Positions 1-64,000 of a stretch of DNA of 64,000 bases are shown in pieces. The notes under the pieces were generated by a model that made no database searches, was not told where the DNA came from, and saw only the letters and a program-made list of their open reading frames with translations. The translations under genes were made by a program, and so were the position numbers. Position 1 is the first letter of the stretch. Each line of letters begins with the position of its first letter. Where the stretch lies: positions 1-64,000 of the IMG/VR virus record IMGVR_UViG_3300035670_000111. One strand, given 5' to 3'. The stretch is from a virus.

Positions 1-114
1 TATTACTTTGACGGGGAAGAATACACATCAAACATGGAGCCGTTACTTAAGCGTATAGACAACGTAGACTCCTGCAGTAAGCAATACTTAGTGGCAGTAG
101 ATTTTCATTTCTAA
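1..114 (+). CDS. 3' end of plus-strand hypothetical protein (partial), ...YYFDGEEYTSNMEPLLKRIDNVDSCSKQYLVAVDFHF*
   Basis: Frame 1 open from window start to TAA at 112-114, immediately followed by a terminator-like hairpin. Confidence 0.65.
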   Translation, partial: YYFDGEEYTSNMEPLLKRIDNVDSCSKQYLVAVDFHF

Positions 115-118
115 AAGA

Positions 119-169
119 TTAACCCGCCCATATGAGATTCGTAGGTCGCTTCTCATATGGGCGGGTTAA
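119..169. terminator. Bidirectional intrinsic terminator at the convergence of plus- and minus-strand units
   Basis: Perfect 19-bp inverted repeat TTAACCCGCCCATATGAGA / TCTCATATGGGCGGGTTAA with 13-nt loop, A/T tracts on both sides. Confidence 0.8.
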
Positions 170-235
170 AATGTTTGTGTTGGCGGCGGCGGCGGATACG
201 TGGGTCAAAGGTTGGCCCGGTATCCCTGAGGGGGG

Positions 236-388
236 TTACTCCTTAAAAAATACTTCTTCTTCCCAATCCTCATCGTCCAACAAAAATTCGTCCTCGTCTT
301 CGTCTTCGTCTAGTTCTTCCCACTCTAGGTCATCATCTAGATCCAGATCGTCATCTTCGGACAGATCCAACCATTCTTCTTCAGTCAC
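236..388 (-). CDS. 50-aa hyperacidic protein (31 D/E), possible DNA mimic
   Basis: GTG start with AGGAG RBS; MTEEEWLDLSEDDDLDLDDDLEWEELDEDEDEDEFLLDDEDWEEEVFFKE; below the ORF-track size cutoff. Confidence 0.75.
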   Translation of the reverse strand: MTEEEWLDLSEDDDLDLDDDLEWEELDEDEDEDEFLLDDEDWEEEVFFKE

Positions 389-405
389 TTTGACTCCTAT
401 TTAAA

Positions 406-2427
406 TTAATTAAACTTTATTTCACAGGCGTCCGTTGTGCAATAGGCCTCTCCTGATGCATCCAACGCGTTGCCCTTGTAGATAGGCGATAGGTCAATAG
501 CTTTAAGTTTACCGACGTAATTATTGTACGCCTCCTCAGTAATTTCAGTATAAGGTTGCTGAGGATATACATCGTTAGCTTTTGGAAGAAAGCTCACAGT
601 CTTTAGTCTTCCCTCGTACATATGCAAAATAGTGCCGATATGTCTAGCCTCGGTCTCCTTGTCAAAACTTATAGTGACTGATACCGAGTTGTCGGCCCAC
701 TCTGATTGGGCGAGCGCAGCAAGTTCGGCCTTTTCAAATATAGATACAGTCTGTTCTGGTCGTACCGGAACGGACTTAATCGGGAAGTAAACAACCGATG
801 TATTGTCTGGATCCGTCACAGAATCTTCTACCGTGTATTTGGCTTTGATAAACAACGGAAGCATAGGGTCAGACTTTGCAAACCGGATTGCTCTAAGAAC
901 ATACTCTCCGCCAATAGGCCAGTGGACTCCGGGAGTTTCTCCGGCAAGTATGGAGACAGTACCGGAAGGCTTAACGCTTGTAGTCTTAATGGACTCTCTT
1001 ACGCATAGCCATTCGGAGTAAACCTCATCCCATTTTTGTACTTCCTGATACCCATTATCCAACCAGTCTCTCAACTTTGGAAGGCCCTTGGTATCAGCGA
1101 AAGCCGCCAAGCCTGAAACTGAACAACCAATGCGACGATTGCGTTGCATAATTGCGTTGGTATTGGGCCAATGTGTTGGTATAAGAGTTACAGTCTTTGC
1201 ATACAAATAGGCGAACTTTAGGGTACGCAAATAATCCTTAATATCTGTGTGGCGATTGATGTAGGTCTCTACCAAAGTACAGCATTCGTAAGATTCTAGA
1301 GTCTGTTCAGCGCAGGGGTTGTATCCCGCAGCGCGATAGTCCTTGTTGTTTGCCGGATCTTTTAGACGTCCGTACTTTCTAGATACATCTAGCCATATGA
1401 AACCAGGCTCACCGTTCAAAGCAATAGCCTCTACGAATGGGGTATAGTCCATACCTACTGTAGCCTCGAGAGAGTTATTGCTCATCCAACCCCAGCCAGG
1501 ATTCTGTGGGTCGTAGGAGTTTCTCTCAGGGAAGGTCTCTGGATTCTTTAAATTAACAAAATCCATATCGGTAGGCTGACCCAAAGCAAGCTCAGCTGAG
1601 CGTCGTACATTGCCCGAAACCACACATACACCGATTAGGTTTGCCACATCTACAATGTCTTTGGTGGTTAGTTTCTCATTGGCACGGCCTTCAAAAATCT
1701 TTTTGATTGACCTATGTAGTCTCTCAAGAGGCTCGGATCCAGCTGCAGTTCCTCCAAAAGTTTTAATTGGAGTACCGGCTGGACGTACCAAAGAATAATC
1801 AAAGCCATAGATTGGCTGATCCGGCTTTAGGTAAGAGTTTATTAGGGTGGCTACAGACTCAACCCATCCTTCTCGGGTATCTGCCACAACAATGGTGACC
1901 TCATCGCCTGATGGGTCATAGATGGAGAAATCTTTATCGGCACCCTTGGTATCAAATCCAACTCCAACTCCAAGCATTGAGGCTTCCATCAAGAATACGA
2001 ATGGGGAAGATGGGTCAGCCTTTGTCATATCGGAAGTAGATACGAAGGCGCAGTTTTGTAGGGCGGCAGAGTTTCTCTGCTCCATGACGAATGGAGTACC
2101 CATCATCCAAAGCCCACGTCCGGGTGGAGTCCATTTCAAATTAAATAATCTATCGAAGGCCTCTTGAGCGGATGACTGGGCTTGTTGTCCGTTCCAAGGT
2201 AGGCGGTTAGTCTTGCAGTGATCTTTCTGAATCGAATACATACCCTCAATTACTCGACGGCATACATCAGACCAGCTTTCTTTGCTTCCATCTTCTTTCA
2301 AACGAGAGTAAGTTCTCATGAAAGTTATCTCGCCTACAGAGTTGCCTCCAGCATCTGGGTATCCCCAAGGAACTTTCTTATCTTTGTATGAAGCAACAAA
2401 ATCTTCTGTGAGACGAAATGAAAACAC
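406..2427 (-). CDS. nrdJ: Class II (adenosylcobalamin-dependent) ribonucleotide reductase, monomeric RTPR type
   Basis: PPGRGLW, NCAF, GNVRRSA, NPCAEQ, KPSGTVS motifs and C-terminal CTTDAC redox pair; no small subunit adjacent. Confidence 0.93.
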   Translation of the reverse strand: MFSFRLTEDFVASYKDKKVPWGYPDAGGNSVGEITFMRTYSRLKEDGSKESWSDVCRRVIEGMYSIQKDHCKTNRLPWNGQQAQSSAQEAFDRLFNLKWTPPGRGLWMMGTPFVMEQRNSAALQNCAFVSTSDMTKADPSSPFVFLMEASMLGVGVGFDTKGADKDFSIYDPSGDEVTIVVADTREGWVESVATLINSYLKPDQPIYGFDYSLVRPAGTPIKTFGGTAAGSEPLERLHRSIKKIFEGRANEKLTTKDIVDVANLIGVCVVSGNVRRSAELALGQPTDMDFVNLKNPETFPERNSYDPQNPGWGWMSNNSLEATVGMDYTPFVEAIALNGEPGFIWLDVSRKYGRLKDPANNKDYRAAGYNPCAEQTLESYECCTLVETYINRHTDIKDYLRTLKFAYLYAKTVTLIPTHWPNTNAIMQRNRRIGCSVSGLAAFADTKGLPKLRDWLDNGYQEVQKWDEVYSEWLCVRESIKTTSVKPSGTVSILAGETPGVHWPIGGEYVLRAIRFAKSDPMLPLFIKAKYTVEDSVTDPDNTSVVYFPIKSVPVRPEQTVSIFEKAELAALAQSEWADNSVSVTISFDKETEARHIGTILHMYEGRLKTVSFLPKANDVYPQQPYTEITEEAYNNYVGKLKAIDLSPIYKGNALDASGEAYCTTDACEIKFN

Positions 2428-2454
2428 AAAGTATCCTTTCTAACGGTGGTTGGT

Positions 2455-2471
2455 CTGTTATCTGATAACAG
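2455..2471. promoter_or_regulatory. Palindromic operator-like site upstream of nrdJ
   Basis: CTGTTATC-T-GATAACAG perfect dyad; the same 16-mer recurs at 3124-3139. Confidence 0.5.
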
Positions 2472-2480
2472 TAATTTAAA

Positions 2481-3962
2481 TTATTCTAAAGAATCGGAGA
2501 TGATTTTAGTCGTTTGTTCCTCGTTTAGCCCGCCATCCGGAAGCTGTTTTAGGGTATTGGCACGGTCTCCAAACAAGGCTGACAGTACACCGCCAGAACT
2601 TTGACGCTCTACGGTCATGCGTACAAATTCTTTGTTCTCCTCCAACTCCTTTACTTGTTTTACAATCTTGAACAAACGGTCAATTTCTTGACCCGTATTT
2701 GGGTCAGGGTAACCACCGTTTACCTCCTCTGCAAATCGAGAAAACGCAACTCTGGCGCCTTGCATCTCGATTATTGCATTCAGTAAAGCCTTTAATTGTT
2801 CCTTTGTTTTTACCTCAATTGGTAGGTTAAAAGCACAGGCTGAATCAGGCTTCATGGCAGGACAATTAGCCGCCACGAAACAGGTATTGCACTGACGTAA
2901 AGATACAGATGCGTTCTCGATAATCGAGGCATCTTTGATGACATCTCGGCCGGCCTCATCCTTGTCAATAACCGTCTTGGATGTCATAGAAAATACGGGT
3001 AGAGTACGCATTTCTTCAGGGGATCTGCCCTTTATTTCAACAGATTGTTTCCGCACCTCTAGGGCACTATTATCAGGTCCGATACCCTGTGTTTCCGCAG
3101 AACCTGGGTCATCCCTATCAGTGCTGTTATCTGATAACAAGACGCCTCCCTTTTTAGTTAATTGTTGTTCAAGCTGCAAGTAAGACCAAATTGCTAATTT
3201 TGTAACTTCATTGCTGTCATCATCTAGGATTAGTTGAAAATCTAGTCCAGCTTTTTCTATTACGGCTTTATACCTAGGTCGTGCCTGGTCTTTCATCTTC
3301 TTTTGATATCTGACCAGCTTAGTTCCATCCCAGACTATAGTCTCGCCACGCATCATTGGTGAGAGCCATGCTAGGGTGCTAGCGGTCTCCAGAGGCACCT
3401 GTCGAAGGTTATCAGGGGTGGCGCAGGCCAAGCCATGGAATGAGGCTCCGTACTGGGATTTGAGGGCTCTAGCCCTTGCTGAGAGGGTCACATCGTTATT
3501 GATGGTCTCTCCCAGAATCCCAATATGAGGATAGGTTTGGGCCAGGGACATAAGGGCTGGATGGCCTAGTTCGGGGTGCCAAACAGGCATGAACCTATCT
3601 ACGCCAAAGTCTTCCCAGAAAGTCTTTCTTTGTTCATTGATCCAGACAGATCCTAGGCCTTTGGCGTCTAATTCCACGGCCATATAAATTTTATCTTCGT
3701 TGATTGCTACCCAGTCTTCGTAGTCGGCAGCATAATCCTCAAGCTCAGCTTGAGATAGGGATTCTTTATTTAAATGATAGCCGCCGCCATCCACATAGAT
3801 CCGAACATCGTCTGGGAAGCGCTCAGAGAGCAGGTAATCCTTAGTTTTAGGTAGGCCACGCTTCATCAAACGCCAGAAATTGACGCCTATATGCTTGACT
3901 CCAGCCTCTATAAGAAGCTTTCTATGGGAAGGGACTTCGCCTCCAAGGAAGACTAGATCCAT
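2481..3962 (-). CDS. TGT/DpdA-like TIM-barrel protein with C-terminal Cys4 cluster and coiled region
   Basis: YVDGGGY resembles TGT DSGGY; ELD, PVWH, HGL motifs in TGT-like order; CNTCFVAANC..C in C-terminal part; start taken as ATG 3962 coupled to upstream stop. Confidence 0.55.
   Translation of the reverse strand: MDLVFLGGEVPSHRKLLIEAGVKHIGVNFWRLMKRGLPKTKDYLLSERFPDDVRIYVDGGGYHLNKESLSQAELEDYAADYEDWVAINEDKIYMAVELDAKGLGSVWINEQRKTFWEDFGVDRFMPVWHPELGHPALMSLAQTYPHIGILGETINNDVTLSARARALKSQYGASFHGLACATPDNLRQVPLETASTLAWLSPMMRGETIVWDGTKLVRYQKKMKDQARPRYKAVIEKAGLDFQLILDDDSNEVTKLAIWSYLQLEQQLTKKGGVLLSDNSTDRDDPGSAETQGIGPDNSALEVRKQSVEIKGRSPEEMRTLPVFSMTSKTVIDKDEAGRDVIKDASIIENASVSLRQCNTCFVAANCPAMKPDSACAFNLPIEVKTKEQLKALLNAIIEMQGARVAFSRFAEEVNGGYPDPNTGQEIDRLFKIVKQVKELEENKEFVRMTVERQSSGGVLSALFGDRANTLKQLPDGGLNEEQTTKIISDSLE
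3124..3139. promoter_or_regulatory. Second copy of palindromic operator-like site (intragenic)
   Basis: CTGTTATCTGATAACA identical to 2455-2470. Confidence 0.4.
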
Positions 3963-4423
3963 TATTCCCACCTATTTAAATTATCGTCCAAAAGAATCTT
4001 TGCTCTGAGCTGCTTCTGGGCATCTAATTCTTCTTTTAGCTCTGACCACGGGCGTGCTTCACGTTTTCTTCTTGTAAATCCAGGCTTGGCAAATAGGATT
4101 GTGGTTACTCCAGAGGCTATAGCAGAGGCGCAACGGTCCACGTCACAGTCTATAAACAGTTCTATATTTCCTGAAGATCTAGCTAGCTTTAGCTGACGTA
4201 GCCTTAGATCTTGACCTTCGTAAGCCAATCTATTGTCATAGAGCTCTGCATAACCAGTTAGTAAGTTTGCCCGTAACCAATGCTCGGCCTCTTCAGATGA
4301 CCCATCAGTTGCCAGAGCAACTCTATAGGTAGCCGCCATCGTCCTGAATAGTTTTAGGCCTTCGTGTATCGGATCGCCAACTTCAGTTCTTAATACGCCG
4401 TCTATTGAAATTAAAACCGTCAT
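3962..4423 (-). CDS. HAD-fold protein (PNKP-phosphatase-like, degenerate motif I)
   Basis: ISIDGVL (cf. DxDGxL), LAT motif II, FIDCD motif IV. Confidence 0.6.
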   Translation of the reverse strand: MTVLISIDGVLRTEVGDPIHEGLKLFRTMAATYRVALATDGSSEEAEHWLRANLLTGYAELYDNRLAYEGQDLRLRQLKLARSSGNIELFIDCDVDRCASAIASGVTTILFAKPGFTRRKREARPWSELKEELDAQKQLRAKILLDDNLNRWE

Positions 4424-5340
4424 GGTTTAGTAGTGGCTGCCCTCCGTATCAGGGTCTCTGTGTCAGGTAGCTCTATACCGTAGGTGTCTAGTTGTTTTTC
4501 TTCATCATTTAAATCTTTATAATCTTTAATTGCTTTTAATGCGTGAACAACCCCGGACTTCTTGCCAGCTTGCCACCGGTAGTTATTGAAGTCAGAATAG
4601 CCGCCGCCGATCTTGCTGAAGGCAACTTTACGTCCAGCATGGATATCTTCATAAAAAGCTACAGCTTGATCTACAGCTAGTTGAAGTCTACGCTCTGCGT
4701 TGATTCTATAAGCCTCGTTTGATGCAGAAGCTTTGACGTCAGATAACGCTTGGGTGTATCTGTTGACCAGCTCCATGCCAGTTTCATAATCTTTTTGAAC
4801 TCGTTGTTCCCAAGCCCTTGAGTATGGGATAGATGGGGTTCTATCTGGTTCTACAGTCCAGGAATCAGAAATTAAATCATAGGCAGCATAAGGATTTATG
4901 TCTCGTATATCTGTTTGAGGATTTACGTAGTAAGTTAGTTCGTAGCCTTCCCAATTTTTGGTGTTAGGCATTAAAGAGTTGTAGAAACCCTCATTAAACA
5001 TCTTGGCAATTTCATCATCAGAAAGGCCAGCGTATTCCTGGTTGTATTGTCTAAATACTGGGTAGACAATGCCTACCAAACAATCTAAATCACCAGGATC
5101 TCTAGAAGCAGACCATTGATACGACACACCAGAACCTGCTAACCAAACTTTGGTCCACTTTTCAGGCATGCTGTATCGAACGCTTAGATGCTCGAATAAG
5201 ATCCTCTTTATTGCGTTTCTAACCCAAGGGCGTAGAGTTTTTCCTATAAAGATTCTCGGATCGAGCTCTGTCTCTGGTCTACTAAAGTACGAGGTGGAGC
5301 TTTGCTCCACGTTAACTTCAGAAAAACGATCCGTATCCAT
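4420..5340 (-). CDS. Pol-beta superfamily nucleotidyltransferase
   Basis: WLAGSG...GDLDCLV (hGS...DxD) and downstream YELTYYV strand. Confidence 0.75.
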   Translation of the reverse strand: MDTDRFSEVNVEQSSTSYFSRPETELDPRIFIGKTLRPWVRNAIKRILFEHLSVRYSMPEKWTKVWLAGSGVSYQWSASRDPGDLDCLVGIVYPVFRQYNQEYAGLSDDEIAKMFNEGFYNSLMPNTKNWEGYELTYYVNPQTDIRDINPYAAYDLISDSWTVEPDRTPSIPYSRAWEQRVQKDYETGMELVNRYTQALSDVKASASNEAYRINAERRLQLAVDQAVAFYEDIHAGRKVAFSKIGGGYSDFNNYRWQAGKKSGVVHALKAIKDYKDLNDEEKQLDTYGIELPDTETLIRRAATTKP

Positions 5341-5344
5341 AGGA

Positions 5345-5599
5345 CTATTCTTCAGCTTCTGCGGGTGTATGTCCTTGCTTATTCGCTGATGCTAGCTTTA
5401 AAAGGGTGTACTCCGCTGCAGTTTGGGCATGAATATCTGAAAGGATCTCTCCCATAAATCTACGAACTTCTCTCAAACTAGCGTCTCTTTCGACACTTAC
5501 TGAGAATATGTTCTTATCCATTTCTAGAAAAATCCCGCCATCTTTGCCAATTAAAACCGCAAATCCGGTAAGAAATTCTTTCTTTTGTTCCTCTGACAT
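5345..5599 (-). CDS. Hypothetical protein
   Basis: ORF with AGGAG RBS, tightly packed. Confidence 0.7.
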   Translation of the reverse strand: MSEEQKKEFLTGFAVLIGKDGGIFLEMDKNIFSVSVERDASLREVRRFMGEILSDIHAQTAAEYTLLKLASANKQGHTPAEAEE

Positions 5600-5607
5600 G
5601 TGTTCTC

Positions 5608-6189
5608 CTATTCATATGCGCCAGCTGCTTTACGCATCTGGGTTACAACGTGGGTTTTTACTGGACAAAAGTCGCACAAGTATACGTTTGTACTTGCAGA
5701 CTCTGCTGGCATTGGTAGCCCAGCTTCTTTTCTTTCCGCGTGAGTTTTAGGGATCAATCTCTTTTTAGAGTCTCTCCAATCTGAACAACCGGCTTGAGGC
5801 CGTAGATGTTCAGAATAACACTTCATTGCATCTTCATAGAAAGTTGCTTTTGTTGTGTAGTAATCTGGATCTATATCCGCTAAACCACCGCCAACTCTGG
5901 TTCTGATATTTTTAATAATCTCTTTTCTAAACTTCTCTTGTGACCAGAGCTTTACTCCAATCTTAGATAAGAAACCTGTGTGAGGTATGCCCGCGCTGTT
6001 GTGTTTTTCTATAGTTAATTCTAAAAATACATCGTCGTCTGGGTTACCCTCAAAGTCTGGAAGCTCTTCGATAGTCTTACAGTTGTAGCAATAAAGCAGA
6101 CGAATCTTTGGGCCCTCATCTCGGACCTCTACATACTCACCGCTTTGATCGGCAGGACCGCCGCTATTTCCTAAAATTGGGATGCTCAT
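5608..6189 (-). CDS. Hypothetical protein with CxxC motifs (probable Zn binding)
   Basis: CYNC, C..H....C, CDFC. Confidence 0.7.
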   Translation of the reverse strand: MSIPILGNSGGPADQSGEYVEVRDEGPKIRLLYCYNCKTIEELPDFEGNPDDDVFLELTIEKHNSAGIPHTGFLSKIGVKLWSQEKFRKEIIKNIRTRVGGGLADIDPDYYTTKATFYEDAMKCYSEHLRPQAGCSDWRDSKKRLIPKTHAERKEAGLPMPAESASTNVYLCDFCPVKTHVVTQMRKAAGAYE

Positions 6190-6225
6190 AAAACCCTCTC
6201 TACTAGAGAGGTTATCCTATCATGT

Positions 6226-6690
6226 CTAGTACTTGATACCCTTAGGTCTATATAGAGAAGTTGAGGCTGCTCGGTCCTCTTTACGCACTTTTTCTATAGC
6301 TTTTTTATCTTCAGGAATCTTATAAACTTTAAATTCACGGCCATTTACAGTTCTGATCTCATAGTCTGGGGATTTAGGGACCTTCTTAGTTGCTGCCTTC
6401 TTTTTAGCTGGCTTCTTAGGCTTTATTTCAGCCTCTGTAGCTGGCATAAACTGAAGATAATGCCTATTTAAATCTCTGGCCTCTTCACGAGTAATATGAC
6501 CTCCTTGAACAGCTTCAGCAACATGTCTGGCAGCCGGCATTCCAGAGGTAGGCTTTGCTTTAGTTCTCTTTGGATGCTTATAGCTAATTCTGGATCCTAC
6601 AGATACGTTCATATCTATGAGCTTATTTACTTCTTCCTGAGGAAGCCCTGTACCTCTAGCTCGTTCTCTAGGAACAAAAATTTTAGCCAT
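6226..6690 (-). CDS. Basic hypothetical protein
   Basis: K-rich ORF (KPKKPAKKKAATKK), RBS GGAG. Confidence 0.7.
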   Translation of the reverse strand: MAKIFVPRERARGTGLPQEEVNKLIDMNVSVGSRISYKHPKRTKAKPTSGMPAARHVAEAVQGGHITREEARDLNRHYLQFMPATEAEIKPKKPAKKKAATKKVPKSPDYEIRTVNGREFKVYKIPEDKKAIEKVRKEDRAASTSLYRPKGIKY

Positions 6691-7303
6691 TCTTTAAAGA
6701 CTCAAATTCTCCCTTTAATGCACGCATAGTTAAGCCCTCTGCTTCTTTTCTACGGCGCACGTCAGCGGCTACTTTGAATATTGGTTTACCGCCAGTATTG
6801 GGATTGCCGGACTTAGTTACCCATCGTCCTCCAGCTGTTTGATGCTTCTTTTTAGCTGCGCCCATGCTGTGTATGGATTCATCTCCAGCACGGTGAGCTT
6901 TAATAAACTTTTCTACATTTGGATCTGGGGTAGCTGAGGGAGCATCCACCTGCATTTTGTACAACTCGCTTACATCACGAGTCATAGGAGTAATCATTGG
7001 AGCGTCTAAACCTTTTTTCTCAGCCCTGCGCTTAACTTTACCAGCGCAGCTTTGGCACAAAGGCACAAAGGACACGGGCTCTACAGGAGAAGTTTCTGGA
7101 TTGCGGTTAGTTATACCGGCTAAGCGAGTAGCGTCAGAACCACAAGAAGGTCCCCAGCAAAGGTGTTCTCTACCTCGTCTTGGTCCGCCTTCTAGTACGC
7201 TTTTAGATCCTCCACCTTTGTTACCTTTTGTACCGCCTCTTTTACTCTTTACAAAAGGATTGGGAGTTTCTACCGAATAACCCTTATTCTCAGTATTGTC
7301 CAT
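6683..7303 (-). CDS. Basic hypothetical protein with Zn-finger-like CxxxxC/CxxC
   Basis: CWGPSC...CQSC; start taken at MDNTE. Confidence 0.65.
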   Translation of the reverse strand: MDNTENKGYSVETPNPFVKSKRGGTKGNKGGGSKSVLEGGPRRGREHLCWGPSCGSDATRLAGITNRNPETSPVEPVSFVPLCQSCAGKVKRRAEKKGLDAPMITPMTRDVSELYKMQVDAPSATPDPNVEKFIKAHRAGDESIHSMGAAKKKHQTAGGRWVTKSGNPNTGGKPIFKVAADVRRRKEAEGLTMRALKGEFESLKNG

Positions 7304-7634
7304 TAAAGCTCTCAATTGCACAGGTAGCGCACATGTTGCTAGCTCTAGAGTTGCTTACACTGGAATGAAACTGACTTCCGCGCTGAGATCCGCCTCCGCG
7401 GTTTCTTATACCGGCAGTTGCTGGATGAGCTTGAGAAGGATTATCAGTTAAACCAAGATGATAGCTGGCTTTTGAAGCAGCTTCTGAGACAACATCTGCG
7501 GCCATACCTCCAAGAGTCTTGGCAACTTTCTTAGCGCCTTCCTCTTTGTACATCTTTGCGGCAGGGCTATTCTTAATCTTGTCTGTAAACTTTTTAGGAC
7601 GATCGTCGTCCCCACCTACCGCTGTCTTAGCCAT
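7290..7634 (-). CDS. Hypothetical protein
   Basis: ORF abutting neighbours. Confidence 0.65.
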   Translation of the reverse strand: MAKTAVGGDDDRPKKFTDKIKNSPAAKMYKEEGAKKVAKTLGGMAADVVSEAASKASYHLGLTDNPSQAHPATAGIRNRGGGSQRGSQFHSSVSNSRASNMCATCAIESFNGQY

Positions 7635-7811
7635 TTACTTCTTCTTTTTATTCCTAAGTGCGGCTAGATCAGCAGCATCAATTTTCTTTGGGTCGCCAGC
7701 TTTTCCAGCAATCTTCTTTTGCTTTGGAGATAGTCCTTTAGCAGCAGACTTCTTTCCTTTACCGTATCCGGCTTGACCTTTTTTCTTTCCACATCCACAT
7801 ATAGCACACAT
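7635..7811 (-). CDS. 58-aa basic protein, N-terminal CxxCxC and degenerate EF-hand-like tail
   Basis: MCAICGCGKKKGQAGYGKGKKSAAKGLSPKQKKIAGKAGDPKKIDAADLAALRNKKKK; TAATG coupling upstream; fills the gap exactly. Confidence 0.75.
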   Translation of the reverse strand: MCAICGCGKKKGQAGYGKGKKSAAKGLSPKQKKIAGKAGDPKKIDAADLAALRNKKKK

Positions 7812-8089
7812 TAGTAGTTTGCTCCCATCTGATTAGCTTCCATATCAAATACAGGGTACTTGCGAGCGCGGCTAGACGCGGTGTCTCCTACCGGATTAAC
7901 CTTGTTAGCTTCCTCTGAGTTTACAAAACCATAGTTGTAGAACGGATGAAGGCCATTGCGGTTAGCGTTGGTGATGTCTTCTCCGCTTCCTGAGGCAACA
8001 GTCGTGTTAGGGCGAGCCTTACGATACTTGCCGTCCGTTGCTCCCTCAGATAAGCTCTGAGTAAGTGAGCGTGATTCGTTAGTTGCCAT
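7811..8089 (-). CDS. Hypothetical protein
   Basis: Translationally coupled ORF. Confidence 0.7.
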   Translation of the reverse strand: MATNESRSLTQSLSEGATDGKYRKARPNTTVASGSGEDITNANRNGLHPFYNYGFVNSEEANKVNPVGDTASSRARKYPVFDMEANQMGANY

Positions 8090-8316
8090 TATTTACCTTC
8101 CTTAGGTGCTGGAGACTTAACATTAGTTTCTTTAGCTCTGCGATATAAACCGCTAGGACTTTGTAAATCTTTAGTTTTAACACTCCATGGGTCAGCGGCA
8201 TGAGCCTCGTTATCAGCTTTAGCTGAGTTACTAGCTCTACCAAAAGCTTCCATAGTTAGCTGATGAGTCCGTACAGACTTAGCTACACGACGACTATCTT
8301 TCTCTCTACGCATCAT
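8089..8316 (-). CDS. Small basic hypothetical protein
   Basis: Coupled ORF; N-terminal RREKDSRRVAK. Confidence 0.7.
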   Translation of the reverse strand: MMRREKDSRRVAKSVRTHQLTMEAFGRASNSAKADNEAHAADPWSVKTKDLQSPSGLYRRAKETNVKSPAPKEGK

Positions 8317-8570
8317 TGCTTGCGCTCCGATCTAGGTGTGCGTACGACTCTAGAACCAAACGAAATCTGTGGTCCGCCTCGAGTCATTCCCATGGCCTCT
8401 GCAGGGCGACGCTCGTTTACTTGACGAGCGTGGTGCTTAGAAATGTGTGCGACATCCGCCGGAGTTACTCGACCAGACGGAGTCTCTTCCATCATTCGAC
8501 GGAAGTAATCTTCGCTGTCCTGGAACTTAGCCTGACGGCGGTTGTCCCGTTCTCTGCGTGGTGCGCTCAT
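8313..8570 (-). CDS. Small basic hypothetical protein
   Basis: Coupled ORF; N-terminal RRERDNRRQAK. Confidence 0.7.
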   Translation of the reverse strand: MSAPRRERDNRRQAKFQDSEDYFRRMMEETPSGRVTPADVAHISKHHARQVNERRPAEAMGMTRGGPQISFGSRVVRTPRSERKQ

Positions 8571-8728
8571 TTTGTTTTCTTCTTTCCTGCAAGTTTCTTA
8601 TCGTCTTTCTTAGGCTTTAGATCCTCAGCGGTCTTGAGCTTAAGAGGGACTACCTTGTAGCCCTTACTAAGAAATCCGTCTACCTTCTTGCCAGCTTTCG
8701 CTGCTTCTGAGGACTTCTTCATAGCCAT
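8567..8728 (-). CDS. 53-aa lysine-rich protein
   Basis: MAMKKSSEAAKAGKKVDGFLSKGYKVVPLKLKTAEDLKPKKDDKKLAGKKKTK; AGGAG RBS, ATGA overlap downstream. Confidence 0.75.
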   Translation of the reverse strand: MAMKKSSEAAKAGKKVDGFLSKGYKVVPLKLKTAEDLKPKKDDKKLAGKKKTK

Positions 8729-8758
8729 AGTTTCTCCTATTAGTATTCCTGTGTATGG

Positions 8759-9133
8759 TTAAAGTTTGCCGCCAGGCGTACTTCTACGCTGTTTATCTGT
8801 GGCTACCCCACCAGATCTCCAGCTAGCCGCTTTACGTACTCCAGTGCTGGGTTTGGTGTTCTTCTTAACTGTTTTAGTTATACGAGGACGAATAACCTTT
8901 TTTGTTCTAGCTGTAAATTTCTTGCTGCTACGGTATCTGGAGATGGCAGAAGGATCTCCAGGATGTAAGTTCATTGACTGTCTAGATACCCAGGGAGCAT
9001 CCCGTACTACTTTGTCCCAGGTCATTGTAGAAAAACTGCCTATAGCAGTCTGAGCAACCCTAGGTCTTTTAGCGCCCTTAGGTGTAGCAGTTTTGGGCAT
9101 CCTAGGCTTTTTAGGCTGTTGAGGTTTTCTCAT
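8759..9133 (-). CDS. Highly basic hypothetical protein
   Basis: K/R-rich ORF, ATGA coupling. Confidence 0.65.
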   Translation of the reverse strand: MRKPQQPKKPRMPKTATPKGAKRPRVAQTAIGSFSTMTWDKVVRDAPWVSRQSMNLHPGDPSAISRYRSSKKFTARTKKVIRPRITKTVKKNTKPSTGVRKAASWRSGGVATDKQRRSTPGGKL

Positions 9134-9294
9134 CGACGTGGCCCCATAGCAGCTTTAGCTTGCTTTGCGTACTCTTTATTTCTGCACTGTGGGCATAGTC
9201 CTGTAGATCCAGAGAATAGCTTTTCAACAGGAGTCATAAGGCCATCGCATCCTGGACAGAAATCGCTATTGTTGTAAAAAGTTGGGATGCTCAA
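9130..9294 (-). CDS. 54-aa Zn-finger-like protein
   Basis: TTG start overlapping trx stop; MSIPTFYNNSDFCPGCDGLMTPVEKLFSGSTGLCPQCRNK... Confidence 0.65.
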   Translation of the reverse strand: MSIPTFYNNSDFCPGCDGLMTPVEKLFSGSTGLCPQCRNKEYAKQAKAAMGPRR

Positions 9295-9572
9295 TTGAAC
9301 GCCTCCGCTAGAGCATCTTTTTGAGTCAAACCGTTTAGAGAAGTCAAGAAGTCGCCGTGCTTAAATACCATAAAAGTTGGGAAACTAGACACACCATTTA
9401 TCTCTAACGCGTCGGATTCTTCCGAGTTAATACGAATTACCAATATGTCTGGATTGTCTGATTCAAATTGATCCATTATAGGATTTTGTTGCTGGCAGTA
9501 AGGGCACCAGTCTGCGTAAAAATACCAAAGTTCTTTTCCTTTTAATGCCGGATTTATATACTCCATTACCAA
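9291..9572 (-). CDS. Thioredoxin-family protein
   Basis: FYADWCPYC active site, V..FPT cis-Pro loop. Confidence 0.9.
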   Translation of the reverse strand: MVMEYINPALKGKELWYFYADWCPYCQQQNPIMDQFESDNPDILVIRINSEESDALEINGVSSFPTFMVFKHGDFLTSLNGLTQKDALAEAFN

Positions 9573-9925
9573 AATCCTTGTCCTTGTGCGTTACGCAATG
9601 TTCCTTCGTACCCAGCTTTAGAAGCAGTAAAGTCAACTCTTTCTGGCTGGAATTCCTCGTCAACATTCATGACATCAGTTATAGATAGTGCCCGGGTTCT
9701 GTAACCAAATCGTGGTCTAAATGGATCTATCTGAGGCAGATTAGGGCGTACAACCCCCTGTAGCTCCGCTCCAGGCATAGTAATAGAATTAAGAGCCTGG
9801 CTTAGAAGACGTTCTTGTACTGACCCAAATGGGCCCATATAGTCATAACGAATACCGACTTCTTCTTGGTCGGCAACAATTCCGCGTGGCTTACTGCGGT
9901 CGTAAATTGAGTCTTGTGAGTTCAT
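9566..9925 (-). CDS. Hypothetical protein
   Basis: Packed ORF. Confidence 0.7.
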   Translation of the reverse strand: MNSQDSIYDRSKPRGIVADQEEVGIRYDYMGPFGSVQERLLSQALNSITMPGAELQGVVRPNLPQIDPFRPRFGYRTRALSITDVMNVDEEFQPERVDFTASKAGYEGTLRNAQGQGFW

Positions 9926-10471
9926 TTAGTTCCATTTTGGACGTAGGTGAGCGAACTGTTGGCCCACTCTAGGGTTGAACTCAACTGGCACGTTTGAAGA
10001 TACGTTAGCCTTACCATCATTAACAAGCTTGGTATTTAAAGCTAAACCTGGATTTGGAGCATAACGACGAACCATCATGTTGACGGCCCCTTCGTTCTCT
10101 ACAACTGAATATAAATTTTTATTTAATCTGCGATCTGGTTTAAGATCTGCAGGCCACATGTATTGGGAAGCATCTATGCGCTCGCCCTTGTGCACACCGC
10201 GTTGATACCCGCGTTGGTTTTGTCTAGACTTTAAAGAATCTAAAACTGAATCTGATACTGAATACGGCTTGCCTTTATCGTCACGTCGTGAACGTATAGT
10301 TCCTAAGTAACCGTCTGGATACTCAGCTTCTGGAGTACGGCCGATACCCATACGCTCGAAGTCGAGATCACTTCGAGGCACAACCGGAGTACCCCCGCCA
10401 CCGGTGGTGGCGTAGGCACCCAGGTATCCATTAGCACCTAGGTATTGCCAGTTTTGATGTGACTGAGGCAT
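9926..10471 (-). CDS. Hypothetical protein (probably leaderless transcript)
   Basis: ORF; TAAACT 6 nt upstream of ATG, no SD. Confidence 0.7.
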   Translation of the reverse strand: MPQSHQNWQYLGANGYLGAYATTGGGGTPVVPRSDLDFERMGIGRTPEAEYPDGYLGTIRSRRDDKGKPYSVSDSVLDSLKSRQNQRGYQRGVHKGERIDASQYMWPADLKPDRRLNKNLYSVVENEGAVNMMVRRYAPNPGLALNTKLVNDGKANVSSNVPVEFNPRVGQQFAHLRPKWN

Positions 10472-10486
10472 ACCCTAAGTTTACTT

Positions 10487-10783
10487 CTATTTGCCCTTAG
10501 CGGCTTCCTTAGCTGAAGCTTTTCTTGCTTCGTCTGCAAGCTTTACAGAAAGCTCTGCAGCTGCAGCTGAGGCTACTCGACCAAAAGCCGGGTCCTTCTT
10601 GTTAGCCCAACGTAGGACTGTAGGAATTGCGGAAGACCAGAGAGCATTAGCTACTAGTATCCACTCATCGAAGCCAAATTCTAGGGGAGAAGCTACCCCG
10701 CTAGTTTGAGCCACGATCATGACAGCGCCGATTACCTGACCAATCAGGTTACGGAGGTATGATTCAATTGCTGCTTTATTCAT
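10487..10783 (-). CDS. Holin-like membrane protein
   Basis: Two hydrophobic segments, N.KDPAFG motif, basic C-terminus. Confidence 0.55.
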   Translation of the reverse strand: MNKAAIESYLRNLIGQVIGAVMIVAQTSGVASPLEFGFDEWILVANALWSSAIPTVLRWANKKDPAFGRVASAAAAELSVKLADEARKASAKEAAKGK

Positions 10784-10977
10784 TTATCTTCCTTGCTAAT
10801 CAACAAGCGATGAATTTCATCGACCTTGTCTTTAACTGATCCTCCACCGTTTGGTTTAAGTTCAGTTAAATATTCTTTAACTAGTCTCTTAACAAGTTTA
10901 GCTATTCGTAATTCTATAATTCCCAAAAGTGTTAGGGTTCCTATTACGATAGAAATAGCTAGTTGTGTGTCCGTCAT
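10780..10977 (-). CDS. Single-TM membrane protein of the actinophage lysis-cassette type
   Basis: N-terminal TM then ELKPNGGGSVKDKVD. Confidence 0.65.
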   Translation of the reverse strand: MTDTQLAISIVIGTLTLLGIIELRIAKLVKRLVKEYLTELKPNGGGSVKDKVDEIHRLLISKEDK

Positions 10978-11000
10978 TACATAAAGTCCTTTTAAAAAAT

Positions 11001-11045
11001 AGTGGGGCTAATATGATGCATATAATGCAACACATTAACCCCACT
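11001..11045 (-). terminator. Long intrinsic terminator hairpin upstream of the holin-like genes
   Basis: AGTGGGGTTAATGTG...CATATTAGCCCCACT (two G.U pairs, valid only on minus strand) followed by ATTTTTT. Confidence 0.7.
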
Positions 11046-11067
11046 GTGACGGTAAACGCGTAAGAAT

Positions 11068-12267
11068 TTACTTGGCAGAATAAGTAAACTCTTGGCCGCG
11101 GTAGAGGGTTTTACCGTCGTCTATGTGCACCAAATCCACGTGGAATGATCCCTCTGGCTTGTAGGTAATGACAGCCATTCCCTGCTGCCAATTCTCGTAG
11201 TACGTAACAGGGCGCCCATCAATGCCAACTGCGCCTTTAACGCTTGGCACTGCGCCATCAATTCTGCATAAGCAACCAGGACTGATAGCCATAGCTTTAA
11301 TTCTTCCGGCTCTGTCGAACGTAGTCTTTGATTGGATCTCTTGACGATGTATATGGCCAAACACAGTTGAGATGTGCGGCATCTCGTTTGTGTATTTCAT
11401 AGCTGTGCTTCCTCCGGAGTTAACTTTATCTCCATGAATTGCACGAAGGCTGTCGTTAATCCACCACATTCCAGCCGGGTATGCGTCAATATATTCAACA
11501 TCTAGTTCATCTAGACGAAGCAAATAAGGTAATGACATTACCGGCCAAGAGTCCGGGACATTTGCTCTGCGAAGCCCAAACGCAGAAAGCGCATTGGCTT
11601 GCACAAACTTTTGCATGCGTCGATCATGATTACCTTCTAATACAACGATTTTCGCATCTGGAGCTGCGGCACGCTGCTCACCTAGGAACAAATGTCCTCG
11701 ATCTATTGCATGCTGAGTTGTGAACGCAAATGCTGCTTCTTGTTCGTACTTACCTTGAGCAGGTAGATCTAAAAAATCTCCAAGGTTTACTACTTGATCT
11801 ACTCCACCGTCATGCTCTAAAGCATTAGTGACTTGTAAAGCAACGTCCATAGCTGCGTCGTCGTGAAATGGGTCTAGGCCCGTATCAAACTGTCTAAAAC
11901 CTATTTGAGGATCAGGAAGGATTACCGCTTGTTTCCAACCTCCAATTAATGCTGGAGCCTTTTTTGGTTTCGAAGGGGTCTTAATTACTACTGGCTGAGC
12001 TTGCTGTACTACCGGCCACTCAGGTCCTTGTTCCCACTTAGGGCTAATCTGTATGCCAATTAGATCCTTAGTCTGTATTTCGCCGTCAGCATCTTTAGCT
12101 GCGGTTTGATAAAGACTTACTCTGCTGATCTTACCGACTTCATCTAGATCAATATTGTTTCGATCTAGTAAATCTTTAATTGCTCCAAGAGCATCTTTAC
12201 TAGCGTTATCTGCCCTAAAATTTTTTATGGCATCGCCTATGTTTAATTCATCCATAAGCAAGAACAT
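11068..12267 (-). CDS. Calcineurin-like metallophosphoesterase
   Basis: PDPQ, LGDFLD, GNHD, HG, GHIH motifs; real start may be ATG 12255. Confidence 0.88.
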   Translation of the reverse strand: MFLLMDELNIGDAIKNFRADNASKDALGAIKDLLDRNNIDLDEVGKISRVSLYQTAAKDADGEIQTKDLIGIQISPKWEQGPEWPVVQQAQPVVIKTPSKPKKAPALIGGWKQAVILPDPQIGFRQFDTGLDPFHDDAAMDVALQVTNALEHDGGVDQVVNLGDFLDLPAQGKYEQEAAFAFTTQHAIDRGHLFLGEQRAAAPDAKIVVLEGNHDRRMQKFVQANALSAFGLRRANVPDSWPVMSLPYLLRLDELDVEYIDAYPAGMWWINDSLRAIHGDKVNSGGSTAMKYTNEMPHISTVFGHIHRQEIQSKTTFDRAGRIKAMAISPGCLCRIDGAVPSVKGAVGIDGRPVTYYENWQQGMAVITYKPEGSFHVDLVHIDDGKTLYRGQEFTYSAK

Positions 12268-12491
12268 CCTTTCATTCTATGTTTACGGATGGTTTCAACT
12301 GATACAACAAACCCAATAGACCTTAAAAATAGCCTTAATTTATGGTTTGAAATAGGATCATCAAATAAAAGACTTTCCGCATCCTTTTTATCTTGCTCAG
12401 AAAGTTTTGAAATCCATTCGCCAACTAAGCAAGTCTTAACTTCTTTTATATTGTTTTGTTTCTTAAAATCTGCCAAAGCATCTGCCAGCAT
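12243..12491 (-). CDS. Small HTH/Zn-like protein paired with the phosphoesterase
   Basis: C...IRKHRMKGCSC pattern, GGAG RBS. Confidence 0.65.
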   Translation of the reverse strand: MLADALADFKKQNNIKEVKTCLVGEWISKLSEQDKKDAESLLFDDPISNHKLRLFLRSIGFVVSVETIRKHRMKGCSCLWMN

Positions 12492-12521
12492 TTCTTCTCC
12501 GTTCGGTGCACGAAATTAGAA

Positions 12522-12548
12522 ACCGGTATGGGAAGGTCCCATACCGGT
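12522..12548 (-). terminator. Hairpin (terminator or 5' leader stem)
   Basis: 12-bp perfect stem ACCGGTATGGGA/TCCCATACCGGT followed by TTCTAATTT on minus strand. Confidence 0.6.
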
Positions 12549-12565
12549 ATCTATACTACACGTTC

Positions 12566-12919
12566 TTAGTAGGAGGTTGCAACACCGTCACTGAAGTTAG
12601 GGTTGGTGCGGTTTACAACAGAATTAAACTTTCTGCCGTTAGCCTGGGTTGCACCAGCTTCAGGACTTGTGGCCTTCAAGTAGGAAGTCTTGATGCCATA
12701 GGCTGCACCATTACGGTCACGTCCTGCAGGAACATTCTTACGAATGCCTACTGGCTGAGCGTATGGATCGCCGGCTGCGGTATTCTTCTTCTTAACAAGA
12801 GTACCTTTTTTTGGAACGCCAGCAGTGAACTTTACGCCATCCTTATTCATAGGAGTGCGTCCTTGTGCTGCCATGCCTGCCAAAGCTTCCTCTGGACTTG
12901 GAATAGATGATTTTGCCAT
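12566..12919 (-). CDS. Basic hypothetical protein
   Basis: ORF with AAGGA RBS and upstream TACCTT -10-like hexamer. Confidence 0.7.
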   Translation of the reverse strand: MAKSSIPSPEEALAGMAAQGRTPMNKDGVKFTAGVPKKGTLVKKKNTAAGDPYAQPVGIRKNVPAGRDRNGAAYGIKTSYLKATSPEAGATQANGRKFNSVVNRTNPNFSDGVATSY

Positions 12920-12964
12920 ATTCTTTCCTTAAGGTTAGAGTTGAGATCTCACTCTAAAGGTACC

Positions 12965-13249
12965 TCAGCTTACGCTGATTGTAAAGACTATCGCGGAGAT
13001 TTGTCCGTCACGAGAGTCTACAGTGGTAAATCCTGGTCTACAGGTAAGATCTAGCCCCCTGGGAGCTACGTATCCACGTGCTATAGCTATGGCTTTTACA
13101 GCCTGATTTACAGCGGAAGCACCTACTGCACGTAACTTAACGGTTGGGGATTCATATAGGGCATGGGCAATAGCCGAGCCTACGGACTGGGCATTGGAGC
13201 CCGCGCTTACACGCAGGAACTTATCGTCCTGCTCTTTAGTTTCACTCAC
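12965..13249 (-). CDS. spoVS: SpoVS family protein (Alba-like fold)
   Basis: LRVSAGSN..SVGSAIA...RAVGASAVNQAVKAIAIARGYVAP.G.DL.C.PGF is the SpoVS signature. Confidence 0.92.
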   Translation of the reverse strand: MSETKEQDDKFLRVSAGSNAQSVGSAIAHALYESPTVKLRAVGASAVNQAVKAIAIARGYVAPRGLDLTCRPGFTTVDSRDGQISAIVFTISVS

Positions 13250-13292
13250 GAGTTGTATTCCTTTGGGTTCGAGTTATGAGCGCCCTCAGGAA

Positions 13293-13880
13293 TTAGAGTA
13301 CGGGTTTCTCCCTATATTTTGGGTCTAAAAGCTTAGTAATAACTTCCTTCTCATATGCAGTATCAGCTCTGCCTGTAGCTATCCTAGCTAGGGCGTAGGA
13401 GTCAGCCGCGTTATCGTCGGTAAACTCAACATCCCACTTCTTAAAAACATTTAAAAGTATTTGATTCTTTTTGATTCCCTGACCTTTGCCAGTCACGTAT
13501 TTCTTTAACATAGCTGGGGCAACGATAAAGGGGTACCTAGCCTCTGTCTCATATAACCAGGATCTAAGCTCAAGCTTTACCAGGGCACCTATTTCCCCAG
13601 CCATATGGGCCATCTGAGCCCCGTACGCGTAGCCTTCCATAGCTGATCCTTGTACGTTGGTAACAGGCTCAAAAACATTCTGTCCTATGTATAAGGCAAT
13701 ATCTCTGAGTCGTTCCACTCCACGTAATGGGGAAGTGTAAACAAAGGTCTTGTAGAGAGTGCAGTCTTTACTAATTATCGTTATAGCGAATCCACTATAG
13801 GACTGATCTATCCCGATATATTTTTCTATTGACTTGTCAGTTAGATCAAGCCCACCATCAAATATTGGGTTGCGAGGCAC
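13293..13880 (-). CDS. RuvC-like Holliday junction resolvase
   Basis: IGIDQS, MEG, LKKYVTGKG, DNAADSYALA catalytic motifs. Confidence 0.85.
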   Translation of the reverse strand: MPRNPIFDGGLDLTDKSIEKYIGIDQSYSGFAITIISKDCTLYKTFVYTSPLRGVERLRDIALYIGQNVFEPVTNVQGSAMEGYAYGAQMAHMAGEIGALVKLELRSWLYETEARYPFIVAPAMLKKYVTGKGQGIKKNQILLNVFKKWDVEFTDDNAADSYALARIATGRADTAYEKEVITKLLDPKYREKPVL

Positions 13881-14238
13881 GCCTTGCTCTCTCTTCTATA
13901 ACCATTTGAACGGTACCAAAGTAACCTGCACCATCAACTAGGTTATCTCGTTTAGGCATATAAGCTTCTCTAGCTAATTTCACTCCGACCATACAGAGTC
14001 CGACTTGTTCAGGAGTTACTTGGATTCCTAGAACTACAGACCAGATAGAAGCGATACGTCCAAAGTTATCTAAAGGATGATCGTAAGTAGCATTTCTATC
14101 TCCAGTGATGAGGCGTTGAGCTTCTTCTAAGACTGTTTCACTATGTAGTGAATTTTCTAACTCTTGAACGGAATCCACCACCGTCCGAAGTTCTTCTTGT
14201 AAGTTCCCGGGATACCACTTGGGAGTCTCGTTCGACAT
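13858..14238 (-). CDS. DUF6378-like protein (putative dNTP diphosphohydrolase-like)
   Basis: GDRNATYDHP.DNF.RIA..W, VKLARE, DNLVDGAGY; true start probably downstream GTG. Confidence 0.7.
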   Translation of the reverse strand: MSNETPKWYPGNLQEELRTVVDSVQELENSLHSETVLEEAQRLITGDRNATYDHPLDNFGRIASIWSVVLGIQVTPEQVGLCMVGVKLAREAYMPKRDNLVDGAGYFGTVQMVIEERARRASQPNI

Positions 14239-14632
14239 TCTCTGCCCTCGTTTCTATCATCTTTCTAAAAGCATACTTTGTATCTAAATCTTCACGCAAC
14301 TCGATAACCTTTGGATCTGAAGCTATCTTAGCTTTAGTAACAGCAACTCTATCCGCCTTACTATCAGTCCAGTTAGCAAGCATAGAGTGAGCTTCATGAG
14401 TATCTAACACTCGTTCTGCCTCACGCTCATTTATAACGGCTATAGCTCTGGCTCCAGATAAATGATCATTCCATTGAGTAAACTGAACAAAGAGGTCCAT
14501 CAAACCCTCGTCATCTAATTCAGTGATATCTCTGGGCAGATCGGGAATAGGAAACTCTGGTTTAGCCGCAAGGGTTACTCCCAAGGAGTTCAGTGACTCT
14601 AAAACTTTTCTACTAATAGACATCCCTACCAC
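14141..14632 (-). CDS. Coiled-coil protein, possibly UvsY-like recombination mediator
   Basis: Helical heptads, I..DP.V motif, position among recA/nuclease genes. Confidence 0.5.
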   Translation of the reverse strand: MVGMSISRKVLESLNSLGVTLAAKPEFPIPDLPRDITELDDEGLMDLFVQFTQWNDHLSGARAIAVINEREAERVLDTHEAHSMLANWTDSKADRVAVTKAKIASDPKVIELREDLDTKYAFRKMIETRAENVERDSQVVSRELTRRTSDGGGFRSRVRKFTT

Positions 14633-15327
14633 CTTTTTAGTTTTCTAAACAGTTCTCGATAAGCGTGGTTAATACTACTATGCTTTATCTTGTTGTGCTG
14701 TTCGATGACTTTTTCCTGGCTATCTACAACAACGCTAGACCACATGGAGTCCCAGTTTTCTCGTTTGAATGGGATCATCTGCACCATAGGGGTGCCTTGT
14801 TTTATAACCCCTTTAAAACCCTTAGTAACAAAAAAACTTAAGAATCCAGAAGACGCATAGGAGTCGGTATCAATTATCCCAGACATCGCATGTATAGGTG
14901 TAGGGAGTTGATGTATGGGGTTAGTAAATAACGTACTATAACCTTCAGGAGTTTCTATCGCCCATAAAGGATTTACTCGCATTACTTCTTTATGGTATTT
15001 ACTTAGATCCATAGGGTAGTTATTATATTGATGGTAGTGGTGGTCGGTCAATATCTGAGGGGTGTAATCCCACAAAGATTTATCTTCTAACCAAAAATCT
15101 AAAAAGTCTGGATTAGTTGCATCTACATGGACATCTGCGGGCATCACATACATGTAACCGGCAGTCATAGCGTCCAGTATAGGCATGCACCTTTTTATAG
15201 TTGGGTGCTTTTCATCTCCAAAGTCTTGCTCTCTATACCAACTAGGAACAATATTACTAGCTCGTACTGGCTTTACATCTAGGGCAAAGGGTACGGAACT
15301 AACCGGATGAAACTTTATCTCCATCAT
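14626..15327 (-). CDS. DUF6065-like / dUTPase-like-fold protein, paralog 1
   Basis: P.WY, IKRCMPILDAMTAGY, TPEGYS.LFT.P, SGIIDTD, GTPMVQMIPFKRE. Confidence 0.6.
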   Translation of the reverse strand: MMEIKFHPVSSVPFALDVKPVRASNIVPSWYREQDFGDEKHPTIKRCMPILDAMTAGYMYVMPADVHVDATNPDFLDFWLEDKSLWDYTPQILTDHHYHQYNNYPMDLSKYHKEVMRVNPLWAIETPEGYSTLFTNPIHQLPTPIHAMSGIIDTDSYASSGFLSFFVTKGFKGVIKQGTPMVQMIPFKRENWDSMWSSVVVDSQEKVIEQHNKIKHSSINHAYRELFRKLKRW

Positions 15328-16163
15328 TCTCCCCTATATGGAGAGCAACGCTTGCATCCTTTTGCAGGATCTTGATTGCATACTGGAGGCCTATCGTTAT
15401 CAACTGCCCAAACTACATCTAAAGCAGCTTCAAATAAAGGCTCTACAAACTCTGGGGCATAGGAGACTACGAACTCTTTATAATCCTGTGTAGCCTTTAA
15501 CTCATAAATAAAAACTATTTCTTCTGGGGCAGACTCAAACTCCCCAGTCTCTACCATCAAGTGTGCCAGGTGTAGGTAGACCTGCCCTTGAAGTATGTGA
15601 CCTCTAAATGGGTTACGAATATTTTTCCATGCGCTGTCTAGATCTGCACCGCCAGAGAATAATGCTGGAGATTCCATGCGTATGGTTCCAGGCCCTATGG
15701 ACTTAACTTCAAGCAAGAAGTCTTCTCCTAAGCCCTTTACCCAGCCATCTGAATGGCCCGATATTCGATGCTTATCACTATGTAAAGGAACTTCTAAATA
15801 ATCAAGTCCTTCTGCAGCTGGCTCGTCAGATTTAGCCCAGTTGCCTCTAGTTCCCCAAACACCGTAAAGAGCCCCTATATCTGCAATGTAGCCCTGCCAC
15901 TTTTTATGTATGGCATGGCCCTCATCAAATATAGAGCGGGTGCGAAGGTTAGGCCGTTCTCTAGTCTCAACATAGTTTCCTTTGAGAGCATGAAAAGCGG
16001 CGAGCGCACACCATTCACTCTTTACGAGGTCTGATGGATGAATGACGTCTTGGCGACGAGAATCAAATGGTCTAAGAAGAGTATGGCGTTCGATAGCACC
16101 AAGCAAACGTGTCTCACGCTTACCGGCATCTAGGTACGCTTTTAGTTCTCCGAATTTAGCCAC
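15324..16163 (-). CDS. Cas4-like PD-(D/E)XK exonuclease
   Basis: HPS...C, G.AIH, ISGHSDG, EVKS, QxxxY, C-terminal C..CKRC. Confidence 0.85.
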   Translation of the reverse strand: MAKFGELKAYLDAGKRETRLLGAIERHTLLRPFDSRRQDVIHPSDLVKSEWCALAAFHALKGNYVETRERPNLRTRSIFDEGHAIHKKWQGYIADIGALYGVWGTRGNWAKSDEPAAEGLDYLEVPLHSDKHRISGHSDGWVKGLGEDFLLEVKSIGPGTIRMESPALFSGGADLDSAWKNIRNPFRGHILQGQVYLHLAHLMVETGEFESAPEEIVFIYELKATQDYKEFVVSYAPEFVEPLFEAALDVVWAVDNDRPPVCNQDPAKGCKRCSPYRGE

Positions 16164-16481
16164 TTATTTCTCCTGAGTTTCTAGCCACTCGTCGAGTGAT
16201 AAACCTTTCTTTTGGTACTTGCGCTTCATAGCATTTCGTTCTCTGTGGCTCATGCCACCAAAGATTCCATGAAGCTCATCGTTTTGTATCGCTTCTTTTA
16301 AGCATTCCTTGCGTACCGGGCACGGTGGACGACCGTCTCTACCCCAGCATATTGCTTTAGCTCTGTCAGCGATTGGCTTGTATAACGCTTTGTCTCTCGG
16401 TGGAAAGAAGATCTCGGTGTCTTCGCCACGACACTTCGCATCATATCTCCAAGCCCAGGGAAGACCATCCCTGTTTTCCAA
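16164..16481 (-). CDS. whiB: WhiB family transcription factor
   Basis: Four Cys (C..C..CPVRKEC), FFP, GIFGG, ER. Confidence 0.92.
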   Translation of the reverse strand: MENRDGLPWAWRYDAKCRGEDTEIFFPPRDKALYKPIADRAKAICWGRDGRPPCPVRKECLKEAIQNDELHGIFGGMSHRERNAMKRKYQKKGLSLDEWLETQEK

Positions 16482-16799
16482 TTAATCTCCTTGTATAGAG
16501 TTACGTAGTTCAAAGAAATCCTCCTCTCCCAATATCACATAGTTTTCTCCGTCAAGGTGAATGCCTAATATTGGAGTACGTCCATCTAGTATGGCTTCTT
16601 TAGTAATCTTTTTAAGAACTTCAGACTTAATAGTGACCTGTTTCTTGCCGGTCCACTTATGTTCTATCAAAAGTTCTTTATTCCTAACGTCACCTTTTCT
16701 AGACCAGAACGCTCCAGAAGCAGCATTTACTGATCCACCGATAACCTTAGCTAGTCTCTTCTCGTGCTTACGAGATTGTTTCTGACCCTCAGTCTTCAC
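16482..16799 (-). CDS. PD-(D/E)XK endonuclease, Hjc-like resolvase
   Basis: E.R.AK, SGA, KGD, IEHK motif. Confidence 0.7.
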   Translation of the reverse strand: MKTEGQKQSRKHEKRLAKVIGGSVNAASGAFWSRKGDVRNKELLIEHKWTGKKQVTIKSEVLKKITKEAILDGRTPILGIHLDGENYVILGEEDFFELRNSIQGD

Positions 16800-17841
16800 T
16801 ATTGATAGCCAGTACAGGAGAGTTCTTTAAGGTATCCATAACAGCAGAACTTAGTTCAGCACTAAGATCTAGCTCTTCTCGCAGAGAATCAATCAATGCT
16901 TGAGCACCTTGCCACTTGCGATCGCCGTAGTACATCCACCCTCCACGGCGGTCTACTATCCCATTCAAGATAGAGAGAGCGACAATTTCCTTAGCTCTAT
17001 CATACTCCCCTGCGCTGATAATTCCTCCGTCCGAAAAGTAAAAGTCCAAGTACGCGGTCTGCTGGGGTGGGAAAGTCTTATTTTTAATAGTTCGTACCCT
17101 GATAGTCTGTCCGACACGCTTCTTATCCTGTCCTGTTCCGGCTTCTAGCCACTCATCTCTCTTAACCTCACAGCGGATGCTGTAGGCGTAATCCTTACCT
17201 AAACCTCCAGGAGTAGTACGGGGATCTCCGTGCATAACTCCGATCTTCATACGGTATTGGTTGATCATAAGTCCAAGGACTGGACGCTCTTCCTCAACGA
17301 GGTCACGTTTTGTTGCAGCTGAGACCTTACGGAAAAACTTATTTGTGAGCATAGCGCCTCGTCCGACCGTAAACTCTTCCATGCTCTTTTCATCCTCCGC
17401 CGAAGGGACAAGCGCAGGTAAAGAGTCGACGACAACCATATCAACAGACTTAGACTCGCAAAACTGAATAACAGAATCAAAGGCATCCTCCATGCTATTT
17501 GTTTCTACTAATAAAACACGATCGGTATCTACGCCACATAGTTGAGCGTACTTAGTATCAAACTGCTCAGCCGCAATCCAAACTACAGTAAAGTCAGGAT
17601 CTAAAGCTTGATTAGCAGCAATAGTTTTTAATGCTAGTGCGGTCTTGCCATGAGACGCTTCTCCAACTACTTCAACCCAATGATTCATGGGCCAACCCCC
17701 GCCAAGAACTACATCTAGAGTCAAAGACCCTGTAGTAATTCTTTTTGGAGCTCTAGTCATACTTGCAGGAACAACAGTGTTGTTACCTAGCTTCTTATTG
17801 ATAAGTGCTGCAATCTTTAATACTTCGGAGTTAAGCGCCAT
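16789..17841 (-). CDS. recA: RecA/UvsX recombinase
   Basis: GEASHGKT Walker A, VVVDS Walker B, INQ.R.KIGVMHGDP.TTPGG, KNK. Confidence 0.95.
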   Translation of the reverse strand: MALNSEVLKIAALINKKLGNNTVVPASMTRAPKRITTGSLTLDVVLGGGWPMNHWVEVVGEASHGKTALALKTIAANQALDPDFTVVWIAAEQFDTKYAQLCGVDTDRVLLVETNSMEDAFDSVIQFCESKSVDMVVVDSLPALVPSAEDEKSMEEFTVGRGAMLTNKFFRKVSAATKRDLVEEERPVLGLMINQYRMKIGVMHGDPRTTPGGLGKDYAYSIRCEVKRDEWLEAGTGQDKKRVGQTIRVRTIKNKTFPPQQTAYLDFYFSDGGIISAGEYDRAKEIVALSILNGIVDRRGGWMYYGDRKWQGAQALIDSLREELDLSAELSSAVMDTLKNSPVLAINSED

Positions 17842-18215
17842 TAGCCAAGCCTTTCTACAATTACATTTGGATTAAAACCAGATCCTACCGCAGGTTGTTT
17901 AGCTGGTCGAGCCGGCGCACCATCAGTAGGTATTCCACTTCCAGTGCCAGATTGAACTAGTGGGTACCCACAGTCATAGCACCTCTTCAAACTCGTTCCT
18001 TGAGGAGCCATATAGTTTCCAGAGTTACATCCTGGGCAACGATCTACCTGTCTAGCACTCGTCGCTTTAGTAACTACTTGATCAGCTGCAGGATCATATG
18101 AAACAGGGATGTTCTGCTTTGTGTACGCATACGGAACTGGTTGGGGCGGAGCAACCGGGGGAACCGAGGGTACGTTGGGTTGAGATAGTTTTTTAGACCA
18201 CCAGTCATTCGTCAT
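17841..18215 (-). CDS. Zn-ribbon hypothetical protein
   Basis: CPGC...CYDC, Pro-rich N-terminus. Confidence 0.7.
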   Translation of the reverse strand: MTNDWWSKKLSQPNVPSVPPVAPPQPVPYAYTKQNIPVSYDPAADQVVTKATSARQVDRCPGCNSGNYMAPQGTSLKRCYDCGYPLVQSGTGSGIPTDGAPARPAKQPAVGSGFNPNVIVERLG

Positions 18216-18654
18216 TTGAGACCACCTTTGTTTCTATTAATCCGAGTTCTATAAAAGTAGATAGGCACGATACGGATGCCGACATTGATATTAATTTAAA
18301 TAATCTAGTAAGTTCTTCGAAGTTATCTGGATCTGCAAACTCTCCCAGGTCATCATTAGTAAGTATGTAAGCTGAAGCAGAAACCCTAGCCGCAATATCT
18401 GCATGAGCGTCTATAAACGGCATCAAAGCATCAAACTTATCTAGACGTTCTTCGCTAGCCCTGACTTCCATATCATGGACTTCTTCAGAGATTGGGGGGA
18501 GACCCATAAGATTAGATATCTTTTCGGAATCATTAAAGATTGAATCATAAACTACTTGCCTAATTAATATTGGCAACGGTAAGTCTATAACTTTAGTTAT
18601 TAAACGATACTTTTTTCTGCGCTTAAAAGGCCACATTACTTTGCCTCTCCCCAA
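18205..18654 (-). CDS. Hypothetical protein
   Basis: ORF; real start probably MWPFK at 18636. Confidence 0.7.
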   Translation of the reverse strand: MGRGKVMWPFKRRKKYRLITKVIDLPLPILIRQVVYDSIFNDSEKISNLMGLPPISEEVHDMEVRASEERLDKFDALMPFIDAHADIAARVSASAYILTNDDLGEFADPDNFEELTRLFKLISMSASVSCLSTFIELGLIETKVVSNDE

Positions 18655-20612
18655 CGAGAAACTACTTTAACGTCGGCAATCATAGGTACTTTCAAAGCGT
18701 TTATACCTTCCATAGCCTCTCGTATGGCTTCAGCTGTGGCGTCTGCCAGACTATTAGGGGCAATAGTAACTAGTTCGTCATGTACAGTCAAAATCAGGTG
18801 AGAGTCCTCAGGGATCATATTTCTAGCCCTAACCATAGCAACCTTTATTAGATCCGCAGCTGAGCCCTGGATGACCGTATTAAACGCCTGACGTTCAGCC
18901 CTAGCGCGTTTCCATTGCTCTCTTGAGCGCAGATCGGGTAGATATCTTCTTCTCTTGAGTAAAGTGCTGGCAAAAGGTATTGGAGACTGTCTCCGGCACT
19001 CGCTTATAACCCGCTTCTTGTAGAGATTAACGGCAGGAAATTTATGTGAGAAGGAGTCTAAAAGGTTCCTAGCTTCGGTGAGAGTACAGCCAATTTCACT
19101 AGCAATTTTGTCTGGACCTACACCATAAGCCAAAGAAAGAACAAGAACCTTTCCAGCCTTTCTGTCGACTCCCATGGTATTTCCAATCGCCGTGTAGATG
19201 TCTTCGCCGTTTTTGTACGCGTTGACCATTGTTCGATCCTGGCTAAACGAAGCGATGATTCGAGGCTCGATCTGGCTGTAGTCCGCGACTACTAACTGAT
19301 GCCCCGGGGGAGCCACAAAAAGGTTTCTAATTGCCTTTCCATTTGCCGTATGTGGGGCAGGAACATTTTGAAGATTAGGGTTTCTACTAGAGAAGCGGCC
19401 GGTCTCGGCTCCATACTGAACAAAGTCGGTGTGAACCCGGTTCTTGTATAACAAACTCTCTTTAGCTACGACCTTTGACTTACCGGCGAGCGTACGAGTT
19501 ATATCTCCACCTAGATAAGGAATGACGTACGTGGTTAAAAGCTTATTTAGATCTGAATAGTTCATAAGGCAATCTACTAGAGCATCACGGCCCCTGAACT
19601 TCTCCATAGCAGGTTCCGATACGGAGAAGTCATGGACCGTGAGCGGAACTCCCTTTTCGGCGTGTGCTTTGCCAGCAGGAGTTAGCACTGTCGGTTTTAT
19701 GCCTCTTCCGCCTTCTTTCTTAGGCGTGAAAAGAAGGCGTTGTTTCTCAGGAACGGAGTTAATGTTAAATGCCTTACCAGCTAAAGAATAAATTTGTGCT
19801 TTCGTGTCTTCTAACTGTTTCTCTAAATCTGTCTTTAACAGTGAAAGTTGATCTACATCTATATCTGCTCCCCGCAGTTCCATCTCACAAATTACTTGAA
19901 GCACATCCATCTCAAGAGCAAAGATCCCTAAAAGACCGTCAGCCTTTAATTTGTCTGCATAGTGAAGGTAAAGCTTCCAGGTCCATTCAGCATCAAGTCC
20001 TGCGTAAGTAGCTACCTCATCAAAGGAGTGCTTTTCAATTTCTTTTCCAACACCTTTAACCATATCGTAATCAAACTCACGCTTTAGACAGTCGTCTAAA
20101 CCAAGCCCGATGCGATTCATATTGTTAAGAATAAAAGCAGCGTTTAAGGTACAGAAGAAGCCTGGTTCAGGCAACCCACCTATGTACTTAGAAACGCTTT
20201 GTAAGTCAAACTTTAGATTGTGCCCACCCTTTACCTTATCGCTCTTAAGTAAAGGCTTAAGAGCCTTGAATACTTCTCCAGGAGTTAATTGAGCAGGAGG
20301 TTCTGAAAATACTTTGGTGGCTTTCTTCTCATCTTTACTATAGTCCTGAGGACGGAGCTCCAAACCCTTTTCTAATCTGAGTTGAGCTGAGGGAAGAAGC
20401 GGGAAGTCAGTTCTAATATATTCGCCATTGGGATGGCCCATAGGTATTACATCTACGCGATCGTAGGTTGCTAATGCTATCCACACGACTTTATTCTGTC
20501 GCGGATCTCCTCTGTGGGATCCTAGAGTTTCTACGTCAAATACAAACGCATCTACTTTATTGTAGGCGTCGACAACTTCTTGCAGTTGTTCTTGATTATA
20601 AATAACCCTCAT
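18636..20612 (-). CDS. polA: Family A DNA polymerase with 3'-5' exonuclease
   Basis: FDVET, HNLKFD, YAGLDA exo motifs; TGRFSS.NPNLQN, DYSQIE, NT.IQGSAAD, VHDE. Confidence 0.96.
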   Translation of the reverse strand: MRVIYNQEQLQEVVDAYNKVDAFVFDVETLGSHRGDPRQNKVVWIALATYDRVDVIPMGHPNGEYIRTDFPLLPSAQLRLEKGLELRPQDYSKDEKKATKVFSEPPAQLTPGEVFKALKPLLKSDKVKGGHNLKFDLQSVSKYIGGLPEPGFFCTLNAAFILNNMNRIGLGLDDCLKREFDYDMVKGVGKEIEKHSFDEVATYAGLDAEWTWKLYLHYADKLKADGLLGIFALEMDVLQVICEMELRGADIDVDQLSLLKTDLEKQLEDTKAQIYSLAGKAFNINSVPEKQRLLFTPKKEGGRGIKPTVLTPAGKAHAEKGVPLTVHDFSVSEPAMEKFRGRDALVDCLMNYSDLNKLLTTYVIPYLGGDITRTLAGKSKVVAKESLLYKNRVHTDFVQYGAETGRFSSRNPNLQNVPAPHTANGKAIRNLFVAPPGHQLVVADYSQIEPRIIASFSQDRTMVNAYKNGEDIYTAIGNTMGVDRKAGKVLVLSLAYGVGPDKIASEIGCTLTEARNLLDSFSHKFPAVNLYKKRVISECRRQSPIPFASTLLKRRRYLPDLRSREQWKRARAERQAFNTVIQGSAADLIKVAMVRARNMIPEDSHLILTVHDELVTIAPNSLADATAEAIREAMEGINALKVPMIADVKVVSRWGEAK

Positions 20613-20617
20613 TTAAA

Positions 20618-20675
20618 CCTCCTTGTTAGACCGAGAGCCTTGGAAAAGGAGGGGGGAGGAAACCAAGGCCCTCGG
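20618..20675 (-). promoter_or_regulatory. Stem-loop with anti-SD loop upstream of polA (possible pseudoknot)
   Basis: 13-bp stem 20631-43/20663-75; loop contains CCTCCTT complementary to SD AAGGAGG at 20618-24. Confidence 0.6.
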
Positions 20676-20689
20676 CGATTAGTGAGAGA

Positions 20690-21445
20690 TTACTGGCCAG
20701 CGAGAATTTCTTTTGCTATCTCTTCAAGCTCAGTCTTAGAAGCAACGCGTAGTGCGTCAGGTCCAAGAGGCTTAAGGCTTGATAGCAATTGAGATGCTGC
20801 GGCAGGATCGATCTCCCAATCCTCAACAAGGTCACGCTCTTTTACGGGCATGATTGAGTAGGAAGTTTTAGTTCCTTGACCAGACTTGCTGACTGCCCAG
20901 TAAATATCTGGACGATCTAGCGGACCGGTTTTCTTATCTGCGTTCAGTTTTTCTAACTGACCACATAGACGGACACCAACTACCATGAGTTGTACTTGAG
21001 GTTCTTCCTCAAGATCAGTTAGGTTTACAACAGTAAACGCAAACTTCTGCTCAGGCTTGTTGCCTACTCGGCATAGTGGATCTCCATCCCAACCAATAAA
21101 GGACTTCTTACCAGGGCGATTTACCCAGTGTTGCAAAAAGCTCATAGGTTCTGCGGATAGGAACTTGATAAGCTGAACATTCTCTTCAAACTTGAAGTCA
21201 GCTGTATAAGTTTTGCTGGCGTTTGCTACTGCTTTCTTAGCAGCAGACCAGCCGGATTGAATGATTGAAGATCTTTCGGGAAGTTCGTTTTCATCTTCAG
21301 TTTCAAAAACGTCGTCTGAAACAACTTCTTCAAGAGTTTCTTCAGCAACATAGGTATTTACATTTGGCGCATCTTTCTTGATACGCAGTGAACTTGCTTG
21401 AACGCCCATTTGGGTAGTTCCTTTCTTTTCCATAGCCATTGGCAT
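20690..21445 (-). CDS. Single-stranded DNA-binding protein (gp32-like)
   Basis: IKFL, QHWV, SKSG.G.KTSY motifs; position next to polA. Confidence 0.6.
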   Translation of the reverse strand: MPMAMEKKGTTQMGVQASSLRIKKDAPNVNTYVAEETLEEVVSDDVFETEDENELPERSSIIQSGWSAAKKAVANASKTYTADFKFEENVQLIKFLSAEPMSFLQHWVNRPGKKSFIGWDGDPLCRVGNKPEQKFAFTVVNLTDLEEEPQVQLMVVGVRLCGQLEKLNADKKTGPLDRPDIYWAVSKSGQGTKTSYSIMPVKERDLVEDWEIDPAAASQLLSSLKPLGPDALRVASKTELEEIAKEILAGQ

Positions 21446-21909
21446 TATTCTGTTTCTTCGTTATGAATCTTCGTCCAGTTCTCCAGTAACTCTACTGATA
21501 GATCTGAATGTTGATTCCAATCAATCCGTGGAGCCTCTAAGAGATTCCGGGATTGAAAACTAGTTATTGTGGACTCAATAATAGCACGGCTATACATACG
21601 CCAGCCGGGCTCTTTCTTTCCATCCACTATTCGGGCTTTTAATCTGTAGGGAGCTCGAGGTATATATCCTTTTCTTTCCCATAGACGAATAGTAACAAGC
21701 GGTCGATTTAACGCAAGACAGAGAGATCCTGCACTAAACAGCTCGACGCTTTTACCATTTGGAAGCATCTTTAATTTACCCTGTGCTTCCCAGCCTTCCT
21801 TTTCTTCTTTCTTTTTAGGGTCAGGAAAAGACATTGACTTGCGTACACGTTTCGACCCAGGATAAAACTTGTCGATGTTCTTAAATAGCTCGTCAATGCT
21901 GTCTGACAT
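21445..21909 (-). CDS. MerR-like HTH DNA-binding protein
   Basis: L..ALNR..VTIRLWERKGYIP...R.YS. Confidence 0.75.
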   Translation of the reverse strand: MSDSIDELFKNIDKFYPGSKRVRKSMSFPDPKKKEEKEGWEAQGKLKMLPNGKSVELFSAGSLCLALNRPLVTIRLWERKGYIPRAPYRLKARIVDGKKEPGWRMYSRAIIESTITSFQSRNLLEAPRIDWNQHSDLSVELLENWTKIHNEETE

Positions 21910-21910
21910 A

Positions 21911-22351
21911 TTAACTCTTTGTTGGTACGAATGCCCAAGTAATTTTCTTAGGGAACATAGTGTCTATGTCCTCTTCGCTTAGCTTTCCTTCATAGAGTGC
22001 AGCCATTACTTCATCTTCTGCAATTGTAGGGACAGCCTTTATGCAACGTTCTGCTAATCCTTTTTTAGTAAGAATTAGAATAGCTGCATCCATATCTAAA
22101 CCTTGAGATACTCTGCGTTGACGCTGAATAGCGGTATAACCGTCAACTTCTTCGGGGAGCTCTACACGCACATGGCCACGATCATCTTCCTGGCCGTGCT
22201 CGATTACATACTCTGAGAGTTCTTCTTTAACTTTACTGTGTTCTTTTGAGATCGAATCAAGACGATTTTTTAATGAAACGAACTCACGGAACTTCTGTAT
22301 AAGAGGATTTTCTGTAGCTATTGTTCTAGATGGTTTTGCGGTTTTTGGCAC
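21911..22351 (-). CDS. Hypothetical protein (coiled-coil N-terminus)
   Basis: ORF with GGAGG RBS. Confidence 0.7.
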   Translation of the reverse strand: MPKTAKPSRTIATENPLIQKFREFVSLKNRLDSISKEHSKVKEELSEYVIEHGQEDDRGHVRVELPEEVDGYTAIQRQRRVSQGLDMDAAILILTKKGLAERCIKAVPTIAEDEVMAALYEGKLSEEDIDTMFPKKITWAFVPTKS

Positions 22352-22373
22352 GGTTCCCTCCTTGGATCCCTTT

Positions 22374-22517
22374 TTATTCTGAAGTGTATTCCTTCAGAGC
22401 CTCAATAATAACATCAGTAACAGTACGGTTGTCAAGTGCGGCTTTTTCCTTTACCGCATTCCACAACTCATCAGATACCCGAATGGTACGGGTAGGCGTC
22501 TTTGGCGAATTAGGCAA
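22374..22517 (-). CDS. 47-aa ribbon-helix-helix DNA-binding protein
   Basis: TTG start with AGGAG; MPNSPKTPTRTIRVSDELWNAVKEKAALDNRTVTDVIIEALKEY fits the Arc/CopG pattern. Confidence 0.85.
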   Translation of the reverse strand: MPNSPKTPTRTIRVSDELWNAVKEKAALDNRTVTDVIIEALKEYTSE

Positions 22518-22526
22518 GACAACTCC

Positions 22527-24119
22527 TTAAACTATAGTCGACTGTAGGAAGGCCCGCAAACTACCGGCAGTGAGGTTTACCCCACCTTTGTCGTTTATAC
22601 CCTGACCGTCTACCACAGCGTTTGCTACGGCATTTTTTTGTTCCAGCATGGCGTGCTGGCGTTCTTCTATTGAGCCGTCTATCAGTATATCTTGAATGAC
22701 TACGGACTTCCAGGCGCTAGAAGCTCTCATAATTCTACCGTTTCTTTGGGTAGCTAGCCCGGCATTCCAAGGCAAATCGTAATTTATCAGCATGTTGGCC
22801 TGAGGCAAATCTACGCCATATCCACCTGCATCTGAGCTTATTAGGACTCGACATTCAGGGTTAGTTTGAAACTCTACCTTAGAAGCCTCTTTAGTCTTCG
22901 CATCCATCTGACCTGTGTAGGTAGAAGACTTGTATCCCTTTTTAGCAAGGGCCTTTGCGATGATGTCGGTCATCAAAACATAGCTGGTAAAGATAACTAC
23001 TTTGTTTCCCTCATACTCGTCTAAGAACTCGTCAACAAAGTCTATTAGAACATCCAGTTTAGGAGCAGACTTTAAATCCTGGAGCATTCCAGCCTCTTTT
23101 AATTCCCACGCGTACTTGGATCCTTCATCAGTCATAGCATTAAAAATATCCGCCGAATGTCTTAGCAGATCTGGATGATCGCAGAGCATACGAAGCGCAG
23201 TCAGTTTAGACATGATCTTTCCTCGTAGCTGGTCTCCTATCCCACCTTGATCACTATTGTCTCCGTAATGAGAGAAGAGATCAAAGCGCGGACCAAAAGA
23301 GTTAAGTGCTTCATCTAGATCGTCTAGAACCTCTGTAACTATCTGTCGATAAAGCACAGAAGACTTGCGGTCAAACTCTACAAGTATTGGCTCTGCCCGT
23401 ATTTCTTCTGGAAGAAACGGTGCCACATCTGGATCTGATTGGCGCTTTCTAACAATAGCTTTAGCCAAAGTCTTGTGAAGTGTGGGAAGGTTTCTATATC
23501 GCTCAACCCCACCAAATTGATTCCTTACAATAAAAGTAGAATCAAAAAGATCAAACCTACCCAGCACTCGTGAATCTACAAACTGCATAATGCTGTAGAT
23601 CTCTTCGGGCTTTCCATTCTCTACCGGAGTTCCGGTCAGAGCAAACTTGAACTGAGCCTCTAATTGCTTGACGTATCTTGATCGTTTTGATTTGAAAGAT
23701 TTGATTGCGGTTGCTTCGTCGACAACGACGAATCCTCTTGGGAGACTTGATACATACTGCCAGTCGTTAACAACTTGCTCATAATTGATAATGACGTAAT
23801 CAATCCCATTTTTACGCCACTCGAACGCAGAGTGGTATTGCTCTGCTCTTTGTTCCTTTGTTCCATCCACAACCAAAGCTTTAGAAGATCCACCGGTAAA
23901 TTTCTCAATCTGGGACTCCCACTGATATTTCAGGGAAGATAGGCAGATAACTATACCGGGTTCTGTGATCTGTCCACTATCCATAAGCTGCTCAATTGCG
24001 GCAATAGTGAGCACAGTCTTACCTAGACCTAGGTCATATGCGACAAGCATTTTCTTTCGCGCAATCATTTTGTTTACAGCTTCGGGCTGGTAAGGAAGAA
24101 GAGTTCCAGTAAAAGTCAT
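22527..24119 (-). CDS. SNF2-family helicase/translocase
   Basis: LGLGKT, DEAT, LTGTPVEN, GG.GVDL, QRNGRI.R. Confidence 0.92.
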   Translation of the reverse strand: MTFTGTLLPYQPEAVNKMIARKKMLVAYDLGLGKTVLTIAAIEQLMDSGQITEPGIVICLSSLKYQWESQIEKFTGGSSKALVVDGTKEQRAEQYHSAFEWRKNGIDYVIINYEQVVNDWQYVSSLPRGFVVVDEATAIKSFKSKRSRYVKQLEAQFKFALTGTPVENGKPEEIYSIMQFVDSRVLGRFDLFDSTFIVRNQFGGVERYRNLPTLHKTLAKAIVRKRQSDPDVAPFLPEEIRAEPILVEFDRKSSVLYRQIVTEVLDDLDEALNSFGPRFDLFSHYGDNSDQGGIGDQLRGKIMSKLTALRMLCDHPDLLRHSADIFNAMTDEGSKYAWELKEAGMLQDLKSAPKLDVLIDFVDEFLDEYEGNKVVIFTSYVLMTDIIAKALAKKGYKSSTYTGQMDAKTKEASKVEFQTNPECRVLISSDAGGYGVDLPQANMLINYDLPWNAGLATQRNGRIMRASSAWKSVVIQDILIDGSIEERQHAMLEQKNAVANAVVDGQGINDKGGVNLTAGSLRAFLQSTIV

Positions 24120-25063
24120 TTGATAGCCATCCTCCCTAGAACACAATGTTTGGCATTCTCTAGACCCCAGTCTATCTGATCTAGAGTCAAATCGCCAATG
24201 TCCTTTTTGTCCGAATCCCCGTAATTAAAGAACCAACACTCGATTCCTAGCTTTCTAAAAGAATCTAATAAAAAGTTACTAGCCTTTATGCCGGCTGGAT
24301 CGTTGTCCATAGCAATTACTAGGGTCTCAGCTCTACGCATGATCTCAATCTGATCTGCGCTAACTATTGCTCCACAGGTAGCCACGCCGCCAGAGATGCC
24401 CAAAGATTTTAATTTAACGGCATCTAAGGGGGATTCAACAACAATCATCTGCCCTGACTCCCAGATATCTAAACCAAATAAAGTTTTTGATTTTGGGATG
24501 CCTGGAGGACGGTTAAAAAATCTTCTAGATATGTGGCCCTTCTCCTGCCATCCCAAAAGTTTTTTATGGTCGACTGAGCGTATAGGCAGGACCCAAGTAG
24601 AGTCAGACTCTCTCCACCTAACCCCATACAAGTTGCAGGCTTCAACAGTCAGGTCACGATCTTTAGCCGCCCATTCAGGCACATCCTTAAAGATTGCTAA
24701 CCGAGCCTCGCTCATAGGAACTAGCTTGGGCAGATGAATGTAGGTTTTTCTAGCCTCATCTAACTGCTTGGATAACAGCTCCCAATCTACTTCTACATTC
24801 GATCTAAGCCATTGTTTGGCCTTTTCTAGATCTCCGTACTCTAGGAGATCAGAAATTAAAGTTAATAGGTTGCCTTTGTAACCGCAAGAAAAACAATGAT
24901 GGGCACCAGTCTCTGAGTTTATGGACCACGAAGGGTTGGCGTCTTCTTTGCCTACCCTGTACTTGTGCATAGGACAAGCAGCAAACAATTCACTACGTCG
25001 TTCGGTACTGTCTATACCTAAACGAAGTAAGGCTTTTTCTATGTCCCCTTCTTTATAAAACAT
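24116..25063 (-). CDS. DnaG-type DNA primase
   Basis: CP.H...CFSC zinc finger; VES..DA and DND.AG TOPRIM motifs. Confidence 0.92.
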   Translation of the reverse strand: MFYKEGDIEKALLRLGIDSTERRSELFAACPMHKYRVGKEDANPSWSINSETGAHHCFSCGYKGNLLTLISDLLEYGDLEKAKQWLRSNVEVDWELLSKQLDEARKTYIHLPKLVPMSEARLAIFKDVPEWAAKDRDLTVEACNLYGVRWRESDSTWVLPIRSVDHKKLLGWQEKGHISRRFFNRPPGIPKSKTLFGLDIWESGQMIVVESPLDAVKLKSLGISGGVATCGAIVSADQIEIMRRAETLVIAMDNDPAGIKASNFLLDSFRKLGIECWFFNYGDSDKKDIGDLTLDQIDWGLENAKHCVLGRMAIK

Positions 25064-25275
25064 TAGTGCCTATCCAAGGGTGTAGGAGCTGTTGCATAGG
25101 TTCCACATACAGAGCATTCCATATCTAAAAAGTATGTTGCAATCTCATAGTCATCAAAGCAAGCTTTGACATTCCAGATGTTTGACTCACATACCGGACA
25201 CTCGTGAAGGATTTCTTTTTCATAATCCATAGACCCCGTGTAATCCGGCTTGAGTTCACGAATAGACTTTTTCAT
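25063..25275 (-). CDS. Small Zn-ribbon protein
   Basis: CPVC...CSVC; start at MKKSIREL, since the longer track ORF overlaps whiB. Confidence 0.7.
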   Translation of the reverse strand: MKKSIRELKPDYTGSMDYEKEILHECPVCESNIWNVKACFDDYEIATYFLDMECSVCGTYATAPTPLDRH

Positions 25276-25513
25276 ACTTCCTTCTATGGGATCTAAGTCT
25301 CTGACGTTCTCTCGGGGTTGTGGCGCCCCATATTCCGTCCAGATCCGCATTAGATATCGCGTAGTCGAGGCAGTCAGAGATAAGAGGGCACTGATTACAG
25401 ATAGCTTTAGCAGCGTTAACTTTAGCCCGAGCAGTGTAATCTTCCGGAAAAAATAATTCCGGATCTTCTTTTTTACAGAGCTGACGGCCATCATACGGAT
25501 AATGAAGATCCAT
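25256..25513 (-). CDS. whiB: WhiB family transcription factor (second copy)
   Basis: C...DPELFFP, AKAIC..CP...C, GIWGATT.RER. Confidence 0.92.
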   Translation of the reverse strand: MDLHYPYDGRQLCKKEDPELFFPEDYTARAKVNAAKAICNQCPLISDCLDYAISNADLDGIWGATTPRERQRLRSHRRKYEKVYS

Positions 25514-26723
25514 ATTCCTCAAACCTTCCCTCTTCCCAATCCCAGAGTAGCTCTACTTCCGCAGGGCCACAGTTGCGACTTGCAACAATTTTTAACAATC
25601 TAGAAGTGTCATCTGTTTCGTCTTGCCGCTGTAATCCAAATATAACGTCTGAGTCTTGGAAGAAAGATGATGAGTAACCAATGGAATCTGCAGTTACCTG
25701 TCCTCTACGCATCTTGTGAGTCAGCACCTGAGTAGTAATAACTATTGGCTTCTCATGCTGTTGTGCGAGGCGCTTCATAGACCTGCTTATATTTGTAAGA
25801 GCTAGAGGAGTAGTCATCTCCCCTGTCATCTCATCTACCATCAAGTAAACGCCGTCAACAAAAATAATATCGGGCTGAAGCTTTTCTATCTTTAAAGATA
25901 AAGTGCTTATGGTCTGAGCTGACACGGACTCGGTTAGGAAGAAGTTGTGCATGTTCTCCATCTTCTCCAAGGTCCGCTTGTATCGTATTTCTTCTTCAGG
26001 CTTAAGTGCCCCACGCATTAAACGACCACTGGAGATGTGAGCACGCATCGCATCATGACGACGTTGTTGCTCTATGTTGCTCATCTCAAAAGATTGGAAC
26101 ATAGGAACAAACCCGTCTTCGTGTACGTTTACTGCCATTTGCATAGCCAGAACTGATTTACCAGTCTTGGGTGGAGCAATAATTGTGATGAGCTGTCCTG
26201 GCTGTAAACCAGCAGTAGCAAAGTCCATAACCTGAAAACCGGTAGCCATTCCAAGTAAACCGTTAGGCCTGGTCTTTACATTAAGGTACTCATCAAATCT
26301 TTTTAAAGGATCTCTTGTAAGGTTTATATCAGTTACTTGAGATACGCCTTCTTCAGTTAACTTTGCAACACCAGCACCCATAAGAGTGAGAGCTTCGTGA
26401 TGGTCTCCAGAAGAAATAGCGTCTGCAGCTAACTGAACTACTTCTATAGTCTTCTGACGTTTTCTATATTCAATTAACTGATCTAGAAGATATAAAGAAC
26501 TATCTTGTACATCTAAAAGCCTGTATGTTGGGAAGTTATCTTTTACTGTTACCGCGGTAGGTACTTCGCTGTACTTCTTCCAATGATCGTGTATGAATCT
26601 CCATACAGCTCGGTTATCGTCTACATAAAACCAATCGTCGCGGATACCGCGCTCTAGCAATGGCGCGATGTCTCTATCACGTATGGCTTTTGATATAAGC
26701 CGTACTTCGTTATCCGCTGCCAC
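25491..26723 (-). CDS. dnaB: DnaB-like replicative helicase
   Basis: APPKTGKS, FEMS, IFVDG, K.LA, QDSD, RN motifs. Confidence 0.92.
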   Translation of the reverse strand: MAADNEVRLISKAIRDRDIAPLLERGIRDDWFYVDDNRAVWRFIHDHWKKYSEVPTAVTVKDNFPTYRLLDVQDSSLYLLDQLIEYRKRQKTIEVVQLAADAISSGDHHEALTLMGAGVAKLTEEGVSQVTDINLTRDPLKRFDEYLNVKTRPNGLLGMATGFQVMDFATAGLQPGQLITIIAPPKTGKSVLAMQMAVNVHEDGFVPMFQSFEMSNIEQQRRHDAMRAHISSGRLMRGALKPEEEIRYKRTLEKMENMHNFFLTESVSAQTISTLSLKIEKLQPDIIFVDGVYLMVDEMTGEMTTPLALTNISRSMKRLAQQHEKPIVITTQVLTHKMRRGQVTADSIGYSSSFFQDSDVIFGLQRQDETDDTSRLLKIVASRNCGPAEVELLWDWEEGRFEEYGSSLSV

Positions 26724-27130
26724 TAAATGCTCCTACCGATATCTATAAATCTGCTGCCGTATCTTAGACCCCTGTCAGGCAAATCCACAACTCCCATTAG
26801 CTCTGGCCTATAAGGAAGCTCACGAACCAGGTCTGACACAGACTGATAACAAACGTAGTAATTAAAAGGGTTGGTGCCTAAATTGTCAAGATCGTCTTGA
26901 ATCTCTTTCATTTCTTTTTTTGTATATCCAAAACCAACCAACTCAAGGACGTAGTTGTACCTATTTGCGTATCTCCAAAATAAAGACAGAGCCTGACGGT
27001 TGTAAGTAATCTCTTCTTCAAAAACAGGGATACCAAATACTCGCTTAACGTTAGGCTTTTTATCTATTATGCAATCTAAAGTAACCGCAACTCTTAGCGG
27101 AACTTCGTTTGAGATATCCCCCCCTTTCAA
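26723..27130 (-). CDS. Hypothetical protein in the replication operon
   Basis: Coupled ORF. Confidence 0.7.
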   Translation of the reverse strand: MKGGDISNEVPLRVAVTLDCIIDKKPNVKRVFGIPVFEEEITYNRQALSLFWRYANRYNYVLELVGFGYTKKEMKEIQDDLDNLGTNPFNYYVCYQSVSDLVRELPYRPELMGVVDLPDRGLRYGSRFIDIGRSI

Positions 27131-27132
27131 GA

Positions 27133-27399
27133 TTAAATAACCTCTATCTTTCCGTACTTCATAAGTAAATTTCTAAATTCATCATCAGATTCTTTTGCTT
27201 TTTTTATTGCAGAATCTGGAGTTGCCTTGTCTACCTGTATTGGGAAAACGCCATTAGCTAAACTCGTCTCGCACCAAGTTACGTGTTTGCACTTTTTACG
27301 TTGCTTAAAACCCTCACAAGTGCATGAAAGATTTGCCGCCGTATCAGTTAAAACTTCTTCTACTCCTGTAAGACCTAAAAAGAACTGAATGGTTTTCAT
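27133..27399 (-). CDS. SWIM zinc-finger protein
   Basis: CTC...CKH. Confidence 0.75.
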   Translation of the reverse strand: MKTIQFFLGLTGVEEVLTDTAANLSCTCEGFKQRKKCKHVTWCETSLANGVFPIQVDKATPDSAIKKAKESDDEFRNLLMKYGKIEVI

Positions 27400-28085
27400 A
27401 GTTTTCTTCTATCCCCTTCCTTGGAAGTAATAACATATGGGAAAAAAGCTTCGTGTGCAAAACTTGCCATAGGACTGCCGTATACGTCTGCCCATTGTTG
27501 TAACGGAATGTTTGTTGTGATAATGGTAGGTAGTCCAGCATTAAACCTAGAACGCAATAGAGCGTCAAAAGTATTCTCAGACCAACCCGATACATTTCGG
27601 TATTCCTTGCCGAGATCATCGAGGATCAGAATCTTTACGTTTAAGTGATCCGGGTTATCCCCGTAAATGCCGTCTACCAGGGTGGCTTCTAGATCGTCTG
27701 AGTCTGGCTCCCATTGACGCTTCTGAAGCCTTAGGAACCTTGGATAGTCTGTAAAGTACGCTGGACGGGCTGGGGACCTTTCAAGAGACCCTAGGACCTC
27801 TCTAGGAATGCCCCGTAGAAGCTCCTGGAGGGCCGTAGAGGCCAGAGTAGTCTTCCCGTGACCTGGATTACCGATCAGAAGCAGACCCATACCGCAGGTG
27901 GGCTCCCCAACGGCTTTTATGACCTTGCCGGAATTGACCAGATCTATCCACTTCTTGACCCCGTCTACAACATTGCCTTCATAAGGCCGGAGGTCAGAAA
28001 GCTCCAACCCAACGGTTTTCATTGGGAGACTAGCCTTGTTGATGTAGGAGCGAATGCTAGGAGCTATAGTATTTAAACTATACAT
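27396..28085 (-). CDS. DnaC/IstB-like AAA+ helicase loader
   Basis: GNPGHGKT, LILDDLGKE, R....LPTIITTN. Confidence 0.9.
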   Translation of the reverse strand: MYSLNTIAPSIRSYINKASLPMKTVGLELSDLRPYEGNVVDGVKKWIDLVNSGKVIKAVGEPTCGMGLLLIGNPGHGKTTLASTALQELLRGIPREVLGSLERSPARPAYFTDYPRFLRLQKRQWEPDSDDLEATLVDGIYGDNPDHLNVKILILDDLGKEYRNVSGWSENTFDALLRSRFNAGLPTIITTNIPLQQWADVYGSPMASFAHEAFFPYVITSKEGDRRKL

Positions 28086-29002
28086 CAGTTGCCACCAAGA
28101 AGTTTAAGCATCTTTTCTTGATGAGCCGCAAAGTCATCATCTACATACTCCTTCACCTCAGGTTGGATTACCTTACCGTGAACCGTAGGGTAGAACTGAA
28201 AGAATCTTCTGTAAAGTGGATGGCCAACTCCAGCGTCGCTGTAAAGTCTAGGATCGCTAAAGAACATCCGCATAGCTTTTAGTATTGCCACACGTGGAGT
28301 TCCTTTGCCAACAAGATCATTAATCCAAGTAGCAAGATATTTGCCGTTAACCTGACTAGGTACGCCGGGAGCGTGTTCTTTAACCAAATCATAAAACTCG
28401 CCAATGAGGTCTTTGGTATCCCAGAGATCTTCCGGCTTTTCGTATCGGCGCATCACGGCAGGTGTTGACTCAATCGTAGTCTTCTTGTACTTAGCGTTTC
28501 GTTTAGCGATCTTGTCTTCGACTTTGCCCACAGATCCTACTTCGTAGTCCGTGTCTAGTTCTCGCTTCTTTTTTGGCTGAGGTTCATCTATTGGCCAGGG
28601 CATAATCTCCTCTCTTGGCGCGTCAGCGCCTAGATTAGAAATACGTAGTATTTCTAATCTATTACTGCTATCTAGCTTACTAGTAGTGCCTGGTTCACCG
28701 ACGGTCGGGATTCCAGGCATCGGTTGATAATTCCAGTTGAACAGGTCTAAGTAGTGCTGACCCATAGGTGTAAACCGTAGAGTTGTTACCCAACGGCCTC
28801 CTGCAACTTGTTCTTTGAATGCTTTGATGTACCCTGTACGCTTCAGCTCTGAGGCTGCAGCTCGTATGGCATCTCTGCCTTCGTTCATGTAATTAGATTC
28901 AATAACTTCTTCTGTAGACATGGGTCTGCCCACGGTTGCGTAAACCATCCATAGGGCACGAGCCATACCAGAAAGATATGGGTTTAGATTAGGTGCTTGC
29001 AT
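28085..29002 (-). CDS. Replication initiator (replisome organizer)
   Basis: wHTH EGRDAIR.A..EL...GY, P..G.P..G.P linker, directly upstream of the DnaC-like loader. Confidence 0.7.
   Translation of the reverse strand: MQAPNLNPYLSGMARALWMVYATVGRPMSTEEVIESNYMNEGRDAIRAAASELKRTGYIKAFKEQVAGGRWVTTLRFTPMGQHYLDLFNWNYQPMPGIPTVGEPGTTSKLDSSNRLEILRISNLGADAPREEIMPWPIDEPQPKKKRELDTDYEVGSVGKVEDKIAKRNAKYKKTTIESTPAVMRRYEKPEDLWDTKDLIGEFYDLVKEHAPGVPSQVNGKYLATWINDLVGKGTPRVAILKAMRMFFSDPRLYSDAGVGHPLYRRFFQFYPTVHGKVIQPEVKEYVDDDFAAHQEKMLKLLGGN
28617..28726. other. Candidate replication origin inside the initiator gene
   Basis: 14-bp perfect AT-rich inverted repeat 28631-61 next to iteron-like GC repeats. Confidence 0.45.
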
Positions 29003-29022
29003 TTTCCCTCCTTAAGCAGATC

Positions 29023-29298
29023 TTATAGTCGATCGATCCTATTCGGCAAGCCACGCATTTGTCTTACCGACACTCCGGTAAAAGCTTGCTCTACTGCTAG
29101 GGATAATGTCAAACCGACAAACGTTGTGGCTAGAGCGTAGACAACCAAGGTATAGTCATGAACTCCTAGAATGAAAGGGAAGATCATTCCACCGAGTAAA
29201 GCTACTAAGCCTCGCCACTTTCCAATAGGCAAAATTAAGCCTTCTATGGCGGTAAGAATTGAAGCAGTGGCTAGAGCAGAAAGTACCAGAGTTGTCAT
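29023..29298 (-). CDS. Small multi-TM membrane protein
   Basis: Three hydrophobic segments; leaderless TAAAGT-6nt-ATG. Confidence 0.7.
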   Translation of the reverse strand: MTTLVLSALATASILTAIEGLILPIGKWRGLVALLGGMIFPFILGVHDYTLVVYALATTFVGLTLSLAVEQAFTGVSVRQMRGLPNRIDRL

Positions 29299-29307
29299 GC
29301 TTCGACT

Positions 29308-32300
29308 TTACTCTCTGAAAACTACCCTGTCAACATGGAAGGTATGCCCCGGCTCTGGAGTGTCTACGTCAGCTGTTATACGAACCTCAGCATAAGATGC
29401 GCCAATTGTCTCTGCGTTAGTCGCAAAGGTCGCTATATATGCCCAGCGATCATTTCGGCGTAACTCAATAGTTGAGGTCTTAATTAGAATCAGAACATCA
29501 AACTCGTCATAGAAGTTTACTGTTATAGTGTAGTCTCCAAAAGCGTCCACGTTTTCTGGACGTATAGCTGCTGAAGCATAGTAACCTCTTTGGCTTTTAA
29601 CAGAAATATCACCTGAGGTTATACCAAAAGTAGAGCTTGCGGTTGCGTTTACCCTACAAAACGCAGTTCCGTGTGTGGAAGTTTCATCAAATAAGGTACC
29701 TCGAGGAATAGATCTTGTTAAGTTCGCTGATATTCCCGCCCAAGATCCTAAATCGTTTTCAAAAGACGCAGAGGGTATTAACGAATCTTCTAGCTCTGGG
29801 AATGAAAGAGTACTCTTACCTGGAACAATTGCCCAGGTACTTCCATTAGGCATGACTCTAGATAGAGTTGTGTATAGACGGGCGTATTTATCTGCGTATG
29901 TTGTCCAGTAAAGACTTTTTCCACCATTTCTACTCTCGTACTTCATAGCGTACATGTTTACAGAAGGGTTAAGTAGATTAGGTCTTGTAATGGTTTCTGG
30001 AGATGCTGGATCTGTAAACTTGCTAGGTATTCTTCCAAACTCAGCCTGTACTCCATCAAAATAAAACACAGCTGCTGCTCCATTACCTGTAGATAAAGAT
30101 ATGGATAGAGTAAACGACGTCTCTCCCGCAGGCAAAATTCTTTTAGTGTGTATTCTTGTCCATTCGTCTTTATTAGCTTCAGTTACTATGAAATTTCCTG
30201 CGGCCTGTCCTGTAGTGCTGATGGAGTAGGTTCCCGCCTTATTTCTTACATAGGCTGAAACTACTACATCTTCTCCACCTATTGCCGCATATGGCAAATA
30301 TACGGTAGTAGACACTTCTCCACCGCCAGCTTTACTTATCTTGCCCTGTTTATTTCCAAATAAAGCTGGAACTTCAGAAACAGAAGTAAGCGTAGATCCA
30401 GAACCTGCTGTCCAACCAGTTGTTGTTTCTAAAGAGGGAGTAGGTACGTAATTTAAAACACTCTTAGTTTCCCAACGGCAGTCTTCTATGTCAAAAAAAG
30501 TCTCTGTTATAGGAGATATAGGTGTAGGAGCACCGTCTCCGCAGAAAAATGCATCTAGTTCTGAGTTTTGTTGAAATAACGCAGAATCAAAATAAAAGGT
30601 GTCGTTTATGTCTGCAGTGTCTATATACACGGACACTTTTGCAATAGGTTTACCAGAATCTTGAGAGAACACTGGAGATATAGAGCTTACAGATATTCTT
30701 TGAGCAATTGAGTCTATTTCTGCAGGCGCAGAGTCTACGATATATGGTGTTTGAGCGTAGTATTGCCCGTCTTCATCTGAAAGGATTGTAGTCTGTTCAT
30801 CAATGCTTTGTGGCACAGAGTACTCAATTCTTGCAATAGCATTATGGGCAGACCCACTAACGTAAATACTAAATGTATAGCTTTTGCCTGGATCTACGGG
30901 GATCCAATCGGATACTAAAGCTACTCTGTCTTGATCAGTTGTAGCAGTAAGTTTAACTACGCAGTCTCCGTATACTACGGAAGTAGCTGGGGCATTAAAG
31001 TCTTGACTTATGGTTGAGTTAAGAGAATACCAACCACCCAATCCTCCTTCAAAAGTAGGGTTAGGTATTAGGTTTTCAGATTCTCCAGAAACAACTACCT
31101 GAACGAGTCTTGCGTCTTGATACTCTAAGCTGTATTGAGCCTCTGCAAATTGAAGCATATCTAGATAGAACTCTACTTGATTGTCTATAGGAGTTAGCAA
31201 TATATTTAAAGTTGCGTAAGCAGCATCTTCTGGAGCTATTTTTCCATTACGCCCAGCAACAGACCCCGAATTAAATTCTTGCCACGTAGTGCTAACCTGT
31301 AACGCAGAGCTGTATGTTTCAGAGGATATTAGCGTTCCAGACCCATCATGCCAGTTAATTCTTGCCTGTACTGAACCTACTTTGTTAGATACCGCACATC
31401 TTGTCCAACCAGTGAATAAATATCTTTTTCCTGGAGTTACAGGTATCCCATAAAGCACAGGATTGCTTTCACCTAAACTGAGGGTTTCTGGAGAGTTGTG
31501 ACCATGAGCTCTAGCAAATGCGTTTCCTCTAGGAGGAAATAAAAGATCGTACAGGCCTGGAGATGGGGCCGTTACCGCTACTCCTAGTTCTGATAAAGAG
31601 TTTGCAAAAGTGTGTCTATCAAAATCTCCAACGTCAGCTGTCCACCTACCAGTAGATTCTTCAAAAGAAGAATCGTTATAATCCAGCATCAAGTTGTGCC
31701 CAGTTACTACTTCGTTAGTCCAGTGAGTCAAAGCAGTTGTATAAGATTTTACTCCCGAAGGGGTTCCCTTTAAGCTATTAATAATGTTTCCAGAGCCGTA
31801 TAAAGCTCTGTGATATAGATCGCCAAGAGCAGGCTCATAGCTAAAACCAAGGTCTGTTATTTTATTTTTTAATATAGCAGATGGAAGATACTGATAGTTT
31901 GAGCTTTTATACAGAAGTTCAGCCTCTGTTCTAAACTTATCGTATTCAAATGCATAAGCTGATAGTGTGTTATACAGGTCGGAATCTTCTGGCTCACCGG
32001 TAGCATCTCCTGGTTCGTTAAGCCAAGATCTAGGAATCCACTTGCTTATCTTATTTAAAGTATCAGTTTGACTTATTAAGACAGCTCTAGCGCTTCCGCA
32101 ATTAATCCAACGAATTCCGTTAAAGATCCAAAAAGAATAGGTTACTTCTGACCCCTCACTTATGGTGTCAAAATCAATCTTAGACAGACGATAGTTAGTA
32201 ATAAGATCGCCGTCTACCAAAACACCGTCGTATGGGTTGTTAGGGGCACCTGCGTAGCTCTTAATCAATTTCCAATGAGTGGGGCGACCAACTGTTGCAG

Positions 32301-32676
32301 AGCCTACCGGATCTATTGTGGTCAGCGGGATATCTGCGTTTGACTTAGTATATGTAAAAGTAGTGGGTGAGAGGATAGAGCTAATTGTATAGTTTCCGTT
32401 TGTAGCCTCTAAAGTTCCGCTTATGTTTACTGGAAGGTTCTCAATAAAATTGTGAGCAGACGCAGTGGTTACGGTAACAACGTTATCTTCTAACACAATA
32501 GAAACAACCTGGGCAATAATGTAGTCAGCAGGGTCGCTGGTTACAGAACCCCAAACTATAGAAACTGTTTGATAGTCATAGGACCAGGCTCTTAAATTTA
32601 CGTTGTTATAGACACGGGTGTTTTCTATTTCACCGTATTTGGGTAAGCCGTATGGAGCAAACGAATACTTAGCCAT
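29308..32676 (-). CDS. Baseplate/tail protein (P2 gpI-like wedge segment plus about four CBM-like domains)
   Basis: KGTPSG wedge motif; repeated N.(I/V)P.P(T/S)FE..L.GW modules; N-terminal FCCH-like beta module. Confidence 0.75.
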   Translation of the reverse strand: MAKYSFAPYGLPKYGEIENTRVYNNVNLRAWSYDYQTVSIVWGSVTSDPADYIIAQVVSIVLEDNVVTVTTASAHNFIENLPVNISGTLEATNGNYTISSILSPTTFTYTKSNADIPLTTIDPVGSATVGRPTHWKLIKSYAGAPNNPYDGVLVDGDLITNYRLSKIDFDTISEGSEVTYSFWIFNGIRWINCGSARAVLISQTDTLNKISKWIPRSWLNEPGDATGEPEDSDLYNTLSAYAFEYDKFRTEAELLYKSSNYQYLPSAILKNKITDLGFSYEPALGDLYHRALYGSGNIINSLKGTPSGVKSYTTALTHWTNEVVTGHNLMLDYNDSSFEESTGRWTADVGDFDRHTFANSLSELGVAVTAPSPGLYDLLFPPRGNAFARAHGHNSPETLSLGESNPVLYGIPVTPGKRYLFTGWTRCAVSNKVGSVQARINWHDGSGTLISSETYSSALQVSTTWQEFNSGSVAGRNGKIAPEDAAYATLNILLTPIDNQVEFYLDMLQFAEAQYSLEYQDARLVQVVVSGESENLIPNPTFEGGLGGWYSLNSTISQDFNAPATSVVYGDCVVKLTATTDQDRVALVSDWIPVDPGKSYTFSIYVSGSAHNAIARIEYSVPQSIDEQTTILSDEDGQYYAQTPYIVDSAPAEIDSIAQRISVSSISPVFSQDSGKPIAKVSVYIDTADINDTFYFDSALFQQNSELDAFFCGDGAPTPISPITETFFDIEDCRWETKSVLNYVPTPSLETTTGWTAGSGSTLTSVSEVPALFGNKQGKISKAGGGEVSTTVYLPYAAIGGEDVVVSAYVRNKAGTYSISTTGQAAGNFIVTEANKDEWTRIHTKRILPAGETSFTLSISLSTGNGAAAVFYFDGVQAEFGRIPSKFTDPASPETITRPNLLNPSVNMYAMKYESRNGGKSLYWTTYADKYARLYTTLSRVMPNGSTWAIVPGKSTLSFPELEDSLIPSASFENDLGSWAGISANLTRSIPRGTLFDETSTHGTAFCRVNATASSTFGITSGDISVKSQRGYYASAAIRPENVDAFGDYTITVNFYDEFDVLILIKTSTIELRRNDRWAYIATFATNAETIGASYAEVRITADVDTPEPGHTFHVDRVVFRE

Positions 32677-33216
32677 TTACATCCCTGCAAGTAAAAACGG
32701 ATCAAACCTTACCGCTTCAGCCTGAGCTAGTGCGGTGTTCGCTGTGTTATTTAGTGTGTTGTATTCAGTACTGCCTACGTATAATACATTTGCCGCGTTC
32801 ACTTTTGGTATGCCTGCGCTGTTTATATTAAAACCCAAAGTGTTATCAGAAGCCCTGGCTTCAAAAATATTAGAAGTTCCAGAAATAGTTTTAATGACTA
32901 AGCCGACAGTTCCAGCTGTAGGTTGGATAGCGTCGCCGGCTTTTTTAACGTATGGGCTATTGATACCAGTTCCGCTAACTAATCCAGCTTCAATATTATT
33001 GATGCGCTGATCTAAGCTTGTCCACTCAGTAGTGGTAGAGAACGTGCCGGTATAGGTAGAGGTTAGCGGGTTTCCTCCTAGAGCTGTAGCTCCAAGAACT
33101 ATTTCTAGAGCACGTACTTCGTCCTGGATGGCGTTTACGTGGTCGGCAAGTACGGTATCTACAAGGTCAACCTTGTTCGTAAATGTACGAATACTTGAGG
33201 GATATGATGCTGGCAT
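32677..33216 (-). CDS. Virion structural protein (fibre-associated)
   Basis: A.HVN.IQDEV, YVKKAGD, terminal PFLLAGM. Confidence 0.65.
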   Translation of the reverse strand: MPASYPSSIRTFTNKVDLVDTVLADHVNAIQDEVRALEIVLGATALGGNPLTSTYTGTFSTTTEWTSLDQRINNIEAGLVSGTGINSPYVKKAGDAIQPTAGTVGLVIKTISGTSNIFEARASDNTLGFNINSAGIPKVNAANVLYVGSTEYNTLNNTANTALAQAEAVRFDPFLLAGM

Positions 33217-33249
33217 TTTAGATACCTCTTCCTAGTTTTTGGTATTTTC

Positions 33250-34797
33250 TCACGATAGTCCACCAGTTGTCGTGATAATCAGGTTGTCCGGTAAAAGAAA
33301 TGGGATTTGGCTAGCGGTTAGGGAAATATTGCCGGCAGAGGCACCGTTGTCCGTATTTAACTTTGTTACGGTTACTGACTCTACACCTTCAATTCCAGCA
33401 GCTGTAGCTATTACTTTAGAGAAAGCTATAGATCTTGCAAAGGTGTTTTGTTCAAATGAAAAAAGCTGATTATCGTCTAAGAAAGCTTTGATAAGGTTTA
33501 GCTTAACAGTGTTGTTTCTGTAAGACGGGTTTACGGTTACTGATAGTGAAACGTATAAAGGCACATATGTAGGCGGTTGAGTAGTAATAGTTGTTCCAAC
33601 AGGAACCTTGTCCTGCATATACAGACTTACATTAGAAGCAAGATCTGTCCAAGCTGTTGTTGGGTTTCCACTCTGGATTCCTGGGGTACTAGTGCCGTCA
33701 TTTTGAGGTTGGATGTAAAGAGTGATGGAGCTATAGACTGCCCCTACCGCGTTTACTTTTCCAATTTGAGGTACTTGTAGCGCTATGTACTTGTAATCAT
33801 CTAGGGTTACTGCTCGACGTCTAGCAATAATTGCAGCTTTAATTTTATTTCTAAGCTGGGTGTTGTCATCTGCGTCTGCTCCACCAAATGCGGCTGCGGA
33901 GTTAGTAGCGGTTAAATATGAAATAGCTTCTGGGTCTATGTTTCCTGGAATGAACGTTACTTCAGATATAGCATTAGAAACTACGTTTCCTGCTTCTCCT
34001 ACGCTTGTTTTGTACAGAGCGCTAATTAGCTGTCCCGTAGCAGGGATAGAACCATTAATTCCATCCCCAAATACAATTGTTAAACTTCCATCTTCATTTT
34101 GAGACGTAGTAAATACTAGATCCGTTGGACTAGCGTTAGACAAGCTGTCTGTGTATGTCCATGGGGCAAATGCAGCTCCCTGGCCTACATACACTATTAG
34201 AGACGCATCTACTACGCCAATATCAGTAATCGTGAACTCTTGATTAGACTCTCCGCTAGAAGTTCCTAGGCTTGAAGGAAGTGGCTTATTATTGCTAGGA
34301 TTGATAAGATCTGGGCGATCTGTATTTACTGTTTTACCTTCTTTTGCAGTCAAGGTTATTTCTTGATTTGGCTGAAGCTGAATTGCAGCTTGAGTAGTTT
34401 CAAAATAAACTTCTGTATACGGACCAAATAACAGCGGGGCCATAACTTGAGTACCAATAGGTATATCTATAGCCGCTGTGCTTATATTTTCAAAAGTTAC
34501 AGATACTGTGGCTGGGGTAGGACCAGAGGGTTTGTAGCCATACAACTCAGCAAAATTTAATAGGGTAGATCTTTGAACAGCGGTGTCAACAGTGGTTTCA
34601 TTAGCTACTCTGTCCAGGTAATAGGACATTATGTCGCCCATATAAGCAAAAGCCTCTACAAGAACTCCACCCAAATCAGATGGATCAGACGCATCCCAGT
34701 CAAGCTGAGTACGTGCATTTATAAGATTTATAAGGTCATTTTTTAGTGCCGCAAAATCTCTAGAGGTATAGTCTATTTGTATTTCGTTAGCCATCAT
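33250..34797 (-). CDS. Baseplate wedge protein (gpJ/gp6-like)
   Basis: IDYTSRDF, D.G..L.E..AY.GD, FGDG..G.IP, GGAD, RAVT..DY. Confidence 0.92.
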   Translation of the reverse strand: MMANEIQIDYTSRDFAALKNDLINLINARTQLDWDASDPSDLGGVLVEAFAYMGDIMSYYLDRVANETTVDTAVQRSTLLNFAELYGYKPSGPTPATVSVTFENISTAAIDIPIGTQVMAPLLFGPYTEVYFETTQAAIQLQPNQEITLTAKEGKTVNTDRPDLINPSNNKPLPSSLGTSSGESNQEFTITDIGVVDASLIVYVGQGAAFAPWTYTDSLSNASPTDLVFTTSQNEDGSLTIVFGDGINGSIPATGQLISALYKTSVGEAGNVVSNAISEVTFIPGNIDPEAISYLTATNSAAAFGGADADDNTQLRNKIKAAIIARRRAVTLDDYKYIALQVPQIGKVNAVGAVYSSITLYIQPQNDGTSTPGIQSGNPTTAWTDLASNVSLYMQDKVPVGTTITTQPPTYVPLYVSLSVTVNPSYRNNTVKLNLIKAFLDDNQLFSFEQNTFARSIAFSKVIATAAGIEGVESVTVTKLNTDNGASAGNISLTASQIPFLLPDNLIITTTGGLS

Positions 34798-35204
34798 AAC
34801 TCCGTTGCTGAGATAGTTCCGTCTATATTAAAAATTGCCGTGCTTACTGAAAGAGTAGTTATAGTGCTATTAGGAAGTTTAACTAGGATCTCAACTTCTG
34901 CCGACCCACTTTCATCTGGCAAAGACACGTTTATTTCCTCTATAGATATTTCTGGTAGCCAAACATTCACGGCGCTTCTTACTGCTTGATTAATGGAAAA
35001 CTCAAGTTGGTTATCATTTTCGTAAAGGGCTCTAAGAACGTCTGTACCATACTCAGGAAGCATGGGCCTTTGCCCCGGACTAGTGGATAACAAAGTTAGC
35101 AAACGATCTATGTAGATTTTTACTGGGTTTTCCGTACTATCTAAAACACCTAGTGGGCTAAGAGTAAAGGGATAGGATATTGCGCTCACTGTACTCCAAT
35201 CCAA
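34794..35204 (-). CDS. Baseplate wedge subunit gp25/gpW-like
   Basis: LL.T.PGQRPM.PEYG. Confidence 0.88.
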   Translation of the reverse strand: MDWSTVSAISYPFTLSPLGVLDSTENPVKIYIDRLLTLLSTSPGQRPMLPEYGTDVLRALYENDNQLEFSINQAVRSAVNVWLPEISIEEINVSLPDESGSAEVEILVKLPNSTITTLSVSTAIFNIDGTISATEL

Positions 35205-35839
35205 ACAGGGTATTCGGGATCTCCGGCTATGAACATGACCCAGACCATCTGCCCCTTATATGGGATCAAACGATGAGGGGTATGTTCGGCTACTCGAGCT
35301 GGGTCAGAAGATCTATTGGTGCCAAAACCAGCAGCTATAGGGTCTATGTCTAAACCCCCGGCTGTTAGGTTTTGTTCCTGAGAATCATTCCACCGCTGAG
35401 TAGTGTTTGCTATTGTATCGTGGGCATGGGTTAATTTATAGGTTGTATCTGGAGTCTTTCCGGCATGGTTGTTTGTGTGGGCATCATGAGCAAGGCTTAT
35501 TACTACAGGGTGAGTATGAGCTGTACCGGCTGATGCGGCCCCACTTGTTACCGTAGCTGAGTGGGTAGCGTGAGTCGCGTGTGCTTGCAGCAAATTAGCT
35601 ACTTCAGAAGCTAGGTGAGGCAAATGATCTGGATGATTTGCATTAGCTATTATTGGGTTGCAAGCTCTTGCCCATCCCGTAACTTCTTGACCAGTTGTTT
35701 GAAATACCTTTACCTTAATACGTCCCTTTTTTAGGGGATCTTGAATATCTTCGACTTTAGCTTCGTATATGCCAAAAAACCTATTACGACCTACTGGGTC
35801 CATGCCATATTCAGAATCGGCTACATGCTTGTATTTCAT
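35186..35839 (-). CDS. Central spike gp5/gpV OB-fold with His-rich insertion
   Basis: G.Y.A.V....DP...GRIKV.V..W and P..G..VWVMF.AGDP.YPVW.G flank an insert with 15 His. Confidence 0.8.
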   Translation of the reverse strand: MKYKHVADSEYGMDPVGRNRFFGIYEAKVEDIQDPLKKGRIKVKVFQTTGQEVTGWARACNPIIANANHPDHLPHLASEVANLLQAHATHATHSATVTSGAASAGTAHTHPVVISLAHDAHTNNHAGKTPDTTYKLTHAHDTIANTTQRWNDSQEQNLTAGGLDIDPIAAGFGTNRSSDPARVAEHTPHRLIPYKGQMVWVMFIAGDPEYPVWIGVQ

Positions 35840-36432
35840 ACAGCCTCCCATTTTACAGTTCTTTTAACTCTAGAAAAATTAGGAGGTTTAACAGAATATG
35901 GATCTTCTGGTATGACAGTTTCTGGTACAGCTGTTTCTCTAGGCTTTACCACGGAGGTAGGCTCTGTCTTTCCATAAGTTGGGGTTAAACTAGAACTATT
36001 AATTGCAAAAGAATAATCTTTTAAATTAGATTCAGCAGACGTTAATGCTTGATTAGATAGCTCTCCCTGTATATCTCTTATAGGAGTAGCATTTCTAGCT
36101 GAATCAGTGGTATCACCAATAGTGTCAGTTCCTATATCTACTTCCATCATATAGTCAGCGGGACTTCCCCCAAAAATATGTTTTACAGAGAGTACCGTCC
36201 AATATCCAGAAAGCCCATTAGGCAACCCGTCTAGATAGATGGCCTCATAAGGCTTTACAAGAGAATTGCCTACAAGCACTACTCTCGCCCGGTACTGGTA
36301 TCGCTTTGCATCAGCTAAGTCGTTGGCAATGTACTTAGACTCAGTTAAGCTTGTAGCTACATCATAAACTTGATGCTTTTGAAAAGAAGCTACGTTTTCT
36401 TCGGTTCCTTTAGTATATCTAGAGAGTGTCAT
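35836..36432 (-). CDS. Baseplate hub (gpD/gp27-like), C-terminal part
   Basis: GN..VKP...I.L.G....SGYW.V.SV.H; GAGGAG RBS. Confidence 0.7.
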   Translation of the reverse strand: MTLSRYTKGTEENVASFQKHQVYDVATSLTESKYIANDLADAKRYQYRARVVLVGNSLVKPYEAIYLDGLPNGLSGYWTVLSVKHIFGGSPADYMMEVDIGTDTIGDTTDSARNATPIRDIQGELSNQALTSAESNLKDYSFAINSSSLTPTYGKTEPTSVVKPRETAVPETVIPEDPYSVKPPNFSRVKRTVKWEAV

Positions 36433-37270
36433 CAAAGAACTCCTCGCTAGGTACTACAACACCTTTGTCTTCAAAATTAAAGTCTTTTAGTTTATGCAAT
36501 GTGGCAATGATGGTTCCAGTACGCTCATTGTAACCGGTGATTATGCGATCAACCTTTGCTCCCATTTCTGGAGCGGTATCCGAGATCTCAGGCTTAAAGC
36601 TTATTATAGTTCCATAGCTGCGGTTATACTTAACAGATGTGCCGCCTATCTCTGAATCTATGTATTCAAAATAAGGAGCGCTTTGTTTACTTTTAGTAAA
36701 AATTTTATTCTTAGATACAAAATAAATAGTAGTTCCTTCAGATCTTAAAGCAAAACCCGTCTGCTTTGCTAGACGTCGTAGCAACTGCCAGTCTGTTTGC
36801 CCTGCTTGAACTATAGTTTTTCGTACTCTAGGATGGCGTTGAGTAACCGCTTTCATCCCTGTTTTTTCAGCAATCTTTTTAACTACCTGATCTGCAGTTA
36901 CGTTTTTATATATTTTTTGATCTGTATTTTTTAATACGTGAGATGCTGAAATACAGATTATATCTGTATTGTTTGAGTCTAAATCGTCTTTAGGGTCTAT
37001 AGCATAGACGTAGCCTACAAACTCTTGCTTTATTCTATCTGTAGTAAAGGTGAACCTAACTGGGTCTTCAGATTTAATAACAGTATCGTCATTGAAGGGT
37101 TTGCCCTTAAAGTGAAGCACTAAACGGTCGTGCTGTTCAGTATCTTGATATAGCTCAGCTCCAATTAACAGCATTTCTAGATCTGGAGTTTTAGGCAACT
37201 CTACTTTATAGGTAGAGTAGTTAGCTGTAGACTCGTATACATAATTGCGTTGAAAGTTATTAGTTGTCAT
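36419..37270 (-). CDS. Baseplate hub (gpD/gp27-like), N-terminal part
   Basis: F.GYV, ..V.KIA...G, Q.GQTDWQLLRRLA...GF. Confidence 0.8.
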   Translation of the reverse strand: MTTNNFQRNYVYESTANYSTYKVELPKTPDLEMLLIGAELYQDTEQHDRLVLHFKGKPFNDDTVIKSEDPVRFTFTTDRIKQEFVGYVYAIDPKDDLDSNNTDIICISASHVLKNTDQKIYKNVTADQVVKKIAEKTGMKAVTQRHPRVRKTIVQAGQTDWQLLRRLAKQTGFALRSEGTTIYFVSKNKIFTKSKQSAPYFEYIDSEIGGTSVKYNRSYGTIISFKPEISDTAPEMGAKVDRIITGYNERTGTIIATLHKLKDFNFEDKGVVVPSEEFFDDTL

Positions 37271-37541
37271 ATGGAATCCTAATAACAGTTCCTGGGGCTA
37301 TGTTAGTTGGATCAACTATTTCTGGATTTATTTCTAAAATTTCCCACCAGTACTTAGAATGACCTATGTACACTTTAGCTAGGGCACCTAAACTATCTCC
37401 GTCAATCCAGGTGTATTCCACATATTGGACAGACTTGCTTTCAGGAAATTTTCTAAAAACTCCAATAGAGTACTGTCCCGTATATTTTTGTTTTATTTGA
37501 AACAAAGGCCCGTCGTAATATCGAGAAACTCTTTCTATCAT
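37260..37541 (-). CDS. LysM/tail-X-like baseplate protein
   Basis: GDSL..LA..Y.G...WW.I...NP.I.DP..I.PGT.IRIP. Confidence 0.88.
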   Translation of the reverse strand: MIERVSRYYDGPLFQIKQKYTGQYSIGVFRKFPESKSVQYVEYTWIDGDSLGALAKVYIGHSKYWWEILEINPEIVDPTNIAPGTVIRIPYDN

Positions 37542-39262
37542 GACTTGGCCTCCTCTCCAGTACCAGCAACTTTAGCAGCACGATTTTGAAACTCTTGTTT
37601 AATCTTTTTCTTTGAAAGTTCAAGAGATGGGTATCTAATAAAGGAGATATTTACTACAGACAGCATTGGAACCATTTCTTGGGTAAACATAACGTGTTTT
37701 ACGTCTAAGCTTGCCATGGATCCGTAATACTTTAGATTATTATGTAGATGGAACCAACAAGGAGTACCCGTTATATAACCAAAGTCTGAAGTCTTTCCGT
37801 CGTAGTCTAATAGAGCAGTTTTTCCAGGATCTCCATTTAAAACTCTGTATAAGAACTCAAGATCGTATTCTGTTCCTCTATAAAGGATCCCTTCAATTTC
37901 TTCTTTTCTTAATGCTCTTGGATAACCATTTGTATAGTCTATTCCATTACTTGTTGTTACCGTTGATTTTAAATTTTTTAGGGCGGTCATGTCAACAATG
38001 CGGTTTAAGTAAAGCTCGATGTTTACTGTTGTATTTCCACCAAGAAGGTTTGCGGGATCTTTGCTGTTAAGCATCCAATCTACAGACGTGTTTGTAGTAG
38101 TACCGTAATTCATAGATTGAGGGTTATAGGTAAATCTAAAACCCCACAATTTTCTTTCTCCTTTTGTGGGTTTATTTAGAGCTTCAGCACCATCCGTAGA
38201 CTGGTATATCTTTCCAAGCCGGTTATTTCTATTATTTAATGCGGCTACAACTCCCCTAGGATCTATGGTTACATCGTCCCGTTTATTTATAATTTCTCGC
38301 GTTCTTTCCCCATGACCTACAGATCTAGTGACAAAATGGTTTGGTGGGTTGTACTGAATTTTGTCTAAATCAGGAGGGGGCAAAATTTCTCCAAGAGCTG
38401 GATTAGGGGTTTCTTCTTCCCCGCATACGGCTCTTACAGCCTGTAATAAAACTTCTTGAGCTTGTCCAAAATAGGTATTAGGACCAGTAGCATCTACGGC
38501 TTCTCTTCCTAGGTACTGTTCACGTATTTTTTGACCATTTTTACTGTAGTAAACAAGCGTGGTATCAACTTTACCGCCAGCAACGTTTGTAAGATAAAAC
38601 CCTACCCATTCATTAGTGCATCGATTCCATCGAGCTCTGTCTGCTCCTACAAGAGTTTTTAAGGCTGGCGGGATCTTTGGTTGAGTAGATGCTTTTGTAA
38701 AATTTAAGGTTTTCATCCTAGCATTTGGATATAAACCTATTTCAACAGGCTCAGGATTAAGAGGGTTTTCTTGACTTCCAGCTTCAAGGGTTACTTGTAT
38801 TCTTGGAGTAATAACTCCCTTATCAGTACCGTTTATGAAAAAGGTAAATACTGTGTTTCCTTTTCCTGAAACAGGAGAGCTCTGTCTAACATAATTTCCA
38901 AAACTTTTTGGACAAGTTGCGTAAGAGGCAATGCTGTCTAACCAGCTTTGTAAAACAACTACCCTAACGCCGTCATCATCTCCCAACAAACCTACTGGAT
39001 TTGGACCAAGGCCCGGAGAAGTTTCTTTCCAAACACGTACTTCAAACTTTAATTGGTGCTTATAGTTTACTTGTTTTCCGTTATCTGGCGATAGCCAGTC
39101 TCCAGTTATAATTGGGTCATCATCCCAGCCATATATGCTTGCCCAACCATCAGAGTCTACAGCGTTAGTTGTTTCGACCCCAGTGTTTCCACTGCCTAAG
39201 TTGTCATCTATAAACTCGTAATAGTCAATGGTATAGAAATATCCAGACTCATATGTCGGCAT
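37538..39262 (-). CDS. Tail tube initiator-like baseplate protein with long N-terminal extension
   Basis: GFRF.YNP, G...DL, Y.G...L.V.H..F...MVP in C-terminal part; position after TMP. Confidence 0.65.
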   Translation of the reverse strand: MPTYESGYFYTIDYYEFIDDNLGSGNTGVETTNAVDSDGWASIYGWDDDPIITGDWLSPDNGKQVNYKHQLKFEVRVWKETSPGLGPNPVGLLGDDDGVRVVVLQSWLDSIASYATCPKSFGNYVRQSSPVSGKGNTVFTFFINGTDKGVITPRIQVTLEAGSQENPLNPEPVEIGLYPNARMKTLNFTKASTQPKIPPALKTLVGADRARWNRCTNEWVGFYLTNVAGGKVDTTLVYYSKNGQKIREQYLGREAVDATGPNTYFGQAQEVLLQAVRAVCGEEETPNPALGEILPPPDLDKIQYNPPNHFVTRSVGHGERTREIINKRDDVTIDPRGVVAALNNRNNRLGKIYQSTDGAEALNKPTKGERKLWGFRFTYNPQSMNYGTTTNTSVDWMLNSKDPANLLGGNTTVNIELYLNRIVDMTALKNLKSTVTTSNGIDYTNGYPRALRKEEIEGILYRGTEYDLEFLYRVLNGDPGKTALLDYDGKTSDFGYITGTPCWFHLHNNLKYYGSMASLDVKHVMFTQEMVPMLSVVNISFIRYPSLELSKKKIKQEFQNRAAKVAGTGEEAKS

Positions 39263-42200
39263 TAGTAGATACCTAATCCTTCCCCATACTTAATCTTTGC
39301 TTCTAATCTCTTTAGTACATCGTCGGCAAGTTTGTTTGCTTCTCCAACAGATGCTCTTGCTATATTAACGTTCATGTGTACCTGCACGTCTATTTTAGAG
39401 GACGCATTGAAGTTTGCTCCACTACTTCTTTGAACAACTACAGAAGAACCTTCAGTAGCCAAACCTCCAGAAGAGGAGTTACCCATTGTTTCTGGGCCCC
39501 CACCAATTCCAGATTTTTGAGCTATTCGATTAGCGTCGTCCATCCAATTAAGGAAAGTACCGTCTTTATAAACAGACCAAGGCTCCCAATTTTTTCCGCC
39601 TTTGCTTATTTCAAGCGCTGCTGCAAGATTGTATTTAGGATTTTTTAGTCGAGAAGCATCTCTCCATGGATTACTATAGGATTTCCAATTATTTAAAGAC
39701 CTTATTTGAAACGGCCCATAACTTGGTCCCCACTTACGAGTTACTAAGCTTTTATCTCCAACAGCATCTACTCTTCCACCAGATTCTGCCATAGCTACTG
39801 CAAAAGCAGTTTTTAAGGCGTCTCCTCTAAAACCAGCTTCATAGAGCATACGCATAAAGCCTGCTCTACTTCCTCCGGCTATGCCTTGTTCTCCGCCCCT
39901 ACCCTCAGTATGCCCTGGGTCTAATATATCCTTGTATCTACTATCCTTTGGATTAATTCCGCTCATAAGCCTGTCGTAGTTAACCGGGCCGTTATTTCCA
40001 AACATACTAAGTAATTGCGCTATGGACGGGCTTGTATATTTCTTGCTTAATGGGGTGCCGAAGTCCTCAAGATTTCTACTTTCAGCATTTGTTCCTTTGT
40101 GGCCCGTAAACGTATTTGCTACTGCGCCTACCATTGATTTTAGTCCACTAACAATTTTAGTTCCTACGGCTTTTATAAAGGAGAATGCTTTACCAAAGAA
40201 ACTCTTAGGATTTTCTCTTCCTTGAGCACCGACTCCACCGTGGTCTCTAACTTCAAAGTGAAGGTGAGGACCTGTAGAACTTCCTGCTCCTCGAGCGCCC
40301 TTCTTACCGCCAGACTTTGCAATTACCTGACCTCTTTTTACACGTTGACCTTTTTGAACTAAGATCTCGCTTAAGTGGGCATACAGAGTCGATTTAACTT
40401 GATGTTTAATAATTATATAGAATCCGTATTGTGCATGAGTCCCAGTCTCGTAGACTATTCCGTCAGCTGCGGCTTGTACAGGACTTCCTACTGCAACTGC
40501 GTAGTCAATACCTCTGTGATTAGAACTAATGCCTGGATTCTTTCTTGCTGCTTCTGCGCGAGGGCCATAATCAGAACTAATACGTGTACCTGGTTTTACA
40601 GGTGGTTGAAAAACTTTACCGTATTGTGCTGGAGCTCCGCCGCCATCTCCACCAATACCATGTGAGCAACCCATATTTCCGTGGTTGCACCCGCCGCCAT
40701 CTCCGCCCATACCAGCAAGGGTTTGTCCAACACCTATAGCTGTACCTATTGCAGCACCTATACCAGTTCCTATTACTGGTATAAAGCTTCCAATAGCTGC
40801 GCCAGTAAGGGCCATACCGCCAATATTTGCTGCGGCAAGGCCGGCTTTTCTTACGCCTGGACTTACTTTTTCTCCAAATAACGCGTCTAATCCTTCAGCA
40901 CCTAGTACTGCAGCTATTGATCCAAGCGTTAATTTACCTTTTGAAGATTTAAGTAGTTTTAATAGTGCTGCTCTTTTTGTAAGTGCTGCTGCACCAGTAG
41001 CTGTAGCTGCTGTTGCTCCAGCCGCAGCGGCTCCTGCGCTAACTCCTCCAGCTGCCATCGCACCTGTTCCCATAAAACCAGCTTTGCCTCCAACACCTAA
41101 CATACGGGCAGTTAAACCTAATTGGAGTGCACTTCCAGCCGCGCCTGCCATCATGCCGCCTAAACCAGATAAGGTAGCGCCTGTGTTTCCAGCCCCAGGT
41201 AAAGTTTGTAAAATTCCTTTTAGAGTCATCAAGCCATCGTTTACTGGACCTAAGATGTCAGCCATAGTGCTAAACGCATCGTTTACAGACGCGGTTGTTC
41301 TTAGGGAGACGTTGTAGCCACCTACTAATCCTTCTTCGGTAGCTTGAAGTTTTCTTGCCTCAGAGGTGTTGTATCTAAACTGAGCACGGAGCGGGCTTTC
41401 TTTTCCAACGCCCATAATGTCTAATGCTCTGTTAGGATCTGATAAATCTTTTTTAGTTAGGGAAGAGCCTTTACTTGCTCTTGCAATAATTCCCATCTGT
41501 AGCTGTTGCAATAGCTCTGGATTTCCTCCAGAGAGTTGCATGAGGGTCGCATAGCCTTTAGATCCTGGATTAAGGACCATCATGGCTTGCTCTTTAGTTA
41601 TCTTACGTCCGCCATATAGGAAGCCATATGCCTGATTAACAAGCTGGTTAGGAGCAACGAGGTTTCCTTGGCGATCACGTGCTCGTATACCCGCACGTAA
41701 GAAGCTCATCGCATTTATTCCAGCAAATGCGCCAGCTACTTGTTCATTAGACGCTCCGGTCAAAGCAGACATACCGCCTACTTGACCCATAATGCGTCGT
41801 GAGCTTAAAGTGTTAGCTAAATATCCGCCCTGATAGCCCAGCGTAGCTGCAGCCGCAGTAGGTCCCATGGCGCTAGTTGCACCGCCACCTACTAGCCTAT
41901 TAGACTGTGCTATTAGGCCTTGAGCACCCATCCCGCTGAGTCCAGCAAGAGAATCAGCGTAGATTCTTTGTGTAACGGCGGACATGGTGTTTGGAGCCAT
42001 GCTGTACGCTGTAGCTCCAGCAGCAAGGCCAATAACGCCCAAGCCCATGGCTTGCTGTTGACGTCTAGTTCCGCTACTAAAAGCACCTAAACCTAGTGTT
42101 TGACCGCCAACACCTTTGTTCCCGGTTGTGGCTTCAAGTAAAAGATCGCGGTATTCTCTGGCGTTCTTAACTAGCTTTTCAGAATAATCTACAAGTTTTT

Positions 42201-42312
42201 TCATGCCCGCATCGCTCTTAGAAAATACTTTATCTAAGACTCCGGGCATGGATGTAAAGTTTTCGGAGTCCGAAGCTCCGACCATATTCTGTCCACCGGG
42301 TGGAGTTGCCAT
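39262..42312 (-). CDS. Tape measure protein with M23 peptidase and SLT/lysozyme-like domains
   Basis: G/A-rich helical N-terminus; HRGID, YAHL, GPHLHFE (M23); AESGG, GPFQI, W.PW (transglycosylase). Confidence 0.9.
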   Translation of the reverse strand: MATPPGGQNMVGASDSENFTSMPGVLDKVFSKSDAGMKKLVDYSEKLVKNAREYRDLLLEATTGNKGVGGQTLGLGAFSSGTRRQQQAMGLGVIGLAAGATAYSMAPNTMSAVTQRIYADSLAGLSGMGAQGLIAQSNRLVGGGATSAMGPTAAAATLGYQGGYLANTLSSRRIMGQVGGMSALTGASNEQVAGAFAGINAMSFLRAGIRARDRQGNLVAPNQLVNQAYGFLYGGRKITKEQAMMVLNPGSKGYATLMQLSGGNPELLQQLQMGIIARASKGSSLTKKDLSDPNRALDIMGVGKESPLRAQFRYNTSEARKLQATEEGLVGGYNVSLRTTASVNDAFSTMADILGPVNDGLMTLKGILQTLPGAGNTGATLSGLGGMMAGAAGSALQLGLTARMLGVGGKAGFMGTGAMAAGGVSAGAAAAGATAATATGAAALTKRAALLKLLKSSKGKLTLGSIAAVLGAEGLDALFGEKVSPGVRKAGLAAANIGGMALTGAAIGSFIPVIGTGIGAAIGTAIGVGQTLAGMGGDGGGCNHGNMGCSHGIGGDGGGAPAQYGKVFQPPVKPGTRISSDYGPRAEAARKNPGISSNHRGIDYAVAVGSPVQAAADGIVYETGTHAQYGFYIIIKHQVKSTLYAHLSEILVQKGQRVKRGQVIAKSGGKKGARGAGSSTGPHLHFEVRDHGGVGAQGRENPKSFFGKAFSFIKAVGTKIVSGLKSMVGAVANTFTGHKGTNAESRNLEDFGTPLSKKYTSPSIAQLLSMFGNNGPVNYDRLMSGINPKDSRYKDILDPGHTEGRGGEQGIAGGSRAGFMRMLYEAGFRGDALKTAFAVAMAESGGRVDAVGDKSLVTRKWGPSYGPFQIRSLNNWKSYSNPWRDASRLKNPKYNLAAALEISKGGKNWEPWSVYKDGTFLNWMDDANRIAQKSGIGGGPETMGNSSSGGLATEGSSVVVQRSSGANFNASSKIDVQVHMNVNIARASVGEANKLADDVLKRLEAKIKYGEGLGIY

Positions 42313-42471
42313 TAATTCACCGCCTTAGGTCTGCTCATAGCTTTGTCTAACCACATCATTCTTTCTCTAAACGACAACGATTTAATATCGCTTAAAGACC
42401 ATCCTGGATAGAAGTACACTAAATAGTTATAGGCCTCTATAACTAATTCGTAACTTGTTTCATTCTCGAAA
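42312..42471 (-). CDS. Tail assembly chaperone C-terminal extension (gpT-like), reached by frameshift
   Basis: +1 frame FENETSYELVIEAYNYLVYFYPGWSLSDIKSLSFRERMMWLDKAMSRPKAVN*, coupled to TMP start by TAATG; no start codon of its own before the internal GTG. Confidence 0.75.
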
Positions 42472-43275
42472 CAAGTCTGCCAGGGTTAGTGGCAGTGGTA
42501 CCTCCGCTTCGCAAGATGTGCACGATTTCTTTATTTCGCTAAGTTGTGGTCCGGGGTTGCGGTCTGTTATGGCCTTGATTAAATCACGGCGATCTTTAAG
42601 ACTTAGGTCCTTGATCTGCTGTACGTTGAGTACAGGCATGCCGTTTATGGATTCAATACAGCTCTTTAACAAGATGGTGTCTAGTTCAGCTGCATTCTTA
42701 TTTGTTGCATTTACTAGCGCTTTTTGAGCGCTTCCGGTAGGAAGTCCTACCGTTACTTTTCCTACTTTGCAATCAAGTGTAAAAACTCGGTCTGACTCAT
42801 CTAGAGTTTTTGTCTCTACGTCTGTGCTTAGGTCTATCTCAAAGGTCTGCTCTTCTCCGCAGCTAGTGCAGATAGGCATTACTTTTACCTTAGGTCCAAA
42901 CGTTGCAACTCGGATTGCAAGAAGCAAGGCTTCTCGATCTCCGGCTAGAAGAGAATCTAAAGTCTCTTTGTCAGCAGGCTTATCGCCTACTTTTACTGTA
43001 GCTCTTTCTAGAATAGTCAATAGAGCTTTTCCAGGGTCTCCTATGCGAGCAATGATCTCTTCATCGGATCCGGTAAGTTCTCTAATTTCAGCAGTATTTA
43101 TAGTTCCGTCAAAAGGATCTGTTAATCCTCCTGGAAGAACTACTGATGTATCAGGTGGTAGCGACACTTCTACTTTTGGTGTTGGTGTCGCTACCTCCTG
43201 AGCAGAAGTAGCTTCTGCTACAAGCTTATTTGCAAGTGCAGGGTTATTTGATGCGCTGATAGTTTCTGTAGCCAT
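42460..43275 (-). CDS. Tail assembly chaperone (T4 gp26/gp51-like, CxxC pairs)
   Basis: RELTG.DEE, GDR..LL..IR..T.G, CTSC twice, terminal LF. Confidence 0.8.
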   Translation of the reverse strand: MATETISASNNPALANKLVAEATSAQEVATPTPKVEVSLPPDTSVVLPGGLTDPFDGTINTAEIRELTGSDEEIIARIGDPGKALLTILERATVKVGDKPADKETLDSLLAGDREALLLAIRVATFGPKVKVMPICTSCGEEQTFEIDLSTDVETKTLDESDRVFTLDCKVGKVTVGLPTGSAQKALVNATNKNAAELDTILLKSCIESINGMPVLNVQQIKDLSLKDRRDLIKAITDRNPGPQLSEIKKSCTSCEAEVPLPLTLADLFRE

Positions 43276-43296
43276 TTAGTTTACCTTTTCTTTATT

Positions 43297-43935
43297 TTAC
43301 AGTGCTGAAATTACTGTAGTGTCTGAGAGCTTCTGTGCAGAACCTGACTGAGTGTAGTTCTTAGCAAAGGTTACATCGAAGCCTTCGTGTACAAGAGTAA
43401 TTGATTCAACGAGCAGGGTGTTTGATCCAGCATCAAGATCGCTGTAGGACAACGAAGTTATCCAAGCGTTGTTAACACGGAATCGAACAGATGCATGTTG
43501 ATCATATGCAGTATCCACTGCAGCTGTGCCACCAGATCCAGCGTATGCTGCTGGGTTTGGATGGCTTAGTACTGCGATATCTAGATCGCAGCGGAAGTCC
43601 GCACCAATTCCACTGGTTGCATTTGGAGTCAACACAGAGAATAGACGGCGCATCCAACGAGCATGAGAATCATTACCAAGCATTACTCCCTTTGATAGGG
43701 TGATTGGTGTAAATGAGCTCTGTCCAGGAATCTGGTGGAAGTTAGTGTTATAGCCACCTTCACGGTAAGCTATAGACTCAGTAGAGACACTTAGTCCAGA
43801 AAGAGAGACGAAACCCATCTTTCCAAAGGAAGATCCCCACTTAGAATCGTTAGTTTGAGGGAGAAATTCAACCACAAACTTAAAATTACGTACCGGATCT
43901 GTTAAGAGGGTACTGAGGGTGTTATTTACGGGCAT
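43297..43935 (-). CDS. Tail tube protein (T4 gp19-like)
   Basis: DP.RNF.F.V, GF..SGL, YREGG, ITL.KG, W...L.YSDL.A, L.HEG. Confidence 0.93.
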   Translation of the reverse strand: MPVNNTLSTLLTDPVRNFKFVVEFLPQTNDSKWGSSFGKMGFVSLSGLSVSTESIAYREGGYNTNFHQIPGQSSFTPITLSKGVMLGNDSHARWMRRLFSVLTPNATSGIGADFRCDLDIAVLSHPNPAAYAGSGGTAAVDTAYDQHASVRFRVNNAWITSLSYSDLDAGSNTLLVESITLVHEGFDVTFAKNYTQSGSAQKLSDTTVISAL

Positions 43936-43949
43936 CTTTATCTATCTCC

Positions 43950-45509
43950 TTATGCCGAAGCTGTTCCGGTTATCTGACCAAGCTTGATCACAATAAACTC
44001 AGCTGGATACTCAAGGGCCACGCCAACTTCAATGTTAACACGACCATTTTGGATATCAGACTGGCTTGTTGTGCTTGCATCTACTTTTACGTAGTAAGCC
44101 TTGTCTGGACTGGATCCACGCAATCCGCCTTGCTGCCAGTAGCCACGTAGGAACGAGCCAAGGGCAACACGTAATTGAGACCACAGACGTTCGCTGTTGT
44201 TCTCAAATATTGCGAATGCGCTTCTATCAGTCAATTCTTTCTTAATATAGGTAAGAGAACGACGTACGCTGATGTAGCGATCTCCTGGAGTATTGTTCAG
44301 GGTGCGAGCGCCCATTACAACAATTCCGTTTCCAGGAACTTGGCGGATAGCGTTTACTGGAACTGCACCAGTATTTAGGTCATCCAACTCAACGTTGGTG
44401 AACTGACGCTCCGTTGCTACAGCTAGTGCTACGCGGTTTGTCAAACCTGCAGGGGCTTTGAAAACTCCGCGAGAAGCATCTGTAGCCAAGAACTGGCCCA
44501 TCATTGCTGCTCCTGGAGCTTGAGCTCTTGTTGCTCCGCCAGATGCACGTAGAGTGTCTGGAATAAGCAACCATGGGAAGTACGCGGCAGCGCATCCTCC
44601 GTCTGAATCTGGTGCAGCAGCCTTAACCTCTGTAAAGAATGTCTTAGCTGTTGCTACGGTTTCTCCGATAGGTGAATCAATAATTGCAAATGCGTCTCCG
44701 CGAAGCTCGCAATAGTTGATTAGATCCCCCTGGATATTTATCGCAAGGGTTCTTTCTGTACTTGTTCCTGTTGGAGTGTAGATATATGCTGCAGCAGGAA
44801 TGTTAAATAGAAGGGGATTCTGAATAGCGTCAAAAGTAGCTAGAGCTACAGAGTAATCAGTTCTGCTTGGAGCTGATCCATTTACGCCACCAGTTAGATC
44901 CTTTAGACCATCAATTTCTGGAAGATCGTCAGGAGAAACAGAAGCAGAGTTTTGATCCGCTACTGTTACGTATGCTGAAGAAGAATTTATGACAGATACC
45001 ACATAACGAGGATCTGTTGAGTCCATGCTTAGATCAGTAAATTGTTCAAGAAGATTTGAATTAGCTACAGAGCCAATTGGAGCTCCATAAACTAAAAGAG
45101 TGAATCTATTGCTAGTTCCTGCTTCTTGTACTTCTACTGCAAGGTCATTTCCCCATGCTCCTTGGTTAGCTGCTCGAACCAAGAGGGTGTTCAATGCTGA
45201 GTTTGAACGGTCTGTCAATACTACAGAGGCCTGCGCTGCTCCTGAGCCTAGAATACGTCGCACATAAAGCTGACGACCACCATTGGCAAAGAAGTTGTAT
45301 GCTGCCCATGTAGTTGGGTATGCGTCTTCAAGACTTCCAAAAGTCTTGACAAATTGTGTCCAAGAAGTTACAAGAACTGGAGTTACTGATGGTCCCTTTG
45401 CAAGGGTACCCACCAAAGCTCCTGCTGCCGTGCCCACATCTGCAAGCGCGACTTCTTGAGGAAGCTCAACTTCTTGAATAAAGACGCCTGGTCTACTATA
45501 TGTAGCCAT
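43950..45509 (-). CDS. Tail sheath protein
   Basis: Y.RPGVFIQE, FF.NGG, GV.KAPA, GARTL, YI.VRR, FE.N, PAEFI. Confidence 0.96.
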   Translation of the reverse strand: MATYSRPGVFIQEVELPQEVALADVGTAAGALVGTLAKGPSVTPVLVTSWTQFVKTFGSLEDAYPTTWAAYNFFANGGRQLYVRRILGSGAAQASVVLTDRSNSALNTLLVRAANQGAWGNDLAVEVQEAGTSNRFTLLVYGAPIGSVANSNLLEQFTDLSMDSTDPRYVVSVINSSSAYVTVADQNSASVSPDDLPEIDGLKDLTGGVNGSAPSRTDYSVALATFDAIQNPLLFNIPAAAYIYTPTGTSTERTLAINIQGDLINYCELRGDAFAIIDSPIGETVATAKTFFTEVKAAAPDSDGGCAAAYFPWLLIPDTLRASGGATRAQAPGAAMMGQFLATDASRGVFKAPAGLTNRVALAVATERQFTNVELDDLNTGAVPVNAIRQVPGNGIVVMGARTLNNTPGDRYISVRRSLTYIKKELTDRSAFAIFENNSERLWSQLRVALGSFLRGYWQQGGLRGSSPDKAYYVKVDASTTSQSDIQNGRVNIEVGVALEYPAEFIVIKLGQITGTASA

Positions 45510-45552
45510 TCGATTTTACTCCTTACTGTTAGGTTTTCTTTGGGTTCCGAAT

Positions 45553-46152
45553 TTATATCTCTATTGGTTCGAAGTCTGTAAATTGCTCTTCTAGTGTGAT
45601 GTTTGGTGGTGTTAGCACTTCGTATACTTGGTTCAACTGAGCTGGGAGGAATTCCGAGCTAACTTGAACATTGTAGATATTACTGAACAGTCTTTTATCT
45701 TGTTCTGTAGTATCTCGTTTAACGAACCCCAGCACATCTACCCTGCGTACAGTGCCATCTTCAGGGATTTGTAGGAGTCCGAACCTAAGTGGTAAACGAC
45801 CTGGAGCAAATAACGCATTGATTATTTGTCGATCATGTCGTGGTTGACGAGAGTATGTAGTTATCTGATATAACAAGTTAACTGGTATTGGATACCAACC
45901 CTCGTACTCTTCTTCTGAATCTGCTCCTTCTGGAAGATATCCATAAGGAACATAGCCTCTGTGTGCTCGTTCAAAAGCTTCATTTATTCCAACAAGCTCA
46001 ATTGTAATGTATGGGTAGCTCTGTTGACGGATCTCAACGTCTGGCTGACCAAACCAAACCCCTACAGATCTGGTTGGATTCCCGGAATCCGCAACAGTTA
46101 TGCCAGATAGCAGAGTCTTTAGAGCTTGATCTTCATTTATTAAATAAGGCAT
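45553..46152 (-). CDS. Tail completion/terminator protein
   Basis: YP.ITI.L, P.NL.YQIT; position before sheath. Confidence 0.65.
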   Translation of the reverse strand: MPYLINEDQALKTLLSGITVADSGNPTRSVGVWFGQPDVEIRQQSYPYITIELVGINEAFERAHRGYVPYGYLPEGADSEEEYEGWYPIPVNLLYQITTYSRQPRHDRQIINALFAPGRLPLRFGLLQIPEDGTVRRVDVLGFVKRDTTEQDKRLFSNIYNVQVSSEFLPAQLNQVYEVLTPPNITLEEQFTDFEPIEI

Positions 46153-46475
46153 CAGATCAACCTAGCCTTCTTTAAATGTTTTTCTATCTCATTTTCCATA
46201 CCAGTCTGGTACAGATCTTGAAGAAAAGTTCGTATGGCAGGGGCTGGAGGGATTGACTGGGTGCCGTATTCCAGGGTCAGAATTGAGTTTTTAAACATAG
46301 GTGGGTATTGGACGACGTATTCCCCGTCCTCGATACTTACACGTAGATGTGAAGAGACTTCTGCAGGCCAACCTAAATCTTTGGCAAAGTCTCTAAGCTC
46401 CATAGTTAACTCTGAAGCTGAGTCTTCTGCCGCTTCTGCGTACGCCTTTACTAAGAATTTGGAGAGTGGATTCAC
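46152..46475 (-). CDS. HK97 gp10-like neck protein
   Basis: LEYGT..IPP.P.IR motif. Confidence 0.6.
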   Translation of the reverse strand: MNPLSKFLVKAYAEAAEDSASELTMELRDFAKDLGWPAEVSSHLRVSIEDGEYVVQYPPMFKNSILTLEYGTQSIPPAPAIRTFLQDLYQTGMENEIEKHLKKARLI

Positions 46476-46627
46476 TTATTCCGAATCCTATTCGTGAGTA
46501 GATACCCTGCAACAAGGCCAACAAGAAGGGGTTTCTTGGTGTCTTTGAGGTTAGCTAAACCACGAATGAATTCTTCTTTATCGGCTTGGGTCTCAGCCCT
46601 ATTTAGCCGGTTAATAAGTGCAATCAT
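46472..46627 (-). CDS. 51-aa protein with hydrophobic C-terminal segment, first gene of the tail operon
   Basis: GGAGG RBS; MIALINRLNRAETQADKEEFIRGLANLKDTKKPLLVGLVAGYLLTNRIRNK; GTGA coupling. Confidence 0.75.
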   Translation of the reverse strand: MIALINRLNRAETQADKEEFIRGLANLKDTKKPLLVGLVAGYLLTNRIRNK

Positions 46628-46629
46628 AA

Positions 46630-46695
46630 TTCCTCCATTGAGGCGCAAGGTAAAGCAGCAGGGTTCCGGGTTTCCCCGGCGTCAATCCAAGGATA
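46630..46695 (-). promoter_or_regulatory. -10 element (TATCCT) and structured 5' leader of the tail operon
   Basis: CCGGG-GAAA-CCCGG GNRA hairpin enclosed by ATTGA-CGC/GCG-CC-TCAAT next to the SD. Confidence 0.5.
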
Positions 46696-46697
46696 AA

Positions 46698-46721
46698 GAA
46701 AAAGCCCCCATATTGGGGGCT
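46698..46721 (-). terminator. Intrinsic terminator
   Basis: AGCCCCCA-ATA-TGGGGGCT followed by TTTTCTTT. Confidence 0.8.
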
Positions 46722-46727
46722 AAATTC

Positions 46728-47048
46728 TTACTTCTTTTTCTTCTTTTCCCGCTTCTCTTCGGCCTTTTCGCCCTTCTTGCCCTCTTTCTTTTCGTGGGCT
46801 TTTTCCTTCTTTTCTATGCCTTTGATAATCTTCTTGTCAATAGCGATATCTTTACGCATAGTCTTAGGGTTGGCTTTTTTGCCGTGAGCTTTGTCTTTCT
46901 TTTCAAACTCTTCTTTTTGTTCTTTGTCAAGCTTCCTGGTTAGGTAAGCATCGACCGGTTCGTCCTTGGACTTGACGTACTTGCCCTTCATCATCTTAGC
47001 CTTAGGCTTTTTCATTAGGGTCTTCTTTCTGACAGGTGCAGCCACCAC
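46728..47048 (-). CDS. K/E-rich basic protein
   Basis: ORF ending at the terminator; start uncertain. Confidence 0.7.
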   Translation of the reverse strand: MVAAPVRKKTLMKKPKAKMMKGKYVKSKDEPVDAYLTRKLDKEQKEEFEKKDKAHGKKANPKTMRKDIAIDKKIIKGIEKKEKAHEKKEGKKGEKAEEKREKKKKK

Positions 47049-47057
47049 AGCCGCAGG

Positions 47058-47162
47058 TTACTTCTTCTTGCTCTGGCGAGCTGATTTGCACGTGTTGCAG
47101 CGGCATTTGCATCCTTTCATAGCTTTGGACTTAGTACATTTACAACCACAGGAAGCACACAT
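47058..47162 (-). CDS. 34-aa metallothionein-like protein (8 Cys)
   Basis: MCASCGCKCTKSKAMKGCKCRCNTCKSARQSKKK; TAATG coupling. Confidence 0.7.
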   Translation of the reverse strand: MCASCGCKCTKSKAMKGCKCRCNTCKSARQSKKK

Positions 47163-47299
47163 TATTTTTTACCTTTCTTAGGGGCAGGTACCTTAGATTT
47201 TCCTTTACCCTCCGGCACACAGTTAGGGACTTTCTTACCAGCTTGGCTTTTAAAGCCCACCTGGACATAACCTTTCCAGCAGGGATTACTTTTTGCCAT
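47162..47299 (-). CDS. 45-aa basic protein with CW.GY...VPNCVP motif
   Basis: MAKSNPCWKGYVQVGFKSQAGKKVPNCVPEGKGKSKVPAPKKGKK. Confidence 0.8.
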   Translation of the reverse strand: MAKSNPCWKGYVQVGFKSQAGKKVPNCVPEGKGKSKVPAPKKGKK

Positions 47300-47420
47300 T
47301 CTTCTTTTTCACCTTCTTGGGTAGTCGCTTACCTTTGGGAGTCTTTTCTTCCCACTCAGCAGCCATCTTAGGGTCATTAGCATACATCCACTTACGCTGA
47401 GCTTGGGACTTGAATGGCAC
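47286..47420 (-). CDS. 44-aa basic protein with MPFKS..QR.W motif
   Basis: MPFKSQAQRKWMYANDPKMAAEWEEKTPKGKRLPKKVKKKNGKK; GAGG RBS. Confidence 0.8.
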   Translation of the reverse strand: MPFKSQAQRKWMYANDPKMAAEWEEKTPKGKRLPKKVKKKNGKK

Positions 47421-47423
47421 GGT

Positions 47424-48005
47424 TTAACCTCGGTTTGTTCTAGAAACGAATGGGGTGTAGTTAGCGTATTCCTGGAACTGGGGATCATTGATGAGCTCTT
47501 CAGCATTAACCTGGTTACAGTCAATTGTAAAGAGGGTATAGTCGTCAGTAATGATTCCCTTAGGGAAGATCTGCTTTACCGCAAATACTTGTTTTCTAAA
47601 GACCACCCTATCGCGTAGATATGCGTCTGGGTTAGTAGGCAGATACTGAAGCTCTGGGATAACCCTTGATTCTCCACCAGATAAGCTGGATCCATCGATG
47701 ATATCCATGTTAATGGTAATTCTAAGAACGTCGGTGTTGTAGAAGCCTCGTTCACTCTGTACAGTTACGCCCTGGAATAGAGCAGCATTAACTACTGGGA
47801 TTGTATGAGGTCCGTGATATCTACGACCTCCTCCTACGCTGCTTCCCACGTCATAAAGAGCGTCTACTTGGGTTAGGTCCTGGTCATATAACCACCAGTC
47901 GATTTCGTAACCTACAGTACGAACAACTTCTTTGGTGGTACCAGAAATAATAGACCCACGCTCATGTTGGATACTAAACCGGCCCTCCCGCTGTTCTCCA
48001 CGCAC
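47424..48005 (-). CDS. Putative head closure/neck protein
   Basis: D.LYD, GFY..D.L, DRVVF...F pattern; position upstream of neck/tail genes. Confidence 0.55.
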   Translation of the reverse strand: MRGEQREGRFSIQHERGSIISGTTKEVVRTVGYEIDWWLYDQDLTQVDALYDVGSSVGGGRRYHGPHTIPVVNAALFQGVTVQSERGFYNTDVLRITINMDIIDGSSLSGGESRVIPELQYLPTNPDAYLRDRVVFRKQVFAVKQIFPKGIITDDYTLFTIDCNQVNAEELINDPQFQEYANYTPFVSRTNRG

Positions 48006-48007
48006 TT

Positions 48008-48232
48008 TTACTCCTCTACTGGAAGGCTGTACTCATCGATTAGAGGGTCGTATGTTGCTCCAACTACTATGTTATGTGATTCGAGTGGCATTTTGTCTGA
48101 TACGTCTTTAATTACAGGTTCGCTTAAAAAGATAGCGCCAAGGCGTTCATCGGTATGTAGGATGTCTACAACCTGGTTATCAATGATAAAAGCAATCTTG
48201 ACTGGTGGTATTTCTTGAGTGTAATCAGCCAT
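48008..48232 (-). CDS. Small acidic protein, tail-fibre-chaperone-like
   Basis: AFIID..V.D...G.TYD pattern; lies downstream of a fibre gene. Confidence 0.55.
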   Translation of the reverse strand: MADYTQEIPPVKIAFIIDNQVVDILHTDERLGAIFLSEPVIKDVSDKMPLESHNIVVGATYDPLIDEYSLPVEE

Positions 48233-48467
48233 TTATTTCCTCCTTATAGATATTGGTTACTGCTTCCCACTTATGTAATGGGCAAGAGGCGTTAGGAAGC
48301 TTTGTCTTAAGCTTCATTATGCAGCCACACTCTTTGCATTGAGTGGTGGCCTTTATAAATCTATCGCAGGTCTGACAGATCTCTAGTCTTTTCTGGGCAA
48401 TATCGGTTTCTACTCGACCTATATTCTTATTGAATAGGTCCCAGGGACGGGCGGGTCTTTCGCTCAT
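48225..48467 (-). CDS. DUF6171-like Cys-rich small protein
   Basis: R..IC..C...C..CGC...K...CP..KW. Confidence 0.7.
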   Translation of the reverse strand: MSERPARPWDLFNKNIGRVETDIAQKRLEICQTCDRFIKATTQCKECGCIMKLKTKLPNASCPLHKWEAVTNIYKEEING

Positions 48468-48475
48468 TTATACTC

Positions 48476-50251
48476 CTATATTGTCGCCAAGAAATTGTCT
48501 ACGGTAGATCCTTGACTTCCTGTGGAAGGCGCCTTAATTATACCCACAGAAGTTCCCTTGGTGGGGGAAGTTGGGGTATGGCTTAGATCAGCCCCAAGTT
48601 GCGATCCGCCAAGGTTTGATCCAGAATAGGCCTTTGCCGTTATTACGTTACCTACAGTAGTTACGTATACAGAGCCGACTGTAGTAAAGCCAGAGTTATT
48701 GCTAGATATCTGTAAAGAAGCGGCCTCGCTTACTACTTCAGACACAGAGCTGGCTATTACTAGGGACGATACATAGGTAGTTACGCTCCTAGTGCCGGTG
48801 TAGCAAGAATAAGTTGTGACGCTTCTAGTGCTGGTGTAGCAAGAATAATTAGTGGTGTACGCGGTATAGCAAGAGTAATTTGTGGGCTGGTTTACTTGCT
48901 GTGTATAGCAAGAGTAGACTGTTCTATTTCTAGTCGAAGTATAACAAGAATAACTTACCGGATTAGTTACGGTACGTGTAGAGGTATAGCAAGAATAGGT
49001 AGTAGGGGTTGTAGTAGTACTATTACTGGTGTAGCAAGAATAAGTGGTTGGCGTAGCTGGGTTATAGCAAGAGTAGCTAGATAGCTCTTGTCCAGGGCTG
49101 CAATAGTAACAAGCAGTATAGGTGTTAATACACTCTCCGGAAATACCTTGACAGCAGTCATATCCAGCTATGCGCTGCTCATAGGTTTTAGTAATTGATG
49201 TTGCCGAATTTGAATAAGATCTAGCAGATCCTGGATTAGTAGTGACGCCAGAACAGCAGCTTCCTGATGGAGGGTTACTAGTACTTGTTACTTGACCTTG
49301 ATTGCAGACTGTGGTGGTTCCACCTCCAGAACTAGTGACGCCAGAACAACAGCTTCCTGAGGGAGGGTTACTAGAACCACTAACCTGTCCTTGATCGCAG
49401 ACTGTAGAGGTTCCACCACCGCTTGTTATAACGCCGGAGCAGCAGTTAGTTCCAGAACAGCTTGAGTTTGAGCACCCAGTTAGGCCCTGATCGCAAACAC
49501 TAACAGTTCCACTAGAAACTCCTGAGCAGCAGCTTCCAGAGGGCGGATTACTATAAGAATCTACGTATCCTCCGGTACATGCAGTTCCACCTCCGGAAGT
49601 AGTTACTCCAGAACAGCAGCTTCCAGAAGGAGGGTTGTTTGTGTTGGTGACCTGACTTTGGTTACAGGTTTGAGAGCTAGTTATGTCAGAGCAGCAATTT
49701 CCAGCAGGAGGACTATAGGTGTTAGTTGCCTGACTCTGATCGCATACTGAAGTGCTTCCAGTAGTTACTCCAGAACAGCAATTGCCAGCAGGAGGGTTTG
49801 AGGTATTGGTAACTTGACTCTGATCACAAAAAGTTTGAGTGCTTGAAGTATACCTAGGATAAGCAGCCCACCAAGATCCAGCGGAGCTTATCCAGAAAGA
49901 AACGCCAGTTCCACCAGTGGTATCTGTTTGTATCTTTACATCAGTATTTCCAAGGTTAGCCGAAGCTATTGGATATGTGCTAGCCGCATCATCTGCAATA
50001 GCTGTGTTAGAACCACTGATACGCCAGTTTCCGCGTAGAGCTGTCCACACCTGACCTGAGTCAGCTGTTCCTAATCCATTTACAGTAGAAGTTCTATTAA
50101 ACGCATCTTGTATTTTGGATGCAAACCATTGTTTCCATTGTCCACCCACTTTTACGAAGGCGCCAGTAGCGGTTTTCCATTGACCGCTTACTTTTACAGA
50201 AAGACCGCTAGCAGTCCTCCAGACGCCTCCTACTTTGGATGAACCCGGCAT
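48476..50251 (-). CDS. Cys-rich fibre/adhesin: beta-sandwich interrupted by a nested Cys-repeat stalk
   Basis: N-terminal VKV.GQW repeats (fibre attachment type), DAFNR...DNF domain ends, 36 Cys all within the insert. Confidence 0.7.
   Translation of the reverse strand: MPGSSKVGGVWRTASGLSVKVSGQWKTATGAFVKVGGQWKQWFASKIQDAFNRTSTVNGLGTADSGQVWTALRGNWRISGSNTAIADDAASTYPIASANLGNTDVKIQTDTTGGTGVSFWISSAGSWWAAYPRYTSSTQTFCDQSQVTNTSNPPAGNCCSGVTTGSTSVCDQSQATNTYSPPAGNCCSDITSSQTCNQSQVTNTNNPPSGSCCSGVTTSGGGTACTGGYVDSYSNPPSGSCCSGVSSGTVSVCDQGLTGCSNSSCSGTNCCSGVITSGGGTSTVCDQGQVSGSSNPPSGSCCSGVTSSGGGTTTVCNQGQVTSTSNPPSGSCCSGVTTNPGSARSYSNSATSITKTYEQRIAGYDCCQGISGECINTYTACYYCSPGQELSSYSCYNPATPTTYSCYTSNSTTTTPTTYSCYTSTRTVTNPVSYSCYTSTRNRTVYSCYTQQVNQPTNYSCYTAYTTNYSCYTSTRSVTTYSCYTGTRSVTTYVSSLVIASSVSEVVSEAASLQISSNNSGFTTVGSVYVTTVGNVITAKAYSGSNLGGSQLGADLSHTPTSPTKGTSVGIIKAPSTGSQGSTVDNFLATI
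48803..49828 (-). repeat. Seven C-x15-CC repeats, a 6-Cys tip, then seven YSCYT repeats (coding)
   Basis: Counted directly from the translation. Confidence 0.9.
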
Positions 50252-50481
50252 TAGACGTACTGCACCCAGATATCTCCGTCATTCCCACCTGCTGGAGCGT
50301 TGGTGGAGACGGTTATGTTTCTAACAACGTTAGAAGATGTAGAAGCAGTAGTTACCTGACCATTGACAACGTTAACTGCGCCAATAGCTGAAGGGGTTAT
50401 ACCTAAAGCTGCAGGGTTTAGTTGTGGGCTACCAAAAGCTTCCCACTGACTTGTAGTGTTATTCCAGCGCTTTATAGCCAT
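50251..50481 (-). CDS. Small fibre-associated structural protein
   Basis: RNITVST.AP.GG.DGDIW.QY motif. Confidence 0.7.
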   Translation of the reverse strand: MAIKRWNNTTSQWEAFGSPQLNPAALGITPSAIGAVNVVNGQVTTASTSSNVVRNITVSTNAPAGGNDGDIWVQYV

Positions 50482-51050
50482 TAATTAACTCCATACACTA
50501 AAGCTGTACCACCAGAGAATGTTCCGGTAGATAGCGAGATTGTCATTTTAGTTAAGGCTCCAGGAACGGTAAAGGCATTTGTATTGTCTAGGATCGTTAC
50601 GACGTTAGAGTTGTTGGTATACACGCCTTTTAGATATCCCCATGAAAAGCTGGTGGTATCTTGGGTATCTACTATGTCTACAGACCAGTGGTTAGTATCT
50701 ACCCCAGATTTTACGTTTGCGATACTAAATAGGGCTGTTCCAGAGGCATAGTTAGTCACATCATCATTTAGAGTTATGTTAACCGTAGCGTTTGCTGATG
50801 GTTTTACGCCCCTAAATACGACGTATACGTCCTTGTAAAGAGAGATGATAGAAAGATCTACAGATGATCCCGTAAGGGTTGCTATGGATACAAGGTTCTT
50901 ACCAGCATTGTTTTGAACGTCAGAGTCCACCCAGATGTCGCCATCGGTAGGGTTAGTGGGCTGGTTAGCACCAAAGAAAACTCTTTTGCCAGGATAGTCG
51001 TCGGTAAATAAAATAGGTCCGACTGGCTGGCCGTTATTTTGAACGGCCAT
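50481..51050 (-). CDS. Fibre-associated structural protein
   Basis: P.NP.DGDIWVD, terminal GT...GT..VYGV. Confidence 0.65.
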   Translation of the reverse strand: MAVQNNGQPVGPILFTDDYPGKRVFFGANQPTNPTDGDIWVDSDVQNNAGKNLVSIATLTGSSVDLSIISLYKDVYVVFRGVKPSANATVNITLNDDVTNYASGTALFSIANVKSGVDTNHWSVDIVDTQDTTSFSWGYLKGVYTNNSNVVTILDNTNAFTVPGALTKMTISLSTGTFSGGTALVYGVN

Positions 51051-51052
51051 GG

Positions 51053-51394
51053 CTATGCTACCTCAGAACCAAATGCCTGGAATGTAAGGTTTGCTGTAGA
51101 TGCGACAACAGTGATCGTATCTGAAGCAGACAGGGTAACTCCAAGGGTAAAGGTGGTAGTAGTGTTAGCCGGGATAGCGGCATCGTAAGCAAGATACTGC
51201 TTGTTATCCAGGGCAGCGTTATCCTCACGGATAGCTATACGGTAGGTTGCTGCGGAGGTTCCGCGATTACAAACTACGATGGTAGATACCACAGCAGCGC
51301 TTCCCGCAGTAGAGGAGACAGCATACAGTTGGCTTCCTCCAGATACGTTGGCTGCTGGGGCAACCTGACCTAAAATTTTATAAGTCGTCGCCAA
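51053..51394 (-). CDS. Virion structural protein
   Basis: TYKILGQ..P...LY....V.STI.VCN...FGSE pattern. Confidence 0.65.
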   Translation of the reverse strand: MATTYKILGQVAPAANVSGGSQLYAVSSTAGSAAVVSTIVVCNRGTSAATYRIAIREDNAALDNKQYLAYDAAIPANTTTTFTLGVTLSASDTITVVASTANLTFQAFGSEVA

Positions 51395-52451
51395 GAGATT
51401 GCTCCTTCGAGTAGAAAGCTAGATTCGCTGTAAGGCGCGGATCATTTGGGTTCAATTCTACGGCTTTAGTCCCGTATTGAACTGCCTTATCTGACAAACC
51501 TAGGCGATACGCCGCAATTGCTGCATAATCCCAGGGATCTGATCCCCAGGCAAAGTCTTCGCATAAATACTCTAGGGGCTTTTCCGTTATTTCTAATGCG
51601 TTTTCTGCCGCATCTAGGCAGTCAAACCAGCGGTTGTTTTCATAGTAAAGCTTGGCTAGCTCTACATACCCCTCTCTACGATCAGGAGCTTCTTCTACTG
51701 CTTTTTTTAACCAGTCTTCTCTTTCAACAAAGTCTTCCATCATTTTGGATATATACCTCATAGACGCCGCTCGTTCGGGTTTCCATACCGCTTTTGGTAA
51801 GGAAAGATGTCTCTTAAATTCCTCCACTGCTTCTGCAAAACGCCCATAAAAGTATAGTTCTCTAGCGTGATAGAAGGCGTTTCTATCGTCGTAGGGATCT
51901 TCTTTTACCGACTGAGCTAGCAAAGGAAAGTATTGAGACCTAGGCTTTGTGTTATCTGCGTGATGGTGGATTTCTAAACCTATCCAGCTTTGGACCTCAT
52001 CTATGCGGTCAGAGACCAATACTTCGTGTACAGGGTGCTTCCACCTATAGCCATGTCTACGGTGGATCTTATCTCCACCGTATTGCAGGCCTGGACTTCC
52101 ATCTATATTCCAATTCCATGTATATTGGTATCTAGGGCGAGTAACGTATTTATCGATAGATTCTAAATGCGCTCGCCACCCAGGAACTAGTACCTCATCC
52201 ATATCAAGAGCAATACATAGATCTATATCATCAGGCAATACAGCAAGCGCAGCATTACGGGCGTCATCAAAACGCCAAGGTTTTACTGAAATTGATACCA
52301 CATTTATACCAAGTTTCTTAGCTGCTTTAACTGTGGAGTCGGAAGATCCGGTATCAGCTATGAGAAGATAATCAGCTTCTTTTGCTGACTCATACCAGGG
52401 CTTTACAAACTGTTGCTCGTTTAACGCGATAGTGTAGATCGCTATCTTCAT
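51378..52451 (-). CDS. GT2 glycosyltransferase with TPR repeats
   Basis: I..NE, DTGS.D.T, F..ARN, LDMDE (DxD), VHE; C-terminal TPRs. Confidence 0.9.
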   Translation of the reverse strand: MKIAIYTIALNEQQFVKPWYESAKEADYLLIADTGSSDSTVKAAKKLGINVVSISVKPWRFDDARNAALAVLPDDIDLCIALDMDEVLVPGWRAHLESIDKYVTRPRYQYTWNWNIDGSPGLQYGGDKIHRRHGYRWKHPVHEVLVSDRIDEVQSWIGLEIHHHADNTKPRSQYFPLLAQSVKEDPYDDRNAFYHARELYFYGRFAEAVEEFKRHLSLPKAVWKPERAASMRYISKMMEDFVEREDWLKKAVEEAPDRREGYVELAKLYYENNRWFDCLDAAENALEITEKPLEYLCEDFAWGSDPWDYAAIAAYRLGLSDKAVQYGTKAVELNPNDPRLTANLAFYSKEQSLGDDL

Positions 52452-52462
52452 TTATGCTCCGA

Positions 52463-52573
52463 TTATTCTTCAGGATATACTAGGTCGTAACCTACTACTA
52501 CTCCTTCATCGTTCTTGACTTCAAACTTCTCTGCGCCAGTTTCTGGATCAATTCCTAGGCTTGTACGTATCAT
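52463..52573 (-). CDS. 36-aa acidic protein
   Basis: MIRTSLGIDPETGAEKFEVKNDEGVVVGYDLVYPEE; ATGA coupling to the fibre gene. Confidence 0.6.
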   Translation of the reverse strand: MIRTSLGIDPETGAEKFEVKNDEGVVVGYDLVYPEE

Positions 52574-54708
52574 GAGAACCTTCCCCAAACGCTAATTGTA
52601 CTAGAGGACATGCTGCTAATAGTGGTAGGTAAATCTGTCTGAGCGGCCACTGCTCCAGTAAGTCTAGGAGCTAGTGTAGATAGGGTAGCCGGCACAGAAC
52701 TATACGCAAGTTGTAGGTTTCCAGTTGTAGATGCTAATACTATGATTCCAAGGGCGTATCTAGTTCCCGCAGTAAGGGCATAAGTTGAGGGGAAACCTCC
52801 CGTAGTATCAAGATTTCGTGTGTAAAGGGTGTTAGTAGTGCTAAACAAGGTAGTGTCGTTAGCTGTTCTGGCTACTAAAGTTGCAGTATTTCCAGAGACT
52901 GTATAGATACCTAGTCTGATTAAAGAAGCTCCGGTAGTTGCAATAGTAGATGAAGCTACACTTATTGAATCTACTACGGCATCCCAGCTAGGGGTAAACA
53001 TAGTTAGGTAAACAGTTCCGCTTGTAGGCGTTCCAGTAAAGTTACCGATTCTTGGGTAAACATCAACAATATCTGAGCTTTGATTTAAAGTACCCGCAGC
53101 AGCTATTAGAGGATTATCCCAGACCAATCCCGTAGATTCTGCAGAGTTTGCTGATAAGAACTTTCCATTTGCTCCAACCGCTAAGTTATCTATAGTTCCA
53201 CTAGCTGTAGCAGCTAATAGATCTCCCTTTGCCGTAACTAAGTGGGTACCCAAAAGAGTTGTATTCTCTGCTGGAACCGTAACGGTTACGTCTGCTACAG
53301 GATCTGTAAAACTTAAAGTTGTCTCAAAGTCGTTAGCAGTTCCCTCTACGGTTAAGCTTGAATCAGAAATATATAGACCTGATACTGTTGGGGTTGTTAA
53401 AGTTAAATCTGCAACTGAAGTTGTAGTGTCACCTAAAGTTATAGCTGTAGATCCAAGCGTTATTCCGGAATTTTCAAGCTTATCATTTGTTACGTCACCG
53501 TCAACAATTTTTGCTGTGGTAACCGAACCGTCTAGCGGAGTTCTTTCATCAGATAGACGACTATCATCTCCAAGGACAACCTCTCCCGCTGCGGCATCTC
53601 CTGTGGTTGAATAATTTTTACCTGCTGCGGTTCCCGCATCAGAAACCTGTGAAAGGGTTATAGATAACAGAGATTGATCAAGACCTAGCACTGCGGCGGT
53701 AGATGTTCCAGTATTTGTAACAGGACCCGTTACAGAGATAACTCCAGATGGACCGGTTGGGCCTATATCTCCCTGAGGACCTGTTGGGCCGGTGTCTCCC
53801 TGTGGTCCAGTAGGACCTTGTGGACCAACAATCTGACCGGCGCTGTACCAGCCAGAGATATCGCTCCAAACGTAAACATCTCCATCTGAGTCAACAATGT
53901 AAGCATCATTTTGGTTTGGAGTTGGAGTTGTTGGTAAATCTATAGGAGTAGCAACGCTACCAATAAGGTTGATAGCAACACCTTGTGGACCTGTAGGACC
54001 AAGCTCTCCTTGAGGTCCTGTTGGTCCCGTTTCACCTTGAGGACCGGTTGGTCCAAGGTTTGAAACCGCGATTGCTCCAGCCATTGGTGGGTGGTATTGG
54101 CAAACGTAATAAAGTTGCGGTGCGTCAAAAGGAACTTCAAAAATAATAGTTCCACTTTGAGTACCATTGTTAGTAATTCCTGTGCTGTAAATATTTCCAG
54201 AACTATAGGCTCCAGATACTGTTTGAATCCAGAATGGATGGCCTACAGCATTAACATTAATTACATATCTGTGACCACGAATGAAAGATAACGTTGGGTT
54301 GCTTTCGCCATTAATTACGTAAGCGCCTGATCCAGAGTTAGTTACATTTAGAACAATACCGCCACTAGGACCAGTTGGTCCAGTTGGTCCTGTTGGACCT
54401 GTAGGACCGGTGACACCTTGAGGAATACCAAAGTTGTATACGGCTGCAGTTGCAGTTCCTGTATTAACAACGGTTGCAGAAGATCCTGGGGCTAGGGTAG
54501 AAACAACTCCTACAGTTGCTGTAGAACTTGGGCCTGTTGGACCTGTTGGTCCGGAGGAGTAGGGCAAAGAGTTCCAAGCAGATGAACCATTTCCAATTTT
54601 AAACTTACCAGTGTCGTACTCGTAACCAACTTCTCCTTGGGAAAGGATTGGGTTTGCGGTTGCCCACTCAGATACAGTTCCGCGTCTAAATTGAACTTTA
54701 ACTGCCAT
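52570..54708 (-). CDS. Collagen-like tail fibre with Mtd-N-like head and cupredoxin-like domain
   Basis: QFRRGT..EW...NP.L..GE.GYE.DT.KFKIG.G; GPT/GPQ triplets; GHPF...YYVCQYHPPM. Confidence 0.85.
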   Translation of the reverse strand: MAVKVQFRRGTVSEWATANPILSQGEVGYEYDTGKFKIGNGSSAWNSLPYSSGPTGPTGPSSTATVGVVSTLAPGSSATVVNTGTATAAVYNFGIPQGVTGPTGPTGPTGPTGPSGGIVLNVTNSGSGAYVINGESNPTLSFIRGHRYVINVNAVGHPFWIQTVSGAYSSGNIYSTGITNNGTQSGTIIFEVPFDAPQLYYVCQYHPPMAGAIAVSNLGPTGPQGETGPTGPQGELGPTGPQGVAINLIGSVATPIDLPTTPTPNQNDAYIVDSDGDVYVWSDISGWYSAGQIVGPQGPTGPQGDTGPTGPQGDIGPTGPSGVISVTGPVTNTGTSTAAVLGLDQSLLSITLSQVSDAGTAAGKNYSTTGDAAAGEVVLGDDSRLSDERTPLDGSVTTAKIVDGDVTNDKLENSGITLGSTAITLGDTTTSVADLTLTTPTVSGLYISDSSLTVEGTANDFETTLSFTDPVADVTVTVPAENTTLLGTHLVTAKGDLLAATASGTIDNLAVGANGKFLSANSAESTGLVWDNPLIAAAGTLNQSSDIVDVYPRIGNFTGTPTSGTVYLTMFTPSWDAVVDSISVASSTIATTGASLIRLGIYTVSGNTATLVARTANDTTLFSTTNTLYTRNLDTTGGFPSTYALTAGTRYALGIIVLASTTGNLQLAYSSVPATLSTLAPRLTGAVAAQTDLPTTISSMSSSTISVWGRFS

Positions 54709-54851
54709 TAGCAATCACACTTCTTTCCTTTTTTCATTTTCCACCACATCCAAACATGGTGAGCCGCCATTAGTCCCATAAGAGCCCACATAACTTTCAT
54801 CTCAGTTATTTGAAAAGAAAAGTCTGTTGAGTGATTTGTATGATCATGCAT
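54708..54851 (-). CDS. 47-aa Met/His-rich single-TM protein
   Basis: [47 protein letters not shown]; TAATG coupling at both ends. Confidence 0.75.
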   Translation of the reverse strand: MHDHTNHSTDFSFQITEMKVMWALMGLMAAHHVWMWWKMKKGKKCDC

Positions 54852-55144
54852 TAGTCGTTAGGCCCTCCGCAATCAATAGGGACAACTCCACCGTACGTAG
54901 AAGACGGAGTTCCGCAATCTACGTTTTGAAAGATAGGACCAGTCGGTCCAGTTGGACCAGCAGATCCAGTGGGCCCAGTTACAGCAGGACCGGTTGGCCC
55001 GGTTGGACCAGCAGGACCTGTAGGTCCGATTGGACCTAAAGACTCTTTAATGACCCACTTGTAACCGTCCCAAAGCCAAGTAGTTCCTGCAGCACTGAAC
55101 TCTTCGTTTAGCGCAGGGGAATTAGGAAAGTCAATTGCTGGCAC
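54851..55144 (-). CDS. Short collagen-like virion protein
   Basis: IDFP.SP...W.WDG.KW, GPT repeats, terminal ID.G motifs. Confidence 0.8.
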
Positions 55145-55166
55145 ACCTTAGATTTTACCTTAGGGG

Positions 55167-55868
55167 CTAGTCGTAGGACTTCTTAACCCAAACTACTTTT
55201 CTGTACCCGTCGTATAGGTATTTAGCGACTTGGAACAGCTGCTTGTTTAGCCAGTTCTTGTCAGTCTCTTTGACTTCGCTTTGCCAACCTTCTCTTTTAA
55301 AAGGGATGATTTGCATTATGGGGGTGCCCGCAGGGATGGTTCCTTCAAACCCTTCTTTTAAGAAGAAGGGTATCTCCCCACCAAGGGAGAACCCGTCAGA
55401 GTCAACAACTCCAGAGGTAGTTGTAAACGGGAGATCAAACCTATTTAAAGGGTGGGTGAACACACAGCTATATCCTTGAGGAACAGATACTGCCCAATAG
55501 GTGTGCCAAGCGTACAAGTCATGGTCATGACCAGACGGTCTGGGCAAAGTAGAAGCCATGTCTTTTGGTCTAATTTCTACAATGGATGGGGCTTCGTTCC
55601 AGAAAAACCCCACCTCATTGCCTTTACGTTGAACTAGCAAATCTACTGGCAGTGTCAGCATATAACCAGTAGTTAAAGCGTCTAAAAATGGAACGCATAG
55701 CTTTATGTCTTTATTAATTCCACCAGCCTCTCCAAGAATTTCCATTTTACCGCTACGAAACCTTTTGGCTTTTTTGTACCAATCTGGAACATAGGACTTA
55801 GCGGATTTTGGTGGTTCGAACTTAGACACGTCCTCATTCATAGGCATAAAACTAATGCGCTTTGTCAT
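55167..55868 (-). CDS. DUF6065-like / dUTPase-like-fold protein, paralog 2
   Basis: P.WYK, IK.C.PFLDA.T.GY, P.GYS..FT.P.N, SGVVD.D, GTP..Q.IPFKRE. Confidence 0.6.
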   Translation of the reverse strand: MTKRISFMPMNEDVSKFEPPKSAKSYVPDWYKKAKRFRSGKMEILGEAGGINKDIKLCVPFLDALTTGYMLTLPVDLLVQRKGNEVGFFWNEAPSIVEIRPKDMASTLPRPSGHDHDLYAWHTYWAVSVPQGYSCVFTHPLNRFDLPFTTTSGVVDSDGFSLGGEIPFFLKEGFEGTIPAGTPIMQIIPFKREGWQSEVKETDKNWLNKQLFQVAKYLYDGYRKVVWVKKSYD

Positions 55869-55869
55869 T

Positions 55870-56820
55870 TTATAGAATTCCTCCATAGTACAGGGTTATA
55901 CCCATCAATACGACAGGCACTACAAGCGCAAGGATAGCCTTATAGTAATCTTTAAGCGGAGTCCTAAAATAACTCTTTCCTACAACTAGGCACTTGTGGG
56001 CTGGGGATAGCATGTACCCAGCGTAGTCAACGGCAAAGAACAATGGCAAGGTTTCAACGCCAAATACTCCTACAGATAGGACCACAAATCCAGCAAACTT
56101 GCTACTGCTTCCTAGGGCAAAGCTGGCTAGAAAACCAGTAAATGCTACAAGAATAAGTAGGTTGTTTTTATGGGCGGCCTCAATCCATCCGTTAATCGTG
56201 TCGATATTAGCCTTAACAATGTTGCTAAGCACGATAACAATGGCGGTGAATACTAAGACTCGTGCGTAGTCAATGAGTTGCTTACGATCACGCTTGGAAT
56301 CTGCCTCTAACTGCCAAGACTCCTTATCCTTCTTCTTTAGCGGTTTCCCTGGAATAACGATTTCAATATCATTTTCTTTTAGTACCTTAAAGATATAGAA
56401 CAAAATAACAACTGCTGCGGTAGCAAGTAAGGGCGAAATTTTACTCATTAACTCCCAGTAACTAATGCTTAGAGCTGCCATAGGCAATAAAACAGTAGCC
56501 TCTAATGGGGACCAGAAGTAAAAATGATGCGTAGATAGGTAGTCAATAATTCCGTAATTCTTACGCTTTTTGTGATCTTCTGGAGCAATGGTATCTAGAG
56601 CACCAGCCGAAATAGCGACGCGACCTGAAATCGGTAGTACACCAGAAAATAGGGAGATCAGCGCTACGACTGCTCTCTTTGACTTAACACGTGTAGCAAT
56701 CCATGCGTAAAACGGCATGAATACTTGTGTCTTTTTTGCAGCAAAGGAAAGTCCCATTACTGCGGCCAGTAGAATGAGGAATTGCTGATTATCCAGCAAC
56801 AACGATGATGTAAATTCCAT
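55870..56820 (-). CDS. DUF401-like multi-TM transporter (IT superfamily)
   Basis: About 9 TM segments; G.LP..G...S, H.Y.W.PL, GY.LSP.H.C....YF. Confidence 0.65.
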   Translation of the reverse strand: MEFTSSLLLDNQQFLILLAAVMGLSFAAKKTQVFMPFYAWIATRVKSKRAVVALISLFSGVLPISGRVAISAGALDTIAPEDHKKRKNYGIIDYLSTHHFYFWSPLEATVLLPMAALSISYWELMSKISPLLATAAVVILFYIFKVLKENDIEIVIPGKPLKKKDKESWQLEADSKRDRKQLIDYARVLVFTAIVIVLSNIVKANIDTINGWIEAAHKNNLLILVAFTGFLASFALGSSSKFAGFVVLSVGVFGVETLPLFFAVDYAGYMLSPAHKCLVVGKSYFRTPLKDYYKAILALVVPVVLMGITLYYGGIL

Positions 56821-58432
56821 TCCACCACATCCTTTCGTTTTCGATGCTGTTTAGCATCTTTTTGGAGTATACGGGTGTAAGACCCGCGGCTTTCACCGCA
56901 TCGTCAGCTGCACGCACCGTATCTGTCCAATTCGCGTCATCGAACACAAGGATGGCTTGCTTAGCGAAGCAGTCCCTATAACGGGTCACGGCCTTATAAA
57001 TATGCTCGTACTCGTGAGGTCCGTCATAGAAAAATAAATCCACATCTTTGATGGTGGACACATCAACTTCGTGCATATCCTCATTAATGATGTGCACTTT
57101 GTTATCGCCCACATATGGGGCTATATTTTTTTCAAACTCATCTTGGTTATTAGGCGGGAGCTCTCCGTGCTCTTCTCTAACCGGCTGTAGGTCTTCTTCC
57201 CACATGTCGATAAAGTAGGCGTCCAGATTATTTCCCGCTAAAGCGGCCGCTCCTGTAGCGCCCAGATAAGCGCCTATTTCTAGGTAAACCTTTGATTGAG
57301 AGGCCAACCCATTGAGCAGTTGTTGAATACGTTTGCTGGTAAGTCCAGGGATATTAATATCCAACTTTCGGTTTACCGAATCAACCAGTTCTCTAGTTAC
57401 AACCAAGGTGCGAGGCTGTCGCTTGTCTCCATACTTAGCCGCAACAATTTTGTCGCAGTACCCGCAGTCCCAGCAGTCAAACTTGCAAGTCTTAATCTTT
57501 TCACGCCAGATATTAATTGGTCTGTCTACCAAGTTTCCTTCTTCTACGAAGTCCTTGAAATGGTCAAACAGAATTTCTTTACCAGCAATATAATTGCGGA
57601 TAATCTGCATAGTCTCTCTGAGCCTAGAGCGAGATTCACGACCGTGCATCTTTATGACATCAATACCAAGTTCGTTTAAGAAGTAATCCCAGTCCTCTTT
57701 CCATGGTGGAAAGTTGGCTGTTTTTAACGGAACTGCTTGATCCTCATAGTCCCACTTCATACAAGAAACACGGCTAATAGAGTCCGCAAAATATTGTGAA
57801 GATTCGGACCTAGTGTTGTTAAAGTGGTAATGCTCGTCCATCATAGGGCAACCACCCAGGCATCCTTCGTTAGCCAACAGGGATAGTTTTACCCCGTATT
57901 GTTCTTTTGCCTTTTTAAATCTTTTTAGTTTTTCATGATCTCGCATCAAATCTCGGTCTAGATTTATGTAGTTAAACCCAGCCTTTGCCAAATGAGATAT
58001 TTCCCGTGGTTCAGATACATTTCTAAGAATAGTGTTCTTAATAAAGATTCCGGGAAACTCCGCCTGGATTTGACCACTAGCAACCCAGTGAGTGTGTGGG
58101 ATTGTGATTGATCGAATACCAGCCTCGTATAAAGGCCTAAAGTTTTCAATAAATAGGTCTAAGTTCTCTTGGGTAGGTGGTACATATATGTTGTTAAACA
58201 CGGCAGAAGCTGTGATGCCGGTAAAGGTTTGAATATTTATAGCAAGTTCGTTTAGATACTTGTGGTCTTCTTCGGGGTTGGAAAAGACATCACCCATCGC
58301 ATCTTGCATAAAAGGCGGTATACGGCAGGTAAAGTAAAAGTCATAGATATAGCTTTTGCACTCATCTAAAAATTCTATGAACTCTTCAAGTTCCTCTTGA
58401 TTCAGCTTGGGATTTAAGGGTACTGTGAACAT
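56789..58432 (-). CDS. Peptidase-U32-family (Fe-S) protein fused to a class I SAM methyltransferase
   Basis: LDRD..R, L.NEGC...C, K.HGR, C.FDC..C.YC; C-terminal YLEIG...G, D.W, FYDG.H, FDD. Confidence 0.75.
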   Translation of the reverse strand: MFTVPLNPKLNQEELEEFIEFLDECKSYIYDFYFTCRIPPFMQDAMGDVFSNPEEDHKYLNELAINIQTFTGITASAVFNNIYVPPTQENLDLFIENFRPLYEAGIRSITIPHTHWVASGQIQAEFPGIFIKNTILRNVSEPREISHLAKAGFNYINLDRDLMRDHEKLKRFKKAKEQYGVKLSLLANEGCLGGCPMMDEHYHFNNTRSESSQYFADSISRVSCMKWDYEDQAVPLKTANFPPWKEDWDYFLNELGIDVIKMHGRESRSRLRETMQIIRNYIAGKEILFDHFKDFVEEGNLVDRPINIWREKIKTCKFDCWDCGYCDKIVAAKYGDKRQPRTLVVTRELVDSVNRKLDINIPGLTSKRIQQLLNGLASQSKVYLEIGAYLGATGAAALAGNNLDAYFIDMWEEDLQPVREEHGELPPNNQDEFEKNIAPYVGDNKVHIINEDMHEVDVSTIKDVDLFFYDGPHEYEHIYKAVTRYRDCFAKQAILVFDDANWTDTVRAADDAVKAAGLTPVYSKKMLNSIENERMWWNGIYIIVVAG

Positions 58433-58811
58433 GTGGTTTCATGACTTGCCAAAACGCGTCGGCTTGTCTTTTGTCCTCCTCAGTTAACTCGTATTTGTAC
58501 CGCATAGGGCAATCAACTAGGTCGCCCATCTTATTACGTTTTGGGTGTTCCACAAATCGCGTTTTTTGCTCTGGAGTGAACTGATCCATTACATTTGAGT
58601 GCGCCCAGACGTGAATGTACCCCCTATTAATATCGTAGTATTTGTACCCCATAGCCTCATACTCGCTCATGGGTATATACGGAAGTTCCTCTGGCACGTT
58701 CTCTACTTCAGTAAAGTACCAAAACATAAAGGACCCTTTTATCTTTAGGGCGTCCCATTGATCCGGGCTAAACTTATAGATATCGTCGTGAAATAGTCCG
58801 GCGAAGGTCAT
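58386..58811 (-). CDS. Hypothetical protein
   Basis: Coupled ORF in the fibre accessory cassette. Confidence 0.65.
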   Translation of the reverse strand: MTFAGLFHDDIYKFSPDQWDALKIKGSFMFWYFTEVENVPEELPYIPMSEYEAMGYKYYDINRGYIHVWAHSNVMDQFTPEQKTRFVEHPKRNKMGDLVDCPMRYKYELTEEDKRQADAFWQVMKPHVHSTLKSQAESRGT

Positions 58812-59593
58812 TCTATTTCTTTAGGCTTATCTATTAACTCAATTGTAAATTGTTTGTTAGCCAACTCTTTAATCTTGGCTGACTGAATTTGACCTAAAGC
58901 ATTATCTACACGTGTCGCCCAATCCACAGCAACAGTCAAAGCTGCTACAGCAGAATCAGTGTCCATCTGAGAGATGGCGTCCATGTTTCCCGTGCCAATT
59001 TTTCCCATAGCCATTAGGTCCAAGGCAGCCTGTTTTCCTAGGCGCTGAACCCAATGGTCTGCCTCAAGCTTGGCTGACAGCTCTTCATTTTGCACAGCAT
59101 CTTTTAAATCAGTTCCGTCTGGAAGGTACGCCTCACCTGTCTGGTACATCTCTTCTAACGCAATTATGTAATTTTTACGTTCTACATAACATTGGTTTAG
59201 CCTGCGGTGCATTTTTATGAGGTCGTTTTTATTAGTAATTAATTCAAACTCTTTTAATTTAACTTTTGCCGGAGATGTGGTTTCTGACATCTCTTCATGA
59301 ACCACTTCTATCTGAGCCTCTTGTTTTGCAATGTTCATTAGAAGGTTTTCAATAACCTCTTCACGAGATCTAATTTCTAAAAGAAACTGTTTGTATTTTT
59401 GATAAGGTGTAATTTGGGCGTCACCCACAAAGTGCTTAATCTTAAAGTAAGGGGTGCTATGGTCTATGTCTAAAGAGAACTTTAGTAGTTCTACTTGCTT
59501 ATCATTAAGGTCCCCGGTGTCGGTAACCAACTTTTGACGAGCTGCTTCTAGGCGCTCTTCAAGGCTTGTAATATTATCCATGTTGTTCTCCAT
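58808..59593 (-). CDS. Coiled-coil hypothetical protein
   Basis: TPY...Q...E..R, W..RL.KQA..D....G.I..GN; start at 59593 or 59581 after TACACT. Confidence 0.7.
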   Translation of the reverse strand: MENNMDNITSLEERLEAARQKLVTDTGDLNDKQVELLKFSLDIDHSTPYFKIKHFVGDAQITPYQKYKQFLLEIRSREEVIENLLMNIAKQEAQIEVVHEEMSETTSPAKVKLKEFELITNKNDLIKMHRRLNQCYVERKNYIIALEEMYQTGEAYLPDGTDLKDAVQNEELSAKLEADHWVQRLGKQAALDLMAMGKIGTGNMDAISQMDTDSAVAALTVAVDWATRVDNALGQIQSAKIKELANKQFTIELIDKPKEIE

Positions 59594-59615
59594 GTTGTTA
59601 GTGTACCAGGTGCTG

Positions 59616-60638
59616 TTAATCTCTCCAGAACCCGTGTCCTGAGGACCTTCCGTTAATGGCGGCTCCATTTGTATGAGTACCAGTAAGAGAAGTTGATGTT
59701 ACGCGGAAGCCAGAATCCGTAGCAAAATCAAACTTTCCAATATCATTGGTTTGACCTGTCGTGGATGCGTTACCACCTGTGGTATCTGAGTAGTGACCCA
59801 GCATAATGCCGTGAGTCTGGCTCATAGAGAAGTTTTCTTCACCGCAGAACCACACGCTCTTTTGTGGGGTTGCTACTGTGCTCTCTGTAGTGTAATTCCA
59901 CTTTCGGAAATAACGACCAGACCCATAAGTCCCCTCGTTACCTCCATAACCAAATCCGGTTTTAGCCGGAGAACCCTTTTGCTGTCCGTGGAACCCTGGA
60001 GAAGATCCAGGAGTAGACTCTGCTTCCGTTGCAAAAACAAACTTTCTACGATATGTAGAGTCGCCATCTGCGTTGTCTCCCCAAAAATAACCCCAGTTCT
60101 CGCTCATGTGAGCCCCTGCGCCGGTACCGGCCTGTCCAAAACCAGTTCCTGCCGTCGAGGTGTGGACTTCGGTTGTTAAATTAAACTTTTGATATACGGC
60201 TGTACCTTGGTTTCCTGTTTGCCATGAGAATGTGTAGTTTCCTGTAGTGTCTTGGGCAAGAATAGTGGCTGAATCTCCAACAGTTTGAGCGGTGTTCATG
60301 GCCGCTTGTTTTGTATACGTTGTATCGTTTCTCATACTAAATACTGAAGTAGAGGTAAATGCGCCAACACCACCAGTGCCCCAAACAAAACCTATATTTC
60401 GGTTATGAGCACCGGACGTATAGTTAGCTGTTTCTGTAAGGATGTTTCCTAGGTTACTTGCAACGTCTGTAGAAAATGCGTACTTGTTTACATTCTGCCA
60501 TGGAACGCTGTCTTTGTATCCAGCGGCTACATAACCAGTTGTTAAAACTTGACGCGTTAGAAAAGGAAGAATTCCACCTCGCTTATAGCGAGCGCTGAAG
60601 ACACCATTAACAGATCTTTGGGATGCAAAAATAGGCAT
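59616..60638 (-). CDS. G/S/T-rich repeat (beta-propeller-like) virion protein, paralog B
   Basis: About 6 repeats GY..G...K(F/Y).F.T(E/D). Confidence 0.7.
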   Translation of the reverse strand: MPIFASQRSVNGVFSARYKRGGILPFLTRQVLTTGYVAAGYKDSVPWQNVNKYAFSTDVASNLGNILTETANYTSGAHNRNIGFVWGTGGVGAFTSTSVFSMRNDTTYTKQAAMNTAQTVGDSATILAQDTTGNYTFSWQTGNQGTAVYQKFNLTTEVHTSTAGTGFGQAGTGAGAHMSENWGYFWGDNADGDSTYRRKFVFATEAESTPGSSPGFHGQQKGSPAKTGFGYGGNEGTYGSGRYFRKWNYTTESTVATPQKSVWFCGEENFSMSQTHGIMLGHYSDTTGGNASTTGQTNDIGKFDFATDSGFRVTSTSLTGTHTNGAAINGRSSGHGFWRD

Positions 60639-61678
60639 TAGTCACTCCACATTCCTGCGCCAGATGAGCGCCCTTCAATAGCCGCTCCAGCCGAAGATCC
60701 TGTTCCGCTTTGTGTTCCAGTAGGCCATTGTCCTGAAGGCCATAGCGCTCTAGCACCAGTAGCAAACTCATAGTAACCGGATTCGTTTACTTGAGCTCCA
60801 TTGTAGTGACCAAGCACATACCCACGGGTCTGCGACTGAGAATGGTTCTCTTCTCCAGAATTAAGGATTGCTTTTGTATTAGCGCCAAGAGTTGTAATGG
60901 TGCTAGTTGCGTAAGTGTACTGTCGGTATGAGTAGCCCGCATTATAGCCGCCCTCGTTACCGCTCCAACCTTTTCCATCTTTAGAGACAAGACCTTTTTG
61001 TTGAGATGCTGGAGATGCTCCGGAAAAAGATTGTCCGGGGTTTGTCTCCGCTTCTGTAGCATAAGTAAAAGAGCGTTGACCGTCTGCAGCTGTGGTTGCA
61101 GTACTATCTGCCCAATAAATAGCGCGAGTCTCATCAAAGTGAGCTCCGGCTCCAGTACTCGCATTGTTCATGCCAGTTCCTGGTCCTGTAGTCCAAACAT
61201 CATTGGACATATTAAATTTGTAATAGTTAGCGCTAGAGTTTCCGCCCATTACATAAGCTATCCAGCCAGTTCCAAGTGTGTCGTAATAAATAGGCGACTC
61301 AGCGTCAGCCATAGTTCCTGGGGCTGTTCCAGGTTGAGTTTGGGTAGTAAAGTTTTTTAAATGAAACTTAGAAGTCTTGTTGTAAGAGCCCATACCTTCA
61401 TTACCAGTACCGTTAGTACCAAAGACATAACCCATGGTACGACTCATAGCGCCACACACGTAACCGCCAGCTTCATTTAAAATGTCACCGCGGTTAGTTG
61501 GGGTCTCAGTTGACCATGCGTATGAGTTAACGTTGCGCCAAGCAACGCTGTTTTTATACCCAGCAGCTACATAGCCTGTAGTGATGACTTGCCTAATCTT
61601 AAAAGGCAGAATACCGCCGCGTTTGTATCTAGCGCTAAATACGCCGTTAACGGAACGCTGCGAGGCAAATATTGGCAC
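60638..61678 (-). CDS. G/S/T-rich repeat (beta-propeller-like) virion protein, paralog A
   Basis: Same repeats; first 26 aa identical to paralog B; GGAGG RBS. Confidence 0.7.
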   Translation of the reverse strand: MPIFASQRSVNGVFSARYKRGGILPFKIRQVITTGYVAAGYKNSVAWRNVNSYAWSTETPTNRGDILNEAGGYVCGAMSRTMGYVFGTNGTGNEGMGSYNKTSKFHLKNFTTQTQPGTAPGTMADAESPIYYDTLGTGWIAYVMGGNSSANYYKFNMSNDVWTTGPGTGMNNASTGAGAHFDETRAIYWADSTATTAADGQRSFTYATEAETNPGQSFSGASPASQQKGLVSKDGKGWSGNEGGYNAGYSYRQYTYATSTITTLGANTKAILNSGEENHSQSQTRGYVLGHYNGAQVNESGYYEFATGARALWPSGQWPTGTQSGTGSSAGAAIEGRSSGAGMWSD

Positions 61679-61691
61679 TCTAGCCTCCTAA

Positions 61692-64000
61692 TTAACCGAA
61701 GTTTACGCTTGCGTTACCTAACGCTGTCCAAGCACCGCCACGTCGTACTAGGGTGAAATTGTACACGTCAATGCGTCCTGAGGTAGATGTTGGAGTTGGC
61801 GCTTGTGCTCCGTACCATCTAATTGTTACTGGTGAACCGGCAACTTGTAGGGTAGCAGGGTAATAACCAGTTCCGCCTTGGGTAACAAAACCGGTAACGG
61901 TAAATGTTCTGCCATCTGTTGTAGGAGCGTTAGTGATGTTCCAGGTCATATTTCCAGAAGGAGTAGATGTAATCCAGAACACTGATCCGGATTGGTAGTT
62001 TAGAGTCGCAACGTTTGAGGCAAGCGCTACGTCTACTACATCTTCTACCAGCTCCTGCATACGGAATCCGCCAGTTATTGTTACCTCACCGCTAAATGAA
62101 GCGTTTCCAGATACATCCAGAGTTCCGGTAACTGTAGTGTTTCCTACACGTACTGGAGCAAAACTTACTCCAGCCTCTGCAAAGTTAACAGTTGAGACAG
62201 GTCGCTCTACTAAACCTCTAAATAATTTAAACGTTCCACCATCGTTTGCATCTCGAGCCACACCAGAGTATTCTCTGCGTGAAGACACAGAAGCAGAACC
62301 GGCTGGAGAAACAGCGGCTGATGTTACGTTCGCATTTGTTTTGTCATAAGTAAACGTTGTAGCGGTTGGTACGTCTTGGATGATGTAAGTTCCATTGAAT
62401 GTAGCATCTACTCCAGATACAACTACCTGGTCTCCAGCACGATACGTGTGAGCAGCCGCAGTTGTTAATGTTGCTACGTTTGAGGTCAATGCTTTGTTTG
62501 TCACTGAGGCTAAGATTGGCGATACGGTTACTCCGTAACGAAGCACAAGTCCTAGATCTAAAGCATCTGCAGCGTTACCGACACCCGCAAAGATTAGCGG
62601 GTCAGAAACTGCCAAGTTGTCTGTGGTAACTGTGGTTCCACCACCACCGAAGGTAATAGCACCGGTGATATTTACGTTACCAAGGATGTTCATATCACCC
62701 TGGATACCAACTCCACCTACAACGGTAAGAGCACCTGTAGTTGGGCTGGTTGACGGTGTTGGGATTTCAATGTGGACTGAGACATCTGGGGTAATAACCA
62801 TCTGTGTGTTGTCAGAGGCAAGACCACCGGCTGCAAAAACAATAGCGTTTTCTTGTCCAGTATCGCTTGTTGCAAGGACTAGGTTTCCGTTACCTGGGGT
62901 TCCGTATGGAGCGGCCATAAAGATATAGCCATCGTTTACTCCAGTAATAGTGAACTCAGGGTCACCAAATGTTGAGGATGTAATGCCCATATCAATGTAG
63001 CCAGAGAAGTCATTTCCATTATCTGGGTACGCGATAAAGTCAGTTGATACGTTAGTTCCAGAAGAGGTGTTGTGGATGATTAACTGTGAGAAGTCCGAGT
63101 CTGCATCAGTAGTAAATACGGCGATTGGGTTTGTCCAACCTGTTACCGCACTTGCAGTTAATCCTGATCCTATAACTGAGGTTAGGGCTACATCTGCGCC
63201 AGCGCTATCGTAAGTGAAGGTGGTAGGTGTAGGGACGTCGATAATTTCTACTTCTCCGTCAAAATCCACATCGCCAATAGCAACAGTAACGAACTGGAAT
63301 GGAGAAAACCCGTGAGCAACGGATGTAGTAATAGTTGCTACGTTGCTGGCCTTCTCTTTAGCACTTACGGTTTTTACGTTTTCACCAATAGAGTCTGTTA
63401 AAGTTCTAGCGTCTGGTCCAACGTAAATAAGCTCTGAATCGGCTTCAATCGCACCAGCCGTGTAAACATCTCCTGTGGCTGAGTCGACTGTAAACTTATT
63501 GGTGTCTACCTCAATGCCGCCATTGGCCGCTAAAGTGCCGGTTAAAGTTGTAAGACCTGTTACGTCTAAGTTGCCTTCGGTAGAGATATTTCCAGTAACT
63601 GAGGCTGATCCAGCAGGAGAAACTACCCCACCCGCATCAGTTGCTGTAGAGGTTGAATAACTAAACGTTGTGTCTGTGACCGCGGTAAGTAATGCTCCAC
63701 CAGCGTTATACCCTGCGCCAACTCCGGTTACGATTACTCGGTCTCCAACGTCAAAGTAATGTTTTCCGTCAGTAGTTAGAGTTACTACGTTACTAGCAAT
63801 AACCTTTTGAATAACATCAACTGATCGTGATGTGGTGGCAACATTTCCTTTTACGTTTGCGTCTCCGTCAACAGTTATGTCGGAAAGAGTTGATAGAGTT
63901 GTTACTGTTGGGGTACCTGACCAAGATGTAGCTGATCCATCAGTTACTAAAACTGTGTTCTCATTTCCTACTTGATTAGGGAATGCGCCATCTACAAATA
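61692..64000 (-). CDS. Long tail fibre protein (5' partial)
   Basis: Frame translated by hand is open from 63269 to the window end; three FCCH-like modules and GAL.V.GGVGI repeats. Confidence 0.85.
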   Translation of the reverse strand, partial: FVDGAFPNQVGNENTVLVTDGSATSWSGTPTVTTLSTLSDITVDGDANVKGNVATTSRSVDVIQKVIASNVVTLTTDGKHYFDVGDRVIVTGVGAGYNAGGALLTAVTDTTFSYSTSTATDAGGVVSPAGSASVTGNISTEGNLDVTGLTTLTGTLAANGGIEVDTNKFTVDSATGDVYTAGAIEADSELIYVGPDARTLTDSIGENVKTVSAKEKASNVATITTSVAHGFSPFQFVTVAIGDVDFDGEVEIIDVPTPTTFTYDSAGADVALTSVIGSGLTASAVTGWTNPIAVFTTDADSDFSQLIIHNTSSGTNVSTDFIAYPDNGNDFSGYIDMGITSSTFGDPEFTITGVNDGYIFMAAPYGTPGNGNLVLATSDTGQENAIVFAAGGLASDNTQMVITPDVSVHIEIPTPSTSPTTGALTVVGGVGIQGDMNILGNVNITGAITFGGGGTTVTTDNLAVSDPLIFAGVGNAADALDLGLVLRYGVTVSPILASVTNKALTSNVATLTTAAAHTYRAGDQVVVSGVDATFNGTYIIQDVPTATTFTYDKTNANVTSAAVSPAGSASVSSRREYSGVARDANDGGTFKLFRGLVERPVSTVNFAEAGVSFAPVRVGNTTVTGTLDVSGNASFSGEVTITGGFRMQELVEDVVDVALASNVATLNYQSGSVFWITSTPSGNMTWNITNAPTTDGRTFTVTGFVTQGGTGYYPATLQVAGSPVTIRWYGAQAPTPTSTSGRIDVYNFTLVRRGGAWTALGNASVNFG

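Follow-up and report, generated by a model that had tools for sequence, protein, structure and literature searches.

Serial cross-strand disulfides pin the antiparallel strands of theta-defensins and granulins, in which vicinal cysteines bond in two directions; these peptides are cyclic or compact, at 18-60 residues. In the bovine ultralong CDR H3, an insert of 50-70 residues carries disulfides in its knob only (PMC8602281). Disulfides have also been described in phages: the virion of Agrobacterium phage Milano is disulfide-stabilised (PMC10811340), and ~1,700 disulfide bonds have been reported for Mycobacterium phage Jabs (doi 10.64898/2026.07.24.740622). In both phages, proteins that assemble inside the cytoplasm and later face the exterior contain many disulfides, which link subunits of the capsid, sheath and tail. 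Domains of the ConA-like lectin/CBM type include the receptor-binding heads of actinophages.

The gene described here, P0001, lies in a window of 64,000 nucleotides, positions 1 to 64,000 of the IMG/VR virus record IMGVR_UViG_3300035670_000111. It occupies 48476..50251 on the minus (-) strand, as do all its segments given below, and encodes 591 aa plus a stop. The family comprises 106 homologs in more than 100 clusters, with 123 viral loci; it is entirely unannotated, and its synteny is kept in 80 viral loci. The phage would be an uncultured aquatic myovirus of ~90-100 kb, and P0001 would belong to one of its virion appendages, most likely as an adhesin or a receptor-binding protein. At its N terminus is a short run of beta-repeats, after which comes a beta-sandwich of the ConA-like lectin/CBM type; a 342-residue insert would project outward as the continuation of two neighbouring strands in this sandwich. 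A lectin head with a nested, disulfide-laddered hairpin stalk and a tip is, as a whole, the best explanation of the data, at a probability of roughly three in four; we infer its connectivity, extended shape and receptor-binding role.

The sequence-only reading that preceded this analysis had likened the protein to the bovine CDR H3. The likeness holds for a ribbon stalk with an exchangeable knob, given that both systems have a beta-sandwich, a two-stranded ribbon from the start and end of an insert, and a disulfide-rich knob that can be exchanged (PMC8602281). In P0001, pairing of the ascending and descending strands as a ribbon is indicated by covariation of arm lengths and by mirrored DSSP strands in an AlphaFold2 (AF2) model. 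The likeness fails for the scaffold, the insert size and the disulfide placement, as P0001 has a ConA-like domain and not an Ig VH scaffold, an insert of 342 rather than 50-70 residues and, instead of knob-confined disulfides, a modular stalk with seven 4-Cys nodes and lateral loops. Diversity also has different sources, gene or cassette exchange in the P0001 family versus V(D)J recombination and hypermutation in the bovine CDR H3, and the relation is one of analogy, not homology. With theta-defensins and granulins, P0001 would share serial cross-strand disulfides and vicinal CC motifs, but it differs from them in size and has no sequence match to them. Unlike the disulfides of Milano and Jabs, those proposed here would be intramolecular, within a laddered hairpin in one adhesin. 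No published description of such an architecture for phage receptor binding was found, and literature searches on cystine ladders in bacteriophages, DUF6171 and cysteine-rich freshwater actinophage fibres returned nothing relevant. Tentaclins are unrelated.

The protein begins with a beta-meander (residues 1-47; 50111..50251) of three ~12-aa repeats of the (V)K/RVxGxWK type. DSSP assigns seven short strands to it in the AF2 model, at pLDDT 57-71, and it weakly matches two families without a known function, phrog_36019 and phrog_25859. The segment is variable or missing in some homologs, and it probably acts as an anchor or shaft. A Cys-free jelly roll follows, and is split by the insert into an N-terminal half (residues 48-141; 49829..50110) and a C-terminal half (residues 486-591; 48479..48796). 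All 36 cysteines of P0001 lie in the insert, within residues 142-483. The translated ORF confirms this, as it does the seven C-x15-CC modules first noticed in the letters; the fifth has x16 in place of x15 and carries an additional cysteine pair, C260 and C265. The modules make up the outgoing arm (residues 142-333; 49253..49828), where the first cysteines of the nodes are residues 142, 170, 196, 225, 253, 285 and 316, and the linkers are 10, 8, 11, 10, 13 and 13 residues long. The tip or knob (residues 334-397; 49061..49252) has cysteines at 366, 367, 374, 381, 384 and 395. The return arm (residues 398-485; 48797..49060) consists of seven YSCYT nodes, with cysteines at 406, 421, 436, 448, 461, 471 and 483. 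There are in fact eight Y-S-C-Y modules rather than the seven first counted, since the sixth tip cysteine (C395) belongs to a first module, YSCYN; the partition into a six-Cys tip nevertheless fits parity. Seven nodes of four cysteines, two cysteines in a loop and six in the tip account for all 36, in agreement with parity, and place 30 of the 36 in the stalk.

At the DNA level, the outgoing arm contains repeat families D1 and D2 and the return arm family D3, which has eight copies including one in the tip. Because the copies share just 60-81% identity, the cysteine-module pattern is old and maintained, and not the result of recent duplication or low-complexity noise. Inverted DNA repeats were rejected as a source of the symmetry because the two arms carry different motifs.

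In sequence order, the gaps between the return-arm cysteines are 14, 14, 11, 12, 9 and 11 residues. These are exactly the outgoing linkers reversed, plus one, as had been claimed, and of the 180 distinct orders in which the six return gaps could stand, this is the only one with a constant offset. With the loops excised, the two arms of P0001 are 79 and 78 residues long. The three GGG linkers sit opposite the three Pro-containing return gaps, also as claimed; across the family, this feature is concordant in 115 distinct linker pairs and discordant in 18, and it largely repeats the length signal.

Mirrored spacings could in principle arise by chance, or from low-complexity Ser/Thr/Cys repeats in arms that do not pair, given that the composition is biased (84% of the sequence is S/T/G/N/Q/C/P/Y) and that the repeats are enough alike to make alignments ambiguous. 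Across about 100 homologs that differ in rung number and length, however, the mirror rule is obeyed at 44 of 57 positions, as compared to 14 of 57 if the arms are paired in the same order and 13 of 38 if they are slid by one, and none of 5000 shuffles reaches the mirror score. Each of six different linker-length classes has its own +1 partner. The rule persists where rungs differ in number, order or polarity: it is found in the distinct architectures (10,11,13,13,13)/(11,12,14,14,14), (10,11,13,13)/(11,12,14,14), (10,8,11,12)/(11,9,12,13), (10,12)/(11,13) and (11x5)/(12x4), in new sequences from viral contigs, and in stalks of reversed polarity, where the CC-type modules are on the return arm. 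Together with a perfect cysteine parity, described below, this leaves coincidence with almost no chance of being correct, and it is effectively refuted.

Homologs with unequal repeat counts had been named beforehand as one observation that should overturn the hairpin. The survey turned up a single case, P0003, which differs from L003 by an exact 54-aa (two-module) deletion between repeat copies and is otherwise 100% identical. As a zero-divergence deletion or assembly variant of L003, it was rejected as a counterexample. The lateral loops of the nodes vary in length from 12 to 23 residues, with either 0 or 2 inner cysteines, while the linkers that flank them keep register at 181 nodes and not at 18. 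Length covariation, this freedom of loop length, the mirrored segments of the AF2 model and a compensated loss of cysteines thus support the antiparallel nested hairpin that the sequence-only reading had proposed, with A_i paired with B_n+1-i.

In P0001, the arms would pair as A1-B8, A2-B7 and so on to A7-B2. Each of the seven nodes would combine an outgoing C1-x15-C2C3 with the single return cysteine of a YSCY module, and this assignment of three outgoing cysteines and one returning fits the counts. The x15 segment may form a lateral loop closed inside the outgoing arm, most simply by C1-C2, and C3 would then make the cross-arm disulfide. The predicted cross-arm pairs are 159-483, 187-471, 213-461, 242-448, 271-436, 302-421 and 333-406. 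On excision of the loops, the number of residues per rung would be equal on both arms. We know of no counterpart to such alternating 3-Cys and 1-Cys half-nodes with a lateral x15 loop. The arm register rests on sequence covariation and on the DSSP and pLDDT patterns, and confidence in the stalk is moderate, which weighs against the proposal as a whole.

The chemistry of the nodes had been left as either two disulfides or a Cys4 metal site. All 103 unique homologs have an even number of cysteines in the insert, from 6 to 64, and 41 of these counts are not multiples of 4; odd totals for whole proteins trace to a single scaffold cysteine or to spurious start codons. In one clade (P0024, P0025, P0026, L009 and L016), C3 is lost (CC to CA or CS) jointly with the mirrored return cysteine (YSCY to YYAY), whereas C1 and C2 are kept and the linkers remain at 10/11 and 12/13. 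This compensated loss represents one evolutionary event. The even counts and the paired loss favour disulfides over Cys4 metal sites on the evidence of sequence, and two disulfides per node is the half of the original alternative that we retain.

The same hairpin could instead carry Zn or Fe at each node, bound by the three outgoing cysteines and the returning one. Exactly four cysteines are present at every node, synthesis of the protein takes place in a reducing cytoplasm, the cysteine pattern of the conserved neighbour DUF6171 resembles a zinc ribbon, and there is precedent in the metal ions found along the fibre axes of T4 gp12 and gp37. A zinc-type Cys4 site, however, keeps its four ligands together, usually in CxxC knuckles, and the nodes are C-x15-CC plus C with no such knuckles; a vicinal CC seldom co-ligates a single metal. 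The clade that keeps two of the four cysteines has lost exactly C3 and the return cysteine, as would be expected of two separable disulfides and not of a tetrahedral site. Moreover, there is no His in the insert of P0001, and the cysteine totals are always even but often not multiples of 4, although this last point bears only on the tips and loops. Metal coordination at the nodes is therefore disfavoured, and we consider it unlikely.

P0001 has no signal peptide and is therefore synthesised in the reducing cytoplasm. The need for up to 18 disulfides in such a protein weighs against the disulfide-laddered stalk. A search of the phage genome for the sulfhydryl oxidase family PF04777 gave no match, but this negative carries no weight, as the control genomes were likewise without a match; nor was there a match to glutaredoxin (PF00462) in the phage genome.

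A full-length AF2 model was built on a 50-sequence alignment. Its pLDDT is above 90 in the scaffold (92-98 in the C-terminal half), 70-80 in the stalk and below 50 in the tip. The Cys-free split domain that had been described as beta-rich (about residues 45-141 and 485-591) is confirmed in this model as a ConA-like lectin/CBM jelly roll of the CBM66 type. By VIA-align, it superposes on CBM66 (4b1m_A) with a Z of 17.5 and an rmsd of 2.4 A over 153 of 165 residues. It also superposes on the C-terminal receptor-binding domain of mycobacteriophage TM4 gp23 (9n6a; Z 14.9), the Douge baseplate protein 8zdo_a (Z 14.6), the Dit CBM2 of phage J-1 (5ly8; Z 12.5) and the Pan3 tailspike (Z 10.6), and on dozens of lectin, GH16 and GH43-CBM structures at Z 10-16. 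The modelled likeness to solved phage receptor-binding domains is clear, yet the fold is common to many non-phage lectins and the likeness is taken as supportive only. The P0001 scaffold comes from a virion structural module, as do its phage counterparts, but none of the ConA-like structures of CBM66, TM4 gp23, Douge or J-1 has a 342-residue, Cys-laddered hairpin between two strands.

Sequence profiles do not place P0001 in a curated ConA-like family, because no Pfam family matches at E<=0.01 and a phmmer search of the PDB gave one chance-level match only. The name TraN, attached by JGI to the distant matches P0091 and P0097, was likewise rejected for P0001; it goes with family members that have YxCPSGGxLxGxxC repeats. 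By tblastn, P0001 has no match among a set of cultured and GenBank phages from which records close to its own genome may be missing. In BFVD, only uncharacterised proteins of uncultured phages were matched, and the insert as a query of the ESM Atlas gave no usable match. An exhaustive phmmer search with the insert alone returned six representative clusters, all of the same family, and did not find the stalk modules on other scaffolds, although HMMER bias filters, given such a composition, could hide some cases.

In the stalk, the AF2 model has long continuous strands in both arms, of up to 36 residues by DSSP. The strand segments are mirror partners, as are the low-confidence segments (178-223 and 454-467). 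An insert-only model, on a 9-sequence alignment, reached a mean pLDDT of 33. The stalk would present a ~60-residue, 6-Cys tip at a distance of up to ~25 nm if fully extended. That a monomeric two-stranded ribbon of this length may not be straight weighs against an extended shape.

The P0001 gene has other fibre genes as neighbours within a virion structural module, as expected of a phage receptor-binding or tail-fibre protein. The block of fibre-like genes includes an Mtd_N/collagen fibre and matches to tail-fibre-like PHROGs, and the sheath, tube and baseplate genes lie downstream of it, in an order conserved in related loci. The P0001 gene itself is between the head genes and the neck/sheath genes, away from the baseplate genes; the corresponding interval in BRock holds head-completion and neck genes. 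A 1122-aa CBM_4_9 protein encoded after Baseplate_J is a more canonical tail-fibre candidate. The attachment site and receptor-binding role of P0001 are uncertain because its gene is not beside the baseplate and the canonical fibre candidate lies elsewhere. In its sheath, the phage is nearest to the actinobacterial myoviruses. The genome collection gave one match, on a 12-kb contig from a Bacteroidetes MAG bin, which is too weak to name a host.

This gene position would suit a protein whose arms pair but whose Cys-rich insert is coiled or packed, either compactly or as a trimer bundle. Such a protein would decorate the head or neck or be a structural whisker, and the actual binding would fall to its lectin domain. 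ConA-like domains do bind carbohydrate by themselves, and the pTM of the model is just 0.50. The continuous arm strands do not fit such packing, however, and the insert is nearly without the hydrophobic residues required of a compact core. A Foldseek search of the PDB with the full model gave nothing at E<=0.001, and its weak rows are elongated beta-hairpin proteins. In addition, swapping affects the insert at a far higher rate than the scaffold, as expected of a specificity determinant. A compact insert is thus considered unlikely, and the extended, tip-presenting stalk is preferred.

Exchange within the family is seen where N-terminal scaffolds that are 80-88% identical carry inserts just ~25% identical. 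The tip core of P0001 is found again in homologs with other stalks, and tip subdomains likewise recur on different stalks. Because phages exchange both the length of the stalk and its tip but conserve the scaffold, the insert would set both reach and specificity. The sequence-only reading had expected that a change in stalk length would require paired insertions at two distant sites. Given that the hairpin is nested, its distal part (outer rungs and tip) forms an uninterrupted stretch of the gene that could be swapped as one cassette, such that paired insertions may not be needed; this idea has partial support. An ungapped breakpoint walk for nested cassette exchange recovered only the length rule, and gave no independent information. 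Contigs from four runs had breaks across the repeats, and close variants were without paired indels.

If the stalk is as the covariation implies, the adhesins of phages that infect abundant aquatic bacteria would include not only trimeric fibres but also monomer-encoded, disulfide-laddered hairpins of adjustable length, with exchangeable knobs on a lectin head. This would be a testable model for the tuning of host range through reach and tip, and bears on how proteins with up to 64 cysteines fold for extracellular life after cytoplasmic synthesis. It would also offer a natural scaffold on which small disulfide-rich binders could be displayed at a set distance, much like the bovine CDR H3 but modular. 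More tentatively, a length-programmable display stalk could be an undescribed principle of architecture, in which half-nodes zip rung by rung in either polarity, one cassette swap resets reach and specificity, and DUF6171 and an acidic partner serve specifically in the assembly or oxidative folding of such fibres, or as a structural cap.

The model thus bears on the role of DUF6171, which would gain its first function if this principle is true. The DUF6171 protein (48225..48467, minus strand; Pfam PF19668, E 4e-7) is basic, 80 aa long, and starts 8 nt after the fibre stop. Its cysteine pattern is C-x2-C-x9-C-x2-C-x-C-x12-C, with all six cysteines invariant in 46 unique sequences. Its gene adjoins the fibre gene in 50 of the 73 loci with room for it and is elsewhere in the locus in 15, and P0023 is a form fused with DUF6171. 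The acidic partner is a Cys-free protein of 74 aa encoded after DUF6171 (48008..48232, minus strand), which co-occurs in most loci, has a median net charge of about -9 (53 sequences), and is possibly a fibre chaperone.

The fibre gene at 48476-50251 on the minus strand is an ORF for the 591-aa protein P0001. A script count places all 36 Cys of this protein at residues 142-483 and none outside, which agrees with the claim of the sequence-only reading that every Cys lies in the insert. The seven C-x15-CC modules start at C142, C170, C196, C225, C253, C285 and C316, and the fifth is x16 with two inner Cys, as had been described. They are followed by Cys 366, 367, 374, 381 and 384, and then by eight Y-S-C-Y modules (Cys 395, 406, 421, 436, 448, 461, 471 and 483). 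The seven YSCYT modules originally counted are present, but there is an eighth module, YSCYN (C395), which had been assigned to a six-Cys tip; the partition that balances is the one with C395 in the tip (7 x 4 + 2 + 6 = 36). The outgoing linkers, measured from CC to the next C, are 10, 8, 11, 10, 13 and 13 residues, and the return-arm Cys gaps, taken in order from the C-terminus, measure 11, 9, 12, 11, 14 and 14. Every gap is therefore exactly one more than its mirror partner, as claimed, and of the 180 distinct ways to order the return gaps only one yields such a constant offset. The Cys pattern of P0001 is confirmed. The repeat copies share just 60-81% DNA identity, which marks them as old and maintained.

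The mirrored spacing extends to relatives of P0001, of which 106, all metagenomic, were found by protein search; a scan of IMG/VR gave 123 loci encoding relatives, 80 of which were retrieved. The rule is kept even though both the number and the length of rungs differ, with outgoing and return arms of (10,11,13,13,13)/(11,12,14,14,14), (10,11,13,13)/(11,12,14,14), (10,8,11,12)/(11,9,12,13), (10,12)/(11,13), (11x5)/(12x4), (13)/(14) and (12)/(13); (10,9,13,14,13,13)/(11,10,14,14,14,14) is also listed under it. When only distinct architectures are counted, the offset of one is obeyed at 44/57 positions, compared to 14/57 for a same-order return arm and 13/38 for a one-rung slide, and none of 5000 within-protein shuffles reached 44. 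Each of the six linker-length classes (8 to 13) has its partner. The misses are mostly due to P0003 or to the parser running over into the tip. Reversed polarity, with single-Cys modules outgoing and CC-type modules returning, occurs in a single related group (P0029, P0031, P0041 and L030, the last at L030:3290-5324 and with 64 Cys in its insert). Given that the offset survives there (12/13), the node may be a local unit that functions in either polarity.

Equal repeat counts on the two arms, which the earlier reading had expected of homologs, are found across these differing architectures, and arm counts are unequal in one sequence only, the metagenomic protein P0003. It is 100% identical to the product of locus L003 (L003:1417-3216) except for the exact loss of 54 aa (162 nt), or two outgoing modules, and the deletion falls between repeat copies with a near-exact 28-nt common core. 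That identity rules out P0003 as a diverged lineage that tolerates unequal arms. It is either a very recent one-arm deletion, perhaps segregating in a population, or an assembly collapse at the 28-nt core. Contigs from public runs fragment in this fibre repeat region.

The loop from C1 to CC varies from 12 to 23 residues, with no or two inner Cys, and despite this variation the flanking linkers are in register at 181 nodes and out of register at 18. The loops would thus be free, unpaired lateral excursions, and the linkers constrained paired strands. With the loops excised, such that C1 is set beside C2, the arms measure 79 (outgoing) and 78 residues (return), which explains the offset of one. 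The pairing of GGG linkers with Pro gaps also stood up (70 + 45 concordant versus 18 discordant distinct pairs of GG linkers and Pro gaps), though it mostly restates the matching of short, medium and long rungs. An AF2 model of full-length P0001, built from a 50-sequence alignment, has a mean pLDDT of 73 (scaffold above 90, stalk 70-80, tip below 50). Its long outgoing strands at 163-177, 246-260, 281-292 and 311-323 match return strands at 468-503, 432-453, 418-429 and 404-415, as the mirror rule predicts, and the same mirror relation links the low-confidence stretches 178-223 and 454-467; the insert modeled alone gives a pLDDT of 33. Together with the covariation of arm lengths across architectures, the model supports the proposed nested antiparallel hairpin.

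The nodes, proposed to join three Cys from the outgoing arm and one from the return arm, could hold two disulfides or a tetrahedral Cys4 metal site. All 103 unique homologs have an even Cys count between the scaffold halves, from 6 to 64, and in 41 of them this count is not a multiple of four; odd totals were traced to one lone scaffold Cys or to false upstream starts in ORF calls. In the clade of P0024, P0025, P0026, L009 and L016, the node 2 doublet has lost its second Cys (CA or CS) and the mirrored return module is YYAY, while the adjacent linkers remain 10/11 and 12/13. This compensated loss, which counts as one evolutionary event, removes two of four Cys and keeps the other two, as predicted if C3 is bonded to the return-arm Cys and a second disulfide closes the lateral loop. 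A Cys4 site does not predict such a joint loss, and disulfides are favoured, although P0001 has no signal peptide. His, Met, Phe and Trp are all absent from the insert, 84% of which is S/T/G/N/Q/C/P/Y; with little hydrophobic core, it must depend on covalent and hydrogen bonds. Precedents for disulfide-rich virions are phage Milano (PMC10811340) and phage Jabs, with ~1,700 bonds (doi 10.64898/2026.07.24.740622). The phage also encodes a 93-aa thioredoxin-fold protein at 9291-9572(-), with a WCPYC active site in which a glutaredoxin-like dipeptide is set in a context like that of thioredoxins. This protein could be a redox partner of the 36-Cys virion protein, or a mere reductant for ribonucleotide reductase.

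The likeness to the bovine ultralong CDR H3 holds as the closest functional analogy for the stalk and tip. There, a beta-ribbon stalk from both ends of a 50-70 residue insert carries a disulfide-rich knob (PMC8602281). The bovine stalk lacks disulfides and is built on an Ig scaffold (PMC8602281), whereas P0001 has another scaffold, another size and a modular stalk with Cys nodes. No paper on such a Cys-noded hairpin stalk was found in the literature, consistent with the initial impression that the architecture was undescribed.

The survey also bore out variable tips and inserts. Homologs with an N-terminal scaffold 80-88% identical to that of P0001 have inserts just ~25% identical, with 36 to 64 Cys, such that the architectures are effectively unrelated, and recognisable tip subdomains are shared among different stalks, including a reversed one. 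An insert-only search of 1.84 billion representatives gave no match beyond this fibre family. Alternative Cys modules are YxCPSGGxLxGxxC hairpins and single-Cys ladders spaced by 9-11 residues. Arrays of the former with Tyr/Ser-rich (SYSYSY) spacers occur in the distant members P0073, P0092, P0096 and P0091, and two proteins of this type bear the JGI label 'TraN'. In another layout, the scaffold is unsplit and followed by poly-Pro-linked Cys domains: L019-L023 (fibre ORF ~5000-7067) have an unsplit lectin scaffold with C-terminal Cys-rich domains (44 Cys) spaced by long poly-proline, a different mode of joining Cys-rich modules to the same head. The fibre ORFs of L038, L040 and L041 (369-377 aa) lack Cys altogether, both between the scaffold halves and around them, meaning that the head is able to bear a Cys-free insert. 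In L063-L065, two small paralogs, of 302 aa (6 Cys) and 312 aa (8 Cys), form a tandem pair of fibres within one locus.

P0001 has no Pfam match. Stalk aside, the modeled scaffold resembles ConA-like jelly rolls, in keeping with the split Cys-free beta-rich domain first described: CBM66 (Z 17.5, rmsd 2.4 A, 153/165 residues), the TM4 gp23 receptor-binding domain (Z 14.9), a Douge baseplate protein (Z 14.6) and CBM2 of the phage J-1 Dit (Z 12.5). A receptor-binding role is probable. The source record is an 88-kb virus genome, ~90% complete, that encodes sheath, tube, baseplate hub and Baseplate_J; the nearest relative of the sheath is in the Streptomyces phage BRock group (35%). The fibre gene belongs to a group of adjacent fibre-like genes, located upstream of those for neck and sheath; in BRock this interval holds head-completion genes. 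Directly after the Baseplate_J gene, a 1122-aa CBM_4_9-domain protein (29308-32676, minus strand) is a more canonical candidate tail fibre, which would imply at least two types of carbohydrate-binding appendage. The DNA is found in subsurface, marine and freshwater metagenomes, and the only relative in cellular genomes is on one contig of a Bacteroidetes MAG bin.

Downstream of the fibre, 48008-48467 on the minus strand encodes a basic 80-aa DUF6171 protein with six Cys, which starts 8 nt past the fibre stop, and a Cys-free acidic 74-aa protein; this order is kept in most of 73 related loci. DUF6171 adjoins the fibre in 50/73 loci with room, and another 15 have it at a different place in the locus. 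All six of its Cys are conserved without exception (n=46 unique sequences), and the 668-aa relative P0023 is a fibre with PF19668 fused at the C-terminus. DUF6171 is not nearby for some Cys-poor fibres (L028, L039, L063-L066 and L070) and is absent from the locus of the Cys-free fibre of L038. Upstream of the fibre, and conserved there in related loci, is a fusion of a GT2 glycosyltransferase with TPR repeats (51378-52451(-), phrog_13126, E 9e-117). As the fibre insert is 37% Ser+Thr, glycosylation of the virion is conceivable.
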